Part shown: positions 1-64,000 of the stretch, one piece after another
How positions within the stretch are numbered: the first letter of the stretch is position 1
How the letters are laid out: each line of letters opens with the position of its first letter
Assembly: GCA_011109175.1 (NCBI GenBank)
Contig: RDEW01000010.1
Coordinates: forward strand, 1-64,000
Reading direction: 5' to 3'
DNA length: 64,000 nucleotides
Source of the DNA: Dicyema japonicum
Lineage: Eukaryota; Animalia; Dicyemida
The notes under the pieces: model-generated
The model's database searches: none
What the model was told of the DNA's origin: nothing
The model's input: only the letters and a program-made list of their open reading frames with translations
Translations under genes and position numbers: made by a program

Positions 1-269
1 TTGCTCAATGCCTGCAGGCCGTAATGAGACCTCATTTAGCAAGGAAATCTCTGCTCAGTAACCTTAACCATCTATAAACAGTAGTAAAACACCCCTGTCC
101 ATAAATGGGAGACATCTAAATAGCAGTCACTGAACATTTGAAGTCAATTAGTTTAACCAAATGCGACATATTCCCCAAAATAAAAGTAACCAGACAATTC
201 AAGGTATAATACATAAAATAATCCTTAAGAAACCAGACAAAAAAGAAATCCAAAAATCCGATAACTAAG

Positions 270-1219
270 CTATTTTTCCTCAAGAAGTGTGTATCGTCCA
301 TCAGACTTTGATGACCAAAGATTTCTCAGTTTTGCAACATTAAACCGAACAAACCATGAGCAAAGGTCGTCTCATAAACAAAATCACAAATATCACTGCA
401 AGCATCACGACAAAAAATCCCAACACACGGTTCATACTGAACTTAAATATCTTATTAATCTTCTCTAGCAGTTCAGCATTCTCTACAATTAGCTAAATTT
501 ATGCCTTCCGATGATTTCACTCCGTCATTCTTAGGATTATTCTGAGGATTCTCAACACCCTTCTCTTTATTTGACGAATCCTCTTTTGGCTTCACTCCGA
601 CATTCTTCTGATTTCCTTTATGCGGTGAATTATCTTTGGGGGTTGTATGACATTTTGTTGCGCGTTGGGCTGATGATCACTGGGATTTTTGTTGGAATTC
701 TCACTATTAGGAGGATTTTTGTTGGGATCTTTAACTTCTACGACTTTATTTAGAGCACGTGGTATATTTTTATGATTATCATCATTTACATGACCATGGT
801 CATATGGATGGTACTTTGAGTTGTGCATGGGAGAGTTCAACTTCTTAGGGTCAGTCTTGTTTCAACAAGCGAATCTTCGTGAAGGTTACTGCCACTTTCC
901 CGATTCAGATCAGACAACGGTCTCTTACTCGTTTTTTGCGGACCCTTATTATCAGGATTGGCCATTTCTTTATTATTACGAAGTGTCATGATTATTCGAT
1001 CATTTTTTGAATTTTTTCCTTTTTCATCGATTTCCCTTTTGACCTTCTGATTTAGGTTAAGCTCACTTGAGTAAGTTTAAGATTGCTACCGGATTTTGTC
1101 CAGGATTTGAGACTCATATGACAAATGACTTGGATGCTCCTCAGAACTACCGTAAGTTAATAGAAACCCTTATTGATCATTAAATAGTCCTTACCGACAA
1201 ATGGCACCAACATTATCAT
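270..1219 (-). CDS. Spliced type I membrane protein (signal peptide, low-complexity N/K/D/P-rich luminal region, one TM helix, probable cytoplasmic YxxL); TGN38/TGN46-like architecture
   Basis: Manual splice gives MIMLVPFVG|FLLTYGSSEEHPSH...DKIR|ELNLNQKVKREIDEK..., then the low-complexity ORF 592-840, a GC-AG intron at 483-504, TM VLGFFVVMLAVIFVILF and tail ...SKSDGRYTLLEEK*. Needs 2-3 single-base corrections and the last junction is ambiguous. Confidence 0.5.
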
Positions 1220-1369
1220 TGAATGATGTCAAATATTTGCATAAATTATTTATTATTTTAATGTTGGAAATTATATTAATGTTTAATTATTATATTACTT
1301 AAAATATATAAACGTCAACACATTGTAATTTTAACTATTATTATAATATTTTTTGCCTATAAATAATAT

Positions 1370-4060
1370 TACAGACTCTTCTGAACAGAATCTGACAATC
1401 TTCCTATCCACTTTGCCCATTATGCCTTCTCGACTACCAGAATACGGGCCACGAATATCGAAGAAACTGGATACGTTTTACTCTACTCTCACAAGTGTGT
1501 ACAAACTCACTTTCATCCTTTTACTTTCTTTTTGTCGCCGGGGACTGGAACGCCAGGGCCGGAAAAGCAAGACCTGGTGAAACGTGTATTGGATCCCACG
1601 GTAGAAACCGCCGTAACATCCCCGGAGAGGCATTAATACAATTTTGCACGGCATTCAACCTACTCATATGCAAACACTTGTTTCAAGCACCCGGCAAGAC
1701 ACAGGACCACGTGGTTGGTACCAGAAAAGGCAAATCTGGAAACACAGTCAATATAATACAATCAGATCGACTATATTATCTGCAAGCAACATCAGAAGGC
1801 CCTCCTACAGGACTCGAGATCTTACGGTGGACTTGAAACAAGTAGCGATCATAAACTTGTGGTCGCCCGGCTAGTACTTAAAAGAATCCATGGAACACGG
1901 GAATCACAAAGGCCTTTACCTCAGTACGTTTCGACACTGAGAGGTTACGCTACGAAGAATCCACCAAATGTCGTTACAGTGCAGTTCTGAGAGATAGCAT
2001 CAACAGTATTAACCAAATCAGCCGACAAACAGCTTATGGGATGAAATAGTGGTTGCTATCCAAAACACAGCCTTTAGTGTGCTTGGTCACATCACCTAAT
2101 CTCGTCACAAACAATGTAATCCGGATATCGGACAACTCTCTGTAACACAGAAAAAGCTCAGACTCCGGATGGAAAACACAAACGCTCCGGAAGATATCAA
2201 AGTACTGCGCACCCAGAGAGGGAGAGTCTTAACGAAGATCAAACAAATACAAAGATTCCTTGCCAAAAAATGAAGCTGAGGAGAAAATCTCAGACATATT
2301 AAAGTACAAGAACGGACCAAGAATGTTCAAAGCAATCCGGCTTCTTAGCAGAGAAAACTGTCCAATTTCGTTAACTGTCCATGACAACCTTGGTCACGAC
2401 GTTACCGGGACCATTAACAAAGCAAACGTTCTGGCATCTCATTTTGACCTTATGTTCAACAAACAGGACGCGGCTGACCAAGCAATGAAATCTCGGAGGC
2501 CTTACAAGTACACTCTAACTAGCCCTCTTACCATATCCGAAACTCAACAAGCTATTAAAAAATTAAATACCGGAAGATCTGCCAGACCAGACTTCATTAC
2601 TGCAGAACTTTTACAATACGGCCCGGAGGAGCTAATTGAAATGATTACTAACATTTTCAACCGGTCTCTCGAGGGTGCAGATGAACTGGAACTGGGAAAA
2701 GGGTGGCTAATTCCACTACAAAAACCGGGAAAAAGTAAAGGCCCCCCTCACAACTTCAGACCTATTATACTCCTAACCTCCATACGAAAAACATTATCCC
2801 TCATTGCTTTAAACCGAATAAAGGAGAGGGTGAACATATTTCTTTCGGACGGCCAAAGTGGATTCCGGACGGGCAGGTCCACGGCTGACGTGGTATGGGG
2901 GCACAGGTGGTATTGTGCCCTGTGCCAAAAATACAAAAAATCTATTGAGATACTTGGTATCGACATGTCCCGTGCGTTCGACTCGGTGGACCGTGGAAAA
3001 CTTATGGAAGTGTTGGAGAGTTTTCTACTGCCTGACGATGTCAAAATAATACACTTACTCATGCGGAACACTCAACTTGCCGTCAAAATTGGTGACTCTA
3101 CCTCTAACTTTTTTTCGACCTCACGTGGAGTTCCACAGGGGGACTCACTATCCCCGGTCCTCTTTATTGTCTACCTTGAGGCCGCACTAAGAGAGTTCAG
3201 ACCCCTGGTTGGCAACAATTATAACGAGATAATCTACGCGGACGACCTGGACTTTGTTTCTGAGGATATTCAAGTACTTCAACACATGCTTAACGTTCTT
3301 CCACACGTATTCTCGAAATGGTTCTTAACCGTTAACACCGATAAAACAGAGTTCACAACACTTACACGCAATGATCGAAGATCGGACGAGTCTTGGAGAA
3401 AGCAAAAGAAGGTGGGTTCGCTTCTCGGGGACTCAGAAGATGTTTCTCGGAGGAAAATCCTCGCAATGTGTGCACTAAAGAAAGTATCGAATATGTGGGG
3501 TCATAAGAAGAGGATGGGATTAAACACCAAACTCAGAATATATAAGGCTTTTGTCATCCCCGTCCTGACCTACAATTCAGGCACTTGGGGAATCTCTAAA
3601 CAAGAGATGGACCGTCTTGACGCTTTCCACAGGACACAATTGAAATCAGTAATCAAGATCAAGTGGCCTAAGAAGATCTCAAACAATGACCTCTACTCGA
3701 AGTGCAAATCTGGTATACTATCCGAGGAGATCTTCAGATCAAGATGGAGTCTCTTTGGACATATCTTACGTCTAAATGCTCAAGTACCCGCGAATATCGC
3801 CATGGAAAACTACCTAATGCATACGGGAGCCGGTTTCCGTGGAAGACCAAGAGTCACACTCCCAACTATTTTGAATGGAGACCTGTCGGCTGTGGGACTG
3901 AAGCTCACTTCCGCAGACGACCTAGATACCTTAAGGGAACTGGCACGAAGTAGAGGGTCCTGGAAAAGGCTGATAGAGAGGATGGCTAGAAATACGGCAC
4001 AAGGGAGGCTTGATTAATTTTATGACTTCTCGGGAGTGCTTTAAATAAAAATAATAAATA
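1370..4060 (+). mobile_element. RTE-type non-LTR retrotransposon (frameshifted APE remnants, intact RT region, TAA-rich tail)
   Basis: APE motifs AGDWNAR and SDHKLV upstream; RT ORF 2260-4017; C-terminal GRPRVTLP...RGSWKRLI typical of RTE; A/TAA-rich tail at about 4042-4063. Confidence 0.9.
2260..4017 (+). CDS. Reverse transcriptase (RTE-type LINE ORF, C-terminal 585 aa)
   Basis: FRPIILL, QSGFRTGRST, IDMSRAFDSV, GVPQGDSLSP and YADD motifs in one open frame. Confidence 0.92.
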   Translation: MPKNEAEEKISDILKYKNGPRMFKAIRLLSRENCPISLTVHDNLGHDVTGTINKANVLASHFDLMFNKQDAADQAMKSRRPYKYTLTSPLTISETQQAIKKLNTGRSARPDFITAELLQYGPEELIEMITNIFNRSLEGADELELGKGWLIPLQKPGKSKGPPHNFRPIILLTSIRKTLSLIALNRIKERVNIFLSDGQSGFRTGRSTADVVWGHRWYCALCQKYKKSIEILGIDMSRAFDSVDRGKLMEVLESFLLPDDVKIIHLLMRNTQLAVKIGDSTSNFFSTSRGVPQGDSLSPVLFIVYLEAALREFRPLVGNNYNEIIYADDLDFVSEDIQVLQHMLNVLPHVFSKWFLTVNTDKTEFTTLTRNDRRSDESWRKQKKVGSLLGDSEDVSRRKILAMCALKKVSNMWGHKKRMGLNTKLRIYKAFVIPVLTYNSGTWGISKQEMDRLDAFHRTQLKSVIKIKWPKKISNNDLYSKCKSGILSEEIFRSRWSLFGHILRLNAQVPANIAMENYLMHTGAGFRGRPRVTLPTILNGDLSAVGLKLTSADDLDTLRELARSRGSWKRLIERMARNTAQGRLD

Positions 4061-4280
4061 ATAAAGCGATTAAGCGTGCAAAGGGTCGAAAATAGAAGAG
4101 GTCGAAGGATCGGTCCCTTGTTCCCTCAAAAACATAAAATTTATTTTGAGTCAATAAAGCGATTAAGCGTGCTAAGGGTCGAAAATAGAAGAGGTCGAAG
4201 GATCGGTCCCTTGCTCCCACAAAAAACAAATAATTTTATTTTGAGTCAATAAAGCGATTAAGCGTAAAAAGGGTTGAAAA
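4061..4280. repeat. Tandem repeat, 93-95 bp unit, about 2.3 copies
   Basis: ATAAAGCGATTAAGCGT begins at 4061, 4154 and 4249; the first two units are nearly identical. Confidence 0.9.
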
Positions 4281-4289
4281 AGAGTTTTG

Positions 4290-4810
4290 TAACACTGAAG
4301 TTTCAGCATTATTATGTGATCGGGGGATAACGGCGATTCATGGTATACCAAAACATTCTCAATCACAAGGGCAGGTGGAACGCTATAATCAAACGCTAAA
4401 GTGTTGTTTAGCGAAAACTCTATTTCAATCCAAATCTAATAATTGGGTTGACATATTGAAAACTACTCTGTTTATGAATATAAAATTTCTATTCTTCGTG
4501 CTACTGGAAAGTTACCTTTCAGGTTAGCTTTATAAATTTTATTTTTAGACTATTATTTGGAACTTCGGGATTCAACACTGTTTCTGTGTCTGACAATAAA
4601 ATGATCGAATTACCAGCCCAAAGATCTGAACATTTTTCAGATGATAAAATTCAAGAAACTTGTTTTCTGTCAGAAATCTAATTAGATCATCAAACATCAG
4701 AACATTTTGAAAATTATTAAAGAAAAGTGAAAGAAAACGCGAATAAAAATTTTCAAAAAAATCATGTCTAAATAGACGATACTGTTTTCATCAAATAAGA
4801 TTTTGAATCC
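4290..4810 (+). mobile_element. Degenerate Ginger/Gypsy-type integrase fragment containing a 26-nt intron
   Basis: IHGIPKHSQSQGQVERYNQTLK...ATGKLPFR|LLFG; removing GT..AG 4523-4548 restores the TGxxPFxLLFG integrase motif. Confidence 0.7.
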
Positions 4811-5229
4811 AGGGTTAAAAATGTCGATCATTCAATAACGGTTCCATTTCGGGTCCATATAAAGGTTCCATTGATTCTGTTAGAGCCATTCTTATTCGTT
4901 AGCATACGTTCTTTCACTCATATTCAAAGATCTGGCATACTTCACGAATGTCAAGTCACTAGGACATCCCAAGTGAGTACAATCGTGACAATTTTGACCT
5001 CTGCGTGGTGTATCAACTCTAACACTTTGGAAGAAACTTTTAGTTAGCATAAATAACTTTTTAGTTAGCAAAAGAAATGATTTCCACTTTTCAATTTTTC
5101 CATTTATATTCTCTTTCCAATTTGATAGCTCATTTTTTTAATTGAAAAAAATGAGAAAAATTAGGGTCAAAAGACGGAGAATTAAATTTAAAAACCGATA
5201 CAACATCATCAACAGGGTCCTGGGCCAAA

Positions 5230-7380
5230 TCAGGATGGAAAATGTCTTATAAAGTAAATGGAATCAGGAGAATTGAAAATTTTGACGTCAGCAGAAATAA
5301 ATCACTATGCAACTTATAGTGGTGATAAACTTGGATTATTAATAATGCCTCTGACGATGAGTGAAATGTGTGATCCTCCATATATCGAAAATGACATAGG
5401 AAGTGACCACATCCCACAAACGATTGAATTAAAAACTGGTCCGGTTTACACACGACATTTATTCATTGGATATGATGTCAGCAAAATTGATTGGAATCAC
5501 TTCAATTTCTACATCAGGCTGAAAATTGGTAATGTTTGTGATTTGGGGATTTCGAAACCAGCATTCTGGATACCAAAATAAGATCTTTGTTGTTAAGTTA
5601 TCTGGAAAATTATGGGAAAAAATCTGTTGCCGCAGGAGAATATGATAATAGGAGTAGAAGAACGCTCTTTGCGTCAGGAGAAGAATAAGTTAGAAAATAA
5701 ATTAAAGAGGTGTTGGGCTCTCAAAAACTTAAAATGCAGATCAAGTTAGTGAAGAAGAAAATAATGGAAATTGTAAAGAAGAATGAAGAAAAAGTATGGA
5801 AAAGAGAATGTTCAAAGTTACGTCGACAGAATCCAAAATTTTGGAAACTATATGCAAGAATGAATTCTCCCAGTAATAATAATGAAGAAATATCTCTCAA
5901 GTCAGATGATGGTCTCACTATTCCAAAAAAAGAAATTCCAAATGTTTTACGTCGACAATTGTCCAAAATTCAAGAGATAGATCCGGCATCTTTTATTCCG
6001 ATAGAAGTACAACATACAAGAAGTAGTTATAAAGAAAAGTCGAAACTGAGTGGTCCCTTGTGTCATCCTATAACGCTGGAAGAAATAAATGCTGCAATTA
6101 AGGGTTGCAAAAATAAAGCACCAGGGTGGGATTTTATCCCAATGAGTATTTTCAAGAACGCAGGCCCAATTTTAATTGAGTGCCTAAAAATATTATATAA
6201 TTCTTCTTGGAGTTTTGGTCATGTTCCAGCTTATTGGAAACGAACAATTGTACGCATGGTTGTGAAAAAAAAGCCAAGGTCAAAAGCAGATAGGCCAATT
6301 AGCCTAGTCTGCTCAATATCGAAAGTTATGGAAAAAATTGTTTTCAATCGTCTATCAAGGCATGTTGAGAAATAATTTTCTCTCTGATAATCAACTGGGA
6401 TTTCGGCATAAAAAAGGGACTGGAGATTGCTTTAAAGAGCTAAGATCTGCAATCGAAATTTCACGAAATAAAAATGAATTTCTTACAATAGCATATTTGG
6501 ATATAACAAAAGCGTTTGACAGTGTTTGGCACTTTGGACTTGTTGATACGTTGTCAAAAGCAGAAATTGGGAAAACTGCGTTATTATGGATAGAAAACTT
6601 TCAAAAAGAAAGTCATATATACGTGTTGGAAATTTAATTTCAAAGAAAATTGAATTGCGAAGAGTTCCACAGGGTTCAATTCTCAGCCCGCTACTCTTCA
6701 ATTGCGTAATGAGAGATTTGCCGAAAACAGAGAGCGTAAATAGTCAAATGATTATTTATGCTGATGACATTCTTGTGCTTGATTCAAGCATGAATAAACA
6801 AATTTCATGGAAAAGGGTGGAATCCCATATTACTAAGATTGGAAAGTGGTGCCAAAACAATGGGTTGACTCTATCGAGGGAAAAAACAACAGTCACTTGG
6901 ATTGCAAGTAAAAGAAAAAATATTAATCAATGTGTGAATACTGGGGATATAAAAATCTCTGAAACATTGAAGTATCTCGGATTGTTGATAGACCGAAGAG
7001 GATCTTTCAAGGAACATATTAAAACACGAAGAAAGAAAGCTACAGGAATGTTGAAATCTTTAATTCGATTTCATTTGGAGCCTGAAACTTTTCTTTTTGT
7101 GTATTCGGCGTGTGTTGAACCATTCTTGATATATGGTTATCAAGAATGGTTTAGAACAAAAGAAAGTGATGTCTTTGTCAAAAAATTGGAAAAGTCCAGA
7201 AGATTTGCGATTAAATTGGCATATGGACTGGACTTAAAATCCAATATCGAAGAGGATTACGACCTGAAAGTCAGAAAGATAGAAAAATTATTACATCACT
7301 TATGGAAAATGTGATGTAATTTTTGGGGTCCAAACGATGTAGAGACATGTGGTGTCTCATAAAATGACCCTACACGATGA
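5230..7380 (+). mobile_element. Frameshifted APE-RT LINE (Jockey/I-like)
   Basis: SDHIP (end of APE), KAPGWDFI, RPISLVCSISKVMEK, LDITKAFDSV, VPQGSILSPLLFN and YADDI spread over ORFs 5258, 5710, 6338 and 6586. Confidence 0.88.
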
Positions 7381-7819
7381 ATACAAACCCACTTAATCAG
7401 GTTTTGGTTTCTTAACAGTAATTAGTTTTGGGTTTTTTAGAAAATAAAATTTGTCTTGTCTTGCGAATTTGCTTTAAAGTAACCTTAAATCTCGGTTCTT
7501 TTCCTTGGGGATTTAACATCTCCACTTTAATCCGGGATTTTTATTACTTTTCTATTTTCTTTGGGAATATAACTTCCCTCTATCTTGTTTCTCTTGAGAC
7601 CAGACTTAGTGGTTGTTAATGTTTTCAAGTGATAAAATTGTGTTATCAACCCGGGCAGTATCAATGCCCCGGGTTCTTATGACATACGACATTTATTAAC
7701 CCTGGATTCACCGAGAAAGAAGTTAAATTAAACAACTAATTAAGTGTATCCAGTTTCCACTTCTACAGAAACAGAGTCCATCCGGAATCAACATAAAGGG
7801 TAAAAGACGTCCATACTTG

Positions 7820-7960
7820 CAGTTGTGGAAACCCCTCCAGTAAAGTGGGGGATAACAAATGATCCTTTTTCGTGCCGGCCTGGCACTGGCCGCCACCTGG
7901 ACAGGTATGATGTCACTCTAATAGGAAGAAAAGGGAGAAACAGACAAACAAACATATAAC
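7820..7960 (+). repeat. Dispersed repeat, second copy at about 58840-58960; probable retroelement end
   Basis: ACCCCTCCAGT...GATCTTTTTCGTGCC...CCTGGCACTGG...ACCTG...ACAGGT...TCACTC is shared by both loci. Confidence 0.6.
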
Positions 7961-8129
7961 TTAAATCAATTAACCACGCGCAGCAACAAATAAGGTAATT
8001 TTTAGAACCGATCACAATTAATATTATAATTTGTTATGCATAATTAATTTACTTAATAAAACTTTTATATTTACTTAATGGAATTTAATATTTAAAATTA
8101 CAATATAATTCTATTAATTCCCGCCACAT

Positions 8130-8320
8130 ACCTTTGAAAAAACCCAGGCCTCTCAAAATTCTCATGAAAGAGGAACGTAGTGAATTCATAAAAGCTGTGA
8201 GTATTATGGAGAAGCACAGCAAAACCTCCCTATCCCCTTGAGGTCTACCGGGATCACTTAATTAGATGGTTTAAATCCTTTTTTCTTGGTGTTCTTTTTT
8301 TCGCGGTTAGATAATAATTA
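8130..8320 (+). repeat. Probable LINE 3'-end fragment with TAA tail; inverted copy at 17870-18055
   Basis: CTCATGAA..GAATTCAT..AAAGCTGTG..GGAGAAGCACAGCAAAACC..GGGATCACTTAATTA..TTAGATAATAAT matches the reverse complement of 17870-18055. Confidence 0.7.
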
Positions 8321-8516
8321 ATCCCCGACGAGAATTATCTCTCACGATAGCATGGAGATCAATGGGGAGGCAACTGGGTTTTACAGACGCCATAGGTTCT
8401 GTGCTCATACTTCCTAGTTTCTTGAGAAAAGAAAATTTTTGGTTTTTTAACAAACTTTAAAAATGAAAAAATTATAAAATTAATTTAAATTATTTGTAAT
8501 TTAATAATTTTATTTA

Positions 8517-10590
8517 ATGACATCTATCGTTCATGGTTGTTTGATTATTAATAATCCTTCAGAAACTCTATTACCCCCACTACCAGAAACTGTTAGGGGT
8601 ATTCCAATTGTGATGTGTGCCTTTTCAAATGAATTTATGTACTGCAATAACAAATATGTTGTTATCAGAGATATACTGGCATCATTTACTAGTTATATTA
8701 GAATCCAGAGATCAGCAGAATTTACAATGGCCATAAACACAATGTCAGTTCAGTGAGGGTTTCTCCAAATGGAAACTTTGTGGCTTCTGGGGGTTATTAT
8801 TTAATATTAATTAAAGATAAGAGTGGTAAAGTTAATATTTGGAGTATTAATCCTGATGAGTTTATTACAAAGTACGAACATGCTATACTATCTGGTCCAA
8901 TTAGGGACATTGCCTGGACAAACAACAATGATAAGCTTGTGGCTGTAGGAGGGTCATCATCTCCGTACTTCTTGTAAATTATATTAGATTTGCTCATTTT
9001 TTCCGTGTTGACAGTTCAAATCATATTGCCAACGTGAGTTACTGCAGTAAGCAAATCAATTCAGTGGATTTGTCGCCAGTAAACCCTCTTCGATGCTGCA
9101 TGGGATGTGAAGATCAGCGAGTATACTTCCTGTATGGTCCTAAATTGGATAAAATGATTGAACTTAAGGTTATCGTTTAATTTAAATGACAGAATCACTC
9201 TAGTTTCGTACAATGTAGTCGATTTACACCAGATGGTAGTGTTTTCATCACTGGGGGATCAGACTCTAAGGTCTTTGTTTTCAATGGAGAAAGTGGAACA
9301 TATTTAAGAGCTTACTCCCTCACATAAAGGTGGGATTTACGCGGTTGTTTTTGATTTGAATGTGAGGTTGCTCCATCCTCTGATTCTCGACAAGTTCTTA
9401 CAGCCTCAGGTGATAAGACTGCTGCCATCTATGACATTGAGACTGGGCAACAGGTTCAGACTTTCAGAATGGGCACTGGAATAGAGGATATGCAGTTGGG
9501 ATGTCTTTGGCACGAAAATAACCTTATTTCTATATCCTTATCTGGCTTCATTAACTACTTGGATCCAAAAGGTGGTTCAAATCCATGCAAAGTTATTCAA
9601 GTTAATTATTTATATTATTTAAGGGACATAAATGTTCATTCAATTCTTCATTTTTGTCAAATGATAGTATTTATATGAGCAGTTACGATGGAAGAATATG
9701 TATTGTAATTACTGATTATAGCTAAATATGACATTTCTGACAATAAAACAACTGTCATTTCTCATAATAAGGAACTCAATGTTCACTCATTGGTTAAATC
9801 ATCTGACTCTGTCCTGTCATTCTCACTCGATAACTTTGTTCGATCATTCAATATGAAAACTTTTAAATGGAAGTTTATTATTTTTATATTTCAAGTGACT
9901 GGTATTATTCATTACCTTCACGAGGGCTCTCATCAGCATCTGAAGAAGAATCTGTAGTTATTGGTTGTGATGATTGCGTTTGATTATCTATTTACCTTAG
10001 ATTGTTTTCATGCGCTCACTATCAGTTATAGCCACTTTGTCAGTTCCTGAATCTGCAAAGTATTGTGATATAAGTCTCACTGCAGGACATTTGGTCGCTA
10101 CACATTCTGTTTTGTTGTAAATTTATTTGTAGAAAACTGTTGTGTATAAGATTCCAAGTGATGACAAGTTTGAGTCTATAAAGACACTCCCTACTAAGCT
10201 TAGTTGTCTAAAGTACTCTCCTGATGGAAAATATTTGGCTGGTGCCAATGACAAAGTACTCGAGATTTTTTGTACTTCTGAATATACTGTGTATTTTTAA
10301 GGTTACTGCTATTAGAAAATAGGAATGGGGGTTATGGAAATTCTTCAAATATTCAAAGTATAGCATGGTCCCCTAACTGCATGATGGTGATGACTTGCTC
10401 TATTTGCTCGTCAATTAAAATATGGAAGTTGGGGAATATTCAACCTTTTATTAATCTTGAGAGTACTTTTGTATGTTTATGAATAGGAGCACACTATACG
10501 AGTCCTTTAGTGTCTGCCTTTTTTATTTCTAATGAAAAGGTGGCCTCCTTTGGATTGGATGGTTGTGTTAATCTCTGGACTATCAAATAG
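8517..10590 (+). CDS. WDR1: WD repeat protein 1 / actin-interacting protein 1 (13 micro-introns of 22-27 nt)
   Basis: Spliced protein ...LPPLPETVRG...VIRDIL|NPEISRIYNGH...FVASG|DKSGKVNIW...GPIRDIAW...HKGGIYA|...TASGDKT...DMQLGCLW...SISLSGFINYLD...NLWTIK* matches WDR1/AIP1 throughout. Two indels are needed (about 9308 and 10327). Confidence 0.93.
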
Positions 10591-10869
10591 ATCATCAATA
10601 GTACTAACTTAAAGGAATTGGATATTTTTGTTTTAAGGATTTTCGTTATATTTATTTTACTGTTAGTCATTTTTTAGTTTACGATTTTGTACAACATTAC
10701 CGCAATTAGCAATACAACCACGTAGCTAAGTTGTGTCAAAAAGGAGATTTGAAGGTTTTTTCCAGTATTGTTTTTGTACGAACAATTCTTCTTACCTACA
10801 AATAAACATGGATTGCTATTTGAGCTGTTTATATATTTCTTACACTTAGTCATCCTCATTAAATTATTA

Positions 10870-11340
10870 TTAGTTTCACGACTGGAAAACTTCCTGTCTG
10901 AACGGCATAAGAGAGATATGCTTGGCGAACAGCAGGTCGTGATGACGATTGCTTCCAAATGGAGTTCCGCCTGGTTCTCCACAAAGTTCCAAACCATTGT
11001 TCCTGCTATAGAATATGCCTGTACTTCATGTAAGTATGCAGTCTTTGAACATAATCAGCTCTTTACATATGAAGACTCTACGCCTTTTACGGAGTCGACG
11101 ATACGAAGGAATGGGTGCGGAATCCTCCAGTTATGTCGAGAGCCAGGGAATCCACCATGTTCATCCGTATTACGATCTAAAAATGAATGATCCTTTCTTA
11201 GACATCCGTCCTCCATCGATTTCACAAACGGAAATACTTTCGGGAATCCTTCGATGAGCATGGAGTCGGTAAAAACTATCAACCGATTTGCAGGAACACA
11301 AAAAAATAATCCCAGAATATCCTAATGGCTCTTGCAAATC
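10870..11340 (+). mobile_element. Internally deleted LINE RT/3' fragment
   Basis: ENFLSER and a shifted PNGVP RT remnant; nucleotide similarity to minus-strand copies at 22780-22865 and 27870-28140. Confidence 0.65.
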
Positions 11341-11389
11341 CTTGACCTTACGATCGTGAATAGTAACAACATTTTGTTTAATAAAAAAA

Positions 11390-12017
11390 TCAGAATTTAG
11401 AATTCCACAACCCATCGCCCATAAAATGCACAAGTTCTATAGCAATGCCTTTATTGAGGACAATTCTAAAATATAAACAAAATCAAACACATCCCGACTG
11501 CTCATTTTAGTCCGTCCAATGGCTATAGCATTCTCCTTCCCGTCCACTGTTATTGACTATTATGATAATTTAAAAATATACAACAACTTCCCCGGCCATA
11601 ACATCGGAAAGACCTCCCCGTCAGAAGTAAGTCCAGGACACATAACATTTGCAGCACCGAGAATGAAAGAGACCGCAACATCAACACGCATTTCTGGGAG
11701 AGAGAATGGATCTCTTAATAAATGAATAATACATTTATGGAGAGTACGCAAAGTTGGATATATTTTGTCCCTTATACGAAAAAACAAATGTTCTCCATTT
11801 TCACCCACGATTAGTTCCACGTGGTTTGAACACTTTATTAATTTGGCTTTGGATTTCTTGTGAAGAAAAATCTCAACAATTTCAGTGAGTCTAGGGTATG
11901 ATTTTATAAGCTGTTCTCTTATTGATTTTAATGCAGTAGAACCCGCAATGTTGGAACTAACAACAGCCTCACTTGGATTGTACCTGACAAATCAATCGTA
12001 TATTACTTTTTAAACAT
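11390..12017 (-). CDS. MCTS1: Malignant T-cell-amplified sequence 1 (MCT-1/Tma20, PUA-domain translation factor); 4 micro-introns
   Basis: MFKK|YNPSE...HLFFRIRDKIYPTLRTLHK|YPFSLP...ANVMCPGLTS...EVV|SITVDGKENAIAIGRTKMS..|IVLNKGIAIELVHFMGDGLW. Introns are 23, 21, 25 and 22 nt; one G is missing in a run near 11617. Confidence 0.93.
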
Positions 12018-12154
12018 ATCAAACAAACGTGCTAATATTAATTTAAAAAAAATAAAATTTATTTTCTAAAGTTTTAATGATCAAAATATGGCATTTTAGA
12101 TTTATAATAAATGTTTAATTACTCTATTCTCGTGGATCAATTTATTTACGGAGG

Positions 12155-12300
12155 ACCAGATTCAATGCTTCTCACTTATGCTGACGACCTAATCATCGCT
12201 AGCAGGAACAAATACGTGGGTATAGCAAAATCAGAGCTTCAGTCACATATTGACGACCTGGGAGCCAGGTTGAATTTGAATCGTCTCTCCATATCCATGG
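12155..12300 (+). mobile_element. Short LINE RT fragment
   Basis: LLTYADDLIIASRN, similar to the element at 38110-41340. Confidence 0.6.
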
Positions 12301-12399
12301 AGAGTGAAGCACTGGATTTTATAATTTATATACATATTTGCTATTAATTCTGCGAGTAATAAAAACAAAAAAATGGCACTTGGCTACAATCGAAGGATT

Positions 12400-13820
12400 T
12401 CTTGCCTCTAAATATGCAATTGCCGACAGGGAAAGCATGGATATTAAGACCCTCAAGGACACTCAGAGGAAATATATTAAATAAAATTTATTGCAGAACA
12501 CTACACTCCATTATGTTCAAATGTATTGATGAAACAAATGTCGACCTATATACTTCCTCAGAATGGTTATCCAAGGGAAATAACGGCCCACGGAGCGAAG
12601 CATTGTACTTTCTTTTGCAAGATAGGAATTTGTTTTTTGCACACACAGGGGGTCATTATGCAACCATTGTAAAAAAAGCAAGAAAAACTGTTGATCATTT
12701 GGCCACTCAGTGTGGAAAAATGCTAAAAAGTGATTATCTCCGAAGACATAATGAAGTGGTAAAGTGCATCTATCTTTATCTTTGTCGAATTTATGGAATC
12801 AAAAGAAGCAGGAAATTGAAAGGACATTCGGTTCAGTCAATATTGACGAATCAAAATGTCGAAATTATAGTTGACATGTCGATTATGACAGAAACAAAAG
12901 TACAATTTAATAAACCTGATATTTTTGTGTATGACAAAAAAAAGAAGGAAGTAACCTTAATTGAAGTGGGCATTACCTCACAAGACCGACTAAAGCAAGT
13001 TGAAGTTGAGAAACTTCACAAATATGACTTGATTGCAAATGAAATTCGCTGCTCTATGAATGCCAAGTGAAGATTATTCCAGTGGTTTTGACATGGGATG
13101 GAGTTGTCTCAAGATGCTTCAAGAATCATATGGATAAATAATCTATTGAAGACTACGCTCGTCTCGACGACCACTGGCTGTACATGGAAACGGTTTAGGA
13201 GGCTGCTGTATTTCTTTATTTTTGAGCTTTCATATAAACGGGCGGCCTCTCCCGCTTTCATTGCCGACCTCAAAAGTTTAGACGAGCGGAGTCTTTGGCC
13301 CTAAGACGGTCTCTTTCCTTAGAGCACTTGGGTGTCTATTGACCAAAGCCTCGAGGGAGCGTCGGGAAACCGAGTGGCTTTTCCAAAGGATATCCCTGGC
13401 AGTAGTCAGAGGTAACAACCAATCGATCATATCCGCTGGACTCAGTAATTAACTACTCATGTTTCCTAATAATAAATAATCTATTGAAGAATCAACGAGG
13501 ACTTGCATCCAATCGGTTGTGCTGAAGAGAACGTTCAAAAGTATGCTCATTGAACATAAGCATGGGATGAAGGTATACGATGAAGAGTACGCCTCTGCTA
13601 CCTCACAACTTGTGGAACTGGCATGCCGTGAGGACAGCCCACTGGACTCTAACGGAGATATTTTGACTGAATCTGATGTGGAGATGCGGAGTAACAGGGA
13701 GGTTATGGCACACTCTTATTCTAAGAGAAGAAGAGGAATTACCAACAATCTGGATCAAAATACGCTTAATTAGTTAATTTACTCGTTATTATTATAAAAT
13801 TTTATTTTGAAGCCTCGTGT
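12400..13820 (+). mobile_element. 3' part of an R4-like restriction-like-endonuclease non-LTR retrotransposon, interrupted at 13153-13471
   Basis: TVDHLATQC (CCHC remnant), YLRRHNEVV, NKPDIFVYD..LIEVGI..EKLHKY (RHN, PD..E and K..KY RLE motifs); the frame resumes after the insert (SIEESTRTCIQSVVLKRT). Confidence 0.85.
13153..13471 (+). mobile_element. 5'-truncated CRE-clade retrotransposon with internal inversion and 19-bp target-site duplication
   Basis: ATAAATAATCTATTGAAGA at 13134-13152 and 13472-13490; forward part encodes GVFGPKT...WLFQRISLAVVRGN; inverted part encodes AGEAARLYESSKIKKY...PVVVETS. Confidence 0.85.
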
Positions 13821-13859
13821 AATTTTTGCATTTTTGTGGTTATGGTTCGTAAGCTTAGT

Positions 13860-14780
13860 CTTGAGTTAGGAATTAAAATTGTTAAGGAAATAATTGAAAA
13901 CGAACACCTTACTGAACGAGATATTGTAAATAAATACAAAATTAGTTAAGGTTGTTAAGTAATTTCAGTTTTTAGGTGCTGTATAACGTATAAAAAATTA
14001 TCTCAATTTTTTAATATTGGAACTTGAATGCATTATTAGTGGAAAAATTGAATCCATTATTAGTGGGGAAATTTAAATGTCATACTGTATGAAAAACTTT
14101 AACCCTGAAGAACATGGAGTTTTCTATTCATCATCCAAAAATTCTTGGATGACATCCGAAATATTTATTACTTGGTTCACCATTACAAGTGAACAAATGA
14201 TTAAGCAAAAGAGAAAAATTGTTTCGTTACTTGATAACGCAAGCTGTCACAAATATATCCATCTTTCCAACATTGAATTGTTTTTTCTCCCAAAAGAATA
14301 GCAAACTCATTAATTCAACCGTTAGACATGGGTGTTATTAAATCCTCTAAGTCTAATTATCTTAACGCTTTAATGGATTTTACTCTTTTTTGAGGACGTT
14401 GAGTTACAAATATTTAATTTAAAAAAATAAATCTTCGTCATGTCATAATAATTGTTGGAAAAACATGGCAAAATTTAAATCCTGAAACAATAACGAATTG
14501 TTGGGAAACAATTAATAAAAATTTTTAGTTAATAAAAAAATTTGGACACCATAATTGCAGATGTAATTACTGAAAATAAGTCATGACCAAACTGAATGCA
14601 ACTGTTCACACTTGTACACAATGACAGCAATGGATAACTTTAAAGGAGAATATTCACCGTTTGTTTCCCGGTGAGTTAAAAGACAATCACAGTTTCAAAA
14701 AAATATTGGGCATACATATGAAGAAATCTAAAACAGGAAACAAAATAACACATTATTTTCGTGTAATAGAATAAAAAAAA
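13860..14780 (+). mobile_element. Degenerate pogo/Tigger DNA transposon
   Basis: SSKNSWMTSEIF, LLDNASCH, LFFLPK, IQPLDMGVIK and ETITNCW (DDE_1 family motifs). Confidence 0.8.
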
Positions 14781-14887
14781 TTTGTTTAAAAAAATTAGTT
14801 ATCGATAAAAATTAATGAAAACCATGCTTAATTGTTCATAAAAATACTTTACTTATTAATAAAATTAATTAAAAATATGTTAAAACT

Positions 14888-15205
14888 AATAATAATAACA
14901 GCCTTCTCACGAGAGCCATAATATTTATAGCTCCGCATAGGCAGGACACACACTTTAAGTAAAGAACAGTTAATTTTAACTAATCGTAGAACCAAAGAAG
15001 GATTTTCACTTTTTTTCTTTGTTTTGTGTGCGGGTTTTTTCTAGACAATCCAGTTCCGCAGTGAGTATCTACTGCTGACGGCGTCACTCGTCAAACCCTT
15101 TTAGCATTGTAGATGCGTGGAACCTTTTACCAGGTGAACAGCAGCAAAATCGAACCCGTAACCTAAGTCACTTTAGCCCGACACCTAATCACTATGCCAC
15201 ATGTT
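14888..15205 (-). mobile_element. tRNA-derived SINE with RTE-like 3' end
   Basis: Minus strand shows A box TGGCATAGTGA (15189-15199) and B box GGTTCGATTT (15147-15156); the body is shared with 56968-57222; the 3' GCTATAAATATTATGGCTCTCGTG matches the RTE end at 15840-15890; (TTA)n tail. Confidence 0.8.
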
Positions 15206-15329
15206 AAAACTGTTAAAGTTTTTATACAAATGAAGAAAACGTCGGACTTCCATTTTGGGGGAAACCTGTTTTTGGGGCAATTTTTCAAAATAGATTCCCC
15301 AAATGGAGGTTATACTGTATCATACAGAG

Positions 15330-15897
15330 AAAAACCATGGCAAACGCGGCACAGGCTGAAAAATCTATGGCTAAAACAAAGGATAATGTTATACGACACC
15401 TTCTTCAAACCAATCCTCCTATACAACTCTGGACTTGGGGCACCTCAAAATAGGAATTGGAGAGGCTAGACTCGTTTCACAGGAATCATCTAAGAAACAT
15501 AACTAGAATGTCATGGCCATCCAAGATCTCGAGGAAAAGACTGTACAATAAGTGTGACTGAACCAAAAAGTCTCGAGATCGTAAGCTCTCGTTGGAGATT
15601 CTTTGGACACGTCCTGAGGTTGGACCCGATATCCCCCCGAATATCGCCATGGAAAATTACTAGTCCTCCCATGTAAAACGCTTTCATGGAAGACCAAGAA
15701 CAACCCTCCCAGTCATTTTACAAGTCGACCTAAAAGGCGTAAAGAAAACATTGAAATCCGGTGACGACATGGACACACTGAGGGATCTGGCTAAGAACAA
15801 AAAAGCCTGGAGCAGGCTAACTCTTTCTCTTATATTTTTGGCTGCACATGCTGGGCTATAAATATCATGGCTCTCGTAAAAGTGCTAATAATAATGA
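15330..15897 (+). mobile_element. 5'-truncated RTE LINE
   Basis: LYDTFFKPILLYNSG, RLDSFHR, FFGHVLR and GRPRTTLP remnants; ends GCTCTCGTAAAAGTGCTAATAATAAT. Confidence 0.85.
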
Positions 15898-15952
15898 AAT
15901 TTTCTTTAATAAACCCCAAAAATTGGGAAAATTAGTAACGAAATATTGATAT

Positions 15953-16110
15953 ACAGTAAACCCTGATTAATCCGAAAACTTCAATTATCCGAATTTTTTT
16001 TCTGAGTAAGCAAAATTTACTAAATTTCAATACAAAGAGGCTTCAATAAACCAAAACTTCATAATCCGCAATCCGAAAGACATTTATTAAAAATTTCGGA
16101 TTAATTTATT
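15953..16110. mobile_element. pogo/Tigger-type terminal fragment
   Basis: TA|CAGTAAACCCTGATTAATCCG terminus with repeated ATCCG subterminal motifs; partner end not found. Confidence 0.5.
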
Positions 16111-16144
16111 TTGATTTTTTTATAAATGTAAGTTTATTTACATT

Positions 16145-16285
16145 ATAACGCTTCCTGAACTCCTACAGAGCACTAAGAGACGGTGAAGACCTCAGCAGTT
16201 TGCGAAGTGTGGCATCGAATAGGAGAGGGTGGGAGAGACTAGTGTCGACAATCATACGAACGCGGTACGAATGGAATTATAGCAA
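16145..16285 (+). mobile_element. Short RTE 3' fragment
   Basis: LRDGEDLSSLRSVASNRRGWERLV, homologous to the RTE C-terminus. Confidence 0.7.
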
Positions 16286-17869
16286 ACATGATTCTATGTT
16301 GTTGCTTATAATAATTTATGGATTTTTGTAATTTATTGGGTCACCTGCTGGTTATATTAGAATTGCCATTTGTGGATGATTCAGAGAATTACCTCGACAG
16401 AGAAACGAAAAAGTCTGATTAACATTGAAGCATGTGGATTTGTCCAGCACTAGGATGGCCGATCTCCTACAAAGTAGGGAGCTCTGGGCTTCTAGCTAAC
16501 TGCTGGTTTTCTTCAAAGACTTGTTCTCGACATATACTAGGACGTTTTGTAATATTTCGATCATTATCACAACTCAATCATTATCATCAACAATCAACCA
16601 ATTATGTATTATTATTAGCATGTTCGAATAATAGTTAATTAAGATCCCTCTTGTGCTGTACCACCACGACCAATTAATTTATTCCATGCTTCTCTGTTTC
16701 GCGTCATTTTCCAAGATTATCAATGTCTTCTAGGAAAATGAATTTTCTATGGATCGAAGGCTCTCAAAGGTCTATTATACCCAGAATATAACTTATAAGG
16801 GTACGAACTATATTTCCCCAAACCGCCTCTACGGTAAAACTATGTTGTGAGACAAATATTGGTCGGCCTGAGCCTGACTCTATTAAGAATAACGATTGAC
16901 TGTTTTTCGTAGGGTATTAAGTAAGGCAACCAATTGCAATAACTTGCAATTAAATATAATTTAATAAAAGTGGAAAATCGCTTCGCTTCCTAAAGAAACT
17001 TGTCCGCTTAGCTACACTAAAAAGCCACGACGCACGTGAGACCCGGTGGCTACTCCAGTTGATCTCTGTTGCAATCGTGAGAGGCAACGCACGTTGATAA
17101 TGTCGGCGGGGTCCACTTTGGATGGATGGCAGTTTTAAATATGCTTTACTGGGATAAATTAACTGATTATTTTATTTATTTAACACAATATAAAATTCAA
17201 ATTAAAATTTAATAAAAGTTAGATAAATAATAAAGTAGTGAATAATAATTAATTTTAGTTCTATTTTTTCAATTTAAATTGCAATTTTTTTCAATTTTAG
17301 TCAATGCTTGAAACTTTTTGCAATTATTTTTCAAATAAAATTAAAAAAAATAATTTAAGAATTTTGAAGCCTCGTGAGAGGCAACGCAACAATTTTTTAT
17401 TCTGAAAATTGCAATTTTCTGGTTGCCCCAGTAATAAGAATTAAGCTATTCGGAAAGCATTTGACAGATTTTTGTGCTGAAAGTAGTAGTCTTTCGCCAA
17501 ACAAATAGGGATTGTACTTCGTTGCTAACATATTGTGGAATTTTTATATAAATTCAATTAGATGTACTTCAATAATTCTGTTGGTATTCCATCAGGGACA
17601 TGAGTATTAAGATTTGATATTGTTCCCTCATTGTTATCGGATTTTATTGGTCTTCTGGACTACCTTTATTCGGAAAGTATATTTAGTAATCCCGTCAAAT
17701 GTTCACCCTTGTCCCTTTGTCGAGGATCAAAATATCATTAAATGCTTTGCTTCCATTCAGTATCGTGAAGACATATAATTTATGTCGCCAATAATAAATG
17801 TTTTTAATTAAAAGCATTGAAAGTAATATCGATTTAGAATGACTGTGAAGAAATCCAAGTGAATGACTC

Positions 17870-18055
17870 ATTATTATTATCTAATCCCGAAAAGGGGAAC
17901 ACCGAGAAAGATGTTAAACCATTTAATTAAGTGATCCCAATAAACCTCAACAGGATCGAAAGGTTTTGCTGTGCTTCTCCATAGTACCCACAGCTTTCAT
18001 GAATTCACGACGTTTCTCATTCATGAGAATTCGGAGAGTTGTGGGGTTTTTCCTG
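17870..18055 (-). repeat. Probable LINE 3'-end fragment (same family as 8130-8320)
   Basis: Reverse-complement similarity to 8130-8320, including the TAA tail. Confidence 0.7.
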
Positions 18056-18581
18056 AATTTACTCGTTTCGTCGGCTTCTCCGGCTGATTGATGGAAAGGA
18101 TCGGATTGGGAGCCCCATTAGTAGAAAACATTTTAATCAGTTAAATATATTATCAGATTTAGAAATTACAATTTTATAGTAAAATTAATCAATAATGAAA
18201 ATATTTTCGTTTAATAGGGAAGTGCTGGAATAATTAATTGGAATATCGATTTTCTAAAAAAAGTAATCAATTTTGAATGACAATTTTGTAAGAAATATCA
18301 AACTGGGTCAACGACGTGTTTATTACCTTTAATTAATAAAAATGATAAATTATTAGTCTATGGATTTCTCACAAGTTAGAGTCTATAATCCAAAAATAAA
18401 CATAAGATTGTGAAATGTACAATTATTGATTGTCTTCCAATTTATAAGTCTAAATAGCACGTCTGTTTGGGTAAATACATAGTTAAGTATTGATAAGAAT
18501 CAATTCTCGTTAAGTATTACTCGTTATTCGCAATTCATCACATTTATTGGTATTTACGCTTTTTAGACTGCACTTTTTGAG

Positions 18582-21167
18582 ATGATTGCCATTTTATTAT
18601 GCTTCAGTTGTTTTTCTTCTCTTCACTACAGAGTCAAGGAAGGACTTTCAATTGGAACTTTTATTGGTCGAATTCCTAATTTGGTACATTCGGACTCTTT
18701 TACTTACTCTTTATTGGATAAATTCTCGACTTTGCCTTTTGTGGTTGATATAAACAGTGGGGAAATTATGACTGCTTCCAAAATCAACTACAACAAACTC
18801 TGTGGTTTTCATCAACGTCAGTGTACACTCAAATCCTTTGTTTTAATAAAATCAAATAACACATCAAACATTGTCACCGTGGAATTTATAATTGAATCCA
18901 TCAACTTACATGTTCCTGGATTTGGAAATGACAAATTAGATCTGCAAGTCTCTAAATGTTCCCTTCCAGGAACCAGGTTTGAGTTACCTTTGGCCGTGGA
19001 TTTGGATGTGAGCCTCAAAAACCGCATAATTGAGTACAAATTCATCAGTAGTGAAAAACTCTTTCCTTTCGAACTTGAGAAAATAAAAACTAGACGACAG
19101 ATATCACGAATTTATTTGAAGCTAAAAATACCTTTAAAAACCACTAGAGGCTTTTCTGGAAATTTATTCGCATATAATATAGATACCCCACACAAAAAAA
19201 GCTCCATGAGAATAGAAATCCAAATTTTTGACTGCGAAAGTCGCAGACCAATTTTCGAAGAGGCCGAAAAAACCGTAAATATTTTTGAAAACCGGACTGT
19301 TGGGTCTCAAATTGCCAAATTCACGGCAGAATACATGCATGAATTCAGTCACGTGTCTATTCGTTATAAGGAAAACTTTTTAAAAAATGACTATTTCTCA
19401 AAGGAGCATTTCGGAATCGACGAAACCAGAGGGACGATCTTTCTCAAGAGATCAGTAGATTATGAGTCGATGCAATTCTTTACGTTTTTCTTGATTGCCT
19501 ACAGAGTTGATGACGAAATGCTTTATTCTGAGGCAGTGCTGTATGTTTTTATCAAAAACTGTAACGATAACAGTCCTATGATTGTGATTCATGAAAGGAA
19601 TGGAAAAGATGTTTTATCGTGCAGTGAAAACGCAGAAATTGGGACTATTATTGCCAGAGTGACAGTTTCAGACGTGGATGAAGAAGACAGACCAAATCTC
19701 AGTTGCGAATATGGAGGACCAGATACTCTTGCATTAATGGTAATTGAAGATCGAGAAAATGAATATTATTTAAAAACAATAAAAAGGTTAGATTACGAGA
19801 CAAATAAAATATTATTTTTCACAATTTCATGCTCCGACAATAATCTTGGAGGACCTCGATGGAGCAACAAAAATTTGTCCCTTTATGTTATCGATGAGAA
19901 TGACAATCCCCAAAATTTGAAAAGGACATTTATTATGCAGAAATATATGAAAATTCTGTTCCAAACACCTTCCTCTTATCAGTAAAGGCAACAGACGTGG
20001 ATTCGGGGGCAAATGGAAGAATCACCTACAAAGTAAACAGTAAAGTCTTTAATGTTACTGAAACTGGGGAAATTTATTCAGTTATTCCGTTGGATTACGA
20101 ACAACAACACGAAATTGAATTCACTATTTTTGCGATTGATTTGGGATTTGAACCACTTTTTGATTCGGCTTTGGTTAAAGTCAAAATTTTGGACATTAAT
20201 GATAACCCCCCAATCATTCCCTTTGAAGAAAGTCACTTTTATGTAATGGAGAATCTACAAGCTGGGACTTTTGTAGGAAACGTTGCTGCTTTTGACGTCG
20301 ATTCCTGCAATTCCCTGCAGTACCAGATCAGTCCGACAACCATCCCCTTTGAAATAGAACCATTAACTGGATTCATCTATTCCACAAAAGTCCTTGATTC
20401 GGAAAGAAAGTCAAGGTATGAATTCAAGATCATTGTTTCTGATTGTGGGGAAACTATTCTCTCTACGGAGACTCGTGTGGTTATTCACGTAAAAGACGTC
20501 GACGATAACCCCACAGAACTGAGAATATACAACTTTCAAGATGACATAATCAATGACTTTATCATTGCAAGGATTTGTCGGAAGGAAACAAAAATTGGAA
20601 GAGCCGAGATAGAAGACGCCGATAAAACTCAACGAATCGATCCACATTTCAATTTAAAGTCAGAAAATCCAGCTTTCAAAATAAACAAATCATCAGGAAT
20701 CATTTACATCTGTGATTTTAAATTGGCTGAGAATAATTCAGTAAGTCAGCTGACTATTATCGCAAGGAATGCAAATGAAATATATAAAAAACTGTTTAAG
20801 AGTTTTAATTATTGTGGATCAGACTTGTTTACAAGATCATGAAACAATAAAGGCCTTTCCACCTATTTTTGCAGTCATCGGAGTCATACTGTTTGGAATT
20901 GTAATTTTTGGAGTAGTTGTCTTAAATAAGCGAAAATACAAGTTAAAATTTACAAAGAGTGTTCAACCAAAAAATTATCAAGTGGCGTCTGAATTTGAAT
21001 CTTTTTATTGGTCCGACCAATTGCCAAAGAACAAACAGCCGAAAATGGATAGTAACTATTCCTTAGTGGACAACATTAAACTGAGGGAGGAATGTAAAAT
21101 ATGTGATAATATACGTCTACATTCAAATTGTGTATTTATTAACTGTCATTGTTCACACAATAAATGA
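18582..21167 (+). CDS. Protocadherin-like protein (signal peptide, about 6-7 EC repeats, TM, short cytoplasmic tail); apparently intronless, with two 1-nt frameshifts
   Basis: EC1 Cys pair KLCGFHQRQC; VDYE/LDYE, NCNDNSP, DENDNP, DINDNPP and DVDDNP motifs; TM IFAVIGVILFGIVIFGVVVL-NKRK. ORFs 18582, 19997 and 20769 join by adding one C near 19910 and removing one base near 20790. Confidence 0.88.
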
Positions 21168-21369
21168 TTAGTATTCTATTTGTATAAAAGGTTATCTCGT
21201 TATGGATTGACTAATCTCATGTGAAAATTACCATCTGACACGATAATTGTGAATAATTATTTAATAATTATCACTAAATACAAGAACTGAAACAACAATA
21301 TTTGACATTAACAATCAATTGTGTGCCTATAAAATAGTTGTCATTTATACTAAATACTCACTTTATCTG

Positions 21370-22210
21370 TGTGTTGAGTTTGGAAAAACTGGTCCTTTTC
21401 AAAATCCGTCCTTTCGTAAATCTTTTCTACACGGATTCCGCGAAGGACACTCAACAACAACCCATTTAACAAAACAAGTCCAATTAATTTCGGACGGCTT
21501 GGATACTTCAAATCCACACTAGAGAACTGTTAAGGTGGATATAGAGAAGAATTTTGACTCAGTATCCCGGAAGATCATTTTTACGTCGATCCACCCTAAT
21601 TTCATCAACGGTCGAATGGACCAAGTGGTGGCAATATTTTCCAAATGGAGTGCCACAAGGTTCACCGTTGTCACCAACGCTATTCAATATATTCCTTAAT
21701 GACCTCCCATCCCCAACCACCAAAAATTCAATTTTTTACGGAGATGATCTCGAGATTACAGTGAAACATCCAAGAGTCGAGAAGGGAACACTGTCAGTGC
21801 AAGAGACATTTAACTTTGTGGTTCTTTGGTTTTTAAATTATGACCAGAAAAGTCACATGTAACCTCATCACAAAAAGAAATACACACAACGCCAGTAATA
21901 ATTAAATATATGATTCTCTGATCTCCATTAAGAAGATCCTTTCAATCTTTGCAGTCATTCTGGATCCTCTCATTTCATTCACTCATCAAGTGGACCTGGT
22001 AATCGCGAGGATCCAAAAGAAAATTGGAACTCTTAAGGCTTTTACGCACTTCCCAGTATTTTCCCGCCCATTCTTAGAGATTCTATACAAACAATTTGTT
22101 CTACCTAGTATCGATTACCCATTTGCTGCATGAATTGCCCCGCTATCACAGAGAAAACTGGAAGTGTTACAAAACCGATGTCTCAAAATATTATTGAGAT
22201 CCCACACAGT
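21370..22210 (+). mobile_element. Degenerate LINE RT fragment
   Basis: HGFREGHSTTT, NGVPQGSPLSPTLFNIFLND, YGDDL, LYKQFV, LQNRCLK. Confidence 0.8.
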
Positions 22211-23379
22211 AACTACAGAGAAAACTAAATGTTTCCGGGTATTTAAAAATTTATTAAAACAGCAAACTTCTATGTTGTTCATCTGCCTCCTGAGAGTTTA
22301 TTCAGTTGATGCTAAACCATCCAGAAAAGCCTTTGAAAATGAGCAAATTTTATAGAGTTTTGTTAAAGAAAGATTGGGAAAGTGACGCTATTAATCGGAA
22401 ACCCAATACTATATGCGCATTCGAAGACATTAGGCAAACCATAGATTAAAACTTCGAGACTGCGATTTTTATGAGATTATCTAAATCAGCAGCGTTTTCA
22501 AAATTATATTTTGGTAAGATAATCGTGATTTTCCTTTATATGCATCATGTTAATGAATTTACTTCCATGAGACCAATTTGATGAGTCCACTGTTAACTTT
22601 CCCAATAACAACGAGATTAGTTCGTAGTCGTGATTTTTTGGTAGTGCATGATGATAGTTTAATTTACATAACTACAAAAAATAGTAGGAATCACTAATTA
22701 GGTGATTTCGGTTCCCATTATCGCCCATGATATTTATTTTTACATTTATCGAAAAATTTCACCGCTTGTGTCAACATAGAAAGTCGATGGGGGACGGATG
22801 TCTAAGGAAGGACTGTTCATTTAAAGGTCTAAATATGACCAGACATAGTGGATACTCTGGCTCTTGTAATTTAAATGTCTTCCAGAGATAACATCTTGCG
22901 GCAGATTTCGTTAGTCATCGTAAATTTATTTGTAGAGCTGAGTTCTGTATTAAAATACTTTGTGCAGGAAGAGCTACGGTTAGTTTCTTTCTTTTACAAC
23001 GTCTCTGATGTGGTTCTGAGTATTCTGTTTCCCTTTTCAATCTTCGCAAGAATAAATGTTTCCTTAATGAGAGTTTTGTAATGACCACATTATGAGCACT
23101 ATCATCCACCATATGAATGAGGGGTAATTACAATAGTTTTGTCTTTATACCGGCAAATTATGAATTCATTTTGATTTTATATTTTGGTAACTCTTCCTGT
23201 GACATAGTTTTGTAGGCATTCGATATACATTTTGTATTTCTCTAGATATTTTCTTTCCAGAGTTTGGATAACATCGGACGTGAAGAACTAACTTCTTGGG
23301 TTATAAGACATTTTTTATCAAGAGTCAGTGACGGCAACGTTAGCGTGATGATGTCTTAATAATTCTTAATGAGCTAATT

Positions 23380-26040
23380 TATTTATTATTATTTAATCAC
23401 TTCACGAGAGCCCCGCATGTGCAGAAAAAGAAACAAGGTTAGATGTCATCCTCTTCCATCCTCCCCCGTTCCTAGCCAAGGCTCTCATGTTGTCCAGGTC
23501 GTCGGCATTTATTAGATTTTTTTGATATTGACCAGGTCTTTTTGTAAGACTATTGGCAGTGTTGTTTTTGGTCTTCCACGATAGCGGCCTTCTTGACTAA
23601 CATAGTATGTTTCCATAGATATGTTAGGTGGGGATGTTAATTCCATCCTCAGCTCGTGTCCGAAGAGCTTCCATCTGGATTCCAGTACTTTTAAGCTGAT
23701 AGGTCTAGTGCTGCATCTCTTACATAAAGCATTTCTCGATATTCTCGTAGGCCAAGTAGTTCCTGTTATTTTTCTCAGCTGACCTCTGTGGAACGAGTCT
23801 AGTTTTTTCATATCCGCTGATGAGGTCGCCCAAGTTCCAGCGTTATATGAAAGTACGGGTTTTATGAATGAGTCGTATAATAGGATTCTCATTTTCGTGT
23901 CGATGTTTTTTTTGATTGAGCCATAGATTCTTCAGTTTATATAATGCAGCATTGGCTAGAGTTTTCCTACGTAAAATATCTTCGCTATCTCCCAAAAGTG
24001 AACCGTGTTTCTTTACTTGTCGCCACTTCTCTTCTAGAACGTTACTCATCATTCTTATCTCTGTGAGTTCTGTTTTCTCTCTGTTAACAGTAAGAAACCA
24101 TTTCCCTAGTACATCTCGTGATTTTTCTAATAGGTTTTCCAGGACCTCTTTGTCTTCAGAAATTAGGTCTACATCGTCCGCGTAGATTACTTCCTCCGTC
24201 TTTCCTTGGTATAACTGTCTAAGTTCCCTCATAGCGGTTTCCAAATAAATTGTGAATAGTAGAAGAGAAAGAGAGTCTCCTTGCGGAGTGCCCGTGTTTG
24301 TTTCAAATTTTCTTGAATAGGTCTTTCCGACTCTCACAATGAGTTCAGTGTTAGAAAGTAGAATTCGGGTCATCCTTAGACTCGACTCATCAAGAAATCC
24401 GCTCAGTACCCCCATTAATTTGTTCCTGTTAACCGTATCAAAAGCTCTTGATAGGTCAATTCTTAGAATATTGGTGGCGTTACGGTATCTTTGATATGTT
24501 GCACACCTCCATCTGTGACTTCAGACCGCATCAGCTGTGGATCTCCCTTCTCGAAAACCACTTTGACTATCTGGTAGGTAAGCAGATCCTTTTATTCGTT
24601 CAAGCACAATGTTTGCCAAGACTTTGCGTAATGAATTTAGTAGTATGATGGGTCGCAAATTTTCGAGCGGTCCTCTGGTTTTGTTGATTTTTTGTATGGG
24701 GATTAGTAGTCCCGTACACAGAGGTAGAGTGCAATTTGTAGAAAACATTCCATTTAGTAGTATTGCAATTTTGTCATACAGGCAGTGGGGTCCGTATTTT
24801 AGTAGTTCGAAATCAATTTTGTCAGGTCCAGGACTTTTGTTATTCTTTTCTCGTACTGATTTTCTCATGTTTATTTCTTTTAGACTTTTCGCAATCTTAG
24901 GAACATCTGAATGAATAGCCTTCAGGTGTGTTTTACTATTTTCCCTTTTGCCAAGACATGCCTTAGCAGCTTCGTTGATGGTATCCTTTGTGCGTTTCCA
25001 AGCGTCTTCTAACGAGGTATCCGCCAATACGTCCTGCATATATGTCTGAATGTATTGTTGATATTTCTCAGTAGTCTCCAATTGGGAAATCATCCTTTCA
25101 GTCGCGTAGTCACTTCTGATTTTCTCAAATTCGTGATTTTTGGCATTCTTGTATTTGATGGCATGTTTTTTCATGGTGAAGGTCGCAATAACCATCTTGT
25201 AGTCACTGACAGTCGTCGAGCCTTCATATGAACGTGCATTTACTAGAAGGTGTTTGTCTTTATCCCGCATATGACATATTCTATTTGGTTGTATATTGGG
25301 ACCAGCTTTCTTTCTGAGTTCCTTCGCTTTCCCATCCACGTAGTTTTTTGGCAGGCATGATGCGTAAATGCAGTATTACATAGGAAAAGGTTGTTTGCCA
25401 TACAAAAGTGACCAAATATTGTCCCGGGTAGGTTTCTTATTCCACGTCCATGTTCTCCCAAGAAAACATCATCCGGGTTATTCTTCATCCCGATTTTCGC
25501 ATTCAAATCCCCAGCAATAAGTATTAGTGATGACGACTCATATTCGTTGTACGCCCGTAGCAGTGCTGAGTAGAAGTCGTCTAGTTCTGTCGGATCTTAC
25601 GCTATTCTCCCGCAGTGTGACGCATAAAGATTTATTATTGTCAGAAAGATCTTTGAAGGAGGTAAGTCGTTTAGACAGATTTGTATAACACAGATCGTGT
25701 CATTCACACTCCATATACGGTGGACTGCACTTGTTAAATTTGATTGGATGGCAAATCCAAGTCCATAATATTTTGAGTCGCTCGGTAGACATATTATTCG
25801 ATATTCGTCATAGTTCTCATCAAGGCTACAAGTAACTTTCTTCTCTGTAGGCACCCAATAGATACGTCGTATCTCTCCAGGTCGTCAAAGAGAATCTTCC
25901 TCGACCAGGTCATAGATAAGCCTCTAGCATTGAACTTAAGGAGCTTTAGACGAGATGCATCCCTTTGTACCCCTTGCTTTTTAGACATTTTTCTCAACTG
26001 TGATCCAATTAAAAAACGAGGCACGTCACCACCTCGCTAA
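23380..26040 (-). mobile_element. Near full-length, frameshifted RTE LINE (APE + RT)
   Basis: FNARGL, AGDLNAKIG, KSPGPD, LRPIILL, QSGFREGRST, GTPQGDSLS, YADD and GRPKTTLP; TAA tail near 23380. Confidence 0.92.
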
Positions 26041-26164
26041 TTTAATCTGATTAAATAATATCAAATAAAATTTCAAAAATAATTTAAACAATTAAATTAT
26101 TTAACGTTAAATCTTTTATTGGTTAGCCACAATTGTAATAAATTATTTTAGAGATTCAAGTAGA

Positions 26165-27310
26165 ATGATCACAGGCATCTCATGTGATGATGACTTATCG
26201 ACCTGTGAAGTGGATAATACAAGCAATTCACAGGAATTAGATTTCATGGATATCTCAGACCTAAGCAAAGATGAACTTAGAGAGCGACTAATGAGCTCAG
26301 AGGTATCCTATTATTAATTCCTTAGGAGAAGGAACGAGTAGAAAAACTATGGAAATACGTAGAGTCACGAAAAAGAAGTAGAAGCTCTGAAAGGTTAATC
26401 GAATGTATAATTTGATTAGTAAAGTATTGGAATACTTAAAACTAATAATAAGCATGCTTTACGCCCTTGCTGTGGTCTCTGTTGCCTCCTATGTGACTGT
26501 GGTGGTAAATGACACAAGACCAAACACTGATGAATATCCACCCCTTCCAGACATTATTCTTGACAATTTAGCCTACATGGAGTTTGCATTTTACTATGCA
26601 GAGTTTTGTGGTATTTTACTGACTCTGATTTGGGTGATGGTGTTATTATTCCACAAACACAGGTATTATCATTAAGGAATTAAAGGGTTGTCCTCCTTCG
26701 TCGTTATTTTACAATTCTGGGGACAATAATATTTTTACGGACAATTACAACAAGAATAACCTCCCTTTCTGTGCCTAATAAGCATTGGCCTTGTACTAAT
26801 GTATGATTTATTATAGAATGTAGTTCACAAGTGATCTCTTTATTGACAGATTGGCCAAATCATTTGAAATACTAACAAGAATGTCAATGCTAACTAATGG
26901 AATAAGAACATGCGGTGATTACATGTTTAGTGGTCATACAGCACTGATTACCCTGGTTAACTATATGATTGTTGAATGTATATTTATATGTTTGTTTAGA
27001 TACTCCTGAGGATATTTACTTTCTGAGGGCTATTTCTTGGTTTTTAAACTTTTTGGGAATGTTCTTTATTTTGGCTTCACATGAACATTATTCCATTGAC
27101 GTCTTTATTGCTTTCTTTGTGGCTTCAAGGATTGCTTCCTACTATCATGCACTGGCCAACTGCAGAGTCAACCAGATCAGGCATATGAGGAGGTTCTCAT
27201 TAGAATTTCCACTTTTGTTCTTTTTCGAACATAATGCTGACTCGAGAATTATAAATGAATATGAAATTCCCTTTCGTGGACTTTTTAATTGTTTCCTTAG
27301 TTACTCTTGA
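26165..27310 (+). CDS. SAMD8: Sphingomyelin-synthase-related protein (SMSr / ceramide phosphoethanolamine synthase type), no SAM domain; 5 micro-introns
   Basis: YPPLPDIILDNL, LLFHKHR|VVLLRR, ITSLSVP, CGDYMFSGHT and LASHEHYSIDVFIAF..YYHALAN; introns of 23, 26, 23, 23 and 22 nt give a continuous frame. Confidence 0.88.
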
Positions 27311-27829
27311 TTTATTTTTACATACAACTATTATTTAAAAGTATTAAAATGTATTGTAAAAATATATAACCAGATTTGTTTAATTTAGATTTTTTTAAGA
27401 ATTGACATATTTACTAAGGATGTCCTACTTAGCATACACATCTTAATGCTTTCCACTCTACGTGCTCACGTCATTGATATATATGCACTTAGGGAATAAA
27501 CCCCCTAAACATTTATTAGACCCCAAGAACACAATCCAAACTAACTATGTGATCACAGGATATTCCATCAAACTATCCTTTTGTGAGGATTTGTAGAGGT
27601 ATTTTACCTCTTACGGAACTCTGCGTCCTCTGTCGCTAACTGATTAAATCTATATGATTGTTTGCACAAAAATCAGAGAAAACAAATTCAGCTTTTTCCA
27701 TTGCTTAATAAAGGCGGGAAGAAATCCCAAGGCAACAGATTATTTACATAACCCAAGAAACACTGATAAATAAGTTAATAGTAACCGAAGTAATTTGGTG
27801 ATCCTGGTTCCCCTCGTCGTCCATGTTTT

Positions 27830-29120
27830 TCTATCATGTGCTCATCGAGGGCCCCTTCCCTTTTGTCTACACTGGAAGTCGATGGGGAACGGATGTCTAA
27901 AGAAGGACCGTTCATTTTCAGATCTTAATACGGATAAACATAATTGATTCGCTGATTCTTGACAGAACTGGAGAAATTGCAACGATTTCTTCGTATTAAC
28001 GACTCCGACTGTGGAGTGACAAGGGTAGGATCTGTTTGACTGTGTAAAAGGCATAGAGCCTTTTCGTGTCAAGAAACGACGCTGAGTGTGCATAGTTAAT
28101 TAAACATAGGCATATTCTATAGTGGGAACAATGGTTTGACTCTATAATATGCATGTGCAATCTTTTACTGGGCACGTGCTCTTTACAACAATTGCCTCGA
28201 GGACATTTAACTTCTGGAGTCGTTTAGTTAGGATTTGGTCATCAGTGAGTCATAGGTCATCCCAAGGATTTTCTGGTTCTTTGAAACTGCTATAGGTATC
28301 TTTGAACCCAGGGAACATCCTTGTAACCGCGATTCGACGTGAATAGAGGTAGTTTTTGATGATGACACAGACAGTTTACTACGTGAAAACTAATTCATAC
28401 GTTTGATGTATGCCTAAACTACCGCGGTCACCATGAAGAATAACTATTCCTTGAGGAAATGATGATATCATCTACATCGTAAATCTGTGAGACATTGTGA
28501 AGTAACTTATTGGATAATCCCGGGGAAAGAGGAGAGCTTTGTGGAACTCCACTTGGAAGCAGTCATGATCTCGGCCTGTTGTTCGGAAGCAGTCATGATC
28601 TCAGTACCGAATCAAAGGCCTTCTGTATATGATGGTAACTAACACCGTCCGCATATGGGCCATTAAACCCGTCCATAATAAATTGGGATAAAGTTTCCAA
28701 GTGGATCTGCCAGTTCTGAAATATTGGAAAAATGGCTCCGACAGATCGACTAACTTCTCTAACACCATTGAGTGACGATATTGATTTTTTGGAATTTGCA
28801 GGTTTTAAAATTGGTTTAATTATCGAATTTTTCCATATGTTTGGAACGTTGTATTTGCTCGTCAAAATCAATATTGCCTGAGGCCCCAAGTACTTTATGT
28901 GACGTGCAGACACTCCATCGGAGTCACAGGTACACGAATTCCGTAAGGATATGATTGTCTTCCATACTTGTTTAGGAGTGAAAACTGACATTGGTCTGTA
29001 ATGCTATTGATCCTAAATTACTTTGGATAGTTTTCGTAACTTATCGATGCATAGTGGTTGATAATATTACTAGTAAGTTTTACCGTGTTCTTATTGGTAG
29101 GGAAGACACGCAGTCCTCAT
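27830..29120 (-). mobile_element. Degenerate LINE (RT and 3' region)
   Basis: DGVSARHIKYLG, WKNSIIKPILKP, IQKAFDSV, VPQSSPLSPGL and a YVDD-like remnant. Confidence 0.75.
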
Positions 29121-29199
29121 TTCTAAGCTGTGTTTTGATTCGTTTCAGAATTTTTCAGAAAGAGTTAAATGAACTGGTTGAGGTATCAAATTACACTAT

Positions 29200-30700
29200 G
29201 ATCTCTAATTGGCCAACCCTTAATTCTCAAAATGGCCAATTTATGGCTAAAACTTCACGTCAGGGGTTCAAAAAAGCAAATTTTCATAAGAAATTGGACA
29301 TTCTCAAATTGGCCAACATTATTAAAAAACTTAAAATTTATTTTTACATCTAAAAATTATATTCCTTCAACAAAGACACTCGAATCATTAAAATTTTTTG
29401 AGCTTGATACTAAGCTTGTTGAATGGATGGATTTGATGGAATCTAAGGGTATTTTTAATTCGTTTATGTTAGGTGCTATGTTAAATGATGGACTAATATC
29501 AAATAAAGCACAAATTATTGCCGAAAAGAAATCAATTAGTGATTTCAAGAATTCAAAAGGATTTCTAACAAGATTCAAAAAAAGACATGGTTTTCGAATG
29601 CATAAATTACATGGGGAAATGATAACTGACAAACAACCTGATTTAGAAGGATTTGTAGATCACTTTGAAGAAATTTCTAAACATTATAAAGAAGACGAAA
29701 TTTACAATATGGACGAGACAGGGCTTATAAACTGATTCCTTCCAAGAGCATATGCAAAACACGATTTGGTGGATATAAAAATTTCAAAGTTCGGATTTCA
29801 ATTATGTTATGTACAAATATGAACCCATAAATTAGAGCCAATTATGATTCTAAAGTACCCAGATGTTTCAAAAATTATAATTATTAATGTTCGATAAATT
29901 ATTATCACTAATAGAGCATGGGTGACCAGTTTTATTTTTAATCATTGGTTAATAAAATTGGATAACGAATTGTTCCATCAAAAAAAATTTTGTTATTAAT
30001 GGACAATTGTCCTGCTCATTGTATAAAATCTAATTTTGAGAACATTCAGATATTATTTTTTCCTAAAATTAATACAGCCTTTATACAACCTATATATTGG
30101 AATCATTAAAACATTCAGTGCTCATTTTAATAGACATAAGTTGTTATATCTAACTATTGGAAAACAATAACATTTCAGTTTATGAATCTTATAAAAAGTT
30201 AAATTTGAAAGACATGGTTTTTTTCTTACGGATGACATGAGAAGATGTATCTATTAAAACAGTTGAAAATTGTTTTAATAAATTGTGTAAACAAATATAG
30301 AGGTCATTCCAAATTATTGGGGCAATAATATTACTGAAATTTTTACGAAAACTGGCATTTTGGATTCTCTGGACATATAAATATTCCTTGATATTCAATA
30401 CCATGAAAATGAAAGATGATTAATACGACGAAATGGATTCGAGAATTCCGAAAAAGAAAAATTCAACACTACCCCAAAACACATGAAGACGAAATGATGA
30501 ATTCTGAAAAAAAGACGAAATAATTGATGGAGGTACTAGAACTGAAAACAAAACTGAGATTTCAAATGCACTATGTCTGATTGAACAAAAAATAATATAT
30601 AATTGTAAAAATGATTTCCGCTATTAAAAGATATACTCAAAATAATATTTAAAAAAATAAAAGAAAGCTTGGGTTAAAATATTATTTTTATCAAAATAAT
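29200..30700 (+). mobile_element. Degenerate pogo/Tigger transposase
   Basis: CENP-B-type HTH FKNSKGFLTRFKKRHG, IYNMDETGL, MDNCPAH, TAFIQP. Confidence 0.85.
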
Positions 30701-30714
30701 ATTATTATTTTATT

Positions 30715-30810
30715 TATTTTTTTTTATTAACAAAATTTTTTTTAACAATTAAACAAATGTCAGTTGAGGAAGCCTGCTGCGTGGATTGCGAACGAGTTCC
30801 CTCGGAGTAT
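30715..30810 (-). mobile_element. Extreme 3' end of a CRE retrotransposon with A-rich tail
   Basis: Near-identical reverse complement of 33220-33312; encodes LRGNSFAI(H/Q)AAGFLN*. Confidence 0.75.
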
Positions 30811-30868
30811 AAAAAATATTTTTTTTTCAAATTCCCAAATTGGCCCAAAATAGTTCAGGAACAATTTA

Positions 30869-31450
30869 CAGTAAAACCTCTCGAATCCTGCCGATTTTGG
30901 GACCGGCCAAAAATATGCGGATTATTTAGACAGTCTCCAGAGGTCTAAAAGCTTTAGAAAGATGATTTTTTATCATTGTATTCTTCCTATTTAAATGTTT
31001 AAGACCATTCCGAATTTTAAACTTTTCTAGCCACTCACCATTCCGAATTTTACTTGCTTTTAAATTTTTTTTCCAAAAAGAGCTTTTGCGATTATTAAAG
31101 ATAGAATTGTTCCACTTCATTAAGTAAATCCATTCGATCATTGTTTCATTAATTTTATTGAATTTTTTTGTTTTGGAATTCTCGTTGTGTATAATATCAG
31201 TCCTATTCAAAAGGTCGGAGTTTGATTTATGGTCGTTTATAGCTCTGGAGAAATCGTCTTTTTCAATCTAGAAGGAAAAATCCAGGAAATTTGAGGTACG
31301 GACACTGACGAATTTTCAGACGAATTGAAGTTTTTTGTTGATAAAAATGTTTTCTTTGCCTAACACAACGACGCATCTCATAACAATTTTTAGCGTGTAA
31401 TTCAAATTTATTTAATTTAAATTCAATTAAATAAAAATTTTTCCATACTA
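30869..31450 (-). mobile_element. Internally deleted pogo/Tigger element
   Basis: TA|CAGTAAAACCTC terminus; NGEWLEKFKIRNGL HTH remnant. Confidence 0.65.
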
Positions 31451-31459
31451 AGAACTCCT

Positions 31460-32105
31460 GGAGCATGTACTAGAAAAAACAGTAGATATACTTGAGAAAT
31501 GGTTTTTCACCGTGAACAGGGAAAAAGCAGAACGGACAGAGATAAGACGAATGAACAACTCACTCGAAGAAAAATGGAGACACATAAAGAAACTTGGCTC
31601 TCTACTAGGAGATAGCGAAGACATCATACGGAGAAAAACATTAGCAAATGCGGCATTACACAGGCTAAAAAATCTTTAGCTAAAACGGAATGGACATAAC
31701 ATAAAACAAAGGATTATGTTATACGACACCTTCATCAAACCAATCTTACTATACAACTCTGGGACCTGGGCCACCTCTAAAGAGGAAATGGAGAGGCTAG
31801 ACTCATTTCATAGGAATCATCTAAGAAACATAACTGGAATGTCCTGGCCATCCAAGATCTTACGGAATGGACTGTACAATAAATTTGACTGTATACTATT
31901 AAGCCACGAGATCATTATCCCCTCCGAATATCGCAATGGAAGATTACTACTCCTCCAATGTAAAACGCTTTCGTGGAAGACCGAGAACTATTCTCTCGGT
32001 CGTTCTACAAAACGATCTGAAAGCCGTGAAGAAAACATTGGCATCGGGTGACGATCTGGACTCACTGAGGGACCTAGCAAAGAACAGAAGAGCTTGGAGC
32101 AACCT
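31460..32105 (+). mobile_element. RTE LINE 3' fragment
   Basis: KKLGSLLGDSEDI, LYDTFIKPILLYNSGTW, FRGRPRT, LAKNRRAW. Confidence 0.85.
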
Positions 32106-32109
32106 TACT

Positions 32110-32397
32110 AATTTGAAGTTTATAAAAAAATAACATTTAGTATAAAATAGGATGGTATGGGGATTTATCTAGTCGGATTTGTTCCAAAGTCCTTTTTAAC
32201 TCATACCTCCTAATTTTTATGCATACTTTATCACATATTAGAATCATACTATTGTGGACTCCTGTTCATAGTTTTGTAATATTTTGAATTTTCCTCAATC
32301 GGTTTGATTTTGAATTTAAATCTTTTAGTAGACAAAACAAATAATTATTTACCATCCTATTTTACACTAAATGTTATTTTTTTATAAACTTCAAATT
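32110..32397. repeat. Fold-back/MITE-like element with 48-bp inverted repeats
   Basis: AATTTGAAGTTTATAAAAAAATAACATTTAGTATAAAATAGGATGGTA (32110-32157) versus its reverse complement at 32350-32397, one mismatch. Confidence 0.75.
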
Positions 32398-32454
32398 GTG
32401 AATTTTATAAACAAAGCATCGATAGTCCATGCCTCACATCTGCATGCTCTAAAC

Positions 32455-33416
32455 CAGTGTTTCCCAACCTGGGTTCCGTGAAATATTCTAGGGGTTCCGC
32501 CAAGTTCAAAATTTTTTTATTCTTTTTTTCAAAAGAATAATTTTTCAAAACGAATTAATTTAATTTGCGCGTGTCTAATGATGTCTTGTGACAGTGCATA
32601 GCTTAAAGTTCGATTTTATCGAGAAAGTTGTATTGCCTTTGGTTTTACATAGACTGGGAACATGGATTGCCCTCTACCACTTTGTGTTGTTTGCGGTGAA
32701 AAACTTCTAATAGTTGCTTAGACGTCATTGCACCTTGAACTTTTAAAGAAAAAAAATATTTATGCAGAAATTGGACCAGAATAAAGTTCAACCATCCCGT
32801 TTTACAAAAAAAATTCAAATAAACGAAAAAGCACTGTATGCTAGTTATGCTGTTGCAGAGATTGCCTCTAAAAATATCACTGAAACTGTTAATTTGCCTG
32901 CATGCAAAGAAGTAGAGAAGATAATGTTTGATATTGATTCGTTTTGGCTGATTGTCAAAAAAGAATATTTAATTCTGGCAAAGATAGCTTTAAGAGTTTT
33001 GGTCCAGTTTTCAGCAACTTATCTCTGTGAAAGTGGATTTTCTGCATTAACAAATATAAAGCATAAAAAACGCGCGAACCTACTGTATGTGGGAGAAGAT
33101 CTGCATTTATCCCTGTCAAGGACAAATCAAAATATTACAGAGCTATGAGAGACATCAGCCTCAACCATCTCACTAACTAGCGTTCTATTTTTTTATATTA
33201 GACAAAAGATCGGAATAGCCATACTCCGAGGGAACTCGTTCGCAATCCAGGCAGCAGGCTTCCTCAACTGACATTTGTTTAATTGTAAAAAAAAATTTTG
33301 TTAATAAAAAAAATATTAGTAAAATACTGATAATTGTTAAAAATTATATAAGGGTTCTGTATAAAATGAAAAATATCGATATGGTTCCGTGCTCTCAAAA
33401 AAGCTGGGAACCACTG
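32455..33416 (+). mobile_element. Non-autonomous hAT (Buster/Charlie-type) element
   Basis: Termini CAGTGTTTCCCAAC / GCTGGGAACCACTG; 8-bp TSD CTCTAAAC / CTCTATAC; BED-finger remnant PLCVVCGEKL and dimerization motif FSATYLCESGFSAL. Confidence 0.9.
33190..33312 (+). mobile_element. CRE 3'-end insertion nested in the hAT element
   Basis: RQKIGIAILRGNSFAIQAAGFLN* followed by an A-rich tail. Confidence 0.75.
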
Positions 33417-34596
33417 CTCTATACTATTATATTTAATGTTTTATTTTTAAATACAAAATCAACGTGACTTTTGCATATTTATTATATTCCGGATGTCTGG
33501 TCTTATGAAAATGTCATCTTCAACCAGAAGTGATTCGTAAACTGGTTTTAAACATACGAGATGGGAAATTGCAGCATAAATAAGTTGTCAGGAATGGTAT
33601 TACTTTTTCTTAGATATAAAAAGTTGCTCTTTATAATGCACTAAAATTTAAATAATACGAGTTGGATTATAATTGTGAGATCATCAATTTCAACAACTGT
33701 AGTCAAATGGATTTATAATTGTGAACTGGATTGGGAGTTGGAAAGTAAGGTTTGAACTTAGCACTTGGGTGTTGATCGATCACTCTTAAATTGATATATC
33801 TGGGAAATCATTTCTGAAGTAAAATGTCCAGTCGTCTAAAGAACGCTGAGAATATTAAAGCTGTAAAATCAAAAGCAAAGAAATCTGTGGTTACGTTCCC
33901 ATGAGGGGTCATGACTAGTAAATTTGAAGAGATCAAAGATACCATTGGGGTTTCCAGGTATGAAATAAAAGTTCAGCAAGTATGCAACTTTCGACCTCTG
34001 AGAGTCTGCTTGCCCAAGTCTCTGTGAACTCAAATACTGGCGATATAAAAATTGCGAATATTCCATGCTCGTATGACACATTGGAATCTTTAGACTCGAG
34101 TGAGAGAAGCTTTTTGAATACATATATCTGAAGCCTTCCGAGATTATAGTGAAGAACTTACCATTCTGATTAGATGGATTTCTATAATAATCTCAAGGGA
34201 ATGCCGCCTTCTATAAAAGTGTATCGGTTCTACAGAGGAGACAATTGCCTTATTATTGCGAAAGTGTCAGTTGGATTAATGCTAATTACGTGAATTCTCA
34301 CTTAGTTATGGAGTCGAACAATGCTTTTAACAGACAAGCATTACTCGAATTATGTAAAACCTAATTTAATATTAACATAAATTACTGAATCTTACAGTTA
34401 TTCCACGATATCTTTCAAAAGAACTCTAATACATAAACAACTCCTGAAACCACCTGTCGAGTACAAACGCACCTCTTTAGGATTTTGTCAAATGAGTGAC
34501 GTAAATAATAATAAAAATAAAATAAATTAATTTGAAATAAAAAAATAAAAAATAAAGTTGATATATAATCTTGTTTAGTTAACAAATATTATACAA

Positions 34597-35940
34597 ATGA
34601 AGTTCTCGGATACAAATGAAGAGAAAAAACGGATAAAAGTAAGACAACAAGTGGACATTTTCCAAAAAAAGACAAGTCATCCAATCAGAAATCTTCGTTC
34701 TTTAGTAAATATTTTCGAATCAAAATTTGTGAAAAGTAATAGACAGAGAATTCAACAATCAAACTTAGTTAAAGAGAAGACTAAACTCTTTGACCTAAGA
34801 AACAAACAAAAATCTACACAAAACAAGTCAAACTACTCAAATAAAAAAAATAATTTTTTGAATTGTCAGCCATTTCCACAACGAAATGGGAATTTGTATT
34901 CTCCACCATTACCACCACGAAATGGGAAATTAAATTGTATTTCATTATTTCTACGAATGAAAATCTGAATTATCCACTATTACCACCACGAAATGAGGAA
35001 TTGACTTGCCCACCATTACCACCACGAAATGAGGAATTGACTTGCCCACCATTACCACCACGAAATGAGGAATTGACTTGCCCACCATTACCACCACGAA
35101 ATGAGGAATTGACTGGCCCACCATTACCACCACGAAATGAGGAATTGACTGGCCCACCATTACCACCACGAAATGAAAAACAAATGTCTGAGATATTATC
35201 AAAAGCAGAACATTCGAGAATTAAATTTCAATTAAATACAAGACCTGCTAAATTTTCAAATAATGGTAATTCTATGGAGTCAAACTTAGACTCAAGTGAT
35301 TTCAAAACAAAGCAAGACATACCACCACGTGTTAAATCAACGACAAACACACCCTATGATTTTAGGAGAGATAAATCATCTTATACCGAGTCTATAAAAA
35401 ATTCGACAAAAACTCCTATACATTCACTAGAATCAGAATTGAATTCCAAATTAGCGGAAATGTTTATAAAATCAAAAAATAAGGAATCAGTACATCCAAA
35501 AATAAAAGAAATCCACGTTAAACTGACAGATCGTAAATCAAAGTCTGATTTACCCCCCAAATTAACCAAATCATCGTCAAATAAAGTGGAAAACAGAACA
35601 TTAAGTATTTTATTTATTAATTTTAGATTTTAATCAGGAAATAAAGCAAATTAGCAATTATAATAATCCCAAGTCCGACAGGTCAACAAATAATATGGTA
35701 ATATCCAACAATCTTCAATGTAATGCTCATAAACTTGAAATAGTCTACTTGGAAGATTTTGTAAAATCATATTCATTTTCTGTAATGTCTGCATACTCAA
35801 ATGACAAATCAAACACAATAAAAAAATTGCGTGATCAGACTGAATTTGATAATTCATGTTTGAACTCATTTCACTTTGAACCTTATTTTTCCATACCACC
35901 TCCTCCCAAGTTTACATACGCTTTCATCCTGAATAATTAA
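34597..35940 (+). CDS. Proline-rich protein with tandem PPLPPR motifs and a WIP/verprolin-like C-terminus
   Basis: ORFs 34597 and 34863 join by restoring one A near 34955 (predicted by the repeat period); a 22-nt intron at 35605-35626 joins ORF 35695; C-terminus has LEDFVKSYSF and FHFEPYFSIPPPPKF. Confidence 0.6.
34855..35177 (+). repeat. Coding minisatellite, 36-bp unit, about 9 copies
   Basis: GAATTGACTTGCCCACCATTACCACCACGAAATGAG units; five near-perfect 3' copies and more degenerate 5' copies. Confidence 0.95.
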
Positions 35941-36409
35941 TCATAAATTTATATATTCAGATGATAATTTTAAATATTTTTTTATTACAACGAGTTTGAC
36001 AAATCTTTCCGTGATGCCTCCACTCGACACGCACGAAATATACAATCGCATTGAGCTTACTTTCATCATTGTTGAAATAAGCATACACATTCGTAAATAT
36101 TTACATCCCAGTCACTGTATGAAACACTATTCTCTCAAACTGGGTGAATTACAAACTATTCTACATTTCATAATGTGCGGAGATCCACATGCCAATTATT
36201 CTTTCTGCCTAACTAACCAAAAGGGCAATGATAGGGGGTTTCAAATCCTTACCTTCCTTCGGATTATAATCCTATGCATATTTCGATTGAACTACTCTCG
36301 CCTATTCTTAGACACCGCAATATCATAATAAACTACAAAATTGCAAGCCTACCACACGGCTATATTACGCTCCACAACGCCAAACATGATATGCCATATT
36401 AGCTATACT

Positions 36410-36461
36410 CAGACAGGACACACTTTATTTAAGTAAAGAACAGTTATTATAACTAATCGTA
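36410..36461 (-). repeat. Internal fragment of the tRNA-SINE
   Basis: CAGGACACACTTTATTTAAGTAAAGAACAGTTA..TAACTAATCGTA is shared with the 14888 and 56968 copies. Confidence 0.7.
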
Positions 36462-36944
36462 TAGGGAGAAACAAGAAACGTCTTCTGACCACGTAAAAAG
36501 CTCATAGCCGTGACCTGTCAATTTGAGGCCATTGACAGAAATCCACTGCTATTTTCTGGTGGTCTCATTTTAATAAAGGAGGATAAGCTTACAATGTCGT
36601 TGACTGTATAATAGCCCTCTGTGGGGCCCGTACGTCTGTGTTTGACATGCCAGATCAAGACCCTCCGCGTCCAGGGGATATTGGAGGAATCCTATAATGG
36701 TTGCTAACATATCTTAACAAATTGATCGAAACTTATAGAGCCATTTCACGGAATAAACTTCACGGTTTTTTCCAACCTAACAAAAATCAATGGTAAACTC
36801 CTAGCACAACTCGACATCATGCGGAAATGTGCAATGAACAGTGTAGCCTGGAAGCACAAGAGGAATCCTAGTTATTATCTCCCGTGCTTTTAATAGAGCC
36901 AATAAACAAAAAATTAAGCTACTTAAGATAAAGTAAAAAAGTAA

Positions 36945-37944
36945 TCAAACAAGTTTATGCCATTTAACAAATTTTGAAATAATTTCTGCGACTTTATCGG
37001 GCACATCCTCGTGAATTATGTGCCCACAGTTCCCTATGGACACAAGTTGGAATTTCCTTGCATTTGTCCGACCATTAAAATTTCATCCAAATTATCAATC
37101 GTTCTCAAAATAAGCAGTTTCTTTGCACTCGCACGCAAAAAATCTGTCGACATACCTTGAAACCAGTTTTTCCAGTATTTTTTGGTTTTGTCGAGATTTA
37201 ATCTCCAATTCGTATATTATTTCACAATTTTGTTCAACTTCAGCTAACTTTAATCAACAATGATAAAATACCTGTGAGGGCATGGAAACTCGGTTTGACA
37301 GTTCATTTATGCAGGTCATTGATTCTCTCCTCCACGTGATTGCTTCTTTCAGGGATCTATAATAATCATATTCACAACTTAAAATTTGTTGGTCTTGATG
37401 AAATGAAACTGTTTGTCTCTCGAATGTTTTTCAGGACGAGTCCTTCGACTGCATCCAAAACTACAAGTCCACTGACCTTCTCTTCAAATTGATTTGCTAT
37501 TCGAACGGCAACTGATCCACCCAATGAATGGCCCACAACGACAACTTTGCGATTTCCAGTGAAATAAAGTTCAAAAAATTCGGAGACATCCTGAACCAAT
37601 GAATCAATGGTCATATCCCCGGATACATAACTGACTCCATGATTTCTCATGTCGATAGCGACACATTGACTATTTGATAACTTTTTTATTTCTGACACAA
37701 AGCAGCACCAAGAGAGAGCTGTAAGACCGGCTCCGTGAAGCAGTAAATACGAAATTTCTTCTGTTTCTTCAGTGGGATCAGATATGTAGACACGAAAGGT
37801 ACCCTTGGTCAACTTAACGTCCTCAAAACGAGTAAAGAAACAACTCCATTCAATTGGAGACAAGTCTGACGACTGTGATAAAGTCGGAAAACTAGTTTTA
37901 TTTTTGATAAGTTTCCCAAGAACCTCTTTTCGTAATCCTGACAT
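36945..37944 (-). CDS. PPME1: Protein phosphatase methylesterase 1; 2 micro-introns
   Basis: LLLHGAGLTALSW, AIDMRNHG, GHSLGG, LDAVEG, SRPTNFK|SLKEAITW, RVSMPSQ|, WRLNLDKTKKYWKNWFQG, MVGQMQGKFQL and CGHIIHEDVPDKVAE; one extra base near 37208. Confidence 0.93.
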
Positions 37945-38109
37945 TAATTCCACCAAAAGATTTAATACAACTATTTTTAAATTTATATAAATATAATAAT
38001 TTAAATTAATATTTTAATTGAATATTTTTGGAACACTTTTTATGACATCTAACGTATCCTATACAAATGGAACTAAAAGACGCCGTCCATTGCTGACCGA
38101 ATTTTTTTT

Positions 38110-41100
38110 ATGACGTTGTGGTTCACCAAGAGGTGTCATTTGGTTGTGTCTGTGCCCTACACAGCACACATGAAAAAGAACTACACCATTTCCCTATCGT
38201 CTCTCTTCAAGGAGATCTCGATGGCGACCATTGAGCGGGCACGAAGCTTTCGCTCCCAAGAATCCCTCCTGACATCCGGTGACATTGAACTAAACCCAGG
38301 GCCGCAGAATAGACCCATCAGAATCTTACAACTTAACATCAATGGAATCACCTCGAAACATAACGAATTGGCTGAGTACTTGGTTAAACACCGTATTGAC
38401 ATTGCCCTTCTACAGGAGTCACGTTTGTCTGCTTTCTCCCAAACACCAAAATTCAAAAACTACTCTTTGCTCCGTTCTGAGCGACCAAATGGATCTCACG
38501 GTGGTGGCCTGGTCACCCTCATTCACAACTCCATCCCATTCACGGATACCACTGACCACACATTGACAGCGGCTTCTGATAAACATATGGAATTGCTATC
38601 CATCACCATCAATATTATGTCAACTCCTTACACAATTCTGAATATCTACATTCCCCCTTCGTCTTGCTGCCAGAAGAGTTACCGACCAAACCTAGAATTC
38701 CTTCAACTATACGAAAACATAGTTATTTGCGGCGATCTAAACGCTAAAGATCCACTATGGTTCCGAAACCAGAATTCGGACCACAGAGGGAAACAAGTGA
38801 TCTCTGAACTGGAACACCTAGTGATATTAAATAACCCCCGCCAACACACGAGATGTGGAACACGCCCTGGGGATTCTAACACGTCTCCCGACCTCTCCAT
38901 ATGCTCAGCTCCCCTTGCAAAATCGATCTACTGGGATGTCAGATATGACTTACCCTCAGATCATAACCCTATTCTGATCGACATCTTCTTGCATTTCGGA
39001 CGAACTATGTCGAGGCGAACCTATGTGAACTACAAAAGGGCGAGATGGATCGACTTCACGGTTGACGTCGAAACATCGCTGGAAAACTTCTCTGAAAAAT
39101 TTTACCTCTCCAGACAAAGCCATTGCACATTTCAACTCAGCCATCCTTTCGGCGGATAGAAAGCACGTCCCTAAAGGATTCATCCATGATTACAAACTAT
39201 TTTTCAACAAAGAAATATTGGATCTCATCTGTGAGAGAAGACACCTAAAACGTTCCCGAACAACCAACCAGCAACTCCAAGATGAAATTTCTTCCCTAAA
39301 CAAGAAGATAACCCACCTCATTACGGAGCTCAAAAAGGAGAAGTGGTCCACTTTCGTCTCTCGATTGAATCCAAAATCAAAACCCCAAAGTTTCTGGAGA
39401 TTTATCAGAGAAATACAATCAAATCAAACCGAATCGAGCACAACCCATGGAGGTAGACTTGGAAAGGACAACCAAACGAAAGATTTCCACTGCCAGGCAA
39501 ATGACTTGATGACTCACTATTGCAAAATGAGTCATATTCCAATGAATAAAGAAAATCGACCTCATATTACTAAACCCCCAAAAGTAACAAAGGCACGATT
39601 CGAAGTATCACTAAGTCATGTTCAAAACCTCATTACAAACTCAAGAAACTCACCAGCCACGGGACCCGATCGGATCAGCATATTCCACCTAAAGCACCTC
39701 GGTCCAAACGGGCTCTTGGCACTTAAAGATATCTACGAATTCTCCATCAACAGGTGTTTCATCCCGATGTTATGGAAGAAGTCGAACATTATCCTAATAC
39801 TCAAGAACAACAAAGCCTCCTCCTTGCCCTCTTCGTTCAGGCCAATTTCCTTAACATCTGTTGTCTCAAAAATCCTCGAAAGGATCATTCTTAACGAAAT
39901 CACCACTACCTCGACCTCTCCGACTCACAACATGGTTTCCGTCCTTTACACTCGAACACCACGCACTTACTGACACTAACCCAATACATCTCCAACGGTT
40001 TCAACAACTGCAAACCCCCGGAACGAACTGTCTTGGCCTCTATTGACCTAACTAAAGCTTTCGACAGAATCTCCCGTGTGGTCCTCTGCAACAAGATCTA
40101 TTCTTCAAATATTCCCTCTGTATGGAAGTCATGGCTCACAAATTTCCTCTCGGGAAGACTGGGTCATACGTGTCTATATTCAAATCTATCAAGATATCGA
40201 CTCCTACCAAACGGTGTTCCCCAGGGATCAGTCCTTTCACCCTCACTTTTCAACCTTTACGTCAAAGACATCCCAACAACCCAAAATACGTTACTATTGA
40301 CATATGCCGATGATCTAGTAATCGCATCCAGGAGTGGCGATGTTCGACTGGCCACCGAAAAAGTGCAGTACCACCTGAACTTGCTATCCGACTGGATGAA
40401 CTTAAACTGGATGAGTGTTTCCACCTCGAAGTCATCAGCTACCCTGTTCACAACCGATCGAAGACAATTCAACCTAAACCCCACACTCTCGTTGGGAGAC
40501 GAACCACTCCCCTTAAATAAATACCCGAAGATCCTTGGAGTTGTCTTCGATCCTTCACTCTGTTTCAACAGACAAGTGGAGGAAGTAATGACAAAAGCCA
40601 AGCGGAAACTTAACATATTACGGGCAGTAGCTGGCCACTCAAACGGTCAGCAAAAAGAAAACTTAACTCTTCTCTACAAACAGTTCATCAGGACTACACT
40701 CAACTACGCCTCACCAAGTTGGGCCCCCTCAATCTCCTTGTCCCTTTCTCAAGAACTGCAGAAAGTGCAAAACTCGGCGCTGAGAATAATAACTGGCTTA
40801 AAGTCAACCCCCACCGACCATTTACATTGGGAGTCGAAAATCCTCCCGCTCTATGACCACCTGGAAATGCGTAATTTACAATTCCTACGGCAGTCGTTCG
40901 ACCCGAATCACCCAGTTCACGCTCTGCTAAGTAACAATAACCGCAGATACATACGCAGGACCCTCTTTGACCTACAAAGAGCCTTGTCGAAGATCACCCC
41001 CCTCAAGAAGACTCAACTTGGACCCGCCGAATCCATGATTTCATCTCGACACGGGCCACTAGGACACTTCAATATAACAAAGTCTTGGAGCGCTTCCCCC

Positions 41101-41340
41101 TTGATATCAGTCCAACGGAACAATCGCTCCCGAGGAAGATCAGAATCGGACTGGCTCGCCTACGATGTGGACACCACCCTTTCCTGGCTGGCAGAGTAGT
41201 TCGGGACCTTTTTCCCTGCCCTGGACCACCGGATGCAAAAGTCGAGGATCTCTGGGAGCGGCCTGTCCGGACTGCACGCTCTTTGATGGTCGCCGGCTTC
41301 CCACTTGCTGGCGAAGCCGGGGTTAATAATTTAATTTAAT
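38110..41340 (+). mobile_element. Near full-length APE-RT LINE (I/Ingi/Jockey-like) with an N-terminal 2A-like peptide
   Basis: SLLTSGDIELNPGP, then LQLNINGI, ALLQES, GGGL, CGDLNA and SDHNP (APE); ATGPD, FRPISLTS, DLTKAFD, GVPQGSVLSP and YADD (RT); C-terminal LARLRCGH; about 3 frameshifts. Confidence 0.92.
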
Positions 41341-42800
41341 TGCTGACCGAAGCGAAAAGTTTCAAGAATTTAAAGAAGATTGACTGGTCTGACTTTTCTG
41401 ACTTAGTAGACTTGGAATTGGTCAAAGGACTATCATCCCATATACGTTCGATAGATGAAGTCGCAAAAATCATCAGTGTGGCCATTCAAAAGGCTGACAA
41501 CATATTTATTCCCCTCTCATCATACACGAATTTTGTACCTACCCTCAATTCCGGGACACTTTACTCATAAAATGAAGGAACCAAATGAAAAGACCGACGG
41601 AGTTGAAATCCATCAGACAACTAAATAAAAGTATCAATTGGAGCATAAAAGACCATCAGGATCAGAGGTGGTGTTACCTAATCAATCGCCTTTACGGGAA
41701 AAGTTCATCTCATCAATTTTGGAAAACATTTATAAATCAGAGTTTGAAGATACGAACGGAACCTGTAACCCCTCTCCAGAACATATTTGTCATATACACC
41801 CTAATCTACTTATGAAACATTACGCTGCGATCAGCTTCAAGAAATTCTCTAAACAACTGAATATCAAAGTACGTGCCTGCAAACCGAAAAATGAACCTTA
41901 CCAAGAACTATTCTCAGACAAGCAGGTCTCAGAGGTTATCGCCCAATTAAAGAACTCACGGGCCTGCGGCCCTGACAAAGTATCTTCAATTCACCTAAAA
42001 CACCTAAGCAAATACGCAATTAGCTACTTAACGAAAATTTTTAACCTGTCCGTTAACTGGAACACTATCCCCAAATATGGAAGAACTCGCTCATCACTCC
42101 AATTCATAAGACCGGAAAATCAAAAGGAGATCTTAATTCATACAGACCAATCTCATTGACCTCTACTATATCAAAAGTGTTGGAAAAGTTGATCCTATCT
42201 GAAATTACCCCTTCCCTAACTCCAACCGAATTTCCAACACGGATTCCGTTCTGGAAGATCAACCACGACTTTCTTATTAACGTTTTCGCAGTTTATTGTG
42301 GATGGTTTCAACACTACCCCAAAACATATGCGGACAACAATGGTCTCGATTGACATCAACAAGGCGTTTGACTGGGTACCGAGGAAACACTTAATTAGAA
42401 AAATCTTTGATTCAAAAATTCGCCAGGACCTGCCAACAGACATTGACAAGGACTTCCTACAGCTTTCTTATGCTGACGATATCATCATTGCAACAAGAAG
42501 CAGTTCAACATCAGAAGCAGTCTCACTCGAACAGAAGAAAGTGAATTGTATCCACGATTGGTTGATAGCTAACCGTCTCTCGTTATTGGCTCCAAAATCA
42601 TCATGCACTCTATTTACCTCCGACCGACGGTCCAAAGAAAAACCAGATATCTTCATCGGACATATTCGGAAATTTGTCACAAGAAACCCCTCAATCCTGG
42701 GAGTAACATACGACATGCTGCTTAATTTTATCTACCTTTATAAGCACCTTAATGAGATAATACTCCGAGCTCGCATAAGAAATGGGTTGATTTTAATCCT
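41340..42800 (+). mobile_element. Second, more degraded LINE of a related family
   Basis: ACGPDKVSSIHLKHL, ISKVLEKLIL, DINKAFD, YADDIIIATR, ILGVTYD. Confidence 0.85.
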
Positions 42801-42949
42801 CTTGTAGAAAAAGGGTGGCTCATAGAACTAAAAATAACTAACAGTCAACTAACAAGAGTGAAAAGATTATACAAACTAAATCAATTGTAAGTTAGTTATT
42901 ATAAAGAAAAAACACTGTAAGTTAAGTGATGGAGGAAGTAATATGAAAC

Positions 42950-43560
42950 GGTAGGGTATGCCAACCGACTTCTACCCCGACAGTCTACCCAAAAAAATCC
43001 GTAGACACAAGCTCATCTCTGAAGATATGTGCCATATACTTTAGTCGATTTTTGAAACCTCGAATAAGATTTTCGATAGTTCCGTCAATCTTGCACATTT
43101 TTCCTGAGGATAGAGTCTATCTTTTTCGAATCGTACCATCCTTCTAAACCGTATAACATTTCAGGTAGCATCGCAGTGTTGAAGACATAAACAAAGGTCT
43201 CCTGCTCGAGGTTTAATTTTCTAACGCAGTAAAGAGCGTTCGTAGCTTTTTTCTTTCGTATTTTAGCATGTTCCATAAATTAAGAGGCCAAGGGGCCAAG
43301 GTATTTCCCTCCTCAATTAAGAGGCCATGGTATTTCATAGTCTTCTTCCGAGGTATGTCTTGTAACAAGCTCTTTAGGTTAGCCATCCTCCTGCTTCCAG
43401 TTATTCTCAGCATACCAGACTTCTCATGTGCCACCGAAAAGAAGTTTTCATTGCACCATTCTTCAATCTGGTCCATGTAGGTCTTCAATCGTTTCTCATA
43501 TACCAAAGGGTTTAAAGAAACATCATAAATTATAATGTCATCAGCTTATATCAAAATTTC
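42950..43560 (-). mobile_element. LINE 3' fragment related to 5230-7380
   Basis: IEEWCNENFFSV, MKYHGLLI and LEQETFVYVF parallel the 6586-7314 ORF. Confidence 0.7.
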
Positions 43561-45005
43561 TGTACGTGAGTTTTCTGGGGAAGGCAATTGTAACATTGCA
43601 AGTCAAAATAAAGAACGATGGGAAACCTTTATAAGGAAACAAACATAAAACACACCTGGAAGCCTTACACTGATATACCTGACTGTAGTTATTTTCCTGC
43701 TGACCACCGGTTTACTTCACTCGAAAGAACTAAATCAATAATACCATAGAAATCAACAACGAGACTCAAGAAGTAAAAAAATTGTAAATTTTACATAACT
43801 AATGCCTCAGAGTCTTATTGTAGCACAGATTATGGGTTACCTGATGAATGCCAGCGAGATCATAAAATGTCAAAGTCTCTGTAGCATCCCTTGGGTCGGA
43901 AGTCATATCATATCTGGAATCATTCCCCTTCTCCTTTATGGAGATTAACTCTCTGACTTTAATAAATTAATTTTATATTGATCTTTTAAATTTTTTAGTT
44001 GATTTAGTGACGTCACTGTAATCCTGATGAATTTATACATGGGTAATATATATTTTATGAACCAAATCAACATTGTAATAGTAGAAATTAAACTCGGTTT
44101 TCGGTAAGTTGTGAATTATTTTACCTCAGTATTTTCAGAAGCAAGGATTGTTTATTCACAAACCCAACAATGATAGAAAAAACTGATATACTTCATGTTT
44201 TGTCTTTTTTCCGACTAACGATATAATGGACAATTGATATAGTCGGTGTTCAACATAGTCAATTAGAAAGGAAACCGTGCTCTCATATGGAAACAGTTTT
44301 TGCGTTCGAGAAGAGGTCGTTCGTTCACAGACAGGCACCAACAAGGAGACTCGATATAACCTTTTTATTTCGTAAATAGATGATTTTTGCACGCAATCCT
44401 TTCAATTTGTGGTACCTGGACTACAATCAGTGGTCCCAATGATGTTGTGTTGCACGACCTTTGATTGGCTTATATGTCGGATCTGACCTTTTCTGGTGTT
44501 CACCAGACTGATGGTAAACTAAGTGGTGCTCCCTCCATATATGTCCATAAGATTAAAGCTGCTTATGTTGTGTTTTTTATATCAAACAGTTTGGAGTAAG
44601 CTTGGTTTCCGTTTCTGGTGATTGGAAGAGACTTGACCATCTTTCCATTCGTATATATTTAGATCTCTCATGTGGAATGCGTTGCTGCATTCGCTAGTTA
44701 TGTTATCCATTGACTACTCATTCTATCCCCAAATGCGGACTCTGTCGAACGAAGGAAACCTAAGAAATATTCAGCCTTTGGAGTTCGTCCCAATAGCATT
44801 TGAAACCTCTAAAGAGGTACAAATAATTGATAGTGCATCCCCTATGCGACTCAGCGACTAAAGGAAATGGTTCTCACAACGCCATTGAACCATTATCATC
44901 CTAAGTAATGCCAATTATTTCTTGGAAACTGGAGTCAGATTTGTTGCCTTTTGTCTAATAAATATGACTAGTCAAATTATAGAAGTTTAAATCAGAGTTA
45001 AAAAA

Positions 45006-46550
45006 CTAGTGAGTCCACTTGATAGTTGATAAATCAATTCCCTCTTGAACCATCTCCCATAGTGGACTAAAAGTCATAATAATAAATAACCTCATCTCTC
45101 TTAATTGTTTCACCTTATCAGTTATCAAATCAACTACGTACTCTACTTCTTCCATGGTAGTAAAACGTCCAATACCAAACCGAATTGAAGAGTGCGAAGA
45201 CTCTTCATCAACTGATAGTCCTCGAAGGACATAGGATGGTTCTAAAGTACTCGATGTACAAGCACTATACTAAAGAATAAGAAAACCTTCCAGATGAGAG
45301 TGCCACATTTCGAACAGCCATTAATAGACTTTCTCCTTCCACATAACTAAAAGATATATTCACACATCCTGTCTTTCAAATAAGTCAACTAACCTGGATA
45401 AGAACTTTCTTTGTCCCCATTCCTAATTATGTGTCCCAAACGAGAAAACAATTCTTCCACCATAAACTTTGACAGTTTACTTACATGTTTATAGTCGTAC
45501 TAACAAATTAGCTGATATCAAACATTCATTTCCTCTTGACAAACAGCAGCTGCCTCTCCTAACCCAACAACGAGATTAACCGGTAGAGTTCCGCTTCGAA
45601 TGCCTCGTTCCTGACCACCACCAGAAATCTGCGATTGTAGACGCACACGGTTGGAACGATTTACAAAAAGAGCGCCAATTCCTAAGCAAATAATTTTCAA
45701 TCATAACCTTTTGGTCCGTAAATTTTATGTCCACTAATGGAGAGAAGGTCGATTTTGTCCCGTTTAACATCTACCGGTATTTTACCAACGGTTTGTGCAG
45801 CATCACAGTGAAAGAAGATCTTATTTTTTCTACAAAGTTCACCTATTGTGAGAAAACGATCTAACCAATATCACGGATAGGTTGGATTACTCCAATTTCA
45901 TTGTGGACTCCCATTATTGAGACCAAACATGTTTTGGGAGTTATTTTTGATTCAAGCAGCTTAAATATTATCTATGAAAACCTCCAAGTCGATGATTCCA
46001 TTTTGTTGAACTGGTAGGTAAGTCACGTCAAAACCTTGAATTTCCAAAACTCTACAAGAATCAAGTACACACTTATGTTCCTGATAAAATTAATTATTTA
46101 TACTATTTGGGTAGTTATAATATGGTTTTTCTTTTTCCCATAAAAATTTGCCACTCCCTTTAATGCCAAATTATTGGATTCAGTTGCTCCAGAAGTAAAA
46201 ATTATTTCACGCGACTCTGCGTTGATTAGGCGGGCAATTTGCTTTAAATTATTATTTATTTACTTCTCTGGCACGTTCGACCGCATATTCTGATTCCCAG
46301 CCATAAAAATGTGTCCTAGAGTGAGCATTTCCTAAGCGATGAGTCATATATGGAAGCATTGCATCAAGTACACGAGGGTCCTAATTATTGTTTAAAATAA
46401 CCCACCAGAGGTGTAGTGGCTTGATTATCAAGGTAAATCGGGCGTAGTTTTTGACGTTCTAGGGCTGGATTCCTAGAGGCTGAAATAATTATCATAGATA
46501 GTACCTAATGAACGAGTTTTGGGAAATATTAGTTTAAAATTAGAAAACAT
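45006..46550 (-). CDS. NFS1: Cysteine desulfurase, mitochondrial; 11 micro-introns (22-26 nt), intact frame
   Basis: [13 protein letters not shown]|[61 protein letters not shown] (PLP Lys), [17 protein letters not shown]|ACTS (catalytic Cys), [19 protein letters not shown]. Confidence 0.97.
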
Positions 46551-46649
46551 TGTAGTAGAGCGCATTGGTAACAGAAAAATAATGTTTAATTTTTGAAATT
46601 AAATTAAATATTTTTAATTATTCTACATAATTTCAATTTAATAAAAAAA

Positions 46650-47470
46650 GTTTGATCTCTCCTTGGATATTCAAAAAGCGTTTGACTCCGCCCCTAGGAA
46701 AAACTTAACTTGGAAAATATCTTAATCGGAAATACCTGGAAACTTTATACTCTGGTTGACTAACTTCTCTAGTGGTCGAAGGAACGTATTTATTTTGGAG
46801 ATTTAAGATCGGCATCACAACTTCTCCCGAGTTGCGTTCCCCAAGGATCACCCCTATCCCCTCTATTGTTCAACCTATTTACGACAGATCTCCTTATTCC
46901 AGAAAACTAGTACGACATCTTACTAACGTATGGAGATGACATTATTTTGGCCTTACGTTATCAAGATATTCAGGTTGCAAGATCTAGATTGCAACAAAAC
47001 CTGGACTATCTTAACATTTGGTTAATGGAAAATCTCCTATCAATTACCCCGAGAAACCAGTCACCACATTATTTATTTCAGACAGAAGATTAAGGAGACG
47101 ACGGTGGAACTAAAAGTGGATAATGCCGAAATCCCTTTTAGCAAACACAAGATAATTCTGGGAGTCACAATCGACGTGGATATGTGTTTTTCACAGCGTG
47201 TTAAAAACGTGATAATAAAATGCGAGAAAAAGGCTAACGTTGTGAAAAGAATCTCAGGAGTATGGAAGGCAACAAAACATATAGTCTTGAACTCTATTTA
47301 CAAGCAGTACGTCGAACTATCCATCTCATATGCGTGTGCTTCCTGGGGCCCATTTATCTCTTTGACAAATAACACTAAAATCGAAGCTAGTCATAAAAGG
47401 GCTTCCAAAATTACAAAACGATGGATTTCTGGAAAGTCCCAGTCTCCAATGCCTCTGGAATACTTAATAC
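46650..47470 (+). mobile_element. LINE RT fragment
   Basis: LDIQKAFDS, VPQGSPLSPLLFNL, YGDDI, ILGVTID, IYKQYV. Confidence 0.8.
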
Positions 47471-48399
47471 CTAAGAACTGAGGAGCGTGCCATTGCGATT
47501 ACGAGGAACCGATGCGTACTTGCGTGGGCTGAAAGGAGGAACATAGTGCAAAGCGGAAGTCTATTTTGGATCGTGTCGGGATTACATGATTTGTTTGTTT
47601 GGTGTTACCGTAATTTTTGGAATATTTTTCAATAGAGGATCCAATAGTACATAGAAGGGAGAAGGATTTGTGTTGATGAACCCTATAGTTTCAACTGCGA
47701 CAAGTCGGAAGACTAATTGGTAACTACGGGTTTCTTTTCAAAGTTTCATTCTTTGTTTACTTTTCTAACACTGATCGAATTTTACTAAAATGGAAAAAAT
47801 TAATTGACGAGTTACTTCTTAGTTGAGTCATCATTTTCTCTCTTACATATGTGAATGTTGGTTTTTTATCTGAAACAAGAACTTATCATGTCACTCTTGA
47901 AGGAATCAAAGCAATTAAGTCTGCCTTCTGAATAGACTGGATAGCCTAGTAAACACAAGTCGTTGAGACGATGGAATAGACGTCCCAAATTCGGCTGACA
48001 GAATCAAACCCGATTGTGCCTGTTTCCAAAAAAAGTAGCCTTGTACGATATGTTGGTCAAGTTACTCAATTTGAGTGGATCAAGAAGAGTTTCTTCAAAA
48101 GTTTCCAACCAACTCTTAACCTATCAGCAATTTCGTCGTCCAGCGCGGATATGCAGAAAAATGGAAGAATACTCAAGAAAGCAAACTGCGCTGTTAGTAA
48201 GCTTCTATAAGCCCCGTAGTTGGATGATCTTGTTTACCAATTGCTAAAAAATACCTTTGTCTATTAAAAATAATTCACCAATTCTTTAAGTTTTGATAAC
48301 CTTAGGAGGACACCTAATGTTCCTCTTGAATCATTCACCTCAGCGTAGTTACTCTCCCCAGAGACAACACTTTCATATTAAGCTACTAAGAAGAACTCC

Positions 48400-49850
48400 T
48401 CGGTTAACCCCAAACGGCAGACCACTGAGCTACAATTAAACATCAATGAGATAAAATACATAAATTTTGAAACTACGTTCTGATTCAAAAGACACCATTT
48501 AAACAGCCTTACTCAGTTGTTTCCAGGACATGTCAAAACTTGCTAACAGGACAAAGATTGTCGGTGGTTTCCTCACTCTATACCGAAAAGATCATAATGG
48601 AGGTGGGGATAAAAATCTATCTCTTGAGTAAACATCTTTGTACACCACCTGTTTCCTATGAAAAGAATTACATCTTGTCGATTTTTCCATTCTAATGAGG
48701 TGATCATCGGCAGTAATATTAATTTAAAAAACCGCCTATGGTTGGTATCTAATCTTCAGATAAAAGAAGGAAGTTATGAATGTCACAAACACGATAACTT
48801 TTTATAGTGAGATAGAGAACCAACATATTATTTTTTTGTTCTCCCATTTTGTATGCAATAAGGAGTGTACGACTCAATAAGCGACCATAACCATATTCTT
48901 TGAAGATAAAAAGAGAAACCTCGACTGGGCGAATGTTTTCATGTCATTAGAATTATATTGGAGAATTTACCATCCAATTAATGACTATCTCTTGTTTATC
49001 TGGATGGTTGTACTTACTTAGAGTAGTTGCTATATCACCTTATTATTTTGGAAGCAAGGTTATTATTTGTGCCTAAACATCACCTTGATAACGCCAAAGA
49101 ATATGACAGGATGACTATAACTACAGAAATCTCTCAAGCCTACTATAGAAAAAATGTAAGGCTTCAGGGTTTGAGAAATAAAATAAAAACTAAGAAGTCA
49201 AAATAGATTCAAGTGCTTTCGGCGTTAAACCGAAATAAATCCACAGTAGAATTAGAAACTATTTGAGACATTTCAACTGATGAAAGGATGATCACAGCCG
49301 AAAGGATCTGAATAGTCTGATAAAATATTAAACGGAGACATTCCACAGGGATCAAAGAAACTGAATGTTAGTAAACCGGGAGCCAGAATCAACATACTTT
49401 ACTGAAAACGATGTGGTTGATGTATTGAAGCTCATAAAAACAGTCTACTCTACTGATGCTGATTAACAAAAACTTTATCCTGACTACATGGAAATTTGTA
49501 CACCTCCCCCAGAGTCTGAAACCGGAAAAGACAAAAAAACAACAGATTTATATAAACCGGAGCTATTCTTCTCGATGCATAAAATCCTGGAAAAACTGAT
49601 ATTTTAGGAAATCAAAAATTTCTTCCATTATGAGATTTCAAAATAAATTCAAGGAAGTAATCAACTTTGATGACCGACTTCCTATCCCATGTTTTGGCAT
49701 AAATCTGGACATCTGAAAACTGTTTTACTTTATCGACGCAATCAAGGGTATCAATTAAATGTCAAGAAAGATTTTTACTTAAAAATTTTTCATACAAAAA
49801 TCGCTGAAAAGCTTAAACTCTTGCTGGGTAACCTCCTTAATAATCGAAAA
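48400..49850 (+). mobile_element. Highly degraded LINE (APE to start of RT)
   Basis: LQLNINE, SDHNH and HKILEKLI remnants in broken frames. Confidence 0.5.
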
Positions 49851-50176
49851 AAACGTGTGCGCAGGTCTATTTTGAGTCTTCTTTCTATCTCATGCTTACG
49901 TCTTAGCTTTGCGATCTGAACATCCATTTACTGAGTCTCTCGGGACTATGGAAGATCAGAATCATCTCATCTTAGAAACTTTACAAGCAGTACATCGATT
50001 TCATGCGCATACAGCTCGTAACAAATCTCGAGAAAAGAACATCGGGCCAACATGAGGTCTCAGCTGGGCGTGTCACATGAGTAATTATTTTAATTTCAAA
50101 AGAAAACCTAATGAGGGGAATATAAACGAGTATACCAAAACAAATTTATAGTTAACAAAGTGAAAAATTATCCAAA

Positions 50177-52074
50177 TTAGACAATTGTGGTAGTTGAGAA
50201 ACACAGTTTAAAAATGTAATTAAATCTCGCACCTAATGAATACAATAAATAATATTACTGGGGTGGATAATATTGTGATGATTTGTTAGAACGAGAGCTT
50301 CTGCTGCTTGAGTGATATCCTCAAACTCTACAATTCCATTAGTATTTGTGTTATTATCAACATTATAAACATAATTAACCTTTAGAAGGGAAAACACGTG
50401 TTCTTATTGGAATTGCAGCAGAACAGTCCGTAAAAACCTATTCATTAGTAGACAACAACTTTATTTACTTCCTCTTCAGTATAATGTGGAGGACCACTAA
50501 AAAAGTGCAAAGATCGATCAGGACTGGTCATTTCTGTAAATTACTAATGACGTTACTATTCTTTGAGGCAAAATGCAGGAGTAGAGAATCGGTTGTTACG
50601 ATCAGAAGAATAGTCTACAAATGCTTCAGACCCATCAGGAAGATTGAAAGGTCTAGCAACGGTTTCGATGTGGGACTGACGAAAATTACTACAATTAGTC
50701 CACAATAAACGAAAATAAAAGAGGTTTTCCAAACAGTACAAGTCCATGGAGCTTTTTGGCTACTCGTATTGCGGACGCATTGTCTGCCATCTCAATCAAA
50801 GTGCAGTCGCTCTTGAATAACAGAAATTTTATCTGAAATATTAAAAAACCTTAAACCCTGACCACATTGCCATAACAACAGAGGATGTTGAATACCCGTT
50901 GCGGATTCCAAACTGAAGTGTCAAACCCGTAAGCGGAAAGGACAGAGCCTGTTATTTCCGATTCAAAAGAGGGTGTTTCTTTGTCATTCCAAGTTTTAGA
51001 CTAAGCGTACAAATGAAAGATGAAACATTTAAATTGTGGGGTAAATCGTAAGGAAACTGATCATCGACATCTTAAGTGTATAAGAGTACAATACCATTGC
51101 TATAGTAAGATTCACGATATTCGTTATTATCAAAACGAGACATTTTAGATGGACGGGAATCAAAATTAGAACTCCTCGTCCGTGGTTCAGGATAGACTGG
51201 CCTATTGCTTTCTCGAGATTGTTTATTATAATCTAAAGATTATGATTTGTCTGCAATATAGTGATTTAAATGAAAGATTATGATGTTTTATTTGCAATTT
51301 GGGGAGGATCGGCATTACAAAAGTCTAACCTTCATCTACGTCGTAATTACAGTCGTCCACTCTGAAGAGAGTCACGTGCTTTGACTTGACATTATTAGTC
51401 CCTTAAAACCTTCATTATTTTGGCTGAAATAGAACAACAATTCTCATAAATATCACAATCGTCTAGTACATGGAGGGCGTTCTCTGCCTCATTTGGAGTC
51501 CTGAACCTGCAATATAAGTAAAAGTAAACTCTATAAATACTCTGACCTCCTCTCCCCGGAATATCGAAATCCTCAAAACTTTACCTAAATCCTTGCAAAT
51601 CTCCTTTACGACACTCTACGGGTAACTTTTAATAACTACCACATCAATCTCGTACTTTATGTTCGTAATTATAAGTGAAATTACTGATGAAAGGTTCCGG
51701 CGGTTATTACTATATTACTCATAATTATTACAGATAGCGATCAGAAAAATCTACAAAAACCTGTTTCCCACAAATATCCAAATGTTCGTTCTAAATTACG
51801 AAAATACAACAACCCTAGCGTATTGAACACACTTGGCTGCTGATTCGACGTCCTAAATGTGACTGAGACAAGAAATACCCCAAAATCAACGAATGCTCGA
51901 GAGTTTTGAGGTGAAACGTCGATATAACTAAAGAATTTGTAAGTTTATTATTAAGATTTTTATAAGAAAATACCAAATTGCTCCGAAAATGAGAAGTTTT
52001 TCATAAATATCCTTTTTAGAAGCAGAGTTGTGAACTCGGTTTATTATTACAGAATCTGTTGGATTTGCGGGCAT
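50177..52074 (-). CDS. HNRNPL: Heterogeneous nuclear ribonucleoprotein L (4 RRMs); 16 introns
   Basis: Manual splice gives MPANPTDSVII...FGAI|...DIYENCCSISAKIMK|...RVFNILCCYGNVVR|IKF..LIEMAD..FGKPL..LPDGSEAFVDYSSDRNNRFSTP..SLHFF..GIVEFED..AAEALVLTNH..YIFKLCFST, matching hnRNP L/smooth. One extra T near 50571; the start codon is inferred. Confidence 0.92.
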
Positions 52075-52819
52075 TAAAACCTAGATTTTTAATAACATTT
52101 AAACATACTAGACGTCAAACACGTTAAAACAAATTTCTTTCAATTTTTTTTAAATTATATTTTTTTATATATTTGTTATATTCAATAATATATTACATAT
52201 TTTGTAAGTTTTATTAGCCTATAAAGTAATTTGATTTATTTATAAAACCGAAGTCTCAGAATACTAATGAGATCGTCAAAAAAGAGTCCACTTTGTTACT
52301 ACGGAAAACACTAAACGTCCTTCCAATCATGGAATACCTTTCGTCACTGGGACTTCCTCAAGATGGCAAAGTCCCTGACCATCCCTCGGGCCGCACATCA
52401 AACTATATATGGACGCTTTCCCGAAATATGAGAAGAAACCTTCCCCGTAGTGGAGATTAATCCAGGACTTCAAAACTAACCGCAGGAAAAGGACAGGTGT
52501 GGACACAGGGATCACTTAATTAGGCGATACTTTTATCCACTTTCTCCCTTCTGTTGTTTAATGCAGATGACCTTATCATCGCAACCAGAAACCGTTACGC
52601 ATCAACCAGAGCCTCCAAGCCTCTACTGAAGCTGAATGGTCTTACGCATGTTCCAATCGCCTTTCACTATCGGCAATAAAATCAATTTGCATACTATTAA
52701 ATTTAGACTGAGTCTGCAAATGAAAAAATAAAATCAATAATTGTGAAGAACAATGAAAAATAATTTTTAGATAAAATGGCTTAAATGAAGAAAAAAATTT
52801 ATTTAAATTTTGCTAAAAA

Positions 52820-54945
52820 ACCCGTCGCCTCTGTCTAAGCCCGAAGGTTCCAATTGGGCTGGAAATCCTGCGGCCTTGAGGGCTCAAAAATGATGTCATT
52901 GAGGGCTGCGTGACGCGGGGCCCACCAGCACTTCATCGGCTAGAGAGTGGATGTAAGCCTTTCGTATCAACGTCCCCGCCGCAGCGGCATTTGTGTCTCT
53001 AGCATATGTCCAGTCCTAGGCGAGGTGCCACCCCGATCCTCAGGCTGTTTTCGTCAAGGAGGGTCCCCAGATGTGGGTACGGTAGGGAATTTCCGCCATT
53101 TCCGCGATGTGCGACGACTTAATGCTTGCTAGTCGGTGTTGGTTGGCGCTTGTCTTCGCGGCATCCAGAGTACTCATACATGCAATTGAGTCCCAACTCT
53201 TCTGGCAAGCAAAGTTCGATGGGAATTCCAAGCCCAACTATCCTCCAACTTGCAAACTCTATCAAGCTCTGAGTCCAAGGTATGTCCGGTTGCGTTACGT
53301 AGGACTGCTCGGACCAAGCGATTGCAGCTCGCAAAGGATGAAAAGTAGGCAGTCAGGGCGGCCTCAAGGTGGATCTTAGCCCAATGCCTTTATTTCTTTT
53401 TTTGCACATTGTCCAGTCCAGATCATCGAATTTAACATTCAGTATTGACTCAGCTTATCATCTCAGAGTCCTATCAGCCGACAATAGTGATCTCCGGTGT
53501 TCAAGACATGGTGAACATCTCAAAATGTACATCATCTTTGACATATAAATTCATTTCTTGAGCAAGAAGAAAGACATATGTGGATCCAAAGATGATACTC
53601 TCTTTGTAAAGGCTTCAACTTCATTATCCTTACTGGTAAGGCAGTTTTCCAGCACGTCGTTTCCGAGAGGGCAGCCAAGGAAGTGTGCCTTGTCAAGGAG
53701 ATATGCTGTAAACCTGGAAGTAGGGATCTGAATTCTTGGAGGCAGTAGAAAACTTGGAGATGAGCAGGAAATATTGATCAGTTCCGATTTCCTAACATTG
53801 ACATTTAAACCCAATTCGTTTAGAGCTGGAATGGTTAAATAAATATTCTGATATACATTCTCCCACGGGCAGCTATTATGGCGTCGTCCAAGTGCCACAG
53901 GTTGAGTTCGCTGTTTATGTTTCGTGCCACTGTGTTAATTGTCATTGCAAAAATCAAAGGCCCTAGACTCTAGGGCCTAGAGGGTCTCCCTGCTGAACGC
54001 CTGTGCGTGGATAAACGATATGTTTCCGTAAGCTAATGCTGAGTCCGCATAAGATAAGTGTACTAGTCGTACAATTTCTGGAGCTCTCTTCCAACAGGTT
54101 TCCAAAATACAGTCTCTCCTCAGCGAGTTGAAGGCATTTGTATATCAAGCTTCAGGCCTAGCCTTTGGGTCTGGGTATTATTGTTGTTGAAGTAACTCCT
54201 CACGGCGTGGACTGCTGCCTCGCAACCACCGGTCACTCCCACCCCAAGTAGAGTCGGGAACAGCTCTCCAGCAATATTGTGGGAGACTCTCCGGGCAGCG
54301 ATTTTAGCAGCAAGCCTTCGAAAGTATGTACCGATCGCAATTGGGCGGACACCTCCATCTTTTTTTCGGTTCAAAAAAAGAAGATCTCTAGCAAATTTGA
54401 GTAGCAGCAAGGTGATAGACGTTAACAAGGCACGACCGACTTCAGCAGTAGCTTCAGAGGTTAAGTTTTTTACACGCAGACCTCCGCAGCTACTGGGAGC
54501 AAAAGACTTTATTCCACGCACTACTTCAAATTCCGTGGTAATAAATGCCGGGAGGTCTTCTGGCATTGTCAAGTTCCGCTGGTTTGGTGGTGGACTCAAG
54601 ACTTCTCGACACGGCTTCAACAGTGATTCGTCACATGACACTACTTTAACATCTTCCTGTTTATACCCAGCTTCTGTAGACATCTGTTTACGTCGAAGTA
54701 CTGCTCAGGTTCGATTCCTGAGTCTTGCTGCGTTGAAGTGGACAAAAAGGAAGAAGCATTCTTCTTGATTTTTGAGGCCAGTGATCCGCTGCGAGCTAGC
54801 TCTGAGGCAGAAATTCCTAGAGTCATAGGTGCAAAGCTCAATAGACGTATCCAAGAGGCCTGGTCGCTGGTACTGATGGCTTTATAAATTAATGACGTGA
54901 GACATTCAGCAGCGGGAATTCGAGCGGCCTTTGGTATCCTCCAAT
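52820..54945 (-). mobile_element. CRE-clade non-LTR retrotransposon (RT, CCHC and start of RLE), frameshifted
   Basis: KKDGGVRPIAIGTYFRRLAAK, LGVGVTGGCEAAVHAVR, GVQQGDPLGP, LGLNVNVRKSE, LGCPLG, HPLSC, RHAALNDII, EPSGLDRGDG. Confidence 0.88.
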
Positions 54946-54968
54946 AGATAAATAAATTTTACTAAATA

Positions 54969-56873
54969 CAGTCGAACCCCGGGGTGGGGCATCAAAGTGC
55001 CCCAAAAAGCGGGGGTGCCCTCCAAAACCGGGGTTTGGTTCAAACTATTGATTTATGGTTGATTTAACTTAAATTTTTGTTTACTTTGCGAAAAAGGAAC
55101 TTCTTCACTTCTTCAAAGTGTTTATAAAATAAGTTGTGATTTTTGCTCTATAGTTTGATAGATTTTTATTCTATGTTTTTTATTCGATTTTTATTAATTA
55201 ACAAATCATTATTTTTAAAGCATTTTTTTGAAATAATCAGTCAATTTCAATTTTTTTTATTTCTTAGATCTTTTCCAAGTTGAAATCTAAACTCATAATA
55301 TTTTTGTAATGTCTCAAAAGATGTATTTTGAGCTACATTTTCTAACTTATCCATCATTTCATAAGTTTCTGATATCGTTGTTTTGTCCTCTGTGTCAACT
55401 CCATTATAAAACTCGCAACTCTTGACTAGATCTTCGTTTTCTTCAGATATTACTTCAGATACTATTTCTTCCAGGAGTTCTTCCCCACAATTTTTATCTT
55501 CAACTGATTCTTCTCTATTTTCCTCAATTTTCTTCCAACAATTAATTATTGTTGTTTCTTTAACTTCCATCCACGCTTTTTTAACAAGTACCATAATTTG
55601 TCGCATATCTATATTTTTTAAAGATTTAAGATTAATTGTTGTATCTTCTTCCAAATTGAGTATAAAATCCATTAGGAAGTTTATGTACTTTAAAACACTT
55701 TATTATACCCATGTCTAAAGGTTGAATCAAAGATGTTGTGTTTTTCGGAAGAAAAAACAATTTAACATTTGAGTATTCCAATAAATAATGGCATGTAGCA
55801 TTATCCATTATTAAAAGTATTTTTCTATCTTGTGAGAGAAAGTCGTCGTTAATCTTTGAAAGCCACATTTTGAAAATTTCTCTATTCATCCAGGAATTTT
55901 TTGACGCTGCATATAAAATACCGAATTTTTCACAATCAAAATCTATGTTAAAATATAATTAAGCAAACTTTTCATACAACGTGGTGATTTGTATTTTCCA
56001 ATAACAAGGGGTCTTAATTTATTTCCTGCTGCATTACAGCAAAGGAGAACTGTTACTCTTTCTTTACTGAATTTTGTACCATGACATGTTTCTATAGATT
56101 CGACATAAGATCTTGAAGGAAATTTTTTAACATACAATGATGTTTCATCACAGTTAAAAATATTTTCATGACCATAAGTTTTCAACAAATTATCGAATTG
56201 AAAAAAAAATTTGCCAAATTACTTTTATCTGCTGAATTTTTTTCACCACAAATGGCTTTAAAAACCAGATCATGTCTCTTTTTAAATCTGTCTAACCAAC
56301 CGTTTGAGGCTTTAAAAGATGTTGAATAATTCAATTTTGTCGATATTTTTTTCGCGATGGCTTTGATTAAAGTACCCGAAATAGAAAAGGAATCATCCCT
56401 CAAACGACGAAAAGCATTAAAAGTTAATTCGTCAAGTTTTTCAAATTGATTGACTTCATTAGAAACTGGTTTAACTTCATCTATTTGAACTAATCTTGAA
56501 ATGACTGATCCGGTATTAATGAAAGAAGAAATGTTTTTTTTGATTCGGGAAATAGTGCCTTTGCTTATCTTGAATTTTTTTGCAACTTCTCTTTCAGAAG
56601 AAGTTTGTAGACACTTTGCAATTTTAATTTTTGTTTCAATAGAAATTTTGGAAGGCATTACACAAAGACAATTATCACGTGTTCAAAAATAATATTATTC
56701 AAAATAATATTATGTAATAAAATATTAAAATAAATTAGTAAAGTGCCCCATACTGGGGTTTTAATAATTTCCAAATTTGGAAATTATTAATGGAAAATGT
56801 ACTAGAAAATAAAATCGCCCCAAAAATCGAGGGTGCCCCAAGGCGGGGGTTTTATTGGGGCGGGGTTCGACTG
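54969..56873 (-). mobile_element. Full-length pogo/Tigger DNA transposon (1905 bp)
   Basis: Perfect 13-bp TIR CAGTCGAACCCCG / CGGGGTTCGACTG flanked by TA on both sides; transposase 56658-55247 with HTH (ASNGWLDRFKKRH), FNCDET, MDNATCH and IQPLDMG; about 3 frameshifts. Confidence 0.95.
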
Positions 56874-56967
56874 TAATATGTAATTCCTAACTGTTTATTT
56901 TTTGCTTCAATAATGCTTGCTTTGTACTTTCTTATTGAATAAGCTTCATTCTCAACATTCTATCTCT

Positions 56968-57222
56968 AATAATAATAATAAAGCCTTTTCACGAGAGCCA
57001 TAGTATTTTATAGCTCCGCATAGGCAGGACACACACTTTATTTAAGTAAAGAACAGTTAATTTTAACTAATCGTAGAACCAAGGAATGATCTTCACTTCT
57101 TTTTTTCTTTTTCTTGTGTGAGTGTCCTTTCTAGACAATCCAGTTCCGCAGTGAGTATTCACTGATGACGGCATCACTCGTCAAACCATTTCTGCTTCGT
57201 AGATGCGTGGAACCTTCCACCA
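56968..57222 (-). mobile_element. 5'-truncated copy of the tRNA-SINE
   Basis: High similarity to 14888-15135, with (TTA)n tail; lacks the A/B-box head. Confidence 0.85.
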
Positions 57223-57229
57223 CATTCTT

Positions 57230-58760
57230 CTCGAGATTGCAATTTTTCGGATGCTGTCTAGATCAAACATGTCAAACTCAAAAAGCTCCAAGGGCCGCAT
57301 AAAACAATTTGAGTATACAAGCGGACCACGCTAACAAATCAAAAAGTTCCAGATGCATCAGATAACATGCAAGTTTACTCAAATCAAAATTCTAGTCTTG
57401 AAGATACCAAAGACATTAAATAACAATAATGGACTGAGAGACGCCTTTCCTCTTCTAGGGTTTGAAACTTTTTAAATTTAATCCACCTGTACATTTCGTC
57501 GGTCTGAGGAGTCTTGAAGAGAAACGATTCGATTTATTTTATAAAAGACATTTGCGGTTTTTCTTGTTGCAGAATCAGATTTAGATCGACAAGTGTTATT
57601 CAATAGATGCTCCAAAAGTTCTCTCAGCGTTCAGGTGGTTTTTTTTCCAAGAGTGACTCAGGGTTGAGTGGTTTTGCACTTTGAAATATCCAGAGCAATT
57701 GAGAGATGTTTGTGGTAAGTTTCTTTTCTACATTTGGAAGAGATATCTGGGTTTGATGAAGTAATTTTTTTATTCCCAGACACAAGTGAATAAAATCAAT
57801 AACTACAGAAAAGTAATAAACAAAAGCGGACAATCCCGGATATCTTTGGAGAGTCCAAGACCAGGTTCCGACCATAAACAAAAGCAATAGTCTTCATTCC
57901 ACCAGGGCGTTTGGTATCGCTCAAGGTGAGACCAGCAAGTTCCAGAGAGAATAAGATAACGGTAGTGGGATTCGCCTTGTCCGGTTAATTAGATTATCAC
58001 AGGAGATCACAGAGAATGTCCCAATAAACAGACTTTGAGGACAAACGGAGATCTCAAGGAAGGTATCTGAATATTCAGGATGTAAATAACATCAAATTTG
58101 TAAACTTAGTTGTTCCAAAATTAACCAAATTAGGAATATCTCACATAATTTGTTATCCGCATATATCAGACATGTTAAGAGACACCCATGTAGGATGGTG
58201 AGCGTTGAATTCTCCTATTACTAACCCACTCAGAGGAATATATAAAATAGCAATTGTTAAACAGGTCATCCGAATATCGATCGGATTGATGAAGGTCCTT
58301 TGATTTAAAACCCACCTAACTATCGGAAGAGATAGTGAGTAGTTCATGAATATTAAATCTTATATTTTGATGTAAGTTTTGTTTCTATTTAGGGGAATGC
58401 TCACAAAGTGCTTCTCAACCATCTTGTGAAGGAAACATGTCACAGCCAAGAGTGAACGCTCCTGGAGATCCAATAAGTGTAATCGGTGCTGATGCGTTTT
58501 ATATTTTTGGGCAAGGAAATTAAACTGATGTTACGAAGAGATCATCTCACAAGAATTATAAATCCTTGAATTTAGTGTGGCTGCTCTCAAAATCAAAAAG
58601 TATTTCCCCTCACGATTTATAAAGAAATGTGTTCAACGAGGCAGCTCTTATCTTTTTCCCTTCTCTAATAAACGACCCAATGTGGTTCAACAGGGTTAGC
58701 AACCTGCTTCCAATAACCCCTGATGTTTAGATGGCCACCTGTTCTAAAACCTTAGGATAA
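57230..58760 (-). mobile_element. Degraded LINE (APE and 3' region)
   Basis: LNIRG, ISRSV, IGEFNAHHPTW, LSPVISVII and VRLYTQIVL remnants. Confidence 0.55.
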
Positions 58761-59977
58761 AATTAGCCTAAATTGTTATTATTTCCGAAAATAAACTTTT
58801 TTTTAACTTTCCTGAATTTATGTGGTTCCTTGAAATTGAGGGAACCCCTCCAGTGGTGTGGGAAAGAGTAAAAGATCTTTTTTCGTGCCACCCTGGCACT
58901 GGGGACTACCTGAGACAGGTGGATCACTCAATTAAAAGAGAAGAGGATGAACAAACAGAAAAACCCCATTATTATTAATAATATTACATGAGTACGGTTA
59001 CACTAGACTAATTAATCACACGTCCCAGCATTCTCTAGCAGAGACTTCAATTTGGCCCGATGCTCCTCCCTCGACCCCACAGAAGCATGTATCAGACGAA
59101 TGACTGAATCTTTGAGTCACGACGGCATGCGCATCATGGATTATAGAGGCATTGGATGCTGGGAATATTCAAATGTAATGGAATTAATAGATGAATTAAT
59201 AAACCTAAAAATAATTAATTTTAAATCTATTTGTCAGAATTCAAGAATTAAAGAATAGTTTCCTAAATTGTGAAAACCGATCCTTTCAACAACTGTCGTG
59301 CCAGAAAAACTCATCACTTCTGGTTGACGAGAATTGTCACCATTGCTGAAAAGTCCATCTTCGAATTCAAACCCAAGACAGTCAGATCAAAAAGGCTTTG
59401 TAATGGAGAAAGGATCTGTTTGCAAAAATGTAGGCAATTTTCTAGAAAGTAATCCACATGTAAACCATGGGGAACTCAGCTTCTAGTCAATAAAATGTAG
59501 TCATTTAACATTATTATTAATGTATGTCATCTCTCCCTCTCTGAGACATCACCAATCTTTTGAATGTCTGTCCAGAATAATGTAATATTTTTCGTAACCT
59601 AATTCAAATATTTGAATGAGCAATCATTTGACATGATAACATGTGAAAGTTCTAACGCAGGGAATTTAAAAGTTAAAGACTTTAGTGGAAAGCATTCTCA
59701 AATCCCATTTCAAATCAGATTAGGATAATAATTTAATGATTCAGTATAAATTCGTCTCTAATAAAGATAATCCGATAATAATTCAAGAAAGCCCAATCTA
59801 GAGAGCTTAAAGCAAAAATGCCATTAAATATTCTTGAAATTTACCCCCAATACTGCAATAGAGGTGGACAATAAAGCCTTAATTCTATTTGATTAAAATT
59901 CCAGGAATTTAATCGTATATGCGGATATGTTTTAATAGGATCTCTATAAATTAGGTTAGCGCGATTATTATACTGTC

Positions 59978-61475
59978 ATGAGTAGATACGCAGTATCAAA
60001 GTACAAAAATATACAAGCTGGGGACACAGTAAATCCATCATTTGACGATATTCCATTTCCGAATACAGACTCGACATTAGTTGCTGGGAGCTCTGAGCTC
60101 ATAGCTTTCGTGACTCAAGCCGGGAATGGAGGAAGTTTTATTTTTTGTAAGAAAGATAATGTAAATGTATTTGAAATATCCTAGTTTGGTAGAATAAGTC
60201 CAAATATGCCAAAAGTACGTGCTCATACGAGTGAGATAACTGATTTGGCTTTTTATACCTTTTCATCAACAATTTTAGCCACGGGTTCTATGAGTGGGTC
60301 CATCAAAATATGGGATTTGCCAATTGAAGGATTAACCAAAGACATGGAAGAGTGTCTTACAGAGTTAACTGGACATCAACGTAAAGTTACTTGTATTGTC
60401 TGGCATCCAACCTCAGAAAACATATTAATTTCGGGGGGTATAAGTGATTTCCATAATAATCAGGAAATGATCATATGTGTTTCATTTGGAATGCTTCAAC
60501 TGGAGAAGCATGTTTCAAAATAAAGTTAGATGATGCAGTAATAGGGATTTCCCTTAACTACGACGGTTCCCGAATGGCATGCACAACCAAATCAAAAAAA
60601 CTATCAGTTTTGGATGGAAGAGACGAGACAACATTAGTCGTATGTCATTTTGTAGTAATATATAGAGTGGTCCAGCCCACTGTGGGAACCGTATCAATCA
60701 ACCAATTTATCTAAAGAACGGCCTCATTTTCACTTGTGGAACAAATAAGGCGGGTGAGAGAGAATTTGCTATTTGGAATCCAGTAAGTGAAAATGCTTAA
60801 TTCGAAGAGTGACCTGAGTGAACCATTGAAAAGAGTAGATTATGACAATAACCAAGGACAAATGATCCCCCATTACGAACCAGAACATGAAATTATTCTC
60901 ATTCTAGGAAAAGTCTAACTACCTTACATTTATTTAGGGGGAAACATTAATCTCCGTCCTTGAAGTCCAGAATACAGTTCCATACATCACTCTTGTATGT
61001 TCTCAAAATTTATCTACTGGTGGTGGAGTTAGAAGCTTTAACTCTTTCCCACCAGTTTCTCGTAATCTCAACGATTGCGTGATTATTGATGGAATAAGAG
61101 CTACAAAAAGGTCTTGTGAAAATGTTAAATTTAAAGTCCCAAGACTGGTTTGTCGTATTTTACTAAAATATAGTCAAAAGACTTTCAATCTGATCTTTTT
61201 GGAGAAATAAGAGATTCTATCCCCTCGCAAACGGACGTAGAATATATTAATGGTTCCAATAATCCCCCCAAAATGGTTTGAAATTAAGGTTTACTTTAGC
61301 TTGATTTGAGAACTTTATTTTCAGACCAGAAACCCCATAAAAGTGCAAATTCTACAATAACTCTTAAAGTTGGGTCAAAAAGTGAAGTATTCATTTATAA
61401 TATTTTTAGGTAAAGAGTATTGAAGAAAGATTGAAAAATATTGAGGATCGACTCAATATTCTAGAGAATAAATAA
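59978..61475 (+). CDS. Coronin (WD40 propeller and C-terminal coiled coil); 8 micro-introns (23-26 nt), intact frame
   Basis: SKYKN..GGSF..|FGRISPNMPKVRAHTSEITDL..IKIWDLPIEGL..LTGHQRKV..WHPTSENILISG|G..REFAIWNP|..LILGK|GET..FKVPRL|SKDFQSDLF..IEERLKNIEDRLNILENK*. Confidence 0.93.
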
Positions 61476-61569
61476 CAATAATTAGGACTACTAACATTCA
61501 TCATTGGGCATTAAAGTGTTTTGGAGTTACATTGTATTCACAGTTAGAGTCCCGAGTTACCCGTAACCA

Positions 61570-62620
61570 TACGAATACTTAGAGTTCCCCCCTCTTCATT
61601 ATCCGCTCTACTAGTTTTCTCACTTTTTTCCTCGCTTCCACAGATCATCAAAGTCGTCCGCTGTTCTTAATTATCCACCAATATCAGCATAATCTTGACA
61701 TAGACAAAGAGGAAGCGTAGTTCTCTGTCTTCGACGAAAGTCCACAGTTACATTTTGATTGATGAGGTCCATAATGAGAATATTCCCAAAAGGCAAAATT
61801 GTACCACTTTCTCGGTTATCAGAATATCTAGTAGATATCTACTATTTTTCTTAACTGATTTCTGTGGTGTCCGTAAAGTCTGAAAATATTTGCTTTGATG
61901 TTATCCATGTTTTTGAGTTGTACAGTAAGATCAGTTTTATGATCGAATATCCACAGATTCAAACGGGTTCAACGATTCCACATTGAGTCCAAATTTTCCA
62001 CAAGATTTTTTCTGGTAAAAATATCTTCAGAATCTCCCAAAAGCGAGCTTTTTTATGAATCTTCACTTTAAGCATCTGTTCAATCGATGTCAGCACACTT
62101 TTTTCTTTGTTAATTTTCAATAAAAATCAAAAATATTTGTGTCTATGCACAACTTAAGAACCTCCACATCGTCGGACACAAAATCTATATCGTCCGCATA
62201 AATTAGTCAAATAGACGTTCGTTTAGGTAACCCAATTATTTCCGACAATCACTCAAAGCAGCTTAAATAACAAAGAATTGGAGATAGTGAGTCACGTTGA
62301 TGAGTACCAATATTCGTTGTGAAAGTTTCCGAATAACTTTTACCCACCTTCACCTTCAGACAAGTATCTTAAAGCAAAAATTGTGTAATTCATAGGCAGT
62401 CTTCGTCAATAATGTTTTTGAGAACAACAAGTCGTTTATTTATACAGATAAATTCGAAAGCCTTTGACAAGTCAATTCCCAGAATTTATATCATTTTTCT
62501 GTTCTTTTCGCATATAGCGGTGAGCCAACGATGACTTTAGACTACATCAGCGATCGATCTCCCCATCTAAAGCTACTTTGCGATAAATATAGATCAACCG
62601 AACTTGATGTCTAACTCAGA
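61570..62620 (-). mobile_element. Degenerate RTE LINE RT region
   Basis: SIADVV, HRWL, ILGIDLSKAF, DSLSPIL, YADDIDFV, SLLGDSEDI. Confidence 0.8.
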
Positions 62621-62629
62621 GTTATTATT

Positions 62630-63850
62630 AGGGCGTTTTTTTGACTTTATAAATCAGAAATTTTAACCTAAAAAATTGACTTTATTGACATTAAAATTTC
62701 AAAATTTTGACCTTTTTTGACTTTATGATAAATTTGTCTAGAATAAAAATTTTAATACAAAAAATAATCAAATTCTTTATTAAAATACAGAACGTTTTCA
62801 GGTTTAAAATTTAGGTCTTTAGATAGTAATTTTCCAAATAAAGAAAAACTTATCTCAACAAATGATGTTCTTCAGATAGACACTACATTCCTATGCGGCC
62901 TTCGGCCACTGTTTTTCAGGTAGAAACAACGTTCATCAAACAAAGTATGATTTTTCTATTGGAAATGAGGTATTTTTAGTGAACAAATTTAGATACGAGT
63001 TTTAAAGGATTATGGGACAGATCCATCGCTAAGGTTGAGCAGATTTGAATCTCTATATGAAGAGCTAAGTAAAATTACTCAAATTTTGTCAAACAACCGA
63101 ATAGAGGTTTATTTAATTTTTTATCACAGATAGCAATATCAGGAGAATTGAAAATAGTCAACATGACTCGAGTCAAGAAAATATAGACTTAAGAAATACA
63201 TTCTTTGATTAGAAACCAATTAGTGTTGATTTGATGATAGGTGACATGTCGTAAATTCTTTGATTTTTGATAAGAAATGACATGTGAAATGTAATCAGCA
63301 GTGGATGGGTAACCCGTGCGGGACGCGACATATTAAAAATATTTTATTGGGATCAGAAATTCTAGTAATGAGTGTACATACTTCTGTCCCGAATATCAGT
63401 TTCGTCAATCATAACAAAATTTTTTAGATCTATATATATGACAATTCTGTCAAGCTGCTTCTGACCATCTGCCCACACATGAATCGAGAAAATAAGTTAG
63501 TTTTTTTAGTATTGACACCTGTAAAATAGTAATAAAAATAATAAACCTGCTAATTTGATATGCTTCTTAGACGATCTATGTCAATAAAAATTGTTTTTTT
63601 TCGCAGTTAAAATGTCCCATTAATTACAAAAGAGATTTCCTTGTGAATGATAGAAAATTCATTGGGATATTTTCTAAACAACAGACTTATTCTTTTCAAT
63701 TTCATTCTTGGTTGAACGCGGCATCACAGTAAATAATTATAATTGATACCACGCTAGTATTTTATGTAAAACTTGAAAAAAATAAAAAATCAATAATATT
63801 TTTGACTTTATTGACCTAAAAAAATTAATTTTTTCACCAGTGAATTGTAT
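62630..63850 (-). mobile_element. Probable degraded DNA transposon
   Basis: Repeated TTTGACTTTA(T)TGAC subterminal-like motifs near 62640-62730 and 63800 flank broken coding-like sequence; family not determined. Confidence 0.35.
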
Positions 63851-64000
63851 AAACGTATCCGTGTTTTTACTCAATCCTTTACGCTTTATCCAGTTTTCCT
63901 TTTAGGCACCGTAGTGTACTGTTTGAAATGTGTTTTCCGCATAATTACGTCTTGTTCATCTCCCAATAACGAGTTTCTTTACTTTTCTCCAATGTTCATC

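Follow-up and report, generated by a model that had tools for sequence, protein, structure and literature searches.

We found that intron 8 of the single hnRNP L gene in Dicyema japonicum is about four times the usual length, and we lean slightly towards reading this intron, from its sequence, as a miniature unproductive-splicing control element of the gene. It has company: long introns are concentrated in other splicing and 3′-end regulators of the same genome, where they tend to carry the motifs of the protein that the gene itself encodes. This pattern across genes is a more valuable result than intron 8 alone.

Dicyemid introns are described in the literature as very short, with reduced splice signals, and the D. 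japonicum genome has been reported as 67.5 Mb in 377 scaffolds with a mean intron length of 38.2 bp (PMC6736024). The mode of intron length lies near 23 nt, and its distance from the mean of 38.2 nt implies a real tail of long introns. We found no literature on alternative splicing in dicyemids. The stretch of DNA analyzed here, hereafter the window, comprises the first 64,000 nucleotides of contig RDEW01000010.1, and whole-genome searches covered the D. japonicum assembly of 67,542,437 bases in 377 pieces. The gene predictor was cross-validated and self-trained on 290 kb of this genome, and homology searches of the spliced hnRNP L model were conducted exon by exon, without the joined protein. 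The reads aligned to positions 49900-52300 came from four runs of one sample; these contain no joints and behave as DNA. The other host genes in the window were named by recognition, and we take them to be WDR1, MCTS1, NFS1, coronin, PPME1, and others.

The hnRNP L gene and its introns

The orthology of the gene was established by four RRMs, an RRM3 of the hnRNP L type, and the linker between RRM3 and RRM4 (RNNRFSTP). In searches of PDB by exon, two exons match hnRNP L alone and a third weakly prefers PTB (E 0.39). Four exons match TIGR01649, the hnRNP-L/PTB family, and the Pfam matches (PF13893, PF11835, and PF00076) place RRM2 before and RRM3 after the 97-nt intron. The exon preceding the 55-nt exon matches PF11835 at its end, and the last 10 codons of the 55-nt exon resemble the vertebrate RRM2 extension. 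Searching the whole genome with TIGR01649 recovered this gene as the one strong locus and no second strong locus of the hnRNP L/PTB family; PTB may have been lost in Dicyema or may be too fragmented by introns for detection. The coordinates of the gene and its features are listed in Table 1.

Table 1. Features of the D. japonicum hnRNP L gene, in window coordinates.
Feature	Position	Strand	Basis or remark
hnRNP L gene	50177..52074	(-)	17 coding exons, 16 introns; single copy
Intron 1 (46 nt), with A/T-rich sequence and a single CA	51928..51973	(-)	Second, smaller length outlier in hnRNP L
55-nt exon downstream of RRM2 (SKHV...VDE), coding for the C-terminal extension of RRM2	51330..51384	(-)	Last 10 codons with coding score +3.7
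Intron 8, 97 nt, GT..AG, phase 1, between RRM2 and RRM3	51233..51329	(-)	Frame analysis; recovered independently by predictor
5′ splice site GTTAGA	51324..51329	(-)	Donor score 4.4, best in region
19-nt unit A: branch-like CATAAT, then CTTT-CA; 3′ splice-site module without AG	51273..51291	(-)	TRF
19-nt unit B, running into the cryptic acceptor	51254..51272	(-)	TRF
Cryptic acceptor TTGCAG	51251..51256	(-)	18 nt upstream of productive acceptor
CAGACA, sole CANRCA-type site in intron 8, overlapping the cryptic AG	51248..51253	(-)	Motif from PMC3823766
19-nt unit C with the AG that follows it; contains branch-like CATAAT (51244-51239) and productive acceptor CTTTAG	51233..51253	(-)	TRF; TAAY position
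138-nt downstream exon, RRM2-RRM3 linker	51095..51232	(-)	Spliced model

The reading frame is open over all junctions, given the removal of one base at position 50570. This base, absent from all four read sets, is extra in the assembly, and the frameshift that it introduces in the exon following RRM3 is spurious. The open frame also requires a 22-nt GT..TG intron in RRM4 (50358-50379, reverse strand), which is not an assembly error because the reads carry no variant there. Short multi-copy repeats, with raised read depth and loose ends, lie on both sides of the gene (52239-52300 and 50027-50065).

In order, the intron lengths of the gene are 46, 26, 23, 22, 24, 23, 25, 97, 24, 26, 24, 22, 23, 22, 22, and 26 nt. 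The original prediction set intron 8 against nearly all other introns at 21-27 nt; its length of 97 nt was confirmed, but the 46-nt intron 1 had been overlooked. Intron 8 is one of three introns between RRM2 and RRM3. When every donor in the region was paired with every acceptor, four single-intron parses alone kept the frame, and the one spanning 51329-51233 combines the best sites with the shortest length. This parse is the only sensible one, the predictor found it unaided, and the intron sequence is invariant in the four DNA runs (one sample), which bears out the predicted phase-1 intron. That it is the longest intron in the window also held, as none longer was verified in the host genes there, and the longer introns that were predicted turned out to be mis-parses, gene fusions, or pieces of LINEs.

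Splitting the region into a 36-nt intron, an unrecognized 70-nt coding exon (51324-51255), and a 22-nt GC-AG intron would likewise preserve the frame. However, the GC donor of this parse scores -3.0 and the 70 nt have a coding score of -1.9, and 10 codons scoring +3.7 would be discarded. We rejected the hidden exon for its poor donor and negative coding score, and regard it as barely credible.

Splice sites, tandem modules, and CA content of intron 8

Two routes to a premature stop had been predicted for this intron, and translation confirmed both. When the intron is retained, the frame reads GGT TAG and terminates at positions 51327-51325. When splicing proceeds to the inner TTGCAG that ends at 51251, the product reads GAC AAA TCA TAA. 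Because the acceptor shift of 18 nt is in frame, this TAA alone makes the cryptic site a poison site. Both stops precede eight further introns. All 16 introns of the gene give a stop or a frameshift when retained, so the retention stop is uninformative, and the TAA is part of the branch-point motif TAAT in unit C, so it does not count as independent evidence for a selected stop.

The cryptic acceptor, whose last 10 nt are identical to those of intron 6 of the Dicyema hnRNP L gene, scores 4.4 (66th percentile of 311 introns), and the productive acceptor scores 3.3 (30th percentile). No donor in the region gives an open frame with it. In short introns of this genome the TAAY motif peaks 7-8 nt from the intron end; the TAAY of unit C lies at 8, so the productive branch point is probably located between the two AGs. 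A poison cassette exon was sought in the intron and not found, because neither a GT nor a GC donor lies downstream of the inner AG; this leaves an alternative acceptor, an alternative donor, or retention.

The intron consists of a 5′ part of ~40 nt followed by three degenerate 19-nt units that start at 51291, 51272, and 51253 (TRF: period 19, 2.6 copies, 64% matches); tandem duplication of the 3′ splice-site module accounts for most of its extra length. The duplicated sequence noted in the original prediction was verified as a 12-mer common to units A and C, with the copies 38 nt apart (shuffle P = 3e-4).

This architecture may have a neutral origin. In such a scenario, the 3′ end of the intron would have undergone slippage or a tandem duplication in recent times that copied the 19-nt module, with the inner AG and the excess of CA arising as by-products, and the CAG would be bypassed since the branch point used lies downstream. 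The duplicated 12-mer and the period-19 array are as expected from this process, about half of the CAs fall within the duplicated copy, and a branch-like TAAT downstream of the CAG has the usual spacing to the productive AG. Moreover, long introns occur in ordinary genes as well, a mean of 38.2 nt against a mode near 23 points to a real tail, and the long introns of PKA, CSTF2, and hnRNP A1 likewise have an inner AG, 15-18 nt before their ends. However, the duplication is not fresh, because the units are only 64% alike, and there is no length polymorphism in the four runs of the one sample. With one copy subtracted, the intron would still be 59 nt long with 7.5 CA per 100 nt. Neutral expansion also leaves unexplained the placement of the long intron among the three between RRM2 and RRM3, the enrichment of long introns in regulators, and the presence in these introns of the motifs of their own products (see below). 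On this evidence we consider a purely neutral origin unlikely, although it is the foremost of the alternatives.

The description of the intron as CA-rich was partly upheld. The count of nine CA dinucleotides is right (the first at intron base 29 and eight within the last 67 nt), and it amounts to 2.5 times the 3.7 expected from the short-intron background of Dicyema (P = 0.007-0.012). However, the count is within chance for the base composition of the intron itself (mean 7.2, P = 0.25), nine or more CAs are found in 11-16% of the 97-mers in the window, and about half of the CAs lie in the duplication, the removal of one duplicated copy leaving four CAs in 59 nt. Dicyema introns are U-rich and C-poor, whereas intron 8 is C/A-rich; its CA density of 9.9 per 100 nt, compared with 4.0 in short introns, is the highest among 14 curated long introns.

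High-affinity hnRNP L sites have been defined as CANRCA, CAN2RCA, and CACA (PMC3823766). The whole gene contains 13 such sites. The intron has no CACA and only one site of the CANRCA type, which is not rare given an expectation of 0.28 per 97 nt of short-intron sequence.

Hosting of snoRNAs is a usual cause of long introns in compact genomes. A small RNA in intron 8 was rejected for lack of an Rfam match and a folding z of +0.63, and a transposon relic was rejected because the intron has a single match in the genome and flat read depth. The sequence AATAAA is present at 51292-51287, as an intronic poly(A) site would require, but this hexamer occurs in only four of 25 3′ regions here, and that candidate was rejected too. 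Taken as one class, these explanations of the extra length appear highly improbable.

Turning back to unproductive splicing as the role of the intron, the geometry suggests how such a control might work. The productive route would require a branch point between the two AGs. When abundant, hnRNP L would bind the spaced CA elements, including the CAGACA that lies over the cryptic AG and beside this branch point, and would thereby hinder recognition of the productive 3′ end. The intron might then be retained, with an immediate stop, or the CAG might be used together with a branch motif lying further upstream, with a stop after three codons; in either case NMD would degrade the stop-containing hnRNP L mRNA. 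With a cassette exon excluded, the loop would have been rebuilt as retention or alternative acceptor use, similar to that of fungal srp2. The switch originally envisaged was of an alternative acceptor or retention. Both are geometrically possible; since the putative CAGACA site, the only high-affinity one, covers the cryptic AG and borders the productive branch point, we think retention is at least as likely as acceptor switching.

Judging from gene content, the NMD machinery that this loop would need is encoded in the genome. UPF1 is present (E = 1.6e-51), as are a UPF2-like gene (a weak Pfam match with a recognizable gene model), an EST1/SMG5-7-type domain, and Mago; UPF3 gave a weak match (E = 0.02). 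The proposal of autoregulation through alternative splicing and NMD is plausible, with indirect support from these genes and from the long own-motif introns of other regulators, but it draws little from the retention stop, which is uninformative, or from the TAA that doubles as a branch motif.

Long introns in other splicing regulators

One check suggested along with the original prediction was whether long introns are enriched in splicing-factor genes. We sampled 30 RRM loci and 30 kinase loci across the genome, chosen by domain score and not by intron length, and compared 12 RRM splicing/3′-end regulators with 29 kinase genes at a cut-off of at least 45 nt for a long intron. The gene models are ab initio predictions that were curated by eye, with names assigned by recognition. 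Long introns account for eight of ~83 introns in the regulators versus one certain (in S6K) and up to four of 243 in the kinases, an enrichment with Fisher p of 1e-4 to 3e-3, or 0.001-0.02 when only six regulator introns are counted. The long regulator introns were found in hnRNP A1 (99 and 52 nt), SRSF7 (121 nt), PUF60 (83-95 and 77 nt), CELF (54 nt), CSTF2 (65 nt), and hnRNP Q/R (46-63 nt). None was found in the curated models of TIA1, RBM39, a second SRSF7, a second hnRNP Q/R, and one ELAV gene; the 5′ end of the other ELAV gene is unclear in its model. Outside the regulators, long introns were found in S6K (79 nt), RBM19 (59 nt), UPF1 (83 nt), and PKA (42 nt), and these are mostly near-pure A/T.

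The long introns of regulators tend to be loaded with the motif of their own product. Among the 14 curated long introns, that of hnRNP L has the highest rank for CA, that of hnRNP A1 for UAG, and that of CELF for UG; the SRSF7 intron comes first or second for GAC/CGA, and PUF60 comes third for U-runs. The permutation p for this correspondence ranges from 0.0002 to 0.0012 over motif sets and gene-level pooling, and is 0.0014 without hnRNP L, for a small set with motifs that were picked post hoc after the sequences had been viewed.

These results bear on whether the binding factor is hnRNP L. Intron 8 could instead be regulated by another factor, e.g., an SR protein acting on CAUC-like elements, or could be constitutively slow to splice (detained). 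The enrichment of long introns in regulators holds whoever binds them, the high-affinity hnRNP L content of intron 8 is thin, and SRSF3 is known to act on the human poison exon through CAUC (PMC6885243). However, the diagonal of own motifs over five regulators suggests self-binding, and we regard regulation without hnRNP L as improbable.

Several individual introns show distinctive structures. In the CELF gene (locus L019, forward strand, 1929-1982), the 54-nt UG-rich intron directly follows an 80-nt RRM2 exon and has a competing donor 4 nt in; we take this exon to match the self-skipped exon 6 of CELF2. Decayed CELF copies are present at two other loci (L025 and L026). The 121-nt intron of the SRSF7-like gene (L005, reverse strand, 1844-1964) follows the zinc knuckle and contains an inner AG..GT mini-exon with a stop; a 26-nt micro-intron lies downstream, and the paralogue in L007 has 23 nt there. 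In the hnRNP A1-like gene (L014, reverse strand, 1363-1461), the 99-nt intron between RRM1 and RRM2 contains five UAG, two of which are UAGG. PUF60 (L003, forward strand, 1084-1178 and 1908-1984) has two long U-rich introns, with a strong inner AG in the first. The ~65-nt intron of CSTF2 (L002, reverse strand, 2095-2159) has its inner AG 15 nt before the end and contains an ATTAAA followed by a GU-rich tract, which resembles an intronic poly(A) signal. In UPF1 (L036, reverse strand, 2243-2325), the 83-nt intron comes after LPKANE, presumably the place at which mammalian UPF1 uses an alternative 5′ splice site to extend its regulatory loop. Two observations concern other splicing genes at L009 and L016: the genome contains a U11/U12-35K-like gene of the minor spliceosome, and SF3B4 has a tandem repeat of ~95 coding bases, possibly an assembly artefact.

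A broader reading, which we hold tentatively and place a little short of probable, is that an entire network of feedback loops of splicing factors was preserved in Dicyema while its introns shrank to an extreme degree. This network would include hnRNP L, hnRNP A1, CELF, SRSF7, PUF60, and probably SRSF1, each with one or two introns held at 50-120 nt and loaded with its own motif, and the hnRNP L switch would have been reassembled out of a 19-nt branch-point/acceptor module present in tandem copies. If this is true, the long-intron outliers would map minimal autoregulatory elements, and several loops regarded as vertebrate would date to the bilaterian ancestor. The minimal sequence for splicing-factor homeostasis would be <100 nt, compared with hundreds of conserved bases in the poison-exon regions of vertebrates, which bears on the ultraconservation of those regions and on the age of the hnRNP L loop. 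Long-intron outliers would also predict regulated introns, and thus offer a cheap genome-wide test.

Comparison with known autoregulatory systems

Exons of 86, 97, and 122 nt in the Dicyema gene presumably match human HNRNPL exons 4, 5, and 9 in size, on which a putative exact match of position and phase depends. The predicted equivalence of intron 8 to vertebrate intron 6 is supported as far as its placement between RRM2 and RRM3, and is narrowed no further; this placement agrees with the human poison exon, which leads to a protein without RRM3 and RRM4 (PMC6885243). Both PMC7547044 and PMC6885243 cite Rossbach 2009 for autoregulation of HNRNPL through exon 6A (alternative exon 7), upstream of which hnRNP L binds (PMC7547044).

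Intron 8 shares with this system the gene, the location between RRM2 and RRM3, the presence of CA-containing intronic sequence, a premature stop that would remove RRM3 and RRM4, and a genome with NMD genes. Unlike the vertebrate locus, it cannot hold a cassette exon, and in place of a long conserved CA cluster it has nine scattered CAs in 97 nt. The direction of control may differ as well, since vertebrate hnRNP L activates inclusion of the poison exon whereas the Dicyema geometry suggests blocking of the 3′ end.

We found no published account of autoregulation by hnRNP L in invertebrates; in Dicyema the putative loop may have survived, as originally proposed, or have evolved anew. Neither word searches with two exon frames nor two metagenome scans yielded a related hnRNP L locus, and a large search returned two spurious repeat proteins only; such negatives from single-exon queries tell little about full-length relatives.

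The principle of a long intron that is retained in a splicing-factor gene, within a genome of short introns, is already known from fungal srp2. The retained intron of srp2/SRSF5 falls in the longest 1-3% of introns, and its unproductive splicing was shown by ESTs and by stabilization in a Upf1 mutant (Lareau and Brenner 2015, PMC4379411). As in Dicyema, the genome has short introns and intron definition, and the splicing-factor intron at the position of unproductive splicing is unusually long. Retention with in-frame stops replaces the cassette in srp2, which is a parallel for intron 8. However, srp2 is an SR gene in genomes with introns far longer than 23 nt, and the extra length of intron 8 is instead a tandem repeat of a 3′ splice-site module. 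The putative acceptor switch resembles autoregulation of SRSF5 through an alternative 3′ splice site, in which use of the proximal acceptor introduces an in-frame stop that leads to NMD (PMC6885243); SRSF5 belongs to another gene family, the distance between its sites is not 18 nt, and their use is documented. Because intron 8 lacks a cassette exon yet would work like the exon-6A control, we classify it as a variant of this known system.
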